IMG/VR virus record: IMGVR_UViG_3300037780_000193 | Coordinates: 1 to 48,988 of that record | Reading direction: 5' to 3' (one strand) | Origin: a virus | Taxonomy: Duplodnaviria; Caudoviricetes | Length of the DNA: 48,988 bases | In this document: piece by piece, positions 1-48,988 of the stretch | How the letters are laid out: every line of letters begins with the position of its first letter | Position numbering within the stretch: the first letter of the stretch is position 1 | The notes under the pieces: generated by a model | Told to the model about the DNA's origin: nothing | Seen by the model: the letters and a program-made list of their open reading frames with translations, nothing else | Database searches by the model: none | Program-made: the position numbers and the translations under genes

Positions 1-1332
1 ATGGGGTACGATAAAGACCACCTGGTGCTTGAGGGTGGTGTCTGGAAATATCGGCGGCGCGTACCGGTCGACCTGGTCGGCGTCCTCGGACGGAAGCAAA
101 TCAAGCGATCCTTAAAGACAAAGTCTCGTGACCTGGCCGTCGTCAGGGCCGCTTCCCTGGACAGGGAGGTGGAGGCTCAATGGGCGGCCGTTCGTGCCGG
201 CCAGGCTGCGGAGGTCGCGGACGATCGCGAAAAGGAGTTTGACGCGGCCGTTCACTTTGCCCGAACGATCGGGTTTGAGTATCGGTCGGCGTCTGCCCTT
301 GCCGCGATGGCTTCAACCGAAGATCTGATCGATCGCATAGAGGCGGCCGTGTCTGCCGGCGCCGTCCGGCCGCAGTCGCGTCTCGTTGCGGCCGCTTTGA
401 TGGGAACGGTCGACCAGCCACCGCTGACGCTCGATCGTGCCTTCGAGAAGTACGAAGAGATGACGCGGACGGAGCGCCTGTCCTATGGCGAGGATCAGTT
501 GCGGCGGTGGAGAAACCCTCGCTTGTTGGCGCTGCGGAATTTCAGGTCGGTTTGCGGCACGCCGACGCTCGATCAGATTGATCGTAGTCAGGCGCTCGAT
601 TTTCAGGACTGGTGGCTTGCCAGGATCGAGGACGAAGGCCTGACCGGAAATGCGGCCAATAAGGATTTCGGCCATCTTCGTAAGATCTTCGGTACGGTGA
701 ACGACAAGCTCCGGCTTGGCCTCGACAATCCGTTCGGCCGCCTGTCGGTGCCTCAGGCATCCAAGGCGGCGCGCGAGCCTTTTGATGCGGAATTCATCCG
801 GGAGAAGATACTGACGGCGCCGGCGTTGATGGAATTGAACGCTGATGCGCGCTGGCTGATCTGGATGAAGGCCGATACCGGTGCGCGAAATCGGGAGCTG
901 TGTGGCCTCGATCCGGAGGCGGGTGATATACGCCTTGATGCGCCGGTGCCTTATATCGATATCCGGCCGAACCGCTTTCGTGATCTGAAGGTCGCGCACA
1001 CGCGGCGACAGATTCCGCTTGTCGGGTCGGCGCTCGCGGCCGCTGAGGCACTGCCCGGCGGGACGGCGCGGTACCGGGAGGCGGCGGACAGTGCCTCAGC
1101 TGCGATAAACAAGTTCCTGCGCGGTCACGCGATGCTCCCGACCGAGAACCATTCACTTAACTCGCTTCGCCATAGTTTCGAGGACCGCCTGACGGCGGTC
1201 GAGCCACCGGACAAGATCCAGGCCGCTTTGATGGGGCACAAGTATCACCGTCCGCGTTATGGCGCCGGGCCGAGCCTGGCGCAGAAAAAGGTGTGGTTGG
1301 ATCGGATCTCGTTTACGGGGCTCACCTTCTGA
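1..1332 (+). CDS. int: Tyrosine recombinase/integrase with DUF6538-like N-terminus
   Basis: N-terminal WKYRRRVPVDL...SLKTKS; catalytic motifs TGAR, LK, SLRH, MGH and RYG. Confidence 0.92.
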   Translation: MGYDKDHLVLEGGVWKYRRRVPVDLVGVLGRKQIKRSLKTKSRDLAVVRAASLDREVEAQWAAVRAGQAAEVADDREKEFDAAVHFARTIGFEYRSASALAAMASTEDLIDRIEAAVSAGAVRPQSRLVAAALMGTVDQPPLTLDRAFEKYEEMTRTERLSYGEDQLRRWRNPRLLALRNFRSVCGTPTLDQIDRSQALDFQDWWLARIEDEGLTGNAANKDFGHLRKIFGTVNDKLRLGLDNPFGRLSVPQASKAAREPFDAEFIREKILTAPALMELNADARWLIWMKADTGARNRELCGLDPEAGDIRLDAPVPYIDIRPNRFRDLKVAHTRRQIPLVGSALAAAEALPGGTARYREAADSASAAINKFLRGHAMLPTENHSLNSLRHSFEDRLTAVEPPDKIQAALMGHKYHRPRYGAGPSLAQKKVWLDRISFTGLTF

Positions 1333-1336
1333 TCTC

Positions 1337-1525
1337 TCATGCGGCGGGAATTAGCTCATCGATGCTTCTTTGCAGATCGTCGATCGCCGCATTGTAGATG
1401 TCCTCGTGGTCTGTGATTAGATCCTTGTAGCGCGCCTGCTCCAACGCATCGCGAGCGGCGCGCAGGTAACTGATCCGCTCGGCTTTTTCCTCGCGCAACT
1501 CTTGCCTGATCTTGTCGATATCCAT
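1337..1525 (-). CDS. Hypothetical helical protein, last gene of the leftward arm
   Basis: 62 aa ORF preceded by AAGGA; converges on int. Confidence 0.6.
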   Translation of the reverse strand: MDIDKIRQELREEKAERISYLRAARDALEQARYKDLITDHEDIYNAAIDDLQRSIDELIPAA

Positions 1526-1597
1526 GTTGTCGTTCCTTGGTAGTTGGCCAGGACAGCACGCCCCGCATTGGTAAATTCCGGAAAGGTGATCATCTTC

Positions 1598-1795
1598 CTA
1601 TCTGATTATCTGAACGTCGGTGATCGCTTCGATCCAGCACAACGCTTTGTTGTCGTCCTCCGACATAACCGTGCAGCATCGCTTTCCGCCCGTCGTAACG
1701 GTGCCTACTCCTATGAAAGTCCCGATGGTCCCTGCTCGCGGTCCCGCCGTAATCCGAACGCGGTCGCCATTCTTCGGTAGTTCGGCAAGGGGCAT
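1598..1795 (-). CDS. Small KOW/SH3-like protein
   Basis: KOW-like GDRVRITAGPRAGTIG. Confidence 0.55.
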   Translation of the reverse strand: MPLAELPKNGDRVRITAGPRAGTIGTFIGVGTVTTGGKRCCTVMSEDDNKALCWIEAITDVQIIR

Positions 1796-1810
1796 GGTTA
1801 GAATCTCGAT

Positions 1811-1969
1811 TCAGAAAGGGCATTCGCCCGGTTGATCGTCAGTGCGGGAGAACCCGCACCAGTTCAGCAGCCACGGCCCGACATGGATCAGGCAAGGTCC
1901 GTAGTATCCGTCCCGGTGGAGCGATAGGCCTCGGCTTGGAACGCGGATGATGTTGAACGGGAACCGCAT
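1811..1969 (-). CDS. Small hypothetical protein (52 aa, not in ORF track)
   Basis: AAGGAG RBS then MRFPFNIIRVPSRG...GECPF; fills the gap in the leftward operon. Confidence 0.5.
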   Translation of the reverse strand: MRFPFNIIRVPSRGLSLHRDGYYGPCLIHVGPWLLNWCGFSRTDDQPGECPF

Positions 1970-1981
1970 CAAAACGCTCCT

Positions 1982-2842
1982 TTATGCCCGGGCGAGATCG
2001 TGGTCGCGCGGGACTTCGAAGCCTGCGGCGTGTTTGTGCCCGCCGCCGCCGAACTGGACGGCGATTTCCGATACGTCTAGGCCATCTTCCGCAGACCGCA
2101 GGGAGAACACCCGACCGTCCGGCGTGTCCATGTAGCAGGCCGCGAACGGCTCGCCCTTCGCCATCGCGTGCCCGGCATCGCTCGACAGGGTGTAGGGCAG
2201 CGACGCCACCGGGACGTCATGGCCGCAGATGGAAATCCTGCGCTTCGCGACGTTCAGCAACTCCGCGATATCCTTGTGGTGCTTCCGTTCGATAGCCCGG
2301 CCTTCGGCGCGTAGCTTGTCGACCGGCGTTGCCATGAGCGCATCCCAGACTTCGAAGTCATAGGGGTGCGAGAAAACGCACGCCTGGATCTCCCGCGTCC
2401 CTTCCAGATGAAACCGCCACAAATCGCGGTCTTCGATATGGTTGATCAGGTCGGGGCGAGGGCCGGTGTGGAAGTGATCCCATGCCATACCTGCGCCGCT
2501 GCGCGACATATCGAATTCGGCGTAGACACCTTTCGTCGGCATCCACCCGGCCAGATCGGGTTGCTTGCCGGGCGGTGCGGGGAAGCCCGCCAGATCATCC
2601 GCCGCGCTCTTGTGGTGGTCCAGTATCAGGATCGACGCGGCGCTCTCCGCCATCTTCTCCAGGACAGGACGTTTGTAGGAGAAATCAACCATGATGACTT
2701 GTTCGCCGAAAACATCGGGCGGCTCCTGGCCGTAGTGTCCGGCGTGGAATTCGATATCGCCGCGGCCCGCCGCCCGCACAGCCCATGCAGCGCCGAAGCC
2801 GTCTGCACAATTTCCGTGATAGATACAAATCGGCATCTTCAT
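1982..2842 (-). CDS. DHH/DHHA1 family phosphoesterase
   Basis: YHGNCADG, MVDFS, LDHH, DRDLW and GGGGHKHAAG motifs; start moved to the ATG at 2842 behind GGAG. Confidence 0.9.
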   Translation of the reverse strand: MKMPICIYHGNCADGFGAAWAVRAAGRGDIEFHAGHYGQEPPDVFGEQVIMVDFSYKRPVLEKMAESAASILILDHHKSAADDLAGFPAPPGKQPDLAGWMPTKGVYAEFDMSRSGAGMAWDHFHTGPRPDLINHIEDRDLWRFHLEGTREIQACVFSHPYDFEVWDALMATPVDKLRAEGRAIERKHHKDIAELLNVAKRRISICGHDVPVASLPYTLSSDAGHAMAKGEPFAACYMDTPDGRVFSLRSAEDGLDVSEIAVQFGGGGHKHAAGFEVPRDHDLARA

Positions 2843-2897
2843 TTCTCCATACGTTCGCGCCCGGCCATAGCGCCGGGCCGTTGTGTTCAAGGCCGCG

Positions 2898-3224
2898 TTA
2901 GAGGTGATTCCCTTCGGCGTCCGTATTCGGCTCAATCCCACGTCCGACTTGGGGTTGAGGGTGATTTCCTTCCGACGATTTGTCGGACCCGGTTGCCATG
3001 TCTCGCAGCCGCTTCGCCCGGCGTCGCTGGCGTTTGGCTTCGGCCTTCGCGAGCGCGTCCTTGTCCGCCTGACCCATCGGGTCCGGTTCCGGTTCCAGAT
3101 CGGGCTCGCCGAGCATCTCGGCATCCGAAACAGGCCGCACCATGTCGCTCTCCGCGAAGGCCACTGCTCCGATTGCCAGGAGCGCCATCCGGTGTTTGGC
3201 GCCAAGTCGGTTGTCAGACACCAT
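2898..3224 (-). CDS. Hypothetical phage protein
   Basis: GGAGG RBS; basic C-terminal helix KAEAKRQRRRAKRL. Confidence 0.55.
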   Translation of the reverse strand: MVSDNRLGAKHRMALLAIGAVAFAESDMVRPVSDAEMLGEPDLEPEPDPMGQADKDALAKAEAKRQRRRAKRLRDMATGSDKSSEGNHPQPQVGRGIEPNTDAEGNHL

Positions 3225-3759
3225 CGCTCTTGCCCTCCCTGTCAGAAACGGACCCAAGCGGAGGCGGCTCGCGTTCCGCGTCCGGCTCGATCGAGCCGCC
3301 TCCTAGTGGTGCGGACGGGCGGGCTGAGCCCCTACGACTATCCGGTCGCCCACACGAAAGGCGTTGCCGAACACGTTCCCCTTGGGTGCTGGGGGCCTCG
3401 CGAGCCGTACCAGACCCGTCCTTCTCGGGTATCTCTTTGCCAATGGTTGCGGCCTCAAGCCGGTCTTGCAGGGCCTGGCGCGCTGTGTCGCTCGGCATAA
3501 GCCACTTCCGCTCCTTCAGTACGCGGCCGAGACCACTGCGGAACCGGCGAGCTTCGCTGTCGGTCAGTATCCACTTGGCAATGTAGTTGCCGTCCTGATC
3601 CTCGATCCGAACGTTGATGCCGCAACATGGGCACCAGTCGAGGGACACCTCCCCCGTCACAATGTAATCCGCCGCCGCGTCCTGCCGCAGGCCGGCCTGG
3701 AACATTCGGATTGCGGACTGGACTGTCTCTTCCGGTGGCGGGCCATCGTATTTCGTCAC
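3214..3759 (-). CDS. Hypothetical protein with CPCC motif
   Basis: GTG start behind GGAG; DWCPCCG. Confidence 0.5.
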   Translation of the reverse strand: MTKYDGPPPEETVQSAIRMFQAGLRQDAAADYIVTGEVSLDWCPCCGINVRIEDQDGNYIAKWILTDSEARRFRSGLGRVLKERKWLMPSDTARQALQDRLEAATIGKEIPEKDGSGTAREAPSTQGERVRQRLSCGRPDSRRGSARPSAPLGGGSIEPDAEREPPPLGSVSDREGKSDGV

Positions 3760-3787
3760 TGTCTTTTCTCCGCGCATTTGCCCGACA

Positions 3788-4012
3788 TTAGCGTTCATCC
3801 TGCTGCTCGGTCCTCGGATGGTCACGGAAATCGCCACCATGCCGGTTGATTGGTCTGGCCGCGTCGAAACATTCCGGCGATGACGCTTCCAGCCTTTCGA
3901 TGCGCCGTGCGAGCGGAACATAGACCGCGTAGGCTACGGCATGCGCTTGATCGTCTGTGAGGCCCAGGCGCGCGAGTGTGTGCCGTACATCTTCCAGTTC
4001 GAAGTTATCCAT
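3788..4012 (-). CDS. Hypothetical protein
   Basis: AAGGAG RBS; overlaps the upstream gene's stop. Confidence 0.55.
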   Translation of the reverse strand: MDNFELEDVRHTLARLGLTDDQAHAVAYAVYVPLARRIERLEASSPECFDAARPINRHGGDFRDHPRTEQQDER

Positions 4013-4211
4013 CGCCGTTCTCCTTGGTGCATTTGCCCGACCCGGTTGCGCAGTCGACGAAAGCCTTCTCTGCCCTGTTCCAGAGCCTCGCTGGCGGGTT
4101 TTTCGCGGCGAGCGCTGCGCCCGACAGGTTGTCTAGCTCAGCGCGCAGCCGCTCGATCTCGCGTTCGAGGACGCAGCAACAATTAGGGCATGTCGATTGG
4201 ATCAGGCTCAT
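4005..4211 (-). CDS. Small Cys-rich/coiled-coil protein
   Basis: GGAGG RBS; ATGA overlap with the DUF1643-like gene; CPNCCC then coiled coil. Confidence 0.5.
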   Translation of the reverse strand: MSLIQSTCPNCCCVLEREIERLRAELDNLSGAALAAKNPPARLWNRAEKAFVDCATGSGKCTKENGDG

Positions 4212-4735
4212 TGTTCCGCCTCCTGGCAGTTGTCGGACGAATACAGGGCCGGCGTCGTGTCGCCGGCGATGTAAAGAGGATGCTTCGGCGCACCGGATTT
4301 CGTCACACCCAAGCAGTGTGGAACCCTGTCCTGTTCCCGGATGATCCGTAGGACGGCGGCGGCTCGCGACTCGGCCATCTTGTGAGCGCCCCAGGCGCAT
4401 ACGACGAAGTCGCTATATGCGAGCGCGTCCCGGATGTGTTCGTCGTTCTCCGGCCCGATTGGATCGTCGGCGTTGAGTAGTTCGTCTGGCTCTGTCGCCC
4501 GGAAGGCGAAAAGGTTGACGACTTCAAAGCCGCCATACCCCCAAGCCTTCGTGAACCCGGTGCAGCGCCGGATTGTCGGGTCGTCAACGCTGTCGTCCGC
4601 TGTGGACGGGTTGAGCATGATGAACAGAACGCCGCCTCGATCTTCCTGCCTCCACCGACGAAAGAGCCGGTAGCGGTAGAGATCGCAATCCGAAATGACG
4701 GCACCGCCGCTGAAAAACAGGTCGTCAGGCATCAT
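4208..4735 (-). CDS. DUF1643-like protein
   Basis: YRYRL, FIMLNPSTAD..DDPTIRRC, VNLFAFRAT.P, AWG, PKHPLY. Confidence 0.85.
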   Translation of the reverse strand: MMPDDLFFSGGAVISDCDLYRYRLFRRWRQEDRGGVLFIMLNPSTADDSVDDPTIRRCTGFTKAWGYGGFEVVNLFAFRATEPDELLNADDPIGPENDEHIRDALAYSDFVVCAWGAHKMAESRAAAVLRIIREQDRVPHCLGVTKSGAPKHPLYIAGDTTPALYSSDNCQEAEQ

Positions 4736-4934
4736 CACCCTCCTGGCAGTTGCGGGACCCGGTTGCGCGGGGCGAGTGCTGGTTGCACCGGTCAATGGAA
4801 AGCGTTTCCGGAAAATAGAAAACAACCTCATCGCCGAGGCGTAGCGGGGAAGGTGGCCCCCATCGGCAGACGCCCTCGCCGTCCGAGACGCCTATCGACC
4901 GTTCCCAATGACGGCACGTCTGACAGTTGCTCAT
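4725..4934 (-). CDS. Small Cys-rich phage protein
   Basis: CQTCRHW...GVCRWGPP...C.QH pattern. Confidence 0.6.
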   Translation of the reverse strand: MSNCQTCRHWERSIGVSDGEGVCRWGPPSPLRLGDEVVFYFPETLSIDRCNQHSPRATGSRNCQEGDDA

Positions 4935-5377
4935 TTGCTTCCCTCGCAGTTGTCGGACATTTGATTCACGCTCATCGGGTGGAAGATCGCGGGGCGTGAA
5001 TCAGGGCGACCATCAAGGGCAACGTGAACGTGGACCGTTGGCCCGCCTGGGTAGGCGACAGTGCCGACCATGCCGGAAGCAGACCCTTCCCCCGGTGCTA
5101 TCTGAACCCGGTCGCCGACGTTGAATCGCTTTCCGTACTGCCGTTCGAGCACGTCATAACCTTCGCTAGATGGCACGTGGTTCAGGCGGACGCTGCGGAC
5201 CGTCTGCAAAGCCTGTTTAAACGAGCAGTTCCAGGCATCTTGAAGGTGCCGCGCAAATTCCGCGCGCGCAGCCGATGCGCTCCGTGCCGAGCAGGTGAAA
5301 ACCCGCTCAACCGTTTGCCAGCCGACGAGGCCGTTGCGTTCTTCTGTCGTGAACGTCACATCATAGCAGCGCATCAT
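4931..5377 (-). CDS. Hypothetical protein with C-terminal KOW/SH3-like domain
   Basis: FNVGDRVQI..G..GTV; GAGG RBS. Confidence 0.55.
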   Translation of the reverse strand: MMRCYDVTFTTEERNGLVGWQTVERVFTCSARSASAARAEFARHLQDAWNCSFKQALQTVRSVRLNHVPSSEGYDVLERQYGKRFNVGDRVQIAPGEGSASGMVGTVAYPGGPTVHVHVALDGRPDSRPAIFHPMSVNQMSDNCEGSK

Positions 5378-5685
5378 TTCCTCGTACCTTTCTCGTCGTC
5401 GGAGGGCTGGCATTCAACGGACCCGGCTGCCGTCATCTTGATCGTCACAGTGTAAGACCCGACCGGCCCGTCTTTGTCGTAGGTTTCCCCAAAATCCATC
5501 GTCAGCGTATCCCCGACTTGCAGCCGCCCAAGGCGCGTCAGCGAGTTGCACAGGAAAAGGGACAGCTTCACCGGGAGGTCATCGGTGGTGTAATCCTCGT
5601 AGGCGTCCCCAAGGAACTCTCGCCCGTAAAAGCAGTGCTTCGGGTAAAAGCGTTCGACTGCCCAGCTAATGAGTTTACGAAGCAT
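5374..5685 (-). CDS. Hypothetical protein
   Basis: GGAGG RBS; overlaps both neighbours. Confidence 0.55.
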   Translation of the reverse strand: MLRKLISWAVERFYPKHCFYGREFLGDAYEDYTTDDLPVKLSLFLCNSLTRLGRLQVGDTLTMDFGETYDKDGPVGSYTVTIKMTAAGSVECQPSDDEKGTRK

Positions 5686-5890
5686 CGTTTCCTCCCCGGT
5701 CAGAAAGGGACATTTCCTCGTCCGGGCGCGGCAGGTGCAGCCAGTGCGTCCAGACGCGGCTGGTTCGGAGGTCTTCGGGGTGTTCCGGCCAGTCGAGAAT
5801 CGACCATCCGTTGCAGGCGTTGTAGACGGCGTAGCATTCGGTCGACGTGTCGGCGTCGAGGGGAAATTCGCCGATCGGCTTCGGCATCAT
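5675..5890 (-). CDS. DUF551-like small phage protein
   Basis: C-terminal THWLHLPRP resembles the THW..LP motif. Confidence 0.5.
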   Translation of the reverse strand: MMPKPIGEFPLDADTSTECYAVYNACNGWSILDWPEHPEDLRTSRVWTHWLHLPRPDEEMSLSDRGGNDAS

Positions 5891-5893
5891 GGT

Positions 5894-6133
5894 CTATCTC
5901 TTTTCACCGTACGCGCAGGGCGGCGATGGCGGGGCCGGTGAGGGCGACGAATACGGGTCGTGGACCTCACGTCGTCCTGGTTCCTGATTTTGCATCCGGT
6001 ATAGCCAGACTTCGTCTACGGTCGCGGCGCGGAAGCCGAAAAAGTAGTAAGGCCCACGGACGGCACAGATCCCCTGGTCCCCAACTAGGTCCACAACTAT
6101 TGACGCTGGCTGTTCAGACGCAGGGTTAAACAT
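5894..6133 (-). CDS. Hypothetical protein
   Basis: GGAGG RBS; operon packing. Confidence 0.45.
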   Translation of the reverse strand: MFNPASEQPASIVVDLVGDQGICAVRGPYYFFGFRAATVDEVWLYRMQNQEPGRREVHDPYSSPSPAPPSPPCAYGEKR

Positions 6134-6470
6134 TGCTGTCCTCCGAGCGCTCAACGGACCCGGCTGTCTCGGCGTCCATGCGGTCGATATCAGCGGCAAG
6201 TAGTGCGGCCGCTTTCACTAAGTCGCGTCGCCGTGTGGTTGGCTTGTGCCAGGATGAATCCCAGGGCCATGGGGTGCTGTCTTTGATGGTGCCCTTGCTC
6301 GCGGCCTCAATCGCCCAAGAATGCGAGTCTTCGGTGGCGGCCCCGACTGCATAGACCGCAGCGGCCACGGAGAGCTCCCCGTCGGTGTATTTGGCGTCGT
6401 GCTCCGGCGTCCAGCCTTCGACCTCGATCTGGCGGCGGCGCTCCGCCGCGATATCGTCAATCGCGCTCAT
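6126..6470 (-). CDS. Conserved phage hypothetical protein
   Basis: AERRRQIEVEGWTPEHD...WPW...RRDLVKAAALL.A.IDR, a common temperate-phage family. Confidence 0.8.
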   Translation of the reverse strand: MSAIDDIAAERRRQIEVEGWTPEHDAKYTDGELSVAAAVYAVGAATEDSHSWAIEAASKGTIKDSTPWPWDSSWHKPTTRRRDLVKAAALLAADIDRMDAETAGSVERSEDSNV

Positions 6471-6473
6471 TGG

Positions 6474-6731
6474 TCATATCTCCGTGGTCAATGGTTGTTG
6501 GGCAGGTTGCGATCCGCCTGACTCTCGTCGGCCGGCCGCGGCAATCGCGTCGGGTCTCAGGAGGGACAGGCGCCAGGTGGTGCGTTCGTGGCCGTCCCAT
6601 GCGGTGAAGACGAAACACTTCGTCGCGCGGTCCTGGCGGTAGCGGCCGGCGCGGGTGGTTCCGTCCGGCGACCGGACGTCGACCGAGCCGGTTCTGGCGA
6701 AAATGACGGTCGGGGATGGCGCGTCGGTCAT
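6474..6731 (-). CDS. Hypothetical protein
   Basis: AAGGA RBS; operon packing. Confidence 0.5.
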   Translation of the reverse strand: MTDAPSPTVIFARTGSVDVRSPDGTTRAGRYRQDRATKCFVFTAWDGHERTTWRLSLLRPDAIAAAGRRESGGSQPAQQPLTTEI

Positions 6732-6734
6732 CGG

Positions 6735-6953
6735 TTATCCTTGTTTCGAGAGAAGGGCGTAGCGCGCGACCTCGCTCATGAGGCCGTCTTGTTCCAGCAG
6801 GTCGGCGCGGTCTTTCAGTAGCCGTTCGAAAATCAACAGCAATCCGCCGCCGGCGCCGGTCCCGTGGGTCTCGATGATCTGCGCCAAATGCCCCAGGGCC
6901 CGATCTATGCGCTCGATCGTGACGGGTTCGGGTTTGGGGCGGCGGATGCGCAT
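6735..6953 (-). CDS. Hypothetical protein
   Basis: Helical 72 aa ORF in the leftward operon. Confidence 0.5.
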   Translation of the reverse strand: MRIRRPKPEPVTIERIDRALGHLAQIIETHGTGAGGGLLLIFERLLKDRADLLEQDGLMSEVARYALLSKQG

Positions 6954-6963
6954 CGCGGGAGGC

Positions 6964-7221
6964 CTAGCGTCCCGTCCGCGCGCGCCAGGCGCGGATCTCG
7001 CCGCCGGCCCGCCGCAGGTTCTGCGCCAGGTCCGGGGCGCGCCGATCCAGGACGTCCAGAAGCGGCCGGCAGGCGCGGGCGGCGCGGTCGAAACCGTCGC
7101 CCGCCGCGGAATAGGGCAAGATCATCGCTGTTTGCAGGCGGACAAACAGGCGCAAGGAATCGTCGTCATAGGCGTCCAAATCCCCGGCGCTCAGATCGGT
7201 GAAGCGGCGGGCCTCGGTCAT
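6964..7221 (-). CDS. Hypothetical protein
   Basis: ATGA overlap with the parB-like stop; MTEARRFTDL. Confidence 0.5.
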   Translation of the reverse strand: MTEARRFTDLSAGDLDAYDDDSLRLFVRLQTAMILPYSAAGDGFDRAARACRPLLDVLDRRAPDLAQNLRRAGGEIRAWRARTGR

Positions 7222-9614
7222 CGTCCGGCGTCCTCGCCCTGCAGATGCGGCGCAAGCCATCCCGCCAGATCGCCGAGCGTGGTCATGGCTTCCCGTTCGG
7301 CCTCGGTCATGTCGACGTCGCCGGCCTCGATCTCCAGGGCGCGGATCACATCGCTGAATTGCAGGTCGTCGAGCAAGTCGTGGATGCAAAGGGCGGGGTT
7401 GTGCGCCGGCCGTGCCGGTACACGGCCGCCGATGTGGTGGCACACCTTCAACAGCGCGCGGGTGAAAACCGTCCCGCGAACGGCGTTCGCGTCCCCAACG
7501 GTTGCCTCGCTTCGATCCGCCGGCGGCGCGGCGGCGGACGCCGGGTCGGGTACGTCGTCCGACTTTGGCGCGGGGATCTTGGCGCCGGTCGCGAAAGCGG
7601 CCTTGACCGTATCGGGTGTCCCGAAGCGCAAGGTCGGCAGAACATAGTCCCGGCGGCGTTCGATATCCGCCTGGGGGCATTCGGTCAGGCCGGCGCGCAG
7701 TTCGATCGCCTCACGGATTTTCTTGCCGGTGCCGGGTATCGATTGCAGGCCGATTTCCGTCCCCGCGCGCTCATATCCAAAGGTGCGCAACCCGTCCAAA
7801 TCGCCCGGCCGCTCGCCATCGCCGGCGCGCAGGGTCAGTCCTCGGCCCGCTTCGTCGCCGACCAAGCCCAAAGTGTGCGCGATCGCAAGCGACCCAGGCC
7901 TGTCGCCGAAATCCGTTTGATATTCGTTATGCGAGCCGATCCGCAGGGCGACCAGGGCGGCGAACAGCTCTTTCGTTTCGGCAACGGTCAAGCCCATGAT
8001 CCGCCGCCAGGCCGTACCCTCGTTGTCCGATGAAATTCTGTCCCGGCTGTATCGGTCGACCGGCACCCCAAGGCGCGCGCGGTATCTTTCGACCGTGGCG
8101 GCGGGCCCGGGCGCAGAGACGTCGTCGTCGGCGCATTTCTCCTCGCGCTTGATCTTCACCGCGTCGGTGCCGCCCAACAGCGCCAGAATTACCGCGCGCA
8201 TCGCCAGGTGAGGATCTTGCGCCAGGGCGTCCTGCATCGCTTCGGTCTTGCGTTTCCGGGCGTGGATCAAATGGCCCTTGGTGCAGAGATCCCGCGGCGC
8301 CTCAGCCGGTCCGTCCCCGTCCTTTGCCGGCGCGGGCAGGGCGGCGGTCAGCTTCGCCGGTTCGGTCGGCTTCACCCGCCCTTCGATTACGGTGACGCGG
8401 CCGGAATAGTCGATCTGAATGATCGCGCAGCCTGTCGCCTTGTCCTGGGTCTTCGGCCAGTCGTCGAAGTACCGCGAGCCTTTGCTGCTGTTGTCGTGAA
8501 CGATCACGCCGCCGCCCCACTTCTCGGCGAGGGCTTTCTCCTTCGCCTCGATCGCGGCGGCCTGCATCGTGTCGAACAGGGCGCGGTCTTCGAAATAGTC
8601 CTTGTCCTCGATGGTCCGGATCAGCCCGGTCCAGGCGTCGAGGGGGAAGAAGTTCAATCCAACCGGGATCAGGGACCGCTTAAGCGCGGTCTTGATCTGC
8701 TCGGCCGTCCGATAGTCGTAATGGTTCTGCGCGATCAATTGCACCGCGTTGATCTGGAATTCGTGCGGCGCGGCGGTCAGCGCGCGGGCCTGGGCCAGGG
8801 ACAGGCGGTCGGCTTCTAGCGCCGCCTGAACGTCAGGGTGCAGTTTGTCGACCAGTTCCAGTCGCAATTGGATGACGCGCTTGTCGGCCTTGGTCCGTTC
8901 GGCGATGGTCGCCGCCGGTACGTCCGTTCCGAATTCCGCGCGCAGAAGGTCTTGCAGTGCCTTATAACCGCGCGCTTCGTCCATCGGATGCACGTCGCGG
9001 CGGTCGCGGTTCTCTGACAGGGCGATCCCCAGCAATTCGGCGTCGGAAAGGCCGTGGATCTGAACCGGGATCGCGATATCCGCGCCGTAATGCCCGCCCT
9101 CGATATTCAGTCCGGCCGCGCGATAGCGGCGTTCGCCGGCGGCAATTTCGAACTTGCCGGCCGCCGTCGGATGCGGCCGCGCGACGAGGTTCTGCAGGAT
9201 GCCGCTGCCGCCGTCCCGGGCCTGGGCCAGCAGGGCGTTTGCCAGATCCTGCAAAGCCTCGGGCTCGAATTGCTTGCGCGGGTTCAGCGGCGACGGCGTC
9301 AGGCTGTGCCAGGGTATCAGGCGCAGCGTCCCGGAATCGTGGTCCGGCAATTCCGGCGCGGCCCCGTAGAGAAGCCAATTCGTCGATCGCTTCACGCTGC
9401 GCGCCAGGGCGTCGCAGACCGCGACCTGCATCGTGTCCTGTTTGCGGTTCAGAAACTTGCTGATATTGCCCTGATCGATCCCGGCGGCCTTGGCGGCGGC
9501 GCCTTGGCTTCCGTGCATTTTGACGATTTCGGCGGTTCGGCCGCGGACGGCGTCCCAATCCAAAGCCGGTTGTTCGGGGGTGTCGGACGGAGTCCGGGCT
9601 TTTATTGCATTCAT
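7218..9614 (-). CDS. ParB/RepB/Spo0J-family protein with N-terminal XRE HTH and C-terminal ACP-like domain
   Basis: NPRKQF, GILQNLVAR, AGERRYRA, SENRDRRDVHPMDEA; N-terminal SQGAAAKAAGIDQGNISKFL HTH. Confidence 0.88.
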   Translation of the reverse strand: MNAIKARTPSDTPEQPALDWDAVRGRTAEIVKMHGSQGAAAKAAGIDQGNISKFLNRKQDTMQVAVCDALARSVKRSTNWLLYGAAPELPDHDSGTLRLIPWHSLTPSPLNPRKQFEPEALQDLANALLAQARDGGSGILQNLVARPHPTAAGKFEIAAGERRYRAAGLNIEGGHYGADIAIPVQIHGLSDAELLGIALSENRDRRDVHPMDEARGYKALQDLLRAEFGTDVPAATIAERTKADKRVIQLRLELVDKLHPDVQAALEADRLSLAQARALTAAPHEFQINAVQLIAQNHYDYRTAEQIKTALKRSLIPVGLNFFPLDAWTGLIRTIEDKDYFEDRALFDTMQAAAIEAKEKALAEKWGGGVIVHDNSSKGSRYFDDWPKTQDKATGCAIIQIDYSGRVTVIEGRVKPTEPAKLTAALPAPAKDGDGPAEAPRDLCTKGHLIHARKRKTEAMQDALAQDPHLAMRAVILALLGGTDAVKIKREEKCADDDVSAPGPAATVERYRARLGVPVDRYSRDRISSDNEGTAWRRIMGLTVAETKELFAALVALRIGSHNEYQTDFGDRPGSLAIAHTLGLVGDEAGRGLTLRAGDGERPGDLDGLRTFGYERAGTEIGLQSIPGTGKKIREAIELRAGLTECPQADIERRRDYVLPTLRFGTPDTVKAAFATGAKIPAPKSDDVPDPASAAAPPADRSEATVGDANAVRGTVFTRALLKVCHHIGGRVPARPAHNPALCIHDLLDDLQFSDVIRALEIEAGDVDMTEAEREAMTTLGDLAGWLAPHLQGEDAGR

Positions 9615-9644
9615 GGTCTCTCTCCAATGTCGGATTGGGGCGGG

Positions 9645-9848
9645 TCAGCCGCGCGCGGTGTCCCGCATTGCCGAATTTCGGATCGCGGCGGCCGCGGCGG
9701 CCTGGCTGGGCGCGTTTGGGTCGTTGCCGGCGAAGTCCGGACCGCAGGCGACGGCCCAATGCCCGCCGCACAGGATCAGGGTCGACCCGTCAGTGAAGCC
9801 GCGCCGGGTTTCGTTCGGCCCGGGCCGGGAGGTTTCCGGCGCGCTCAT
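9645..9848 (-). CDS. Hypothetical protein
   Basis: GGAG-poor but ATGA-coupled to the upstream ORF. Confidence 0.4.
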   Translation of the reverse strand: MSAPETSRPGPNETRRGFTDGSTLILCGGHWAVACGPDFAGNDPNAPSQAAAAAAIRNSAMRDTARG

Positions 9849-10132
9849 GCGCCACCCGCCCGCGAATGCCGTTCGCGGCCGATATCGCCCAGCTCCGCCT
9901 GCCGCAGGATTTCGTGACCCTTGCGCGTGACCGCGCCTCGGCCGTCCAGATGGCCGGACCCTTCCAGGCGTTGCACGGCCTGCCGGGTGTTGTGGTCCAG
10001 GTAGGTGTTGCCGGATTGATACTTCCCGGGCGCGTTGATCGCGTTCCGCAGGATTTCCAAGCCGGCGGCGGTGACCGCGCGCCGCACCATGGCGGTACGG
10101 CGCGCGGTCGGGATGGCGGGCAGGGCGCGCAT
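9845..10132 (-). CDS. Hypothetical protein, possible winged helix
   Basis: QAVQRLEGSGHL...VTRKGHEIL resembles the end of a wHTH. Confidence 0.5.
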   Translation of the reverse strand: MRALPAIPTARRTAMVRRAVTAAGLEILRNAINAPGKYQSGNTYLDHNTRQAVQRLEGSGHLDGRGAVTRKGHEILRQAELGDIGRERHSRAGGA

Positions 10133-10133
10133 G

Positions 10134-10586
10134 TTACGCGACCCGCGCGGTGCTCTGGGACGCGGCGGTCAAGCCGCTCCGGTCGCGTCCGCCGGCGCTC
10201 TCCGCCATCACGGCCGGGGCGTCTGGCGTGCCGTCCCGGCCGGTCTCGGAAAAATCGACGATTGTCAGGAAGGCCGCCCGCTTCTTCGCCGGCATGGCGT
10301 CAATGATGGTGGCGATTTCGATCGCCCGGCGGCTGGGCGGCTTGCCGTTCGCCTGCACCGGCCGCGCCTCGCCCAACCCTTCGAACAGCGCCGCGACCGG
10401 GACGTTCAAGATGTTGGCGGTCGCCAGCAGGCGGCTGGCCCCCATCCGGTTGGTCCCTTTCTCGTATTTCTGAACCTGTTGAAAGCTGACGCCGAGGCGC
10501 TCGCCAAGTTCCGTCTGGCTCAGCCCCCGCGCAACACGGGTTTCGCGAACGATGCGGCCGACATGAATGTCAGTTGGGTGTGGCAT
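10134..10586 (-). CDS. XRE-family HTH regulator, PraR/PhrR-like
   Basis: PTDIHVG..R...GLSQTELGERLGVSFQQVQKYEKGTNRMGASRL. Confidence 0.88.
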   Translation of the reverse strand: MPHPTDIHVGRIVRETRVARGLSQTELGERLGVSFQQVQKYEKGTNRMGASRLLATANILNVPVAALFEGLGEARPVQANGKPPSRRAIEIATIIDAMPAKKRAAFLTIVDFSETGRDGTPDAPAVMAESAGGRDRSGLTAASQSTARVA

Positions 10587-10618
10587 AAATCTCTCCCTTT
10601 CCTGTGTAGGTAGTGGAG

Positions 10619-10669
10619 AGCATAATGGGAAAAATCACACCGTCAATATTAAAAGTGTGAAAAAACACA
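10619..10669 (-). promoter_or_regulatory. PL-like promoter with two 14-bp operators (OL)
   Basis: Minus strand TTGACG-N16-TATGCT; operators TGGGAAAAATCACA (10626-10639) and TGTGAAAAAACACA (10656-10669) match those at cI/cro. Confidence 0.75.
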
Positions 10670-10737
10670 CCATAGGAGATTTGCTAGATTATGATACCGC
10701 ACGATAAACAGGTTAAAGGCATTGGGGAGTTTCAATT

Positions 10738-11436
10738 TTGACCATCATTCAGGAAGCGTTCGAGACCCTCAGAGGGGCCGCCAAAGAACGTGGCGTTATA
10801 ATCCACTACGGAGAGACAATCGAAGAATACCGGTCACTCTGTCATGAGGGTGATTGTGTCCCCGGCGCGCCCTTCGAAGGTGTGGAGCCGGGCGGTTTTT
10901 TGTTTCTGGCGGGCCGACTGAACGGCGTATTAATGCACCGCCAGGCTTTCAGGCTGAAAATGCTTGCGGGCACCGCCGCCGACGACCTCGCTGGATTTTG
11001 GCTTCGCTACCACCAGGACGCGGCCGACGGTTCCTTGCCTGCAGAACCATTCACGACCGCACCGGCCGCGCTCGAGCGGGGTGGTCGCGTGGCTTATCAC
11101 GGAGACCTATGGATTGAACGTGGTGCCGGCGGTGTAGGGTTGCAGGCTCACCTAAGCGATATACTTCCCAAAATTGGACTGTTTCTCGCCGCCCATTACT
11201 GGGCCCCAAACACTATCTACGGCATTGTTGAGCCGCGTAAGGTGCTGACGGGCCTTGCGGCGAGGTGGGGTTACACCAGGATGCAGCCGGGCGCGATGCG
11301 TTGGGAAGTTGCGCCGCCTGATATCCCTCGGAATGAGTGGATTGTCGCAATTACCGACGCGGATCTCGTGCACCTGGCCGGGGAGATCATGGAATGGGGC
11401 TTGCCGGTCCTTTCAGGATGGTCGTCGCGCAAATGA
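10738..11436 (+). CDS. Uncharacterised protein, possible GNAT/acyltransferase-like fold
   Basis: TTG start behind GGGGAG; VAYHGDLWIE.G.GG.GL and WGYTRMQ resemble GNAT motifs A/B. Confidence 0.65.
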   Translation: MTIIQEAFETLRGAAKERGVIIHYGETIEEYRSLCHEGDCVPGAPFEGVEPGGFLFLAGRLNGVLMHRQAFRLKMLAGTAADDLAGFWLRYHQDAADGSLPAEPFTTAPAALERGGRVAYHGDLWIERGAGGVGLQAHLSDILPKIGLFLAAHYWAPNTIYGIVEPRKVLTGLAARWGYTRMQPGAMRWEVAPPDIPRNEWIVAITDADLVHLAGEIMEWGLPVLSGWSSRK

Positions 11437-12280
11437 CCGGTAAGCCGGGGCCTGCCGCAGGGGCGATGGTCCGGTCATAGCGAATCCAGATTGGTTCGGG
11501 GAACAGTATTGTCTGAATCGCCGCCAGTACGCGGTCGCTTTGAGGGCTCTGCTCATATCGAGCCGTAGCATAGGGCGACTGGGCGGCGGCTTCATACGAT
11601 TGGTCGGGTAGGGCGCCGGGCTTCTGGGCCCAATCGCGCCCGAATATCGCCGCCAATGGAGACCGGCGCCCAACATAGGCGGGCAGGTCGCCCGTTCCGT
11701 CTTCAGAAAGGCAGAATACTGAAACGCGCCTGTGATCGCGAAGTTCCGATAGAATTGAGGTCGCATCGGGAAGCGTTCGGCCATTTCTGACGCGCCAGCC
11801 ATTCAGTAGATCCCGAGACAAAGCCGCCGGTCGAGAGGGATCTAGTTCTTGTTCACGCAATGCGCCAAGCGTCCTAATCGATGCCCATGTCATTAGCGTC
11901 TCTAGTCTGGTCTCTGTTGATCGTGGGTCCGGATGGAGTTCGCGAGCCCACGCGCCGCCATATCGGTACCGGATGCGCGTTGACCCAGGGTCGTTGAATT
12001 GGCGCCTCAAACTCAGAGCATTAGAAAGGGCCCGATCCGATACTCGTTCGAGATCAAAGGCGATTTCGCAGCCACTCAAAAACCGGTGCAGCCGCACCCA
12101 GGCGAACTGTCGGAATGGCGTTCCCAGATCGCGCAGGGCAAATGGATAAAGCGGGTTTGTGCGTATGACGCTTTGGGGAACGCTTACCGGGGGTCCACTG
12201 TCACCGATCCAGTAAACGCGCACCTCGTCGCCGGCTGGAGTTAACGCCGTGTCCAGGTTGGCCGCCGCGCGGATTAGCAT
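11387..12280 (-). CDS. Uncharacterised protein with C-terminal PAS-like domain
   Basis: YVG..S.LA.IFG.DWA...PD..Y.....Y......P..D...IRYDR.I.P resembles alphaproteobacterial PAS_5-type domains. Confidence 0.6.
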   Translation of the reverse strand: MLIRAAANLDTALTPAGDEVRVYWIGDSGPPVSVPQSVIRTNPLYPFALRDLGTPFRQFAWVRLHRFLSGCEIAFDLERVSDRALSNALSLRRQFNDPGSTRIRYRYGGAWARELHPDPRSTETRLETLMTWASIRTLGALREQELDPSRPAALSRDLLNGWRVRNGRTLPDATSILSELRDHRRVSVFCLSEDGTGDLPAYVGRRSPLAAIFGRDWAQKPGALPDQSYEAAAQSPYATARYEQSPQSDRVLAAIQTILFPEPIWIRYDRTIAPAAGPGLPVICATTILKGPASPIP

Positions 12281-12582
12281 GCGTCGTCTTCTGAGGTGCG
12301 AACGGCATTCGCGATCCGTCGATAGAGCTTTATCCCGGACGCGGGGAGGGCGGGGGCCTGGCCTGGTTCGGCAAACAAGCGGTCTGGCGTAATTTCCAGG
12401 GCTATGGCTAGGCGAAGCGCCTCATAGGGTGTGATCGTCTCCGTTCCTTTCAAAATCGCTTTGAACCGGGTCGAGCCAATTCCCGCTGTTTCTCCAACAT
12501 GGTCGACCGTTTCGCCGATGAGCGCGGCATGAAAGCCAACCGACCGGCGCAGCCGCGCCGGATCCCTCCAAATATCCGCCAT
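12274..12582 (-). CDS. XRE/HigA-like HTH protein
   Basis: VGETAGIGSTRFKAILKG...ITPYEALRLAIALEITPDRLF; overlaps the start of the PAS-like gene. Confidence 0.7.
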   Translation of the reverse strand: MADIWRDPARLRRSVGFHAALIGETVDHVGETAGIGSTRFKAILKGTETITPYEALRLAIALEITPDRLFAEPGQAPALPASGIKLYRRIANAVRTSEDDAC

Positions 12583-12772
12583 ACAAAAATGCCCCCAGAA
12601 AGTGCGGCGCTGCCAAATATTGCCGCGTTCCGGGTAGCGAAACACAGGCTCGTAACTGGTGCAATAATTTTTAGAATTCCCGAATATTTAGCAGAACCTT
12701 CTTGCCGCCGCGTTTTGGGTGGATGTATCGTAAAGGGTGTATCGTGTAGAAAAATCAATGAGGGGGAGTGCT

Positions 12773-13150
12773 ATGTCAGCGGAAATGATGCAGTACGATG
12801 CTCAGAAGAAGTCAGCAGGGCTGGGCTATGTCCTGTGGTTCTTTCTGGGGTGGTTGGGGATTCACCGGTTCTATTGCGGAAAGACAAAGTCCGGATTGTT
12901 GCAGTTGTTCGCCGGTGTAGGGGCCCTGATTGTCATGATCGTGTCATTGGCCGGCGGCATGGCGGCGTCGATCTCCGGCGACAATGCGGCGGCGGAAGCG
13001 GCCGGAGGAACGACGGTGTTTGCCCTTCTGATTTGGGCCGTGGTCGCGATATGGGTGTTCGTCGACGTGTTCTTCGTCGGACGGTGGGTCTCTCGCCACA
13101 ATATCGGTTTGGCGAACCGGTTGGGGTCTACGCCCGCGGTGCAGGCTTAA
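12773..13150 (+). CDS. TM2-domain membrane protein
   Basis: KKSAGLGYVLWFFLGWLGIHRFYCGK signature; GGGGAG RBS. Confidence 0.88.
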   Translation: MSAEMMQYDAQKKSAGLGYVLWFFLGWLGIHRFYCGKTKSGLLQLFAGVGALIVMIVSLAGGMAASISGDNAAAEAAGGTTVFALLIWAVVAIWVFVDVFFVGRWVSRHNIGLANRLGSTPAVQA

Positions 13151-13197
13151 TCGGAAGCGCGGTGTTTGTGGTACCGGATCGGGACGGGGAGGGGCAA

Positions 13198-13914
13198 ATG
13201 TTCAGATTTTTGATTAGTTTGATCGGCTCAATTGTAGTGGCGGCCGGATTGGCCGGATGTAAGGACGAGGTCGCCTTTCATGTCTATTCACGGGACATGC
13301 AGGATGTAATTGCCGACCCCGAAGCGCGCGGCAAGGTTCAGGCCGAGTATGCGTCGGAAGTGTTGATGGGCGTTGAAAAATGTACCGCGCAAGTCGAAAA
13401 GTTGCTTCCGACGTTGGGGCAAATGCTTGATCTCGATGCTGATCGTCCAGGTTGGTGCGAGAAAAACGGCATATCCACTTTCCTAAGGGTCCGATTTTGG
13501 GTTCAGATTGTGAACCCGACGGTGGCGGACGTCAGCTATCAGGGGGTTGGCGTATTGTTGAGTACACGCGCGTCCGACGGATCCTCGCAATTTAATCTGT
13601 ACTTCCCCGATGAAGGGCAACAAGCCCTTAAGGACGCGGTGGCGAGCGTGGTGCCGACGGCGCGGTTCGACCCTAGAGACGTTTCCTATCGAATTGTTCT
13701 CCATAACGATCTGCGCCAGCCGATCGAGCTCCGAACGGTAGCAAGTTATGTTGACGGGGAGATCGATTGGCCGGATGGGGCGCAGGGCTTCTACAATGTA
13801 AAGGATGTGGACACGCGCACATCGGCGCATGTCCGTCTATCGGATTGGGTGAGGGATTTGACTTTGCTCAGCCCAGGCCAATTCGCGACTTTCTACTGGA
13901 TAGAGAAGGACTAG
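13198..13914 (+). CDS. Lipoprotein of unknown function
   Basis: Signal peptide with lipobox LAGC; GGAGG RBS. Confidence 0.75.
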   Translation: MFRFLISLIGSIVVAAGLAGCKDEVAFHVYSRDMQDVIADPEARGKVQAEYASEVLMGVEKCTAQVEKLLPTLGQMLDLDADRPGWCEKNGISTFLRVRFWVQIVNPTVADVSYQGVGVLLSTRASDGSSQFNLYFPDEGQQALKDAVASVVPTARFDPRDVSYRIVLHNDLRQPIELRTVASYVDGEIDWPDGAQGFYNVKDVDTRTSAHVRLSDWVRDLTLLSPGQFATFYWIEKD

Positions 13915-14378
13915 CGGCCGCGGAGTGACTGCAGATCGTTCACTTCTTCGATCGCGTGTTTCACGGTCTGGCGTAGCTTGTCAGGGTCCGGCGCCTTCTG
14001 CTGTAGCGCGCCGTCGGCGAATGCTTTTGCAATGATCTCGAGATCGTAATCCGACGCGTCCGGGGGAACAGGTTGCTCTCCATCGCGGAAGACTTTTAGA
14101 AATTCAAGGGTAAGCCGAAAAACCAGGGCACGAGTGTCCTCGGTTATGGTCGGCTTCTCCCCGAGCAGCTCGCCAACAGTGCAATCAAGTTCTTCGGCGA
14201 TACGTTGAAGCTTGTCGACGGTGACGCTTTGCTTCCGGCCGTCAAACAGATCCCGCAAATAGGTGTCTGACAGCTGGGCGGCGATTGCCAGCCGCTTCTG
14301 GGTAGACTTTTTTGCCACCATGCGACGGTAAATTTCACGCGCTAACGGTGGCATGTGAGTGAGGTCTCGCGCTTTCAT
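13911..14378 (-). CDS. CI-like repressor (XRE HTH) without recognisable S24 autoprotease domain
   Basis: TQKRLAIAAQLSDTYLRDLFDGRKQSV...IAEELDCTVGELLG; divergent from the cro-like gene; 155 aa. Confidence 0.8.
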   Translation of the reverse strand: MKARDLTHMPPLAREIYRRMVAKKSTQKRLAIAAQLSDTYLRDLFDGRKQSVTVDKLQRIAEELDCTVGELLGEKPTITEDTRALVFRLTLEFLKVFRDGEQPVPPDASDYDLEIIAKAFADGALQQKAPDPDKLRQTVKHAIEEVNDLQSLRGR

Positions 14379-14388
14379 GCCTAAATAC

Positions 14389-14458
14389 TGCGATTTTTCA
14401 GTCGTTTAGGTAAGATGTGAAAAATCCCATTGACGAATGGGTAAAATCACACTTTTGT
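14389..14458 (+). promoter_or_regulatory. OR/PR-like switch region
   Basis: TGTGAAAAATCCCA (14416-14429), TTGACG (14430-14435), TGGGTAAAATCACA (14438-14451) and a weaker TGCGATTTTTCAGT (14389-14402). Confidence 0.75.
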
Positions 14459-14466
14459 TAGTGCCC

Positions 14467-14724
14467 ATGACGATACGCCACAAAATATTGCGGTCGCTCG
14501 ACGCGCATCGGCGGGCCCTGGGCCTGGATGTCACGCCGTATAGCCGGGAGGCGACCGGCGATCCGAAGTTTCTGGCGAACCTGGCGCGCGGGCGTGGGGT
14601 CAGTTTTCGGTCGATCGAGAAGGCGGAGGAATTTATGCGCCGCGATCCCGCCGGGCTCGATCTTTCCGAAACCATCTTCGCCGATGCCGCGTTCGCCGAC
14701 CGATCGGGGGTGGCCGATGTGTAA
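14467..14724 (+). CDS. Cro-like protein
   Basis: YSREATGDPKFLANLARGRGVSFRSIEKAEEFM, typical alphaproteobacterial phage Cro-like; divergent from cI. Confidence 0.75.
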   Translation: MTIRHKILRSLDAHRRALGLDVTPYSREATGDPKFLANLARGRGVSFRSIEKAEEFMRRDPAGLDLSETIFADAAFADRSGVADV

Positions 14725-14753
14725 GACGACAAACCAAGGAAAGGGTACGGGCT

Positions 14754-15095
14754 ATGTCCGAACAGGAACCAGATGCTCCGAAATACGATCCGAGCTCCAC
14801 GAACCGCGAATTGAATTCGCCGGAATACGATTGGAAACCGCAGCCATACGGGGTGCAGTGCAGAACGGTGAGCCATGTCCAGATCAGTGTCTGGGCGGAT
14901 GCATCCAACGGTCGGGTCGAGGTGCGTCTCACCCAGGGGACAGGCATAGAGGACAGACTGGAAGTGGTGTCGGGGTTGCATCCGGCCGCCGCCCGGCATC
15001 TGGCCGCAAAGCTGCTCGAGAACGCCGCTTGGGCGGAGAGGCATCCGCTTCGCGCGCCGCCGGACGGTTGGCCGAAGCGGGTTACCCGTCGGTAG
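14754..15095 (+). CDS. Hypothetical protein
   Basis: Follows cro in the rightward operon; purine-rich RBS. Confidence 0.5.
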   Translation: MSEQEPDAPKYDPSSTNRELNSPEYDWKPQPYGVQCRTVSHVQISVWADASNGRVEVRLTQGTGIEDRLEVVSGLHPAAARHLAAKLLENAAWAERHPLRAPPDGWPKRVTRR

Positions 15096-15100
15096 GCCCG

Positions 15101-15409
15101 TCAGCGCAGGGCCGGCGGCGCGCGGTACGGCCGGATTTCGTCGGTTTCGCAATTGTCGCACCACACCACGGCTTCCATGGGCGCGCCGGTTTCGCCCTGT
15201 CCGCGGCCGATCCTGAGGATCCTTGTCTCTTTTCCGCAGCGACTGCACGGGTTCGTCGGGGGGCGCGGCGCGTTCGCGGCGGCGCGCAGCGCAGCTTCGA
15301 GCGTCGCAACGCGCTCTTCGAGCCGCTCCATCCGTCCGTCCAGTCCGCGCAAGCGCTTCCAGACGGGAATTCGGTCCAGGATGGCGAGAATGTCGGCGGT
15401 TATCCCCAT
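15101..15409 (-). CDS. Coiled-coil + Zn-ribbon protein, counter-oriented
   Basis: DILAILDRIPVWKRL, coiled coil, CSRC...CDNC. Confidence 0.65.
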   Translation of the reverse strand: MGITADILAILDRIPVWKRLRGLDGRMERLEERVATLEAALRAAANAPRPPTNPCSRCGKETRILRIGRGQGETGAPMEAVVWCDNCETDEIRPYRAPPALR

Positions 15410-15600
15410 GTCGGGCGGCTCGTGTTTTGGTCGAAAGCGGGGCCAGGATGCACCGGGATTTCGGATGCTGTCCATACCCTGGTGAGCGCCGTCTCGGATA
15501 ACGGCTCAGCCGGGCGGGGCGGGTTGCCGCGTCGCGGCGGCGTCTGGGGTGCGGGCCTTGTGTCATGCCGCGATCGTGACCCAGTCGGGGAGGGGGTGCC

Positions 15601-16257
15601 ATGTCGGTGATCGACACGATGACCCTCGACCAGGTCGAGGAATTACTCGCCTGTCGCCGCAAGGAATGGTTTGGGCAGTGGTCCGCCAAGGAATTGGCGC
15701 GAATGCTGGGCTGTGAGGTCCGCACGGCGCACGGATACAAGGCCGGGAACAATCCCGGCCCGGCCCAGGTTCAGGGCATGGTGCGGGTCTGGGGGCAAAC
15801 CATTCTCGACGTGCTTTATGGGCCGCTGATGGACGCGCCGGATCTGGCGCTGATCGACCGGGTCGAGCGGGTCGCGCTCGAAACCGCGCAAATCAAACGG
15901 GATCTGGAGGAATTTTATGCGACGCTCGGAATGGGCCGCGACCGGAACGGCGCCGCGCCGTCTGACCGCGTCGGAACGCCTGGCCTGGATTGTGGCGGGG
16001 GCGGCGTCGGTGCTGAACCGGCTGTCGATGGGGTTGACCATTCTCGCAATCTGGATCGGCGAACGGGGATGGCGCGGGCCGGGGCGGCGCTCCGGGCGCT
16101 GACCGTCGCCGGCGTTTTCACCCTGGTCGCCGCCGCGCAAATGTCCGGGACGTTGCAAGCGGCCGATATCGATCTGCGCCGGGGGCCGTCCGGGCGCCTG
16201 AATATTCGTCCGCCGGTTTCCCGTGTCCTGCGCAATATCCGTGAGGTTTCGGTATGA
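15601..16257 (+). CDS. CII-position HTH regulator
   Basis: SAKELARMLGCEVRTAHGYKAGNNP HTH; GGAGG RBS. Confidence 0.65.
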   Translation: MSVIDTMTLDQVEELLACRRKEWFGQWSAKELARMLGCEVRTAHGYKAGNNPGPAQVQGMVRVWGQTILDVLYGPLMDAPDLALIDRVERVALETAQIKRDLEEFYATLGMGRDRNGAAPSDRVGTPGLDCGGGGVGAEPAVDGVDHSRNLDRRTGMARAGAALRALTVAGVFTLVAAAQMSGTLQAADIDLRRGPSGRLNIRPPVSRVLRNIREVSV

Positions 16258-16541
16258 CCCTGCCGGTGCCAATCGTGACGGGGGAGGGCGGGGCGATCCG
16301 CCTGCAATTCTTTCGCGGTCTTCCCGACGCTGTGGATCTGGTGATCTCCCCGTCGACCGGCCGCGACCTGGCGGTTCGGTCGCGGCGCACGGGCGCGGAA
16401 TATGCCAGCCATGACGCCATGACGTTCCAGGTATCGGCGCGGGACCGCGTCGGCCGCCGCTTCACCATCGTCGCGCGGCCGCGCGAACTGTTGACCCTTT
16501 CCGCCGATCTGAATTTCGCCCTGGGGAAGGGGCCGCTCTGA
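16254..16541 (+). CDS. Hypothetical protein
   Basis: ATGA coupling; GAGG RBS. Confidence 0.5.
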   Translation: MTLPVPIVTGEGGAIRLQFFRGLPDAVDLVISPSTGRDLAVRSRRTGAEYASHDAMTFQVSARDRVGRRFTIVARPRELLTLSADLNFALGKGPL

Positions 16542-16837
16542 TGGTCGGCGCGTCTGCACATAGCGCGCCTGCAGTCCTGTCGGCCAGTACGCCGCTTGCG
16601 GATCTGGAAAGCGCCTGCCGGGCCGACCCTTCCAACAGCGCCGCGCGCATTCTGCATGCGATGGCCTGCGCCAATGCCTCGACGGGGATAGATGCCTGTC
16701 CGTATGCCGACGGTGCGCCGCGCCGCGATTGGATCGGCGTTTACCGCCGGGTCGAGGCCGAGGCGGGCGAACGCCGGATGGCCGCGCGCCGTCAGGGCGA
16801 CGATCTGTGGTACGGCGATCCAGACGGGGAGTTTTAA
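16541..16837 (+). CDS. Hypothetical protein
   Basis: TGATG coupling; CPY...W motif. Confidence 0.5.
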   Translation: MVGASAHSAPAVLSASTPLADLESACRADPSNSAARILHAMACANASTGIDACPYADGAPRRDWIGVYRRVEAEAGERRMAARRQGDDLWYGDPDGEF

Positions 16838-16841
16838 GGCG

Positions 16842-16991
16842 ATGCGGATCGATGACGAAGCCTGGGTCGTCTGTCTGTGCGTCGCGGCGCTGATCTACTG
16901 CACCATCGTACCGGGCCGCGCGCCCATCCTGCCGGATCTGCCGCCGGCGCCTGTCACCGCTAAAGGAGATCCTGCATGGACGCGCCCCTGA
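16842..16991 (+). CDS. Small membrane peptide
   Basis: GGAG RBS; hydrophobic WVVCLCVAALIYCTIV. Confidence 0.35.
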   Translation: MRIDDEAWVVCLCVAALIYCTIVPGRAPILPDLPPAPVTAKGDPAWTRP

Positions 16992-17131
16992 ACCCGATCA
17001 GTCATCCGCCGGCCCGTCTGCTGCCCTGGGATCGTTGATCCGGTACGTGTCGTTTGTTCAACCGCAGTTTCAAGGGCCCTGGAATGATGTTCCGGTATCG
17101 CCAGCATCGCGTCGCGCCGATCCGGGCGCCG

Positions 17132-17527
17132 TCACGCATCGCGGATCAAGTCCAGGTCGATGGACAGCGCCTCGGCCGCGCGCGGTTCGAGTTTTCGAGA
17201 CAGGCGCTTGCCCGTCCCGCGCTCGATCTGGCTGATATAGTTCGGCGTGACGCCGATTGCGGCGGCGAGATCCGCCTGGGTCAATCCGCGCCATTGGCGC
17301 AGCACTTTCAGCGGGGCCTCGCCGGCGGTCATGCGGCGCATCACGTCGAACGGGATCGTTTCCTCGCCGGTGCTGCGCTCCGCCATGGCGGCGTCAAACA
17401 GCTCTTCGTCCGTTGCGGCGGTTCCGGCCGGGTCCGGGTCGCCGAAGGCGGCGCGATACTCGTCAATCGGAATCACGGCGAAGGCCGGGCGTCCGTCGGC
17501 GTCGTGGATGATTTGTACCTTGGCCAT
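17132..17527 (-). CDS. XRE-HTH antitoxin (HigA-like)
   Basis: QIIHDADGRPAFAVIP.DEY N-terminus, LRQWRGLTQADLAAAIGVTPNYISQIERG; directly downstream of the RelE-like gene. Confidence 0.85.
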   Translation of the reverse strand: MAKVQIIHDADGRPAFAVIPIDEYRAAFGDPDPAGTAATDEELFDAAMAERSTGEETIPFDVMRRMTAGEAPLKVLRQWRGLTQADLAAAIGVTPNYISQIERGTGKRLSRKLEPRAAEALSIDLDLIRDA

Positions 17528-17539
17528 TTCGATGACTCC

Positions 17540-17794
17540 TTAGCGTTTATAGATTTCGCCGCGCGGGGCGACATTCAAGACCATCAGAACCGTTCCGTCC
17601 GCCGTGAAGATCGCGCGCCATGCGCCAACCCGCAGGCGGTAGCCGTCCCGGCCCGAAAGCCGAACCACGTCGTGACGGCTGGCGTCGGCGCCGGTGCGGG
17701 CGATATCGGCCAGCTTGTCCAGGATAGCGGTCGCGACATGCTTCGGCGCTTTCCGGAGGCCTTTGGCGGCGGTTTTGGTGAATTCGATTTGCAT
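17540..17794 (-). CDS. RelE/ParE-family toxin
   Basis: MQIEFTKTAAKGLRK...RLSGRDGYRLRVGAWRAIF...VAPRGEIYK; GAGG RBS. Confidence 0.88.
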   Translation of the reverse strand: MQIEFTKTAAKGLRKAPKHVATAILDKLADIARTGADASRHDVVRLSGRDGYRLRVGAWRAIFTADGTVLMVLNVAPRGEIYKR

Positions 17795-17824
17795 GTCGTT
17801 TCCTCGCTTCCGATGAAACAAACC

Positions 17825-17874
17825 ATAACTTTTAGTGCGGGTTGCGGCAAGCGAAAAATCGCACAAAAAGTTAT
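17825..17874. promoter_or_regulatory. Inverted repeat upstream of the TA operon, likely autoregulatory operator
   Basis: ATAACTTTTAGTGCG (17825-17839) and CGCACAAAAAGTTAT (17860-17874), 14/15 complementary. Confidence 0.6.
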
Positions 17875-17918
17875 AATTTGTGAGAGTTCCCGTGCCGGTC
17901 TGGCCGACGGAGGCGCTT

Positions 17919-18563
17919 ATGGGGACTGAAGATCGCGGGCACCTGTTCAAGGAAAGCGGATATGTGCGTGAGCCGGATCATTGGTATGTCGATGAGCCCT
18001 GGGTGTCGGCATTGCTGTTCGCGGCATTTCGCGATTTCGCGCCGCTGATCTGCGATCCCTGCGCTGGGTCGGGGAATATCCCGAAATCGGCGTCGTCGTT
18101 CGGTTATGACGTCGTTTCAATGGATCTTCGGGATCGGGGCTACATCGCCTTGGATCGGGTCGGGAATTTTCTCGGCATGACGGATCTTCCGCGCGGCGCG
18201 GCCGGTGTCGCGGATTTCGTTTTCAATCCGCCCTATGACAGAGGCGTTCTTGCGATCGACTTTATCCGCCATGCGCTGACACTCACCCGGCGCTATGTCG
18301 CGGCGGTCGTCACCGAAAGCTTTCTGGCGTCGGAGGATCGATATCTGGACTTTACCGAGGGCTTGCCCCTGGCCCGGGTCTGGGTGCTGTCCAGCCGACC
18401 CTCCATGCCGCCAGGCGGGCGCGGGATTAAACCGACTGGCGGGCAGACGAACTATCATTGGCACCTTTACGATCGCCTGCACCCGCCGGGCGCGCCCTGG
18501 CTGGGCGGTCACCTTATCCGGCCGGATGTGCTGCTGACTATGAGGAAGGCGGCCGGGCAATGA
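17919..18563 (+). CDS. Amino (N6A/N4C) DNA methyltransferase-like protein
   Basis: DPCAGSG SAM-binding motif and FNPPY catalytic motif; GGAGG RBS. Confidence 0.8.
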   Translation: MGTEDRGHLFKESGYVREPDHWYVDEPWVSALLFAAFRDFAPLICDPCAGSGNIPKSASSFGYDVVSMDLRDRGYIALDRVGNFLGMTDLPRGAAGVADFVFNPPYDRGVLAIDFIRHALTLTRRYVAAVVTESFLASEDRYLDFTEGLPLARVWVLSSRPSMPPGGRGIKPTGGQTNYHWHLYDRLHPPGAPWLGGHLIRPDVLLTMRKAAGQ

Positions 18564-19729
18564 CGGATCGGGCGAAAGACGGCGACCTGACAGCGCAACA
18601 GATCCGGGAAATGCTGGCGGATCGCGTGGAAACGGTCCTTGGGCGCGTCATGCCGGGGGCGCAGTGGCGCCAGACCGCGACGCAATGGCGCTGTGGCGGG
18701 CCGCATGGTGCGCCGGGTACTTCGTTTTGCGTCTATGTCGGATCGCACGCCAAGGCGGGACGGTACCGGGATTTCGAGGGCGATCCGACCGGGCAAAGCG
18801 GGTCGATGATCGATCTGATTATGTTGGTGCGCGGCTGCGACCAGGCCGAGGCGTTCCGGTTCGCGCGTGAGGAAATTCTGGGCTATCCGGCCCGCCGCGC
18901 GCTGACGGCCGAGGAGCGCCGCCGGATCGAACGGGACAAGGAACGGGCGGAGGAACGGGCGCGGGAGCGCGAACGCCGTTCGAAGATCGACAAGGCCAGG
19001 AAAGCGGAAAACGCCCGCGAGTTGTGGCGGCGTGTCGGACCGGTGCGGGGGACGGATGGCGAGATCTATTTCCGCGAACTGCGGGGCATTTCCGTTCCGG
19101 CGCCGTGCCGGTTCGTGCCGGCACTGCGCTATTGGGTCGAGGGGTCGGATAAGAAGCGGATCGACCTGGGCGCCTATCCCTGCATCGTGACGCCGATGAT
19201 TGCCGACAGGGGCGGCCAGGCGTCGCTGACGGCCCTGCATTTGACCTATATCGATCTGGCCGCGCCTAAAGGGAAGCTGCGCCTGACGCATCCCGAAACC
19301 GGCGAAGGGGTGCCCGCAAAGAAGTTCCGGGGCGATCCGGCGGATGGCTGGATACGATTGACTTCGGCGCGGCCTGTCATGGCGGTTGCGGAGGGCATCG
19401 AGAACACGCAATCGGTCCTGGATGCCCGGCCCGATTGGGGTGGTTGGTGCGCGGGATCGTCGGGCCGGTTCGGGGTGTTGCGGTTCCCCGGCCTGGTGCG
19501 CCGCGTCGTCGGGTGCGGCGAGACCGATTCCGGGTGCGCCAAGGACGCCGCCGGCAACCCCGTATTCAAACCCGACGGATCGCCCTTGGTCCCGGCCGAT
19601 GAAAGCCTGCGACATGCCGCCCGGCTATGGGCGGATGGCGGCCGCCGCCGCGTGGATCTGGTCTGGCTGACGGGCGATGCGAACCATTTGACACTGTTAC
19701 CCGGGCGCGCGGCGTCCGGAAGGGGGTAA
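18560..19729 (+). CDS. Phage primase (Toprim domain)
   Basis: N-terminal DFE...GSMIDLI; YFRELRGI; VAEGIEN Toprim motif. Confidence 0.8.
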   Translation: MTDRAKDGDLTAQQIREMLADRVETVLGRVMPGAQWRQTATQWRCGGPHGAPGTSFCVYVGSHAKAGRYRDFEGDPTGQSGSMIDLIMLVRGCDQAEAFRFAREEILGYPARRALTAEERRRIERDKERAEERARERERRSKIDKARKAENARELWRRVGPVRGTDGEIYFRELRGISVPAPCRFVPALRYWVEGSDKKRIDLGAYPCIVTPMIADRGGQASLTALHLTYIDLAAPKGKLRLTHPETGEGVPAKKFRGDPADGWIRLTSARPVMAVAEGIENTQSVLDARPDWGGWCAGSSGRFGVLRFPGLVRRVVGCGETDSGCAKDAAGNPVFKPDGSPLVPADESLRHAARLWADGGRRRVDLVWLTGDANHLTLLPGRAASGRG

Positions 19730-19731
19730 GT

Positions 19732-21534
19732 ATGGCCGTCGAGGATCTGAGCGCCGAATTGGACAACGTCGCCGAAACCGTCGGCGATCCGCGCCTGGAC
19801 GATTGCCCCGTTGTGCCTTTGGGGCATTTGGAGGGCAATTACTTCTTTTTCGACCGGGCCGGGCAGTTACGGCGCATGACGGCGGCGAGCTTTTCCGAGA
19901 ACGGTTTGATTGATCTGTTCGGTGGGGCGGTCTCTTGGCTTTCCGCTGCTTTTCCGAGCGAGCGCAAAGGGTTTCGCTTCGCAAAAGCGGATGCGGCGGC
20001 GTTTCTGATAGAGGCCTGTAACGCAGCGGGGTTTCTGTCCGCCGACCAGGCGCGGCGCGGTATGGGGGTTTGGCCTGTCGGCGAATTCACGTCCGATAAT
20101 CCGCGTGTGGTCTTGAATACCGGGCGCTATTGCGCCGATTTCGATCCGTCCGAAGGGTTGTTCGACGCGGCCATGCCAATCGCCGGCCGCCGCGTCGGAG
20201 ATTATGTCTATCCGGTATCCAAGGACAGTTTTCCGCCGCCCGCGCGCGATGCGTTGTCCACCGCCGACGCCGCGACCCTATTCGAATTCATACGGGAAAG
20301 CTGGCAGTTCGAGAAACCGGAATTGGCGGCGGCCTGTCTATTGGGCGGGATCGGCGCGGGGTTCATGACCGGCGTTGTGCCCTTTCGTCCGCCCGTCCTT
20401 CTGCAGGCCGAGGCGTCGTCCGGAAAATCGACCTTGATGAAGCTGGTCAAACAGCTCCTCGGGCCGATGGCGGTTTGGAAGGACAAGGCAACGGCGGCGT
20501 CGGTCCAAAAGGACATTGTCGGCGATGGCGCGCGGCCTGTCGTGCTGGACGAATTGGAAATGCCGTCGGGCGAAGATAGGAACGCCAGAATTCAAGAGCT
20601 GCTGGACGTCATCCGATCTGCCTATACGCAGGGGCAGGGCGGTTATGCGCGGATGGGGGACGCCGGGCGGCCATTGAACGCCTATTTCCTGGCTGGGGCG
20701 ATTCAGCCGCCGCCATTGCCCCCTGCTGAGGCGACGCGAATTGTCGTGTTGCGCCTCAAGAAATTAGGAAAATCTGCCGATCTGACGGGGTTCGGGGACC
20801 GGACGGCGCACTATGCCGCGATGGGGCCGCGCCTCTTTAGGCGTGTGCTGGACGGTTGGGCGCGTTTCCCCGAAACCTTGAAGGCCTATCGGCGCTTGAT
20901 CCTGCCGGCCTTTCCCGATGTCCCGCGCGTGGCGGACACTTTCGGAACGCTGTTCGCGCTGGCCGATATCATCTTGTTCGACCGTCTGCGGTCTGATGCG
21001 GATCTGCGTCAATGGGTCGACCTGGTCGACGAGGACGCGGTCGGTGTCGACGAAAGCGACGATAATGCGTCTTCGTGCTGGCACCATTTGATGACCTCTC
21101 ATGCGGACAATTGGAATTCGGGGCGGCGTCGGCCGTTCTCGGATTTCATTGAGCATGCGCTGTCGAATTTCGCCATGGCCGCCGACGATCGGGACGTGTT
21201 GCGCATGTCCGGTATCATGTTCACCGACAAGGACGGTCGAGTCGTCCGGGAACACTCGGACGTCGAAATGACCCATATCGCCATCGGCCGGCGTCACCAG
21301 GCGATCGTTCAGGTCTTCGCAAAGACGAAATGGCGGGACGGGGGCTATGAATCCGCCTTGCTTGGCTTGGAAGGGGCGGTTCGGTCCAAGTCATCGTTGA
21401 ACTTCGGCGGCGGTGGCGGCGCCGACGCCTCGCGACGGGAACATCGGTTCCGCGCGGTTCTGATCCCGATCGATACCGCATTCCCGGAAGTGTCCGACCA
21501 CTATGAAGGTGAAGCCGATGATCCGCCGTTCTAA
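19732..21534 (+). CDS. P-loop ATPase/helicase partner of the primase
   Basis: Walker A AEASSGKST; Walker B VVLDE. Confidence 0.75.
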   Translation: MAVEDLSAELDNVAETVGDPRLDDCPVVPLGHLEGNYFFFDRAGQLRRMTAASFSENGLIDLFGGAVSWLSAAFPSERKGFRFAKADAAAFLIEACNAAGFLSADQARRGMGVWPVGEFTSDNPRVVLNTGRYCADFDPSEGLFDAAMPIAGRRVGDYVYPVSKDSFPPPARDALSTADAATLFEFIRESWQFEKPELAAACLLGGIGAGFMTGVVPFRPPVLLQAEASSGKSTLMKLVKQLLGPMAVWKDKATAASVQKDIVGDGARPVVLDELEMPSGEDRNARIQELLDVIRSAYTQGQGGYARMGDAGRPLNAYFLAGAIQPPPLPPAEATRIVVLRLKKLGKSADLTGFGDRTAHYAAMGPRLFRRVLDGWARFPETLKAYRRLILPAFPDVPRVADTFGTLFALADIILFDRLRSDADLRQWVDLVDEDAVGVDESDDNASSCWHHLMTSHADNWNSGRRRPFSDFIEHALSNFAMAADDRDVLRMSGIMFTDKDGRVVREHSDVEMTHIAIGRRHQAIVQVFAKTKWRDGGYESALLGLEGAVRSKSSLNFGGGGGADASRREHRFRAVLIPIDTAFPEVSDHYEGEADDPPF

Positions 21535-21810
21535 CCCCCTTTCCCCCGTACCCCCTATCCCCAGCACTATGCGCGGGCTGGATGTGCCGCGCGACGCCAT
21601 CGTTACCGGAGGCGTTACGGCGTATCTCCCTGACAAATCAAGCAAAACCGGCGCGCGTAACGGCGTAACGGCGTAACGGGCAGGGCGCTCACGCGCGCGG
21701 GCGCGCAGGACGTAATTTCTCTAGTTCTCTCTTTAATTCCGTTACCAAGAGAGAAAGAGAAAGAAAGATCAAAGAGTTAGGCCGTAACAGTTTCGGTAAC
21801 ACCCGGTAAC
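21535..21810. repeat. Putative replication origin: GTAAC/GTTAC iterons, purine-rich tract, four C-tracts
   Basis: GCGTAACG x3 tandem at 21655-21678; CGTTAC at 21601, 21613, 21740; (C/G)GTAAC at 21783, 21795, 21805. Confidence 0.65.
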
Positions 21811-21842
21811 GGGCCACGAAATCTAGCAGAGAGGGCGAGATT

Positions 21843-22514
21843 ATGCGGGACGGTGATAGCACGGATACGAAATCTAGCGGTTCGGGCGCAGGTCTGCGGC
21901 GCCTGGCGCGGGTCATTCCTGGTTACGGCGGGCAGAATGATCTCGTTCAGACCAATCTTGAGCCGATGGCGGGCGGGAAAGGTGTCTGGATTGGGGGGCA
22001 GGTGCGGGTCATGACCTTGGGGGCGGCAGTCGCCGCCTTCGGACCGGGATTTGTCTCGCGTTTTGACGGGATGGGCGAAACGGCGTCGCGACATACCAAA
22101 CGAAATTCGGGGCAGATCAACCTGACCAGCGGCGGGCAGGCGGTGAAAGATGAAATTTGCCGTGCCCGCGAAACGATGCGCGCCATGCCGGCGCCGGATC
22201 ATGTCCGATTTCTTCGCAAGGCACAGGGCTCGCAGATGGCACAGTTCGCGCCGTCGGATTTTTTCAGCGCGGGCGCGTCGGCGGCGGATGTTTCGCGATT
22301 GGATAAGGTCTGGAACTTGCTGTTGGCATGGGAACCGTCGGATATCGACTATCGTTTGACCTTGATTTGGTATGTGACCGGTGCGGGGTTCGCCGATATC
22401 GGCCGCAAGGTTGGCATTTCCCGGCAGGCGGCGAATAAGAAGCTAGATCGCGCATGCAATGCGTTGGCGTCGGACTTTTCCGGGACGAGCCTCGCCGTAG
22501 AAAGGCGCGGATAA
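21843..22514 (+). CDS. Putative late-gene regulator with sigma-70 region-4-like HTH (start uncertain)
   Basis: GAGFADIGRKVGISRQAANKKLDRAC; sits between the replication and packaging genes. Confidence 0.6.
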   Translation: MRDGDSTDTKSSGSGAGLRRLARVIPGYGGQNDLVQTNLEPMAGGKGVWIGGQVRVMTLGAAVAAFGPGFVSRFDGMGETASRHTKRNSGQINLTSGGQAVKDEICRARETMRAMPAPDHVRFLRKAQGSQMAQFAPSDFFSAGASAADVSRLDKVWNLLLAWEPSDIDYRLTLIWYVTGAGFADIGRKVGISRQAANKKLDRACNALASDFSGTSLAVERRG

Positions 22515-22551
22515 CCGCAAGATATGGGGGTTTCCGGGATTTATTTTCATA

Positions 22552-22570
22552 GGGGTTGACGGGGTTGACA
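22552..22570 (+). promoter_or_regulatory. Tandem GGGGTTGAC repeat, candidate late promoter element
   Basis: GGGGTTGAC-GGGGTTGACA containing TTGAC hexamers upstream of cos and terS. Confidence 0.4.
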
Positions 22571-22730
22571 AATCAGGGGTATTTTTCGGCCATGCTAGCG
22601 CGTCGTGTGGGTCGAAGGATCAGGGCGACGTCTAATTCGAAGAAAATGGTTCGGCTCGGAGCGTCTCGCCCGGGCCGTTCGTCGTTTCGGAGGGTGCTAT
22701 GTGACCGCATGGACAGGGCCCGCCCCGCGC

Positions 22731-22848
22731 GGGTCCTTCCCGGCACCCTCACGTCATGCGGCGAGGAGACCCGCGGGGTTTCACTCGTCGGATGGGGTTT
22801 TGGGAGCCTCAACAACTCAACGAAAGGCTCAACAATCGCGGTGTTGAG
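22731..22848 (+). other. Lambda-like cos site (cosQ, cosN, cosB-like repeats)
   Basis: GGGTCCT at 22731; ATGCG-GCGAGGAGACC-CGCGGGG at 22756-22778; CTCAAC x3 and inverted GTTGAG before terS. Confidence 0.7.
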
Positions 22849-22858
22849 GAATGTTGCG

Positions 22859-23566
22859 ATGGGCGCGAACGGATTGGAACGGCCGATCTCGAAAGCGGAT
22901 TTTGCGCGACGGCTGGAAATCGACCGCAGCAACATCACCCGTTGGATCCAAGAGGGCAAATTGCACGGTGCGGCACTAGTCGGGGATGGCCGCGGTCAGA
23001 AGATCGACGCGCGGGTCGCACTTGAGCAGCTCGGCCGGTCGCTAGATCCTTTGCAGCGCGCGATCAACGGCCGCGCGGATCTGGATCAAGACGACGATGC
23101 GCCGGATTTCGATCTTCCGAAGCGCGACAACGTGGAACGCGTTCGGAACGATGGCCGGCCTTTGGGCAAAACGGACGAGCTGAAGCTAGAGCGCATCCGA
23201 GAGGCGCGGCTCAAAAACGAAAAACTGGAACGCGAAAGCCGCGCCGCCGCCGGGATCTATGTCCGCGCCGACGATGTGGCCCGCGCCTTGGGCGAGGGGC
23301 TGGCGGGCGTTGTTCGCCAGATCGAGGGCGGCTTGCCGGAAATCAGCGAGGACGTCGCACAGGCGATCCGGGAAAACAGCGGCGTTACGGTCGAGGCCAG
23401 GGTGATTGAGGTTGCCTTGTCAAACGCCTGGAACCGGCAACGTGACCGGATCGCGCGACATGGCGAAGCGATGTTATCCGCTTTGCCGGAAACCGTGACC
23501 GACAGGCTAGAGGACCCGGCGGAAGGCGTCGACGATGACAACGGGGATCGTCCTTCGAAATCTTGA
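22859..23566 (+). CDS. Terminase small subunit (Nu1-like)
   Basis: N-terminal HTH SKADFARRLEIDRSNITRWIQEG and coiled coil; precedes the GpA-like gene. Confidence 0.8.
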   Translation: MGANGLERPISKADFARRLEIDRSNITRWIQEGKLHGAALVGDGRGQKIDARVALEQLGRSLDPLQRAINGRADLDQDDDAPDFDLPKRDNVERVRNDGRPLGKTDELKLERIREARLKNEKLERESRAAAGIYVRADDVARALGEGLAGVVRQIEGGLPEISEDVAQAIRENSGVTVEARVIEVALSNAWNRQRDRIARHGEAMLSALPETVTDRLEDPAEGVDDDNGDRPSKS

Positions 23567-25487
23567 ACACCTTGTCGCGGCCACAATTGCCGCTGTTCTG
23601 CCGCCACCGCCGCCGCTCGACCTGAACCAATGGGCGATCGACAACATCGTCTTCGGAGGCGAAAGCCCGTATCCCGGACCGTACAACCCGGACAACGCGC
23701 CGTGGAACGCGACGATCTTCTCGGCGTTGGAACCGACCGATCCGTGTCGCGACGTTGTTCTGAAAGGGTCCGCGCAGTTCGGCAAGACGGTCATAGGGCA
23801 AGTGTTTTGTTTGGGAACCGTGTCGACGCAAGAGGGGTTGTTTCTCTATACGCATCCCCAGGACGACAACGCGAAACGCTGGTCGCGTACCAAGCTGCGC
23901 CCGATGCTGCGAAAGTCGTCGGCGCTGACCCAGATTTTCGGTCCGGTGTCGGACCAGTCGCTCTTGTATATCGAGCGCCGCGACGGGGCCGCGCAGATCC
24001 AGGTATCGGGCGCGCGTTCGGAATCGTCGCTGTCGATGATTACGGCCCGGCGCCAGGTGCAAGACGACCTGGCGAAATGGGAAACGAACGAGGCCGGCGA
24101 CCCGGAGGAACAGGCCGATAGCCGGTCGGCGTCGGTGCGGAACCGCAAGACACTAAAGGCGTCGACGCCGCTGATCGAGCCGGGGTGCCGCATCACCCGG
24201 GCATACAAGGCCGGGACGCGCGAAGAATGGGCCATGCCGTGCCCGCATTGCGGCTTTCGGCACCCGCTTCGGTGGGAGAACCTGCTGGAAAATCTGGATG
24301 AGGCGCATCCGGAAGCGGCGGCGTTTTCCTGCCCCGATTGCGGCGGCTTGATTGAGCAACACCATTTGCGGGGCATGCGGTCGAAAGGCCGCTTCGTCGC
24401 GGGCAATCCGGGCGCGCCGTCCCGGTCGTTCTACCTTTGGCGAGCGTTGTTCGGTGTCGATACCTTCGCGGATATCGCCCGGAAATGGCTTCAGGTCAAA
24501 GGCGACCCGGCAGCGGAGCAGGTTTTCTACAACGATTGGCTGGGTCTCGCTTATGAGGCCGCCGGCCAGGCGCCCCCGGCGGAAGCCCTGCGCGACCGCG
24601 CGGTCGAAGGGCACCCGCGCGGGGTGATCCCGGCCGGGTTCCCTTTGCTGACGATCGGTGTCGACGTTCAGGGCGGGGACGCCGAACCGCGATTGGAATG
24701 CCAGGTCGTCGCCTGGGGGCCGGATCTGCGCCGGGCGATCGTCGATTACATCGTAATCGAAGGTCACATTCAGGATGACAAGCCGCGCAAGGCGTTGGAC
24801 GCGCTGCTGACGCGGACCTGGCGGAACACCGCCGGCGGACGCGTTCAAGCGGATGCGATGGCGGTCGATGCGAACGCGTATACCGAGGACGTCATGGACT
24901 GGGTGAAACGCCACCCGGCCTCGAAAGTGATCGGTATTCGCGGATCGAACCAAGAGACCGCGCCGCCCCTGGCGGAAGTGAAATACGAGCGCGATCGCCG
25001 CGGCCGGAAGAAGCGGTTCGGGAAACGGTTCAAGTCAGTCGGCGTCATCGGGATGAAAGCGGCGTTCTATCGTCTGCTGGAAAAGACCGATCCGCTATCG
25101 CGCGGCTATGTCGCGCTGCCATCCGGGATGGAAGACGTGTTTTTCGAGGGACTGACCGCCGAAAGGCGGGTGCGTCAGGCGAAGCGCGGCCCGAATGGAC
25201 AAGAGCGGTGGAAATGGGAGGTCCGGCCCAACACCCGCAACGAACCGCTGGACACGATGATGTACGCCGAGGCGGCCGCGGTTTTCAAAGGATGGCGGCA
25301 AAACCAGCGTCACGAGGAATTCTGGGACACGCTTTGCGCGGAACGCGAGGCGCCCGTCGGCCCGCCCGGCGCTCAGCTCGATCTAGAGGATATCGCTGTG
25401 CCGGCCGCGAACGCCGTTCGCGGACAGGGTTCGGAACAGGATGGAACGCCGCTGAGGAAAGTCGCGCGGCATAGGGATCTGGCATGA
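23535..25487 (+). CDS. Terminase large subunit, lambda GpA family
   Basis: KGSAQFGKT Walker A, STP, CPHC/CPDC, IGVDVQ, RNEPLD. Confidence 0.95.
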   Translation: MTTGIVLRNLEHLVAATIAAVLPPPPPLDLNQWAIDNIVFGGESPYPGPYNPDNAPWNATIFSALEPTDPCRDVVLKGSAQFGKTVIGQVFCLGTVSTQEGLFLYTHPQDDNAKRWSRTKLRPMLRKSSALTQIFGPVSDQSLLYIERRDGAAQIQVSGARSESSLSMITARRQVQDDLAKWETNEAGDPEEQADSRSASVRNRKTLKASTPLIEPGCRITRAYKAGTREEWAMPCPHCGFRHPLRWENLLENLDEAHPEAAAFSCPDCGGLIEQHHLRGMRSKGRFVAGNPGAPSRSFYLWRALFGVDTFADIARKWLQVKGDPAAEQVFYNDWLGLAYEAAGQAPPAEALRDRAVEGHPRGVIPAGFPLLTIGVDVQGGDAEPRLECQVVAWGPDLRRAIVDYIVIEGHIQDDKPRKALDALLTRTWRNTAGGRVQADAMAVDANAYTEDVMDWVKRHPASKVIGIRGSNQETAPPLAEVKYERDRRGRKKRFGKRFKSVGVIGMKAAFYRLLEKTDPLSRGYVALPSGMEDVFFEGLTAERRVRQAKRGPNGQERWKWEVRPNTRNEPLDTMMYAEAAAVFKGWRQNQRHEEFWDTLCAEREAPVGPPGAQLDLEDIAVPAANAVRGQGSEQDGTPLRKVARHRDLA

Positions 25488-25702
25488 CACAGGACAAGGC
25501 GACGCTTCAAAAGTGGTTGAACGACGCCGAAGCGGCGTTGCAGGAACTGACGACCGGACTTCGGCCGGTGACCGTCGCCTATGGCGGAAACTCGGTGACC
25601 TATACGGCAGCCGATGAAACGGCGTTGCGCCGCCGGATTTCGGAGCTTCGCATGCAGTTGGGGCTCGGGTCCGGCCGCCGGCCGATCCTTCCGTATTTCT
25701 GA
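25484..25702 (+). CDS. gpW-like head-tail joining protein
   Basis: AL.EL.TG..PV.V.Y....VTY; between terminase and portal. Confidence 0.8.
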   Translation: MTQDKATLQKWLNDAEAALQELTTGLRPVTVAYGGNSVTYTAADETALRRRISELRMQLGLGSGRRPILPYF

Positions 25703-25724
25703 AACGCATTTGGCGATTGGCACC

Positions 25725-27320
25725 ATGGCCGCATTGTCCCCGATCCTCGGCGCGGATGGCGCACCGATGCGCCGCGCCGCGTCGGATATCCGCGACACGA
25801 CCCATGAGGGCGCGTCGCGAATGTCGCGCGAAACCGCCCGCTGGCATGCGCCGATCCTGTCGGCCGATGCGGGTTTGCTCTATGAGCGGGATACCCTGGT
25901 CTCCCGCGCCCGTGACCAGGCCGCCAATAACGGCTGGGTGGCGGGCGGTCTGCAGCGGCAGCTCGACGCGGTTATCGGACAAGGGCTGAGGCTCCGATCC
26001 AAGCCGAACTGGCGCGCGTTGGGTTTGTCGTCCGAATGGGCATTTGAGTTCGCCGACCAGGTCGAGGCGAAATGGCGCGAATACGCCATGGACCCGCGCT
26101 GCTGGATCGACAGCACGCGCCAATCGACCTTTGCCGGCTTGTGCGGCACGGCGTTCCGTCACCGCGTCGTCGACGGCGAAGGATTGGCGGTCCTGCATTG
26201 GATTCCGGGCCGTGGCGCCCGTTACGCCTTGGCGGTGGAACTGGTCGATCCGGATCGCCTGGCCAATCCGATCGGTGCCGCGGATTCGAACGTCCTGCGC
26301 GGCGGGATCGAGCTCGACGGTTACGGCGCGTTCATCGCCGCGCATATCCGGAAATCGCACCCGTCCGATATCGGGTTCCGGGCGGATGGCTACCAGGTGG
26401 AGCGCGTTGCGCGGTTTACTCCGTGGGGCCGTCCGCAATGCGTTCACTTCTTCGAGCCGGAACGCGCGGGTCAGCATCGCGGGAAATCCATGTTGGCGCC
26501 GGTTCTTGCCAAGCTTCGGATGGGGGACAAGTACGACAAGACCGAATTGCAGGCCGCAGTTCTGAATGCCGTTTTCGCGGCATTCATCCAGTCGAAGGCC
26601 GACTCGCAAATGGTCTCCGAGCTGCTGGATGGTGGCGACGGTTTCGGCGACTACCAAAAGGAGCGTGCCGCATTTTATGGCGAGCGTGCGATTACCGTCG
26701 ACGGCGTTGCAATCTCGAACCTGTTTCCAGGCGATGAGGCGACATTCCCGAACGCGTCACGGCCTCATAGCGGTCATTGGCCGTTTATCCAGACCGTGCT
26801 GCGGTCAACGGCCTCCGCGCTTGGGATTAGTTACGAGCAACTGTCCGGCGATTGGTCCGCCGTGAACTATTCGAGCGCCCGCGCCGCCCTGATCGAGGTC
26901 TGGCGGTTCCTGGATGCGCGGCGCTTTTATTTCGCGCAGAGCTTCGCGACGCCGATCTATGCCGCATGGCTCGAGGAGGCGATCGACCTGGGCGATGTGG
27001 AACTGCCGCCGGGTGCCCCGGATTTCTATGAAGCCATGGGCGCCTATACCGATTGCGAATGGTTGGGACCGGCGCGCGGCTGGGTCGATCCGACCAAGGA
27101 AGCGCAGGGCGCGTTGATGCGGATCGACGGCCAGATTTCGACAAGCACGATCGAGGCGGCGATCCAGGGCAACGACTATGACGACGTGCTAGAGCAGCAG
27201 GCGCGGGAGCGGGCTCGACGCCAGCAGTTGAACCTGCCGGACCCAGGCGCCGGGGCGCGCGGGCAGGCGCCAGTGGAACACGCATCGGACATTGAGGCGC
27301 GTGAGGGGCAAAAGCCATGA
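25725..27320 (+). CDS. Portal protein, lambda family
   Basis: RARD..ANNGW, GIELD.YG, GISYEQLSGDWS.VNYSSARA, WVDPTKE. Confidence 0.95.
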   Translation: MAALSPILGADGAPMRRAASDIRDTTHEGASRMSRETARWHAPILSADAGLLYERDTLVSRARDQAANNGWVAGGLQRQLDAVIGQGLRLRSKPNWRALGLSSEWAFEFADQVEAKWREYAMDPRCWIDSTRQSTFAGLCGTAFRHRVVDGEGLAVLHWIPGRGARYALAVELVDPDRLANPIGAADSNVLRGGIELDGYGAFIAAHIRKSHPSDIGFRADGYQVERVARFTPWGRPQCVHFFEPERAGQHRGKSMLAPVLAKLRMGDKYDKTELQAAVLNAVFAAFIQSKADSQMVSELLDGGDGFGDYQKERAAFYGERAITVDGVAISNLFPGDEATFPNASRPHSGHWPFIQTVLRSTASALGISYEQLSGDWSAVNYSSARAALIEVWRFLDARRFYFAQSFATPIYAAWLEEAIDLGDVELPPGAPDFYEAMGAYTDCEWLGPARGWVDPTKEAQGALMRIDGQISTSTIEAAIQGNDYDDVLEQQARERARRQQLNLPDPGAGARGQAPVEHASDIEAREGQKP

Positions 27321-28225
27321 AGTCACAGCCCTATCCGCAACTCGCGGCCCGTGTGCTGAACCGTCCCCTCTTGATGGGGCCGGAACGGCTGCAGCCGCTT
27401 CTCTCGGTTCTGGGTCCGCGCCTGGGGTTTGATAGCGTCTGGATCGACGGCGCGCGCCTGCCGCTTGCGGCGCCGGCCTTCGCCTTCGATCTCGACGCGG
27501 ACGATCCCGGCGCCGCCGAACCTGCAATGGAGAAACTGTACCCGGTTGTCGACGGTGTCGCCGAGATCCGGATCGAGGGGACATTGGTCAATCGCGGCGC
27601 CTGGATCGGCTCCTATTGCGGGATGACCAGTTACGAGGGGCTGCGCGCGCAACTGACGGCGGCCTATCACGATCCGGATGTGCGGGCGATCCTATTGGAT
27701 ATTGACTGCGGCGGCGGCGAGGCGGCCGGATGTGCGGAACTGGCGGAGCTGATCGAGGCGATCGCCGGTGAAATGCCGGTATGGGCATGCCTTGCGGACG
27801 AAGCATTGAGCGCGGCCTATTGGCTCGCCTCGGCGGCCGGGAATGTCTATCTGCCGCGCCTCGGTGAGGCCGGTTCGATCGGCGTCTGGTGTCTGCATAT
27901 GGACATGTCGGCGCGCCTCAAGGGTGAGGGGCTTAGCCCGACCTTGATCCATGCCGGCAAGCACAAAGTCGACGGTCATCCGTTCGCGCCGTTGGGCGAG
28001 AATGTCCAGGCCGATTGGCAGGCCAGCGTCGACGAAACGCGCGCCGTCTTCGCGGATGCCGTCGCGCGCTATCGCGATCTGTCGGTCGCCGATGTTCTGA
28101 AAACCGAAGCCCGCATTCTGCGCGGGCCTGCCGCCGTTTCGGCCGGTCTCGTTGACGGGATCAAGGATCGCTTTCGTGCTCAGTGGGAATTGAGTGCGTC
28201 CCTGTCGGCCGCCCGGGGCGGCTGA
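27317..28225 (+). CDS. S49 head maturation protease (gpC-like)
   Basis: ILLDIDCGGGEA, ALSAAYWLAS, AGSIGV, AGKHKVDGHP. Confidence 0.92.
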   Translation: MKSQPYPQLAARVLNRPLLMGPERLQPLLSVLGPRLGFDSVWIDGARLPLAAPAFAFDLDADDPGAAEPAMEKLYPVVDGVAEIRIEGTLVNRGAWIGSYCGMTSYEGLRAQLTAAYHDPDVRAILLDIDCGGGEAAGCAELAELIEAIAGEMPVWACLADEALSAAYWLASAAGNVYLPRLGEAGSIGVWCLHMDMSARLKGEGLSPTLIHAGKHKVDGHPFAPLGENVQADWQASVDETRAVFADAVARYRDLSVADVLKTEARILRGPAAVSAGLVDGIKDRFRAQWELSASLSAARGG

Positions 28226-28248
28226 TTTCCACAAAGGAAGGAATGGTT

Positions 28249-28776
28249 ATGAAAAACTCGCTGCTTGCGTTGATGGGCAAGCGCGCGAAGCGCGCCGCCG
28301 ATCCGGACGATCCGGAAAAGGACGAGGACGAAGCCGCCGCCGGTCCCGAAGACGAGGACGAGGAAGAGGGCGCCGAGACCGAAGTCGAGGACGAAGACGA
28401 GTCCGCGGCCGATGCGGAGGACGAGGACGAAGACGAGCCCGTCGCCGGCGACAAGGAAAAGTCCCGCGACTATCGCGCCGGCCTCAAGGCGGGTGTCCGC
28501 CGCGAGCGCCGCCGCACCGCGACTGTCCTCGGCGACCCGAAGGCAAAGGGGCGTGAGGGCCAGGCCGCGATGCTGCTGGCCGGTTCGAACATGAGCCCGG
28601 CCAAGATCCTCGGCATTCTGCCGACGTTCGCGAAATCCGGCGGTCTCAGCGCCGCGATGGACAAGATCGATCGTCCGGATCTCGGCCCGTCGGCCTCCGC
28701 GCCGACGGGCACCAAGTCCCTCGCGGACTTGCAGCGGGAACGTATCGCGGCCCGCGTCGAGAGCCGCCGCCGGTAA
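28249..28776 (+). CDS. Acidic scaffold-like protein
   Basis: Long D/E tract then G...ERRRT..VL...AKGRE..A; between protease and decoration genes. Confidence 0.6.
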   Translation: MKNSLLALMGKRAKRAADPDDPEKDEDEAAAGPEDEDEEEGAETEVEDEDESAADAEDEDEDEPVAGDKEKSRDYRAGLKAGVRRERRRTATVLGDPKAKGREGQAAMLLAGSNMSPAKILGILPTFAKSGGLSAAMDKIDRPDLGPSASAPTGTKSLADLQRERIAARVESRRR

Positions 28777-28842
28777 CGCCGGCACCAATCGCGCCGCAGG
28801 AAGTGCCCTCGGCGTTTCTGAAAATCACTTTGGAGAAATGCC

Positions 28843-29505
28843 ATGTCAACTAAGGTTGAACCCGCCTATCCCGGCGATTGGTTGTTGCGCGAGGCGGACG
28901 ATCACCGCAGCCGCGCGGCGCGTACTTTTCTGGCTGGGGACGGCGCCGATCTGACGATCAAGGCCGGTACCGTTCTGGGCCGCGTCCTGTTCGCCGATCC
29001 CGTTGTCACGGATGTCGGCGGCGGCAAGGGTGCGGTCGGCGGTGTCGTGCTTGGCCGCGCGGCCGTTATTGGCACTTACACCCTGACCTGTATCGCCGCC
29101 GCGGCCGATGGCGGCCGGTTCCAGGTCGTGACGCCGTCCGGTGTCGCGCTGGCCGACGCTTTGGTCGGCGTCGCATACGCGAACGATCACATGGGCTTCA
29201 CGATCGCCGATGCCGCGACGGATTTCGAGGTCGGCGATACCGCGACGATCGCGGTTTCCGCCGGGTCGCTGAAACAGGTCCCCTACGATCAGGACGGCAC
29301 GCACGGCGAACAGATCGCGGACGCGGTGAACTTCGCGCTGCTGACCGTGCCCGATGGCGAAGACGCCAGGGGTCTGGTCATCACCGGCGAGGCGATCGTG
29401 AAGCGCGGCGGTCTCGTCTGGCCGTCCGATATCGACCCGGCGGAACAGGATCTGGCGGAAGCCGACCTGGCCGCGCGCGGCTTCCAATTCCGCGACCGCG
29501 GCTAA
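28843..29505 (+). CDS. Head decoration protein (gpD position) with internal beta-rich insertion
   Basis: PGDWLLREAD..RSR, AGTVLG, PYD.DG..G, LVWP. Confidence 0.8.
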   Translation: MSTKVEPAYPGDWLLREADDHRSRAARTFLAGDGADLTIKAGTVLGRVLFADPVVTDVGGGKGAVGGVVLGRAAVIGTYTLTCIAAAADGGRFQVVTPSGVALADALVGVAYANDHMGFTIADAATDFEVGDTATIAVSAGSLKQVPYDQDGTHGEQIADAVNFALLTVPDGEDARGLVITGEAIVKRGGLVWPSDIDPAEQDLAEADLAARGFQFRDRG

Positions 29506-29571
29506 GCCGGCGGCCGCCCACCAAAATTGCCGGCACCCGACGGGGTCGGCCCTGTGAAAGGAGTAACGGTC

Positions 29572-30609
29572 ATGGATCTGACCCCGGATATGTTCGGCCC
29601 GAATGGGTTGTTCTCGACGACGTCCCTGACGAACGCGATCAACGTCATCCCCAATGAGTACGGCCGACTTCAGGAAATCGGCCTGTTCGGCGAGCCGCGC
29701 GGCATTGCGACGACGACCGTCGTCATCGAACGCCGGCACGGCAAGCTGAACCTGTTGTCGACCAAGACGCGGGGCGAACCGGCGCCGGCCAACGAGCGCG
29801 GCAAGCGCGACGCAATCAGCTTCGTCGTCCCGCATATCCCCCTGGACGACATTCTGAAGGCCGAGGATTTCCAGGGTGTCCGGCGGTTCGGCAGCGCCAA
29901 CGAAATGGAAACGCTGCAGCAGAAGGCCATGGAAATTCAGGAATCCATGGCGAAGAAGCATTTTATCACCTGGGAATTCCACCGCATCGGCGCGATGTCC
30001 GGCAAGGTCCTGGACGCCGACGGGTCGGTCATTCATGACTTCTTTGAGACGTTCGGCATTGCTCAGAAAGTCGTCGACTTCAAACTGGGCACGGCGGGCA
30101 CGGCGGTTCGCACCAAGTGTTTGGAAGTCAGCCGCCATATCGAGGACAATCTTCTGGGCGAGACCATGACGGGCGTTCGTGGCATGTCCAGTCCCGAATT
30201 CTTCGACAAGCTGATCGAGCATGAAAGCGTCAAGGACGCCTTCATGTATCATTCTGAAGCGACGGACAAACTCGGCGGCGATCCGCGCAAGGGGTTCAAG
30301 TTCGGCGGCATCACCTTCGAGGAATATCGCGGCAGCGCCGGCGCGTTGAATTCCGACGGTACGACGACGACGCGTCGTTTCATCGCCGCCGGCGATTGCC
30401 GGTTCTTCCCGGAAGGCACCCAGGAAACGTTCACGCATCATTGCGCGCCTGGCGATTTCGTCGAAACCGCCAACACCCTGGGCCTGCCGCTGTATCAGAA
30501 GGCGGAACCGGGGAAGATGAACCGTTGGATCGATTTCCACGCCCAGAGCAACCCGCTGTTTCTCTGTCTGCGTCCGGAAATTCTGGTCCGCGGTCATTCG
30601 TCGGACTGA
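29572..30609 (+). CDS. Major capsid protein, lambda gpE family
   Basis: FS..SLT.AIN.IPN, T.E..RIGA..G..LDADG, FGGITFEEY, QSNPL.LC.RP. Confidence 0.93.
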   Translation: MDLTPDMFGPNGLFSTTSLTNAINVIPNEYGRLQEIGLFGEPRGIATTTVVIERRHGKLNLLSTKTRGEPAPANERGKRDAISFVVPHIPLDDILKAEDFQGVRRFGSANEMETLQQKAMEIQESMAKKHFITWEFHRIGAMSGKVLDADGSVIHDFFETFGIAQKVVDFKLGTAGTAVRTKCLEVSRHIEDNLLGETMTGVRGMSSPEFFDKLIEHESVKDAFMYHSEATDKLGGDPRKGFKFGGITFEEYRGSAGALNSDGTTTTRRFIAAGDCRFFPEGTQETFTHHCAPGDFVETANTLGLPLYQKAEPGKMNRWIDFHAQSNPLFLCLRPEILVRGHSSD

Positions 30610-30635
30610 CCTTCCGGCGTTACCGATTGCCTGGG

Positions 30636-30670
30636 AAGGGCCGCCGCGACAACGGCGGCCCTTGTCTTTG
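30636..30670 (+). terminator. Intrinsic terminator after capsid gene
   Basis: 11-bp stem AAGGGCCGCCG/CGGCGGCCCTT followed by a T-rich tail. Confidence 0.6.
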
Positions 30671-30741
30671 TCCGTTTCTTTCCCGCCCGCCGCGTTCATG
30701 GCGCGCCGTGCCGGCAAGAGACCCGATTGAAAGGAAATCCG

Positions 30742-31236
30742 ATGCGAATTCGAGCGAATGAAGCGTTCTCCTATCCGGAGAACGATCGCGGCGATATGCG
30801 CCACGTTCCCCAAAACTGGCGCGGCGATGTCCCCGAAAACCTTGCCGAAGAGTTGATTGCGGCAGGTCTTGCCGAAAAGGAAGCCGCGCCGGCAGCCGGG
30901 ACCGTCATTCTGTCGGCCCGCCCCGCCGCGCCGGCCCCCGAAGACTTGCCAGCGGATGTTCAGGCGGCTTTGCCCGCCGTTTTCCGTGCGCTGACGGTTG
31001 AGGAATGGGGCAAGGACGGCGTGCCCAATCTGGCGCCGATCCAGGCCGGCTTGAAATCGGTTCTCGGCAAGTCGGTCAAGCTGAATGCGGCGCAGCGGAA
31101 TGCAGCGCTTGCCGTCTTCCACCGTGAAAACCCTGACTTCGAGCCGGGTGTCTCCGGCGCGGCCGCAGGCGGTGACGATCCCGCGCAGGGCGGGTCGGAT
31201 AATCCCGATCCGCCGATCGTCGGCGGAAACGAATAG
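30742..31236 (+). CDS. Hypothetical virion/packaging protein (gpFI position)
   Basis: AAGGA RBS; EEWGKDGVPNL...LNAAQRNAA helical motif. Confidence 0.6.
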   Translation: MRIRANEAFSYPENDRGDMRHVPQNWRGDVPENLAEELIAAGLAEKEAAPAAGTVILSARPAAPAPEDLPADVQAALPAVFRALTVEEWGKDGVPNLAPIQAGLKSVLGKSVKLNAAQRNAALAVFHRENPDFEPGVSGAAAGGDDPAQGGSDNPDPPIVGGNE

Positions 31237-31340
31237 CCCGAAACACGGGCGCGTCTGGGCCCTCTCTCTCTCCCTTGCGCGTCTTGTGCGCCCCGCGAAC
31301 GGCGTTCGCGGGGCGGATTCGTACAGGTTAGGGGTGCGGC

Positions 31341-31700
31341 ATGACGAATTGGCGGGGACTGACGGCCGGGCTGATCGGCGTTGCGCGTAGCGCGTTCGGT
31401 GAGCCGGCGGTTCTGACACTGATCGGCGACGACCTGGAAATTCTGTCGGTGCATGCGGATCTCAAGGGCATTTTCTTCGATCCGACCGAGCAGGTTGCGG
31501 CGGCTGGTGACGATTCGGGATTCGATATGGAAACGCCGTCGGCCGTGTTCGCCCTGGCGGATCTGCCGGCGGCGCTGCTGGCGCCGTCCGGCTGGCGCGG
31601 GGCGACGCTTAGAATTCGGGAAACCGATTACGAGGTAATCCGAAAGCCGACTTCCGACGGACAATCCGCGATCCGATTGTTTCTGCGATTGGCCGCCTGA
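31341..31700 (+). CDS. Head-tail joining protein (gpFII-like)
   Basis: FGEP, GIFFDP, YEV....SDG...RLFL. Confidence 0.65.
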   Translation: MTNWRGLTAGLIGVARSAFGEPAVLTLIGDDLEILSVHADLKGIFFDPTEQVAAAGDDSGFDMETPSAVFALADLPAALLAPSGWRGATLRIRETDYEVIRKPTSDGQSAIRLFLRLAA

Positions 31701-31722
31701 CGAAAGCGGGCGAGGGGGTTCC

Positions 31723-32289
31723 ATGGTCTTGCCTTTGGCCCATGTCGCGCCGGACGTTCTGTCGACCCTGGTCGCGGATACCGCCGCCGCCTTGCGCGCG
31801 AATGCCGCGTATCTGTCCCTGGCGTCGCAAAGGCAGGTCCGGGAATCGCCGGTCGATGCCCGCGACGGCCGCGACGGTGCGGCGATCGAGATATTCGGCG
31901 TGTCGGAGACTGAGGTTTTTCCGAATGCCGGGCCGCCGGAATCCGACGTTACCGAGGCGCAGATCGCGATCATAGCGACCGTCCCGGCGGCGTCTGGTTG
32001 GGAGACAGCGATCCGCGCCTTGCGTGCCCGTATCCGGGCAGTGCTGTTGCAGGACCCGGCTTATGCCTGGCGGTTGGATATCCGCCGCATCGATCATGCA
32101 CTGGCCTTTGAAGGGGGCGGTGCCCTGGTTGCGGGCACGGCCGCCCTGACCGTGACTGTGGCCTATCCGACGGGCTACCCGCCCGTCGATGCACCGCATC
32201 TGGAGGGCGTCGATATCGACGTCGCTTATCCCGGCCCGGAAGACGCCGGCGCGCTGCTGATGCGTATCGATTTACCGCCGCCCGATTAA
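31723..32289 (+). CDS. Putative tail completion/terminator protein
   Basis: Position before DUF2635-like and sheath genes; size. Confidence 0.5.
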   Translation: MVLPLAHVAPDVLSTLVADTAAALRANAAYLSLASQRQVRESPVDARDGRDGAAIEIFGVSETEVFPNAGPPESDVTEAQIAIIATVPAASGWETAIRALRARIRAVLLQDPAYAWRLDIRRIDHALAFEGGGALVAGTAALTVTVAYPTGYPPVDAPHLEGVDIDVAYPGPEDAGALLMRIDLPPPD

Positions 32290-32313
32290 GCGGGCCAGAC
32301 GAAGGAAGATCCC

Positions 32314-32502
32314 ATGACCCGATTGTTTCTGAAACCGGCCCCCGGCCGCGTTGTCCGACGTCCCGCGCCCGATGGCCGCCCGCTCGATGCCGGCGGCGCC
32401 TTTGTTCCGGACGACGTTTACTGGCGGCGCCGGATCGCCGATGGCGACGCCGTTGCCGCGAAGCCGCCCGCCGCCCCGAAATCCCAGAAAGCCGAGGGTT
32501 GA
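32314..32502 (+). CDS. DUF2635-like protein (Mu gp38 position)
   Basis: KPAPGRVVR.P..G..L...G..VP...YWRRRI.DGD. Confidence 0.85.
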   Translation: MTRLFLKPAPGRVVRRPAPDGRPLDAGGAFVPDDVYWRRRIADGDAVAAKPPAAPKSQKAEG

Positions 32503-32505
32503 TCC

Positions 32506-33996
32506 ATGGTCGATTTCAACACCATCCCGAACGATCTGCGTGTCCCGCTGTTCTATGCGGAGGTCGACGGATCGCGCGCCGGCACGTTCGATATTCGGCA
32601 ACCGTTGATCCTGATCGGTCACAAGCTCGACACCGGGACCGCGGCGGAGGATCTGCCGCATCTCATCGGGTCGGCGGATCACGCCGGCGAGCTGGCCGGC
32701 CGCGGCTCGATGCTGCATGCGATGGCGCGCCGCTCCTTTGAGAACGATCCGACGATCGAAACCTGGATCTTGCCGGTCGCGGCCCCCGATGGGACGGCCG
32801 CCGAGGCGACGGTCGAGATCACCGGCACGGCGACCCAGGCCGGGGTCCTGCCGGTTTATGCTGGCGGCCGAAAAGTCAGCGTGTCCGTCTCGGTCGGTGA
32901 TACCGCGGCCGAGGTCGCGACGGCACTCGCCGCGGCGGTGCAGGCCGACAAGGACGGCGTCGCCACGGCGGCCGCAGTCGATGGGACGGTAACGCTCACC
33001 GCGCGTCACGACGGCGTGGTCTATAACGGCCTTCCGGTTGAAATCGCCCCGTTGGGCAGTCTGGGGGGCGAAACGGTGCCGGCCGGTCTGACCGTCACGC
33101 CGTCCGCCTTTGCCGACGGTGCCGGTGTTCCGGATATCGCCACGGGCCTCGCCGCCCTGGGGGACGACATTTACGATTTCATCGTGTCGGCCTTTACCGA
33201 TACCGCCGCGCTCGACGATCTGGATGATTTTCTGTCCGGTGTGTCCGGCCGGTGGAGCTACGCGTCGCAACTCTACGGTCACGCCTTCGCCGCCAAAGTC
33301 GACACGCTGTCGAACCTGGCGAGCTTCGGCAACGCCCGGAACGGCGAACACGTCACGGTATCGGTTCTGCGTGCCTGTCCGCATCCTGTTTGGGAGATCG
33401 CGGCGGCGTCTGCCGCGCGCGCGGCACAGTCTTTGCGCATCGATCCGGCCCGGCCGCTCCAAACCCTGACCCTGTCGGGCATTCGCTGCCGCGCCAGCGG
33501 CCAACGGTTCACGATGCAGGAACGGAACACGCTGCTCTATGACGGTGTCGCGCCCCTGTCGGTCGACGATCGCGGGACGGTTCGGCTTGAGCGTGTCGTG
33601 ACGACCTATCAGGAAAACCCGTTCGGCCAGCCGGATAACGCCTGGCTCGACGTCACGACGCCCTTCACGATCGCTGAGGTCCTTCGCCGTTTGCGCCGGG
33701 TCGCCGAAACGGAATTCGCCCGCATGAAGCTGGCGAATGACGATCAACCGATCGCGCCCGGATCGGCGACAGTGACCGCGAAGCTGGTTCGGGGCCGCGT
33801 CATCGCGGAATACCAGACCATGATGCTGGAAGGTCTGGTTGAGAACCTGGACGCCTTCAAGGCGCATCTGGTCGTTGAGCGGTCTGCGGACAATCCGAAC
33901 CGCCTCGACATTCTGTTCCCGCCGGACCTGGTGAACGGCCTGATGGTGATCGCCGTTCTGGCCCAGTACCGCCTGCAATATCCGGCCGCGGCCTAA
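32506..33996 (+). CDS. Contractile tail sheath, Mu gpL-like
   Basis: F..IP..LRVPLFYAEVD.S.A, G.GSML..M, DPARPLQTL, R.VTTYQ.N..G..D. Confidence 0.95.
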   Translation: MVDFNTIPNDLRVPLFYAEVDGSRAGTFDIRQPLILIGHKLDTGTAAEDLPHLIGSADHAGELAGRGSMLHAMARRSFENDPTIETWILPVAAPDGTAAEATVEITGTATQAGVLPVYAGGRKVSVSVSVGDTAAEVATALAAAVQADKDGVATAAAVDGTVTLTARHDGVVYNGLPVEIAPLGSLGGETVPAGLTVTPSAFADGAGVPDIATGLAALGDDIYDFIVSAFTDTAALDDLDDFLSGVSGRWSYASQLYGHAFAAKVDTLSNLASFGNARNGEHVTVSVLRACPHPVWEIAAASAARAAQSLRIDPARPLQTLTLSGIRCRASGQRFTMQERNTLLYDGVAPLSVDDRGTVRLERVVTTYQENPFGQPDNAWLDVTTPFTIAEVLRRLRRVAETEFARMKLANDDQPIAPGSATVTAKLVRGRVIAEYQTMMLEGLVENLDAFKAHLVVERSADNPNRLDILFPPDLVNGLMVIAVLAQYRLQYPAAA

Positions 33997-34051
33997 GCCG
34001 CTCGCGACGCCTGAAGCGGCCGGCGTGCCGCGCTGAGGAAAGGACAAAATC

Positions 34052-34417
34052 ATGCCTAATCAATTGGGCGGTGTATTACACATCATCGCCGGCGGACAAA
34101 CGCTGAGCGTGCGGGGAACCGTGACCGTGCGCCTCGGCCTCGAAGAACGCGAGACGGTGGTCGGCCAGAGCGGCGTGCATGGCTACACCGCGACGCCGAC
34201 GGCGCCCGGCCTTGATGTCGAGGTTTCCGTGCCGCCCGGTTTCGATCTCGTGGCGTTGCACGAGGTCGACAATATGACGATCCAGGCGGATCTGCGCGAC
34301 GGTCGGAGTTACATCGCGCGGGACGCCTGGTACAAGGCGGCCAGCGGCGGCGAGTTCGACGCGATCACGGCCGGCATGACGCTGAATTTCGACTGCAAAT
34401 CGATTGGGCTTGTCTGA
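34052..34417 (+). CDS. Tail tube protein, Mu gpM-like
   Basis: RETVVG..GVHGY; follows the sheath gene. Confidence 0.85.
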   Translation: MPNQLGGVLHIIAGGQTLSVRGTVTVRLGLEERETVVGQSGVHGYTATPTAPGLDVEVSVPPGFDLVALHEVDNMTIQADLRDGRSYIARDAWYKAASGGEFDAITAGMTLNFDCKSIGLV

Positions 34418-34734
34418 TGAGCGCCCCCAACGACGCCGCCACCGCCGCGCCGCAGCCGTTCCCGTTTCCCGTCCCGGTCACGATCGGTCGCGGCGAAGGG
34501 GCTCAGACGGTCGAGGCGCTTACCTTCCGCGCCCCGAAAGGGCGCGAGCTCCGAAAGGTCGGGTCGCTGTTCAGCGTCTCGCCGTCGGGGGACGTCAGCC
34601 CGAATATCGACGCCTGCTTGCGGCTCGCGGCGGATCTGGGCGGCGTACCGCCCGCCGTTATCGATGAACTTGATGCGCGCGCCGCGAACCGTCTCGCCTG
34701 GCACATCGCGGGTTTTTTCGGCGAGCAGGCTTAG
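34417..34734 (+). CDS. Tail assembly chaperone
   Basis: LTFRAPKGREL, IDELDA, GFF end; between tube and tape measure. Confidence 0.8.
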   Translation: MSAPNDAATAAPQPFPFPVPVTIGRGEGAQTVEALTFRAPKGRELRKVGSLFSVSPSGDVSPNIDACLRLAADLGGVPPAVIDELDARAANRLAWHIAGFFGEQA

Positions 34735-34898
34735 ACCCCGACGATCCCGGGGCCTTGGAACGCCTGGTCGAGCGTTATTTCGCGGCCGCGTATTTCTGGC
34801 GTCTCGATCCGACCGTCGTGTTGGGAAAGACCATCGCGGAATTGGAAGAACTTGAGGCCGGCATGGGTGTGGTGAACGCGCTCCTGAAACGGAAATGA
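34710..34898 (+). other. Programmed -1 frameshift site and extension of the chaperone
   Basis: G GGT TTT slippery heptamer at 34710-34716; the -1 frame is open to TGA 34896-34898 (FRRAGLD...AAYFWRLDPTVVL...KRK). Confidence 0.75.
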
Positions 34899-34910
34899 TC
34901 GGGTCGTGCC

Positions 34911-36659
34911 ATGGCTGCCGGTAAACAGAAGGACGTCGTTTTTCGGTTCGCCGGAATTGACGGGGTAAGCAAGATCGCGCGTGGGATCGGCCGCAATCTG
35001 TCCCGCAACCTCGGGCCGGGGCTGAGCCAACTGCGCAATGCAACCCGCGACTTGGGCCGTAATCTGCGCGGTATCGCCGGGCCGCTCGGCTTCATTTCCG
35101 GCGCGGGCGTTGTCGCGGGTCTCGGAAAGTCCCTGACGACCTTCGCGAATGTCGGGGACGAGGCGGCAAAGATGAGCCGCGCCCTGAACATGACCGCCGG
35201 CGCTTATCGGGAATTGGGTTTCTGGGCCGAACGGTCCGGCCTCTCGACCGAGCAATGGGGTGCGGCGCAGCGCGCGCTGGCGTCCCGTCTGGCGCAGGCG
35301 GCCGGCGGCGATAACGAGAAAGTCGCCAGCCTGTTGCGGACGTTGAACATCGAACTGCGCGACGCGGCGGGGAATGCGCGCCAGACCGACGCCGTTCTAG
35401 GCGACCTGGCCGCAGCCTTTGAGGCGAACACCGATCCAATTGCCCGGCAGCGGATGGCGATCGCGCTATTCGGCGAAGAGGCGGGCGTTCGCATGGTTGA
35501 CGCGATGAGCCAAGGCCGGGACGCTATGGCGGCATTGCGTGGCGAGGCGCGGCGCCTCGGGCTCAGCATGTCCCAGGAGAACGCTTCGGCGGCGGAGAAG
35601 TTGACGGACCAATGGACCGACCTGTCCCGCGCGGGCGAGGGGTTGTTCCTGACAATCGGCGCGCGCCTGGCACCGATCATCGGTCCGCTGATCGAGCAGT
35701 TGACGAACTGGATCGCGGCGAACCGGGAATTAATCTCGTCTGGGATCGGGGATTTTGTGAAAGACATTTCTGCCGCGCTTTTCCCTGCCGCACTTCACGC
35801 AAACGAGTTTGCGGGTGCAATGGGGGATGCCGGCGAAGTGGCGTCTTTAGGCGGTTTCGCGGCCTTCGTGGGGAACGTCCGAGATATCTCAGTGGCGGTT
35901 GGTGGCGTCGTCGACATGATAGGTGGGTGGGAAAACGCCGCGATCGGTATCGCGGCCGTCCTGAACGGTCCGTTGATCGCGTCGCTGTTGAATGTCGGCA
36001 TGGCCCTGTCCCGGGTCTTTCTGATGAATCCAATCGGTGCGGCCATCGCGGCGATCGCGTTCGGTGCCGTTCTGATTTACCGGAATTGGGAAGGCGTTAC
36101 GGCATGGTTTGAACGTCAATGGGGGAACATCAAAGATATCGTCATGGGGGCGGTCGATGTGATCGCGGGCATTCTGACGCTTGATCTTGGCCGCGCGTTT
36201 GGCGGTGCGAAGCGATGGGCTGCCGGGTTCACGGATTTGATTGACGGTGTACTCGACGGGATGATCGGTCAGGTCGAAGCGGTGTTGGGTCTGTTTGACG
36301 ACCTCTTTGGTACCGATGTGGTTGCCAAGCTCCGGGGTTTCACCAAAAGCATAAGCGACTTCGCGTCGAATCTCATTCCTGATTGGTTTTCTGATGACGA
36401 AACCGCAGATGCGAATGCCGATCGCGAGCAGGGTCGGCCTGGGCCGCTTGGTATCGGTCGAGGGCCCGGGACGGCGACGGACCATCTGCGCGACGCCGCC
36501 GCGGCCGGGACGGTCGGCTCTCTAGCGGTTGCCGCGCCGGTTACCGTTGACGTTCACATCGCCGGCAAGGTCGATTCCCTGGCGACGGAAGTCGACAACG
36601 GGTCGACAAAAACGCGCGATTACAACATGGACGGCGCCCTGGCGCTTGCGGGTGGGTGA
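34911..36659 (+). CDS. Tail tape measure protein
   Basis: Long Ala-rich helical protein with NPIG and LIYRNWE.V..WF motifs. Confidence 0.9.
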   Translation: MAAGKQKDVVFRFAGIDGVSKIARGIGRNLSRNLGPGLSQLRNATRDLGRNLRGIAGPLGFISGAGVVAGLGKSLTTFANVGDEAAKMSRALNMTAGAYRELGFWAERSGLSTEQWGAAQRALASRLAQAAGGDNEKVASLLRTLNIELRDAAGNARQTDAVLGDLAAAFEANTDPIARQRMAIALFGEEAGVRMVDAMSQGRDAMAALRGEARRLGLSMSQENASAAEKLTDQWTDLSRAGEGLFLTIGARLAPIIGPLIEQLTNWIAANRELISSGIGDFVKDISAALFPAALHANEFAGAMGDAGEVASLGGFAAFVGNVRDISVAVGGVVDMIGGWENAAIGIAAVLNGPLIASLLNVGMALSRVFLMNPIGAAIAAIAFGAVLIYRNWEGVTAWFERQWGNIKDIVMGAVDVIAGILTLDLGRAFGGAKRWAAGFTDLIDGVLDGMIGQVEAVLGLFDDLFGTDVVAKLRGFTKSISDFASNLIPDWFSDDETADANADREQGRPGPLGIGRGPGTATDHLRDAAAAGTVGSLAVAAPVTVDVHIAGKVDSLATEVDNGSTKTRDYNMDGALALAGG

Positions 36660-37288
36660 GAATGACTGATCCCTTCGGAGTGACCGTCAAGATCGATGCG
36701 CGCCTCGCCCAAGAGCGTTTGGGTTGGTTCGGACAGAAACAAGTGAATACGGTGCTGGCACAGGCAGCCAATAAGGCGGCTCAAGGCATGCGTTCTGCCG
36801 CCGCAAAGCTAATCCGAGAACGGGTTGGTATGTTGACAAACAAGGCGGACGTCATTCCTCGTTTCCGTCTCGACAGAGCCGATCCGCAGTATCCCGTGTC
36901 CGAAATCAGTATTGGCCGGCGGGAGATTGGTCTCATTCGGTATGTCAGAAATCAGCGGCCACCGAAAAGAAAGCCGAAAATAGGTGTCGACGCAAAGGTG
37001 TTCAATGTGAAGACGATCCATCCGGGCACGTTCTTTGTCGAGGTCGCGCCGGGGCGGTGGCAGGTGTTCAAGCGCCGGGGTCGTGGACGAACGCCAATCG
37101 AGCGGATGTACGGTCCGACCGTTGCTGGCGTCGCGCGCATTCCGGCGGTTTACGCCGAGCTTGAACGCATCGCTTCCGGTCTTCTCGACAAGCATCTGGA
37201 TGATGCGATCAATCGCCGCCTGAGAGTGTTGACCGGTCGCGCCAAACTGGCGGCGGCAGCGCAGGCGAAGTTCGACCGCGCGGGATAG
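36656..37288 (+). CDS. Lambda gpZ-like minor tail/neck protein
   Basis: A.NKAA..., basic, VFKRRG..R.PIE..YGPTV. Confidence 0.65.
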   Translation: MRMTDPFGVTVKIDARLAQERLGWFGQKQVNTVLAQAANKAAQGMRSAAAKLIRERVGMLTNKADVIPRFRLDRADPQYPVSEISIGRREIGLIRYVRNQRPPKRKPKIGVDAKVFNVKTIHPGTFFVEVAPGRWQVFKRRGRGRTPIERMYGPTVAGVARIPAVYAELERIASGLLDKHLDDAINRRLRVLTGRAKLAAAAQAKFDRAG

Positions 37289-37294
37289 AGTGTC

Positions 37295-38440
37295 ATGTCT
37301 TACCGGGACCGATTGCGCGCTGCATCGTTTCGCGGCGTACCGTTTCATGTGCAAAGCGACGATGTGTCCGGCGGCCGGGCGGTCGTGTCTCACGCCTATC
37401 CGGGGCGCGGCAGTTACCCGGAGGATCTCGGCACGCAGCCGCGGGTCATGGAGTTCGCGGCTTATGTCATCGGCGCGGATTACGATATCGACCGCGATCG
37501 CCTAATTGCGGCCCTGGAAATGCCGGGACCGGGCGAACTGGTCCATCCGCGCCATGGGTCGATGATGGCCCAGGCCGACGGGTTCACGGTGTCGGAGGCG
37601 GCAGGCCGGCAACGGCTGGCGTCGTTTCGCCTGCGGTTCGAACGTGCCGACCTGGCGCCGTCGCCGGTTTCGATCGTCGACACGCAGGCGCAGGTCAACA
37701 GGGCTGCGGATTTCGCGGATCTGGAAACCTTGGCCGGGTACGAGGCGGCATTCGATATCGCGGGATTGCCGGATTGGGCGGTCGCGCTGTCGGGCGCGCC
37801 CCTGTCCTCAGCGGCCGATCTGCTGATGGCGGGCGCGGTCGACCTGACCGCGTCGATGGGAGGTTTTGTCGATCCTGATACGGCGGCCCGCGCGGCTGGA
37901 ATTGGTACCGCCTTCGCCGATGCCGTCGCCACGGTGCGCGCGGTGTTGGATCTAACGGCCTTTGCCGATTTTGCGGAGGGCTTGACGGCGTTCGCGCCGG
38001 CCGCTGCCGGATTGGCAACGCCGACGCGGTTGCGTGCCGCCGGTAATGCGACCTTGGCGGCCGGGCTGGTCCGGCGCCTGGCATTGACCGGTTGGGCTCG
38101 CACCGCCGCCGCGGCGGAATTCGGAAACGCCGACGCGGCGCTCGGCATGCGCGCCCGATTGGGCGAGGCTCTGCGCGTTGAGGCGCTGACGGCGGCGGAC
38201 GGTTCGGAAGATCGGGCTGCAACGGCGCTGTTCGATCTGCGCGGCCGGGTGGTCGCGGATCTGACCGACCGCGCGGCCAAGTTGGAGCGCCTGGTCCCGT
38301 TCGAATTGCCGTCGGGCCCGGTCCTGGAAATCGCCCAACGGCTCTATGGTGACGGCGCGCGGGCCGAGGAGCTGATCCTCGCCGCGCCGGCGCCGCATCC
38401 CTTGTTTCACGCCGGCACCGGGCTCGCGATCGGGCGATGA
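37295..38440 (+). CDS. DNA circularization protein (Mu gpN-like)
   Basis: LRAASFRGVPF.V, H.YPGR....EDLG, LE.PGPGELVHP..G. Confidence 0.92.
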   Translation: MSYRDRLRAASFRGVPFHVQSDDVSGGRAVVSHAYPGRGSYPEDLGTQPRVMEFAAYVIGADYDIDRDRLIAALEMPGPGELVHPRHGSMMAQADGFTVSEAAGRQRLASFRLRFERADLAPSPVSIVDTQAQVNRAADFADLETLAGYEAAFDIAGLPDWAVALSGAPLSSAADLLMAGAVDLTASMGGFVDPDTAARAAGIGTAFADAVATVRAVLDLTAFADFAEGLTAFAPAAAGLATPTRLRAAGNATLAAGLVRRLALTGWARTAAAAEFGNADAALGMRARLGEALRVEALTAADGSEDRAATALFDLRGRVVADLTDRAAKLERLVPFELPSGPVLEIAQRLYGDGARAEELILAAPAPHPLFHAGTGLAIGR

Positions 38441-38467
38441 CGGAAGCCGCCGCCGGAAGGGTCCGCA

Positions 38468-39553
38468 ATGGACGTTGTGCTGGAAGTCGACGGGCTGCGC
38501 CATTTGGGTTGGACGGATGTCTCGGTAACGCGTTCGATCCGGCAGGCCGCGTCGCAATTCTCGCTCAGCGTGACTGAGCGATGGGTCGGGCAAAGCGAAC
38601 GCTGGCAGATACGCCCGGGCCAGGCCTGCACGCTGACGGTTCCCGATCCGGCGCGTCGTGTGGTGACGGGGTATGTGACCGGCTATGCGCCGTCATTCTC
38701 GGGACGGTCGCGCGGCGTCCGGATAACCGGCGCGTCGCGGACGGTCGACCTCGCGGATTGTTCCGCGGTCGTGCCGGGCGGTCAGTTTCGCGGCTACGCG
38801 TTGGATGCGATCGCCCGGGCCTTGTTGCGGCCCTTCGGCGTCGCGCTCGATCTGCGCCTGGCGCCCGGTGCGCCCTTCGCGTCGGTTGCCGTAACACCGG
38901 GGGAAGAAGTCGCGGCGCTGCTGACCCGCCTGTCGGCGGATCGCGGCGCGATCTTCCACGATGACGCCGAGGGCCGCGCGGTGATCGGCCTGCCGGCGTC
39001 CGGCCGATCGACGGGACGGTTGGTCGAAGGGGAAACGGTCCTGGAAGGGTCGGCCAACCTGGATGTTTCGGATCGGTATTCGGAGTATATTTTCAAGGGA
39101 CAGGCCTTTGAGACTGACGGGTTCCACGGCGCGCCGGCCCTCACGGGCCAGGGACGGGCGACAGACCCCGGCGTGACACGCTACCGGCCGCTGATCGTAA
39201 CGCCATCGGGCGACCAGGTCGCCGCGTCCCTGACGACCCGGGCGGCGCACGAGCGCGATCGGCGTCTCGCCGCCGGTGTCACCGCGACGGTGACGGTACA
39301 GGGTTGGGAGGAAACCCCCGGCGGCGCGCTTTGGGACGTCAACCGGATCGTCCCGGTGTGGATACCGTCGATCGGCCTGCAGCGCGACATGCTGATCGAA
39401 ACGGTGACGCTGACCCGCAGCCGCGGCGCGGGGACCGTGGCGTCGTTGGATCTGATCCTGCCGGAAGCGGTCGACGTGCAGTCGCTGGCAACCGCCGCCG
39501 CCGCGTCAGGGGCGAATTCATTCAGTTGGGCCGGACTTCAGCCGGTGGAATAG
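38468..39553 (+). CDS. Baseplate hub protein (Mu gp44/gpP-like)
   Basis: GWT.VSVTRSI, G.S.T.DL.DCS, RYRPLIV, V.GW. Confidence 0.9.
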   Translation: MDVVLEVDGLRHLGWTDVSVTRSIRQAASQFSLSVTERWVGQSERWQIRPGQACTLTVPDPARRVVTGYVTGYAPSFSGRSRGVRITGASRTVDLADCSAVVPGGQFRGYALDAIARALLRPFGVALDLRLAPGAPFASVAVTPGEEVAALLTRLSADRGAIFHDDAEGRAVIGLPASGRSTGRLVEGETVLEGSANLDVSDRYSEYIFKGQAFETDGFHGAPALTGQGRATDPGVTRYRPLIVTPSGDQVAASLTTRAAHERDRRLAAGVTATVTVQGWEETPGGALWDVNRIVPVWIPSIGLQRDMLIETVTLTRSRGAGTVASLDLILPEAVDVQSLATAAAASGANSFSWAGLQPVE

Positions 39554-39561
39554 GGGCCTCG

Positions 39562-40149
39562 ATGCGGGCGTTACAGGCAATCGCCCGGCGAGTTGCGGGC
39601 TTGATCGTACGCGGTGCATTGAAAGCCGTGGTCGACGATGGCGGCTTACAGCGCCTGGTCGTTTCGGTTCTGGCGGATGAGGTTCTGACCGTGCCTCGGT
39701 ACCAGAATTACGGTTTCACCGCCCATCCGCTGCCGGGCGCGACGGTGGTTCTGTTGTCCGCGAACGGCGTTCGCGACGGGGTCATCGCCGTCGTGGTGGA
39801 AGATCAGCGCGTTCGCCCGCCCGCATCGGCGCCAGGTGACGTTGCACAGTATGATTTCGAGGGCCAGGTCGTGCGCCTGACCCGGAACGGTGTCGAGATC
39901 GAGGGTAAAAACGTCCTGGTCAAGACGCCTGGGGTCTTTCGTGTCGACGCCGGCGAGATCGAACTGCGCGCGGAAACGTCGATGCAGACAGAGGTCTATG
40001 GTTATGGCGAGCGGGTCAAATGGACCGGCGCCAAAAACTACACCCGTGACACGTTCGGCACGGATGCGATTGTCGGCGGCGCGGCCTATCCCGTCTCGCA
40101 GCCGGCACTCGATAGCGAACATCCCGCGGCCGGCGGGGAGGGCGCATGA
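39562..40149 (+). CDS. Baseplate spike (Mu gp45-like)
   Basis: R.QNYGFTAHPLPGA, D.R.RP...GDV..YD. Confidence 0.88.
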   Translation: MRALQAIARRVAGLIVRGALKAVVDDGGLQRLVVSVLADEVLTVPRYQNYGFTAHPLPGATVVLLSANGVRDGVIAVVVEDQRVRPPASAPGDVAQYDFEGQVVRLTRNGVEIEGKNVLVKTPGVFRVDAGEIELRAETSMQTEVYGYGERVKWTGAKNYTRDTFGTDAIVGGAAYPVSQPALDSEHPAAGGEGA

Positions 40150-40727
40150 TGGCGGATGTCCGGCATGAATTTGACGGTACCAAGCTTGTAGCCGGTTGGG
40201 CGTTCGGCAACGGCGGTCTCGCGCAGGATAACGGTTTGGGTACCTCCGTCATCCACTCTCTATTCACCGACCGGATTGCGGAACCTTCCGATGAAATTCC
40301 CGATGGGAGCACGGACCGTCGGGGGCATTGGGCGGATGGGATCTCCGGATGGAAAAAGGGCTCGCGGCTCTGGCTTCTGTCACGCGAAAAGGCGACGTCC
40401 GGCGCTCTGCCCCGCGCGGAAGGGTATGCGCGCGAGGCCTTGGCCTGGATGCTGGAGGATGCGGTTGCCGACCGGATCGACGTCGAGGCGAGTTTGGAGC
40501 CGGGCGGTGCCGCGCCAATTCGCGACCGCCTGGTGCTGGTTGTGACGATTTGGAAATCCGGCGTCGCGGTCTTTGTTGGCCGTTATGGCGTGATTTGGCG
40601 GGATCTCGCCGGCGCTATCGGCGTGCGCGCGGCCGATAGTCCGGCGATACCGACCCTGGACGTTCTTGCGACCGAGGCCGGCGCCGCAATCCGGACCGAG
40701 ACGGGCCAACTTATCGAGGTGTTGTGA
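40146..40727 (+). CDS. Baseplate protein Mu gp46-like with C-terminal extension
   Basis: SLFTDR.A, RGHW.D, GSRLWLL.REK, YAREAL.W..ED. Confidence 0.88.
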   Translation: MMADVRHEFDGTKLVAGWAFGNGGLAQDNGLGTSVIHSLFTDRIAEPSDEIPDGSTDRRGHWADGISGWKKGSRLWLLSREKATSGALPRAEGYAREALAWMLEDAVADRIDVEASLEPGGAAPIRDRLVLVVTIWKSGVAVFVGRYGVIWRDLAGAIGVRAADSPAIPTLDVLATEAGAAIRTETGQLIEVL

Positions 40728-40728
40728 C

Positions 40729-41676
40729 ATGTCGTCGATCCCGGAATTGCCCGCCGCAGAGGCATTGCTGACGCCTGCCTATTTTGTCGTCCACCAGAAC
40801 GGTTCGACCCGAAAGATATCTGCCAGCGACTTCCTGGGCAGTATGGCGGGGCAGGGCGCGGACAATGTCGTCATTACCGGCGGGACCGGCGTATTCCAAT
40901 CCTTGGCCTCGCAGGGCCAGTTTTCGGTGTTCGGCGCCGCCGGATCATTGGCGAACTGTTTGAAGGCAACCTATGACGCCGCCGCAGGCGTGGCATGGTT
41001 CGGTCCGGACTCATCTGGCGGCAACACGCAGATCCGTTTCGGAACGTCGAATGCCGGAGTCTTTGCGGAGCGCATGCGAATTGCGGCCGACGGCACGTTC
41101 ACGATGAACGGCAACGTCAATATGAATGGCCGCCGACTCGATATCTTTAACATTTCGGACCCCAGCAATCAGGGGCTGCGTCTTGGAGACAACATTTCAG
41201 GCAAGCTATGGAATATCGCGCCGAATACGACGGGCGGCTTGCTCATGCGGTTCTACAACGGGTCGACCTGGCTGACGCGGCTTGCGATCGACGCGGCCGG
41301 CGTCGTGTCGCTGGGCGGCGCCGGCGGCGCGCCCGGACTCAAGGCGACGACGGTCGACCTGGCGGTGAATTTCCCCCATGTCGCCGGCGCACCGACAGGA
41401 TCGGGCGTGCGTTGGCTGGCGGACGGCGCGGACGGGTCCGTGAAATCCGAGGTTTACGCCAAAGGCGCCGCCCCTGTCGAAATCGGAAACACACTTAACG
41501 GGTGGCAGGTCAGCTTCGGGGTGTTCGGCGGCGGCGACCGGGTTCAGTTCATCCGCGCGTGTACCGCCGTTCCGTCAACCGATCCAACCGGCGGCGGGTA
41601 CCTGTTTGTCGACGCGGCCGGCGCTTTGAAATATCGCGGCCCGGCAGGAACAGTCACAGAAATTGCGCCCGCCTGA
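40729..41676 (+). CDS. Fibre/appendage-like virion protein
   Basis: MSSIPELPAA...VVHQNGSTRKIS N-terminus; ERMRI..DG and RLAID..G fibre repeats; G.LKYRG..GTVT C-terminus. Confidence 0.7.
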   Translation: MSSIPELPAAEALLTPAYFVVHQNGSTRKISASDFLGSMAGQGADNVVITGGTGVFQSLASQGQFSVFGAAGSLANCLKATYDAAAGVAWFGPDSSGGNTQIRFGTSNAGVFAERMRIAADGTFTMNGNVNMNGRRLDIFNISDPSNQGLRLGDNISGKLWNIAPNTTGGLLMRFYNGSTWLTRLAIDAAGVVSLGGAGGAPGLKATTVDLAVNFPHVAGAPTGSGVRWLADGADGSVKSEVYAKGAAPVEIGNTLNGWQVSFGVFGGGDRVQFIRACTAVPSTDPTGGGYLFVDAAGALKYRGPAGTVTEIAPA

Positions 41677-41692
41677 TAAAGGGAGAATTGCA

Positions 41693-41962
41693 ATGGGTAT
41701 GCTTAAAACCCGCCCGACCGGAACAGGCGTCGACGCGACGTACTGGATGATCGGAAATATCAATGAGGATTTTTGGTCTGGTGGCGCTCAATTGACCTTG
41801 TACGGGTTCAAGGACGAGCATGCGGCGCAGCAGAAAATGCGGCCGCTCGATGTTCTCAGCGAGACGTTCTTGGGGTCGGATTACGAACCGGATCGTTCGC
41901 GTGCGGATTGGTACGCAATTCTGGTTACCAAGCCCGACTGGAGTGGGGCCGAGATCGTTTAG
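41693..41962 (+). CDS. Small protein, probable fibre chaperone/cap
   Basis: GGAG RBS; T.TGV.ATYW.I...Y..L...P.W.GA; follows the fibre-like gene. Confidence 0.6.
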   Translation: MGMLKTRPTGTGVDATYWMIGNINEDFWSGGAQLTLYGFKDEHAAQQKMRPLDVLSETFLGSDYEPDRSRADWYAILVTKPDWSGAEIV

Positions 41963-42032
41963 GGGCCTGGTTGCCCGGCCGCGCGGTCCGCTTTGCCATC
42001 GCCATTGTTGGCGCAGAACCAGGTCAGAACCC

Positions 42033-43091
42033 ATGCCGTTTCAACGTCCCAAACTATCCGACCTGATGCGCCGGATGCTGGCGGATCTGCGCGCGAGTAT
42101 CGCCGCGCCGATCCTGCGGAATTCGAACCTGGCGGTCATAAGTGATACCGCCGCCGCCCTGGTCGATGGTGTCTATGCGTTTCAGGCATGGGCGGCGCGC
42201 CAGATCCTGCCGGACACGGCGGAAACCGCCTATCTGGATCGGCATTGCCGGATCTGGGGTGTGACGCGGAAACCCGCGACAAATGCCTCGGGCTTTCTGA
42301 CGGTGACCGGTGTCGACGGTGCGCAGGTTGTGGTCGGAACGGAATTCGCCCGGGCGGATGGTGCGCCGGTATCCGCGATCGTATCGGCGGTAATCGCGGG
42401 CGGCACCGCGCAGGTGTCGGTTGTCGCGTCACAGGCCGGGGCGGCGGGCAATGCTGAGACCGGCACAAGTTTCCGCCTGACGGCCGCTGTGTCCGGGATC
42501 GAGGCTGAAGCGCTTGTTTCGGCGCCGGGACTTGCCGGCGGCGCCGACGCGGAGACAGACAGCGCCTTGCGCGGCCGGTTGTTGGCGCGCGTACAGCGTC
42601 CGCCTGCAGGCGGCGCGGCCCATGACTATGTCGCATGGGCGAAGGCGGTCGCGGGCGTCACCCGCGCCTGGACGATCGGAGGGTTGTACGGAGCCGGGAC
42701 CGTTGGCGTTGCCGTGGCGGCGGATGACGCCGAGGACGGCCCTATTCCGTCGGCCGGCCTGGTCGCTTTGGTTCAGGCCGCAATCGACGTGCAGCGTCCG
42801 GTCACCTCCGATGCGACGGCGTTTGCGCCGACGGCCCTGGTCGTGCCGGTCGAGGTAACCGGCCTGTCGCCGGATACGCCGGAAATCCGGGCGGCCGTCG
42901 AGCTGGAACTGCAGGATCTGTTCCGCCGCGACGGCGACCTGGGGGCCGTGCTGCCGATCTCGCGTATCTGGGAGGCGGTTTCGGTTGCCGCCGGCGAGCG
43001 CCGCCACCTAATCACCGCACCCGCCGCCGATATCGAGCCCGATACGGTCGAGTTGCCGGTACTCGGGGCTGTGACCTTCCCGGGAGCGTAA
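42033..43091 (+). CDS. Baseplate J-like protein (Mu gp47)
   Basis: MPF.RP.L, QILPDTA, GGAD.E.D..LR.R, PP.GGA..DY..WA..V.GV.RAW. Confidence 0.93.
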   Translation: MPFQRPKLSDLMRRMLADLRASIAAPILRNSNLAVISDTAAALVDGVYAFQAWAARQILPDTAETAYLDRHCRIWGVTRKPATNASGFLTVTGVDGAQVVVGTEFARADGAPVSAIVSAVIAGGTAQVSVVASQAGAAGNAETGTSFRLTAAVSGIEAEALVSAPGLAGGADAETDSALRGRLLARVQRPPAGGAAHDYVAWAKAVAGVTRAWTIGGLYGAGTVGVAVAADDAEDGPIPSAGLVALVQAAIDVQRPVTSDATAFAPTALVVPVEVTGLSPDTPEIRAAVELELQDLFRRDGDLGAVLPISRIWEAVSVAAGERRHLITAPAADIEPDTVELPVLGAVTFPGA

Positions 43092-43092
43092 G

Positions 43093-43704
43093 ATGACCCT
43101 GGACGAATTGACCGCGGCCTATCACGGCGCCGCGCTGCGTTTGTTGCCGGTCGGTCTGGCTTGGCCCAAAGAGGGCGACGACGGGGCGATCCAACAATTC
43201 TGGCGCGGGATCGTGCGCGAACTCGCGCGTTTTCACCTTCGCGTCTTGGATCTGATCCGCGAAAGCGATCCGTCCGCCGCGTCCGAAATGCTGACGGATT
43301 GGGAAAGGTTTGTCGGTCTGCCCGATCCCTGCATGCCGCAATCGCCGACGATCGAGGAGCGGCGCCAGGCGGTGGTCGCAAGGTTGACGGCTCAGAACGG
43401 CCAAACGCCGGCCTTCTTTGAAGGATTGGCCGCCGCCTTGGGCTACAGCGCGACGGTTGCGGAGCGCCGGCCGTTCACCTGTGGCGTCTCGGAATGCGGC
43501 GGCGCGCATGAAATCGCGGCCGAAACGATCCGGTTCAACTGGTTCCTGCACGTCGCCGGGCCCCGGGTCGTTCATTTCCATTGCGGGGAAGGCGAATGCG
43601 GCGTTACGGCGCTGACCGACTACCGCCAGGCCGAGGATCTCAACTGCCTCGTCCAAAGATTGAAGCCGGCGCATACCGACGCCGACCTTATTTACGAGGG
43701 TTAG
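43093..43704 (+). CDS. Baseplate/tail protein YmfQ/DUF2313 (Mu gp48)
   Basis: LLP.G.AWP, ESDP, L.DWER..GLPD.C, LKPAHT. Confidence 0.92.
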   Translation: MTLDELTAAYHGAALRLLPVGLAWPKEGDDGAIQQFWRGIVRELARFHLRVLDLIRESDPSAASEMLTDWERFVGLPDPCMPQSPTIEERRQAVVARLTAQNGQTPAFFEGLAAALGYSATVAERRPFTCGVSECGGAHEIAAETIRFNWFLHVAGPRVVHFHCGEGECGVTALTDYRQAEDLNCLVQRLKPAHTDADLIYEG

Positions 43705-43707
43705 ACC

Positions 43708-44298
43708 ATGGAATATGTGCCGCCGCTCAATGGCGACCTTGAAGATCCCGACCGTGCCTATGCAAACGGGTCATCGGGTGTTCCGGGGTCCGGATCGATC
43801 CCATCCGCGAGGTTCTTCAATCTCGTACAAGCGGAATTGATCGCCCTTGTTGAGGCGGCCGGGATCGATCTCGACGACGAGGACGACGCCCAGGTCGCCG
43901 CGGCGGTCCTGGCATTGATTAAAGCCGGCGCGATCGGGGACGTCCCCTTCATGGCCGGGTTCGGGCCGGATGGCGCGGGCGCCGACCTGGAGGTCGCGAC
44001 ATATGGTTACCTGGTCCTGGCCCGGGCGATCAAGCTGACCGGGATGGCCGGGTATATCGAGGCGCCTGCGACCGGCGCTGCGGTGGTTCTGGACGTTGAG
44101 GCCAACGGGGCGACGATTTTCCAGACAGCGCCTCAATTCGCGGCCGGGGCCAACGCTATGACGGCCGGTGCCTTTACCGCCGGAGCCGCAAGCCTGACGC
44201 TGGCGGCGGGGACACGACTTACATTCAAGGTCACGCAGGTCGGGTCTAGCGTGGCGGGGCAACGCATCGGCTTCACTCTGAAGGGTGAGGCGGGCTGA
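43708..44298 (+). CDS. Short tail fibre N-terminal/adaptor protein
   Basis: G.GSIPSA.FFN.VQ.EL..LVE.AG..L....QV..A Mu-type fibre anchor. Confidence 0.75.
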   Translation: MEYVPPLNGDLEDPDRAYANGSSGVPGSGSIPSARFFNLVQAELIALVEAAGIDLDDEDDAQVAAAVLALIKAGAIGDVPFMAGFGPDGAGADLEVATYGYLVLARAIKLTGMAGYIEAPATGAAVVLDVEANGATIFQTAPQFAAGANAMTAGAFTAGAASLTLAAGTRLTFKVTQVGSSVAGQRIGFTLKGEAG

Positions 44299-44828
44299 TG
44301 CACCTCTATCCGCAAGGCGTATCGGTCCGGCCCGGGATCGGTAGCTGCTTCATCGGCGTCACGGGGGATATCACCGCCCTTGGCGTCGGTGCCTATATCG
44401 AAAGCGGGCACCGCGCGAGCGCCAGCGGCGACCGCGCGTTCGACAACAATTCGGCGAACAACTGGGAATCCGAAAGTCCCGGCACTACGGCCAGCTATAT
44501 CGGTTGGAATTGGAGCGCCGGCGAAGACGATTGCCGGGCGATTGTTCGGCGGTGGTCAATCCAGCAAGCCTATAACGCGTCCAACGGTACCAAGCTCGCC
44601 AGTACGGCCGTTCTCGAAGTGTCCGACGACCTGGTCGATTGGACAGTCGTCGATACGCGCGCGTTGAACACCGGTTTCGGCGAAGGCGCGGGGCCGGTGC
44701 AAACCTTTGACGTCGCGGTGCCGGTCCTGGCCCGCGCGGCGCGGCTGCGCCCGACGGCCTTGACCGGCGGCGGATCGATCCCGGTCTGGATCGTCGCAGA
44801 AGCCCAGTTTATCGAAAACATCGTTTAA
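44298..44828 (+). CDS. Discoidin/F5-8 type C-like carbohydrate-binding protein
   Basis: RAFDNNSANNWES, LEVSDD..DWT.V, V.E..F pattern. Confidence 0.65.
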   Translation: MHLYPQGVSVRPGIGSCFIGVTGDITALGVGAYIESGHRASASGDRAFDNNSANNWESESPGTTASYIGWNWSAGEDDCRAIVRRWSIQQAYNASNGTKLASTAVLEVSDDLVDWTVVDTRALNTGFGEGAGPVQTFDVAVPVLARAARLRPTALTGGGSIPVWIVAEAQFIENIV

Positions 44829-44840
44829 GGAGCGCCCGCG

Positions 44841-45455
44841 ATGACGCTTTATATGAAGCTGTCCGAAGACCGTACCAGCGTCGTCGGCGTCCCGGTTCCC
44901 CGGCCGATCCGCACCGATGCGGTGATCGACGGGGCGATCTATCGTCACACCGACGTTACGGCTTACAGCGACGTGGAGCTGGCCGAGCGGGTCGGTCTGG
45001 TCGCGGTCGATCCGGCCTCGGATTTCGATCCGTCGCGCCATGTCGCGGGCGGCGGCGGCGATCTGTCCGGTGACGGTCTCGCCCTGCCGGCCTATAGCGT
45101 GCGCCCCGTGACCGCCGACGATATCGCGGCGGAGGCCGAGCGGCGGATCGCGGTCGGTATCCTGGTCGATGGCGCGGCGTTCCGGGGGGACGATGCGTCG
45201 GTACAGCGCGTTTCCGAGATGCTGGACGCATTCGAACGCGCCCTTGTGCCGGTGGAAGGGGTCACTTTTGCCACCGCCGCCGGAAACGTCCTGACGTTGA
45301 CCGATACCGCCGCCGCCGCCGCGATCTACGAGGCGCTTCTGCGCCATCGCGCGGCCGTGCTGGCGACGTCTGCGGTGCTGCGGGCCGCACCGCCTGCCGA
45401 TTTCGCGGAGGATAGCCATTGGCCGGCGACCCTGACCGTCGATCTGGAAGGTTAA
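44841..45455 (+). CDS. Tail fibre assembly protein (DUF4376-like)
   Basis: AEAERRIA.GI.V.G..F..D..S, ends D..WP. Confidence 0.6.
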   Translation: MTLYMKLSEDRTSVVGVPVPRPIRTDAVIDGAIYRHTDVTAYSDVELAERVGLVAVDPASDFDPSRHVAGGGGDLSGDGLALPAYSVRPVTADDIAAEAERRIAVGILVDGAAFRGDDASVQRVSEMLDAFERALVPVEGVTFATAAGNVLTLTDTAAAAAIYEALLRHRAAVLATSAVLRAAPPADFAEDSHWPATLTVDLEG

Positions 45456-45458
45456 GCC

Positions 45459-45794
45459 ATGTTTGACCTGATCGACAAATACGTGCCGGCGGATCTCGTG
45501 AAGGCGATCTATGGCCTGACGTCGCTGTTTTTCTTCAGCTGGATCGGCCGGATGGCCTTCCATGTCCAGCAGGTTCAGAAGCAGCGCCGGAAATTCTGGT
45601 CTCTGCACCTGGTCTGGGAAACGGCCGTGGCTGTGGCCGTCGCCTTCGTTGCCGATGGTATCGCCTCCTATCTCGGCTTCACCGGACCGGTGAAGAACGG
45701 CGCAGTCGTCGCCATCGCCTATATCGGGCCGCGCGGGATCGAGACGATTGTGATCTGGCTCGCCAGCCGTCACCTGCCGAAAGCTCAGGGGTAA
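45459..45794 (+). CDS. Holin
   Basis: GR..FH...VQ...RKFWS..L.WE, AYIGPRGIE; hydrophobic segments; precedes the endolysin. Confidence 0.8.
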   Translation: MFDLIDKYVPADLVKAIYGLTSLFFFSWIGRMAFHVQQVQKQRRKFWSLHLVWETAVAVAVAFVADGIASYLGFTGPVKNGAVVAIAYIGPRGIETIVIWLASRHLPKAQG

Positions 45795-45799
45795 CAATC

Positions 45800-46270
45800 A
45801 TGCCGTTTCGGTTCTCAAATACCAGCCGCGACCGGCTGCATACCTGCCATCCGCATTTGCAGGCGATCCTGACCCGGGCGCTCGGCTGGGGGATTGTCGA
45901 TCTGACCATCATTGAAGGTCATCGTTCGGCCGAGAAACAGACCGACCTGGTTAAGCGCGGCCTTTCAAAGGCGCAGCCTTGGTCGTCGCGGCATAATGTT
46001 TCGCCGTCACTGGCGGTCGACGTCGCGCCCTTTATTGGCGGCGCGATCCCGTGGAACGACCGCGAGCCGTTTGTGCGCATGGCGGGCGTGCTGCAGGCGT
46101 CCGCTGCGGTTCAGGGCGTCGCCATCCGTTGGGGCGGGGATTGGGATATGGACTGGTCCCACCGGGACCAGACGTTCCACGACCTGCCTCATTTTGAGCT
46201 CGTCGTTTCGCCCGAGAAATTCGATCGGGCGGTGCGCGAAACCCGGGCGACCGGGTCCTGGGTCGACTGA
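45800..46270 (+). CDS. Endolysin, M15 family peptidase
   Basis: FS..S..RL...HP.L, EGHRS...Q, SRHN..PS.AVD, RWGGDW, DLPHFEL. Confidence 0.92.
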   Translation: MPFRFSNTSRDRLHTCHPHLQAILTRALGWGIVDLTIIEGHRSAEKQTDLVKRGLSKAQPWSSRHNVSPSLAVDVAPFIGGAIPWNDREPFVRMAGVLQASAAVQGVAIRWGGDWDMDWSHRDQTFHDLPHFELVVSPEKFDRAVRETRATGSWVD

Positions 46271-46340
46271 CGGCCCGTTAGCGCTGCGAAAACCGTTCGC
46301 GGGGCGATTCCCTTAAATCGAAGGAAAGGAGGGTCCGGTC

Positions 46341-46856
46341 ATGGACTCGAAACCGTTCTGGGCCTCGAAAACCATCTGGGCCAACATCCTGTCGCTGATC
46401 GCGACGATCGCGACCGTCTTCGGCGTGGATCTCGGCCTGACGCCGGAGGCGCAGGCGACGATCATCGCCGGTGTCATGGGCGTCGTGAATATCGTGCTGC
46501 GCCTGGTCACGAAGACCGGGGTCTCTGCGGCCGGCGGTTCGTCGCTCCATGCGTCGCCAATGGCCGCCATGGCGGCATTTGCGCTCACCTTGTTGCTGCT
46601 GGCGGGCTGCGCCGGCGATGCGGGCACGCGCGCGGCGGCGTCGCTGGCGGTCGCCTGCGACGGGTACGCCACGGCCTTGTCGGAACTCGCCGTCCTGCGT
46701 GAGGCCGGGTCGCTCTCCCGGGAGACGGTCTCCGCCGTCGATCGGGCGAACGCGATCGCGGACCCGCTCTGTCTTCCGGACAGTCCCGTCGATCCCGCCG
46801 CTTCGGTGGCGGTCGTTCGGGACGTCGCCGCCACGCTGAAGGGGATGTTGAAATGA
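46341..46856 (+). CDS. Membrane protein: holin-like N-terminus plus internal lipobox (spanin-like?)
   Basis: KPFWASKTIW..., two TM segments, then LLLLAGC. Confidence 0.65.
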   Translation: MDSKPFWASKTIWANILSLIATIATVFGVDLGLTPEAQATIIAGVMGVVNIVLRLVTKTGVSAAGGSSLHASPMAAMAAFALTLLLLAGCAGDAGTRAAASLAVACDGYATALSELAVLREAGSLSRETVSAVDRANAIADPLCLPDSPVDPAASVAVVRDVAATLKGMLK

Positions 46857-47023
46857 CCGAAGCGCTCAAGCTGCTGAAAACCGCCATGGCCGTTGGCGAT
46901 CTCGCGACCCGCGCGATCGAGGCGAGCAATGCCGGCAACGAGGCTGAGGCCAACGAATACCTGCGCCAGGCGCGCGCCCGCTATGCCGACGCCCGCCGCG
47001 AATGGGACGCCGCCGGCGACTAA
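46853..47023 (+). CDS. Small helical protein (56 aa, not in ORF track)
   Basis: ATGA coupling; MTEALKLLKTAMAVG...WDAAGD. Confidence 0.55.
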   Translation: MTEALKLLKTAMAVGDLATRAIEASNAGNEAEANEYLRQARARYADARREWDAAGD

Positions 47024-47052
47024 GATTTCCCCTGCCTCCAAGTCTGAACTTA

Positions 47053-47103
47053 CGCCCCAGGGGTACTCATTTTGTGAGTACCCCTGGGGCGCTTTCTTTG
47101 TTT
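47053..47103 (+). terminator. 17-bp hairpin with T-rich tail; probable late-operon terminator and first unit of the palindrome array
   Basis: CGCCCCAGGGGTACTCA-TTTTG-TGAGTACCCCTGGGGCG then CTTTCTTTGTTT. Confidence 0.7.
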
Positions 47104-47310
47104 AATCAATTGAGCGGCCTCTGGGCTTGCGGGACATAAGGCTGGGATGCCGCAAAGGGTGTCGGTACTATCGACACCCTTTGCGGTGATGCGTGTCGGC
47201 AATGTCGCCGTGCTTTTGAATGCTGGCGTGTGGACTAACATCCATAATCCGGATGTTAGTCGCAGGGTGGGGTCTAAACAGTGTTTAGACCCTTGTCAGG
47301 TTTCAAGTGG

Positions 47311-47602
47311 CGGTTCAGGTGCTCAATCGTGACAGCGGACCTTGGTTCGTGGCGGTGGGCGTGTGCCGGGTGCTGGCAGTCGGAAGTTCGTCCGATGTAG
47401 TTCGTCAATTGGACGATGATGAAAAAGCAACCATAGATACCCTCGATACTGTCGATGGTATCGCAGATTGCACGGCGTAGCAGGTTTCAATCATCAGCGA
47501 GGCCGATTTATACTTCCTGTTTCTGAACAGCCGGAAGCCGTCAGCGCAGCAGTTCAAGCGGTGGGTGTAACACGAGGTCCTGCCTCTTTGCATAGGGCCG
47601 GA
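47311..47602 (+). pseudogene. Decayed duplicate of the BRO-N coding region
   Basis: Aligns to 48207 onward at offset 896, with 7 mismatches in the first 128 nt; in-frame TAG at 47478 and TAA at 47568; no start codon. Confidence 0.9.
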
Positions 47603-47657
47603 CAGAACCTGGGGCTTGCGCGGCATAAAGCTGGGGGCGCCGCAAAGGGTGTCACTA

Positions 47658-47888
47658 CTAATGACCACCTTTGCGGAGACGCACGCCCGGGCCTTCGCCG
47701 TTTTCGTCAATGAAGATCACGCCAGCGGCTTCAAGTGTTAAGCGCATGGCATTGACGGTTGATGTTCGCACATCCTCACCACGCTCAAACTTGGTGATGG
47801 TGTTTCTATTGACTCCCGATTTGCCACTCAACTGTTGGATCGACCAACCGAGTGCTGCACGGGCCATTCTGCATTGGGCTTCGTTCAT
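47658..47888 (-). CDS. XRE-family HTH regulator
   Basis: QCRMARAALGWS...SGV.RNTI.KFERG...LEAAGVIFIDENG.GPGVRL, a common alphaproteobacterial family. Confidence 0.88.
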   Translation of the reverse strand: MNEAQCRMARAALGWSIQQLSGKSGVNRNTITKFERGEDVRTSTVNAMRLTLEAAGVIFIDENGEGPGVRLRKGGH

Positions 47889-47889
47889 A

Positions 47890-47960
47890 AATATGCATTG
47901 TGCCTATTAAGCGGCTTGACGCAACAGGCAAGTTGCATATAAATAGGCCAAATGCCTATT
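47890..47960 (+). promoter_or_regulatory. Divergent promoter region with three AATAGGC-N5-GCCTATT-like operators
   Basis: 47890-47908, 47923-47941 and 47942-47960 (perfect); TTGACG at 47916 with TATAAA at 47938. Confidence 0.7.
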
Positions 47961-47975
47961 TATGGAGGTGTCGAC

Positions 47976-48152
47976 ATGGCAGAGGTAATCGAGTTCCCGC
48001 GTTACCGTCAGGTGGCGGCGGAGGATGAAATCGCGGTCAGGCAGCTTTCGAGCGCCTACGACCGGGGTGGGAACCGCTTCCTGGCGGTTCTGAGCGGTTT
48101 GAAAATGGCCTCGACCATCTGCCGCCGTCTCGGCGGCGACGGGGCGGCCTGA
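47976..48152 (+). CDS. Small hypothetical protein
   Basis: GGAGGT RBS then MAEVIEFPR. Confidence 0.6.
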   Translation: MAEVIEFPRYRQVAAEDEIAVRQLSSAYDRGGNRFLAVLSGLKMASTICRRLGGDGAA

Positions 48153-48169
48153 TGTAAGGAGAGTGGGGT

Positions 48170-48988
48170 ATGAAAGATCTTGAGATTTTCGACTTCGAGG
48201 GCGTTGCGGTTCGGGTGCTCAATCGTGACAGCGGACCTTGGTTCGTGGCGGTGGACGTGTGCCGGGTGCTGGAAGTCGGAAGTACGTCCAATGCAGTTCG
48301 TCGATTGGACGATGATGAAAAAGCAACCATAGATACCCTTGATACTATACAGGGTATTGCAGATTGCCGGGCTGCGCAGATTTCAATCATAAGTGAGGCC
48401 GGCCTCTACTCGTTGATCCTGACAAGCCGGAAGCCGTCGGCACAGCGGTTCAAGCGGTGGGTGACGCATGAGGTCCTGCCGTCTTTGCGCAGGACCGGCC
48501 GCTATGCGCTGCCGCAAGCGGCGGCGTCCGCGCATTACCGCGATATCCTGCCGGCAATGGAGGATCTCCCGCGCCTAATCGCGACGGTCGAGGAATGCCG
48601 CCGCCTGAAAGGTCCGGAGAAGGCCTGGGCCCTATGGCTCCTGCTGGGCCTGCCCGATCCGGCGATCGATGCCGAGGACGATCCTGTCGCGATGGCCGAG
48701 GAATGGCGGTCGCTCCGCGAGCAGGGTGTCGGCACGTCGGTCATCGCCGCCGGGGCAAAGCGCTCGCCGCGCTCGGTGCAGCACTATATCGCCATGCTCG
48801 ACAAGCTGAGCGAGGAAGTTCTGACCGCGTTGCGCAATGGCGTGGTCAGCCCGTACCAGGCGCGGCTTCTGTCGTCGGCAGACCCGTCGATCCAGGGTGA
48901 GCTGCTGGAGGCGATCCGCGACGGCAAGTTCCGGACCTGCGACCAACTTGAAATGGCGATCCGGCTGGCAGGCGAGGGGGCGGACTGA
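48170..48988 (+). CDS. BRO-N antirepressor-like protein fused to a ParB-type HTH region
   Basis: FDFEG..VRV....PWFVA.DVC.VL, RLDDDEK, ISEAGLYSLIL.SRKP.A..FKRWVT.EVLPS.R.TG.Y. Confidence 0.92.
   Translation: MKDLEIFDFEGVAVRVLNRDSGPWFVAVDVCRVLEVGSTSNAVRRLDDDEKATIDTLDTIQGIADCRAAQISIISEAGLYSLILTSRKPSAQRFKRWVTHEVLPSLRRTGRYALPQAAASAHYRDILPAMEDLPRLIATVEECRRLKGPEKAWALWLLLGLPDPAIDAEDDPVAMAEEWRSLREQGVGTSVIAAGAKRSPRSVQHYIAMLDKLSEEVLTALRNGVVSPYQARLLSSADPSIQGELLEAIRDGKFRTCDQLEMAIRLAGEGAD

Follow-up and report, generated by a model that had tools for sequence, protein, structure and literature searches.

What is a row of short palindromes, each resembling the one that encodes a loop of a nearby antirepressor-like protein, doing in the DNA of a tailed phage? 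The question arose from an earlier note, made from the letters alone, on the end of a 48,988-nucleotide stretch of DNA (the window; Caudoviricetes, IMG/VR record IMGVR_UViG_3300037780_000193). It described seven 21-bp palindromes upstream of a Bro-N gene and one inside it, and took them to be versions of the same loop palindrome, serving either as a silent library swapped into the gene to change its specificity or as binding sites, decoys or hairpin RNAs. All eight 21-mers proved to lie at the positions and to have the translations given there, and the centres at 47168, 47202, 47247 and 47281 are indeed spaced by 34, 45 and 34 bp. Out of ten possible pairs, the palindromes at 47062, 47158, 47192, 47237, 47271, 47439 and 47648 and the gene box have 8, 9, 6, 8, 10, 8, 7 and 8, respectively. 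Palindromy alone is common (69 odd-centred 21-mers with at least 8 pairs across the 49 kb). When 168 coding 21-mers taken from the Bro-N loops of other loci served as the library, 6 matches fell in 47030-47720, whereas 1000 dinucleotide shuffles averaged 0.011 and never exceeded 1, which supports the kinship with the Bro-N loop. The sites of the whole window with at least 7 pairs and at most 4 library mismatches were likewise 6, all within 47062-47668. The palindrome at 47192 (6 pairs, 6 library mismatches) is not box-like and lies inside a decayed copy of the repressor gene 3' end. Further corrections concern 47439, which belongs to a dead Bro-N copy, unit 6, where the DNA is not purely non-coding, and unit 1, which has TTT at its centre and arms that extend to 17 bp.

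Table 1. Features of the array and of the neighbouring genes in the window (helix types are those of the matching predicted operators).
Feature	Position	Strand	Remarks
Unit 1	47062-47082 within 47053..47091	.	D-x-N type; 1 mismatch to a coding box
Module A end	47123..47225	.	Copy of 47612-47682; includes unit 2
Unit 2	47158-47178		N-R-D type; at stop of decayed in-frame HTH-gene 3'-end copy (minus strand)
Unit 3	47237-47257 within 47233..47261	.	N-G-N type
Unit 4	47271..47291	.	Perfect dyad, N-T-M type; occupies expected start of dead Bro-N copy
Dead Bro-N gene copy	47307..47601	+	Helix S-S-D; includes a loop box of its own
Unit 5	47439-47459		x-S-D type; loop of dead Bro-N copy
Module B end	47612..47682	.	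Includes unit 6
Unit 6	47648-47668		N-R-Q/M type; overlaps stop codon of HTH gene, hence not purely non-coding
HTH_3 (XRE-type) repressor-like gene	47658..47888	-	76 aa
Divergent control region	47886..47964	.	Own inverted repeats, unrelated to boxes
Small ORF	47952..48152	+	66 aa; between HTH and Bro-N genes
Bro-N antirepressor-like gene	48170..48988	+	272 aa; weak ParB-type HTH match in C-terminal part
Codons of S38-T39-S40-N41	48281..48292	+	Start of second helix of helix-turn-helix
Intragenic box of live gene	48335..48355	.	Codes TLDTIQG in wing

The protein encoded downstream of the array is a member of the Bro-N (PF02498) phage antirepressor-like proteins (80.2 bits for a cut-off of 25.6), with matches also to PHROG Ant families; "antirepressor" is here a putative name taken from annotation. 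No relatives of its C-terminal domain were confirmed in viral contigs, and the 66-aa ORF was without family match. The control region between the divergent genes is kept in two relatives (L442/L443), and its inverted repeats are likely operators of the HTH protein, whose gene separates the array from the promoter of the live Bro-N gene. The literature presents proteins of this family as regulators that bind DNA and whose C-terminal domains are swapped (PMC5944126, PMC10111431), among them the antirepressor-like Phi11 Gp07 (PMC5944126) and the domain-exchanging members of the "Bro network" (PMC10111431). The excerpts of these accounts contain no DNA site, recognition code, in-gene operator or operator array, and we found no account of an in-gene Bro-N site or of such mixed arrays in the open-access literature searched.

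Across the family, the wing loop is coded by a dyad of 21-27 bp with an A/T centre, which occurs in all three reading frames. As the earlier note had anticipated, the loop is hypervariable among relatives and stays palindromic: at least 8 of 10 positions are paired in 89/105 Bro-N loops, as compared with 3.4% after synonymous recoding and with 0/105 and 11/104 of the flanking control windows. The dyad symmetry is thus kept in the DNA, and these comparisons indicate that loop palindromy is selected at the DNA level. The bases flanking the centre are complementary A/T in 66/67 cases, which argues against a hairpin since a hairpin cannot pair these bases. Moreover, there is no excess of G.T (28) over A.C (50) mismatches, and both orientations of the centre occur.

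The bases of the dyad follow the protein that it helps to encode. Half-site base 4 covaries with residue 41 (window numbering), bases 5-6 with residue 38 and base 7 with residue 40, comparing amino acids with nucleotides, and mutual information peaks at these three code positions (0.83, 0.68 and 0.62 bit; 199 pairs). The pairs are Arg-G, Asp-C and Asn-A, even at silent codon positions. R40 goes with C at base 7 (77/79), N38 with A at base 6 (122/124), D41 with C at base 4 (67/88) and K, M or Q41 with T (49/52); counting against the code, D41 was found with G in 12/72 frame-1 genes. When learnt on one frame, the code ranked a gene's own site within the top quarter in 34/37 genes of other frames (0/2000 shuffles). 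In disjoint pairs of close relatives helix and box changed together (56:0, 55:1, 45:0 and 37:0), and the cross controls were also significant though weaker (31:8, 32:8 and 21:1) because whole types travel together; a tree-based independent-pairs test had at most 4 supported pairs, too few for a verdict. Silent positions track the helix, with Ile coded by ATC alongside D (22/24) and by ATT alongside Q, K or M (16/16), a pattern not accounted for by GC content, and Arg gives C irrespective of its own codon (CGN 84/84, AGR 15/16). Conversely, searches starting from the box retrieved the predicted helix at 53/61 (N-R-x) and 26/30 (D-x-N) in-gene sites, some of these loci overlapping the training set of the code. 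The base changes therefore track the helix 45-60 bp upstream and not the loop peptide. Helix-wing coevolution within the protein was ruled out as their cause by the silent positions and the other frames, and nucleotide pairing between helix codons and box by the fact that different codons of one residue lead to the same base. Both arms need the same base, which is what a dimer bound to duplex DNA would call for. Half-site bases are thus set by residues of the predicted recognition helix at the family level, with the live gene of the window as an exception: its box is degenerate at half-site positions 4-5 and fits its own helix poorly (score -7.6, within the lowest 16 of 244 leave-one-out values, 46 of which lie below zero). 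Its triplet, S-S-N, is absent from the training set.

The predicted structure of the window Bro-N domain (pLDDT 82) is a KilA-N/APSES-like winged helix, in which the code residues would open the second helix. Structure comparison aligned it with Orf22 (Z 10.7, rmsd 2.9, 99 aligned) and Mbp1 (Z 7.5, rmsd 2.9, 87 aligned). A Foldseek search with the model gave no match at E 0.001, and the sequence matches among solved structures were only to designed repeat proteins and not meaningful. The modelled homodimer scored 0.68 against 0.01 for the best control, a mark reached by 20/30 solved pairs and 1/23 single chains, with 100% agreement of contacts and pLDDT of at least 79. The model thus predicts a symmetric dimer with a helix-turn-helix, the two helices of which would read half-sites ~11 bp apart. 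A point against a code read by the helix alone is that in the fold relative PCG2 the wing, too, reads bases besides the helix, according to an excerpt of its description (PMC4333399). More speculatively, the peptide that the box encodes in the wing may itself contact the box.

Taken together, the symmetry at the DNA level, the tracking of the helix by the bases and the predicted dimer make it most likely that the in-gene dyad is the operator of the Bro-N protein that it helps to encode. Each protein would bind the box in its own gene and damp its own expression and, as the helix codons and the box lie within about 60 bp, both would move together as one specificity cassette. Joint divergence of this kind is known from the repressors of the lambda, 434 and P22 type, helix-turn-helix dimers whose dyad is likewise odd with A/T at its centre; there, operator bases have diverged along with helix residues, forming specificity groups (the phage immunity groups). 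However, their operators lie at promoters and are all of the own type, whereas the putative Bro-N operator is part of the gene for the protein and the types in the array are many and foreign. Roi of phage HK022 (Clerget and Boccard 1996) is reportedly an antirepressor-like protein with a binding site inside the gene that encodes it, and with an N-terminal domain of a family other than Bro-N; it represents one site in one phage, with neither a family-wide code nor arrays of foreign sites. The stoperators of cluster A mycobacteriophages, repressor sites within transcribed DNA that can block elongation (PMC9283540), offer by analogy a model of how an in-gene Bro-N box could work. They are many copies of one asymmetric, monomer-bound site across the genome, unlike the one symmetric site per Bro-N type; the window has no boxes elsewhere.

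By the same code, the upstream units match predicted operators of five helix types foreign to the live gene, as they equal the coding boxes of D-x-N, N-R-D, N-G-N, N-T-M and N-R-Q/M genes elsewhere. This finding favours the binding or decoy sites of the earlier note. The array is intermixed with the dead Bro-N copy, which is 85% identical to 48203-48498 and has two stops, and with the decayed repressor-gene copy. Debris from dead genes, which the same note had named among the outcomes that would refute its idea, does make up part of the array, but the boxes are far better preserved than the debris around them. A weak Bro-N remnant follows unit 1. An exact search of viral contigs with the extended unit-2 hairpin gave 0 matches, and no sigma-70-like promoter was found beside the array. 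A GC stem followed by a T run, as in intrinsic terminators, was detected only in unit 1 (47053-47091), 3' of the lysis genes, the other units failing; the scan found 1 terminator for 1.7 expected in shuffles.

Mixed arrays recur near other Bro-N genes (L653, L631/L695, L613, L513, L020, L738, L739, L327 and L393), upstream at 22/277 loci and downstream at 6/290, confirming the enrichment that the earlier note had proposed to look for; about nine in ten Bro-N genes lack an upstream box. Five array loci sit just before a sigma-70-like promoter. In two loci (L020 and L513) the dyad within the gene is gone, and the type that matches the gene's own helix stands in the array. A second operator of the own type is not the rule near Bro-N genes (mean rank 0.48-0.49, most without a second cognate site within 1.6 kb). 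Nor was a second Bro-N gene found as the source of the foreign boxes in 10 records, most of them incomplete, where two second genes belonged to another subfamily.

We consider it probable, if far from assured, that the units are putative Bro-N operators of different specificities and that their cluster is a bank for the types of other phages, derived from duplicated or captured gene pieces and partly decayed in the window. Boxes of foreign type would be retained for the docking of Bro-N proteins from co-resident or incoming phages beside the control region. It is rather unlikely, though deserving real weight, that the same operators are merely left over from repeated cassette replacement or duplication and that foreign proteins have no selected role there, the dyads outlasting the rest through template-switching repair of palindromes and one of them serving as terminator. 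This would agree with units lying within the two dead gene copies, with arms of several units extended by copies of neighbouring DNA, with the terminator-like unit 1 carrying a pair-breaking change in a second strain, with the lack of the array in orthologous modules (L442/L443, L444 and L474/475/477), with boxes among broken Bro-N pieces (L327 and L393) and with the first box of L613, which carries 30 bases from downstream in its own gene. However, compact arrays free of debris end 10-43 bases before a -35 element (L653, L631, L513, L020 and L076), the loci show the upstream bias given above, L739 repeats the window layout with boxes at the repressor gene 3' end, and the type-defining base differs between units 2 and 6 on both arms. 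The array may sense or soak up foreign Bro-N proteins, or be a relic; where a promoter follows the array, sensing is more likely than pure sponging.

A role of the units as silent donors, moved into the live gene by recombination or inversion, is improbable; at most it might fall to the dead copy, giving helix and box together by ordinary homologous recombination. Orthologous modules do carry different types, hybrid loops exist (in that of L513, half of one type meets half of another), long stretches of the dead copy are identical to the live gene, and L327 has partial cassettes with other helices. Nevertheless, the type is set by helix codons, which the short units do not contain, and swapping loops alone would not alter specificity, which makes the silent library of the earlier note unlikely. 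In addition, read in the usual frame of the loop, unit 4 runs into a stop whichever way it is turned, the units share no crossover site, and the record (69% complete) holds no reverse transcriptase, tyrosine recombinase or serine recombinase, as the note had said of the neighbourhood. The second strain, judged from contigs only, shows an identical loop, an unaltered Bro-N domain and no joints, and four sequencing runs gave no joints either; coverage of the stretch by runs X7 and X8 is partial. Stops in array boxes are by themselves a weak argument against donors because TGA and TAA centres are the reverse of TCA and TTA. Hairpins of RNA or single-stranded DNA recognised by Bro-N or the host are more improbable still: 47030-47320 does fold far better than shuffles (z -9.84), and unit 1 looks like a terminator, but the complementarity up to the central base, the lack of G.U excess on the coding strand, the two orientations of the centre and the need for the same base on both arms all speak against them, and no Rfam family reached its gathering score. 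Among the sequencing runs listed, none that carried the sequence was of RNA.

Other systems also place a row of short variants next to a gene holding one variant. For a diversity-generating retroelement, the differences between the dead and the live copy involve all four bases and not adenines only; for a shufflon or invertible cassette, the same incomplete record lacks PF00589 and PF00239 matches as well as a common crossover site around the units; and for a CRISPR-like array there are no identical repeats separating unique spacers. A C4/IsrK-type regulatory RNA was rejected since 46800-48988 gave only weak miRNA-like hairpins far below Rfam gathering scores. GTAG-type REP repeats occurred among metagenome matches of similar pattern and were set aside; the window units lack their GTAG/CTAC end.

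The Bro-N proteins belong to the most common regulators of phages, named antirepressors with no DNA site reported in the literature searched. From the sequence alone, the code names a site that can be tested for thousands of these proteins, and it yields a compact collection of natural pairs of protein and operator that are likely orthogonal. More tentatively, and with the odds somewhat against it, the family may form a signalling layer in which the three-residue key of each protein and its lock share a 60-base stretch of one gene, new types emerge and spread as a single cassette, and some prophages gather foreign locks box by box before their antirepressor promoter, as a panel that would detect or disarm a waking neighbour phage. 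In Gifsy and Fels prophages a trans-acting antirepressor of one phage affects another in the same cell; in the excerpt of that account (PMC3121763) it does so by protein-protein contact with repressors, whereas here the foreign protein would act on resident DNA sites. If true, the mixed arrays would represent a route of cross-talk between phages in one cell at the DNA level, and would predict beforehand which foreign proteins act on a given prophage.

The eight 21-mers of the earlier note are all present as given, and its reading of the upstream units as versions of the Bro-N loop held for six of them, which match the loop DNA of other loci. The unit at 47192 was rejected as a box by the same likeness test. 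Since the window has many good palindromes (69 with at least 8 of 10 pairs), likeness to the Bro-N loop DNA of other loci was tested instead, which gave 6 matches in 47030-47720 versus 0.011 in shuffled sequences; no further site across the 49 kb reached the same threshold. The record is a provirus, 69% complete, with the array and Bro-N region at its right end, and the closest named homologues of its Bro-N protein are from Nitrospirillum, Azospirillum and Tistrella. A separate 15-bp dyad, GCGAAC-N3-GTTCGC, had 13 strand matches at seven places (0.08 expected) and looks like a prophage-wide operator for a different regulator, with no relation to the Bro-N boxes.

Features of the window, with the protein type (residues 38-40-41 of the predicted recognition helix) assigned to each unit by the recognition code
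Feature	Position	Strand	Type or remark
GCGAAC-N3-GTTCGC dyad	7476, 9862, 12298, 18969, 25407, 31295, 39760
Lysis genes (holin, M15 peptidase)			precede the array-bearing stretch
Array-bearing stretch	47020-47660
Unit	47062		D-x-N
Unit	47158		N-R-D
Unit	47237		N-G-N
Unit	47271		N-T-M
Unit	47439		x-S-D
Unit	47648		N-R-M/Q
Module, two versions	47123-47192, 47612-47682
Dead Bro-N copy	47307-47601
HTH_3 gene	47658-47888	minus
66-aa ORF			between HTH_3 and Bro-N genes
Bro-N gene (live)	48170-48988		S-S-N

From 200 viral loci and the window we parsed 148 Bro-N loops, 105 of them distinct. At least 8 pairs were found in 89 of these 105; synonymous recoding left 3.4% at that level (9.5% in the highest of 100 replicates), and the palindrome centre used all three codon phases (76, 15 and 9 of 100). 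Flanking control windows gave 0/105 and 11/104, the latter because of a second palindrome at KRFKRW. Of 67 distinct 27-mers, 66 had complementary A/T bases flanking the centre, and G.T mismatches (28) were not above A.C ones (50), so that a symmetric duplex site fits these dyads and an RNA stem does not. The second palindrome, of the CCAAGCG-TTC-AAGCGCTGG type (8-9 of 10 pairs), covers the KRFKRW codons. It recurs ~100 bp 3' of the box in several of the GC-rich Bro-N genes (e.g., L001, L011, L014, L021) and could reflect codon chance or be a second site.

For the correspondence between helix residues and half-site bases (numbered from the dyad centre), 442 viral and bacterial sequences provided 296 genes, 227 of them distinct; with 14 genes of fewer than 7 pairs left out, 199 helix-site pairs were kept. 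In the residue numbering of the window's protein, mutual information was maximal between residue 41 and base 4, residue 40 and base 7, and residue 38 and bases 5-6. In the right arm, R40 occurred with C7 (77/79), N38 with A6 (122/124), D41 with C4 (67/88), K, M or Q41 with T4 (49/52) and N41 with G4 (12/14), with nearly equal counts in the left arm. On either strand these correspond to the usual side-chain/base pairings Arg-G, Asn-A, Asp-C and Gln-A. When a code trained on 162 one-frame genes was applied to 37 genes in other frames, in which the same box bases encode different amino acids, a gene's own site ranked in the top quarter in 34. Silent positions were biased too: Ile was ATC with D41 (22/24) and ATT with Q, K or M (16/16), Thr was ACC with D (26/26) and Asp was GAC with R40 (65/65), with the exception of Val with D41, which was GTG in 8/11; GC content does not account for this bias. 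The protein side of the code is set by the residue, not the codon. In disjoint pairs of close relatives, residue and base changed jointly in 56:0, 55:1, 45:0 and 37:0, the cross controls being weaker, not nil (31:8, 32:8, 21:1), and N41-G4 gave only 7:1; a supported-branch tree test was unpowered. Site-first searches recovered the predicted helix in 53 of 61 in-gene sites for N-R-x boxes and 26 of 30 for D-x-N boxes, some of these loci overlapping the training set and a few of the misses being frame-parsing errors. Leave-one-out scores averaged +4.3, versus -8.3 for random pairs, and were negative in 46 of 244 genes. We regard it as highly probable that the window units and the coding boxes are operators of a Bro-N recognition code. 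Some proteins (P0007, P0009, P0012) carry two Bro-N domains of differing types in a single chain, and some phages have two consecutive Bro-N genes (L225/L226).

The Bro-N model (pLDDT 82) has a KilA-N/APSES-like fold, with helices at 27-33 and 39-44 followed by a wing, and residues 38, 40 and 41 at the start of the second helix. A symmetric homodimer was predicted (score 0.68 versus 0.01 for the best control; the mark used was passed by 20 of the 30 solved pairs and by 1 of the 23 single chains), with contact via the conserved family residues 76-85 and 95-114. The code bases, at positions 4-7 either side of the centre, are about one helical turn apart, which matches the need of a dimer. In PCG2 the wing reads bases too (PMC4333399); by analogy, the Bro-N wing encoded by the box may contact it. 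The consulted parts of the open-access literature searched, including PMC5944126, PMC10111431, PMC3430580, PMC9928086, PMC3121763, PMC4333399 and PMC9283540, describe no Bro-N DNA site.

By the recognition code the live gene scored -7.6 on its own box (48335-48355), whereas units 47062 and 47237 gave +9.7 and +1.7 (+4.0 and +4.3 with a smaller training set), a weak prediction because the S-S-N triplet was absent from training. Unit 47439 is the loop of the dead copy, which shares 85% identity with the live gene and scored near zero on its own box (+1.6, -0.9). In each module version the palindrome coincides with a stop codon, either that of the HTH gene itself or that of a decayed copy still in frame, and unit 47062 doubles as a terminator-like stem. 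Orthologous HTH-Bro-N modules (L442/L443, L444, L474/475/477) have other types and no array, which indicates that the window array is derived; in L444 (2045-2725) three tandem HTH_3-like genes replace a single repressor-like gene. A second strain, available as contigs only, had 15 differences and no joints in 46700-48988; one of the differences falls in unit 47062, the Bro-N domain is unchanged, and ten changes lie at 48577-48946, the C-terminal part of the gene.

Our look-ups found no earlier description of mixed Bro-N box arrays. In a census of 420 distinct Bro-N loci, 22/277 had non-coding boxes within 1 kb upstream, window included (at least two boxes in 9), and 6/290 had them downstream (at least two in 2). 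As the census came partly from box-first searches, these figures are not prevalences. In gene-first loci, 12 boxes fell in the first 250 upstream bases of 236 loci, and other bins held 0-2.5%. Arrays of at least five types in L653, six in L631/L695 and four in L613 end just before a TTGAC-type -35 element, and a promoter scan confirmed the promoter-like site for L653, L631, L513, L020 and L076. The last three are related loci with differing boxes, the last of which stops 10-11 bases before the -35, a position that could suit activation; the promoter-like site there has a 19-bp spacer. The in-gene dyad has been lost from L020 and L513, where the far box is of the locus's own type. L739 resembles the window in having boxes at the 3' end of a repressor gene; L738 carries two arrays, and the 2 kb around them hold no Bro-N gene. 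In L631 and L695 the arrangement is very compact, adjacent boxes sharing three bases with centres 18 bp apart, and the leader 3' of the promoter contains complementary GGTTAGAAAC/GTTTCTAACC elements, which we take to resemble C4/seq-type control. Mixed-type boxes also lie in frame within other ORFs (L509:1500-1547, L551, L669 minus 1395-1580, L717), in L509 within a low-complexity ORF adjoining a capsid-like gene and in L669 within the N-terminal extension of a Bro-N protein whose own box is lost. GTAG-ended REP-like repeats in metagenome matches (L679, L707, L708, L710 and others) have a core, GGTACGCA..TGCGTACC, in common with M-S-D type boxes, either by chance or as a host target of that type.

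Most likely, each Bro-N dimer would bind the box in its own gene and restrict its own transcription; HK022 Roi reportedly binds within its own gene. With helix codons and box within ~60 bases, key and lock would shift together by short recombination, which would account for the variety of types found on similar backbones. Boxes would arrive upstream as copied gene pieces and then outlive the debris, and traces of such pieces are seen as own-gene flanks in L613 and as debris in the window, L327 and L393. The window bank is partly decayed, and this array may be a relic. Against a general role count the absence of a second cognate site near most Bro-N genes and the lack of a demonstrated matching second Bro-N gene in 10 records. 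By hand count over 13 loci, 24 of 33 upstream boxes scored negative with the resident helix, that is, as foreign (the window's mis-parsed row left out, five loci unparsed and 2 of the 33 probably chance), and the usual box position before the promoter suggests that foreign Bro-N proteins act there. On balance we favour, taken as a whole, a bank of foreign-type sites with a docking role; that such a bank would sense neighbour phages is a more tentative idea, which we hold as rather doubtful.
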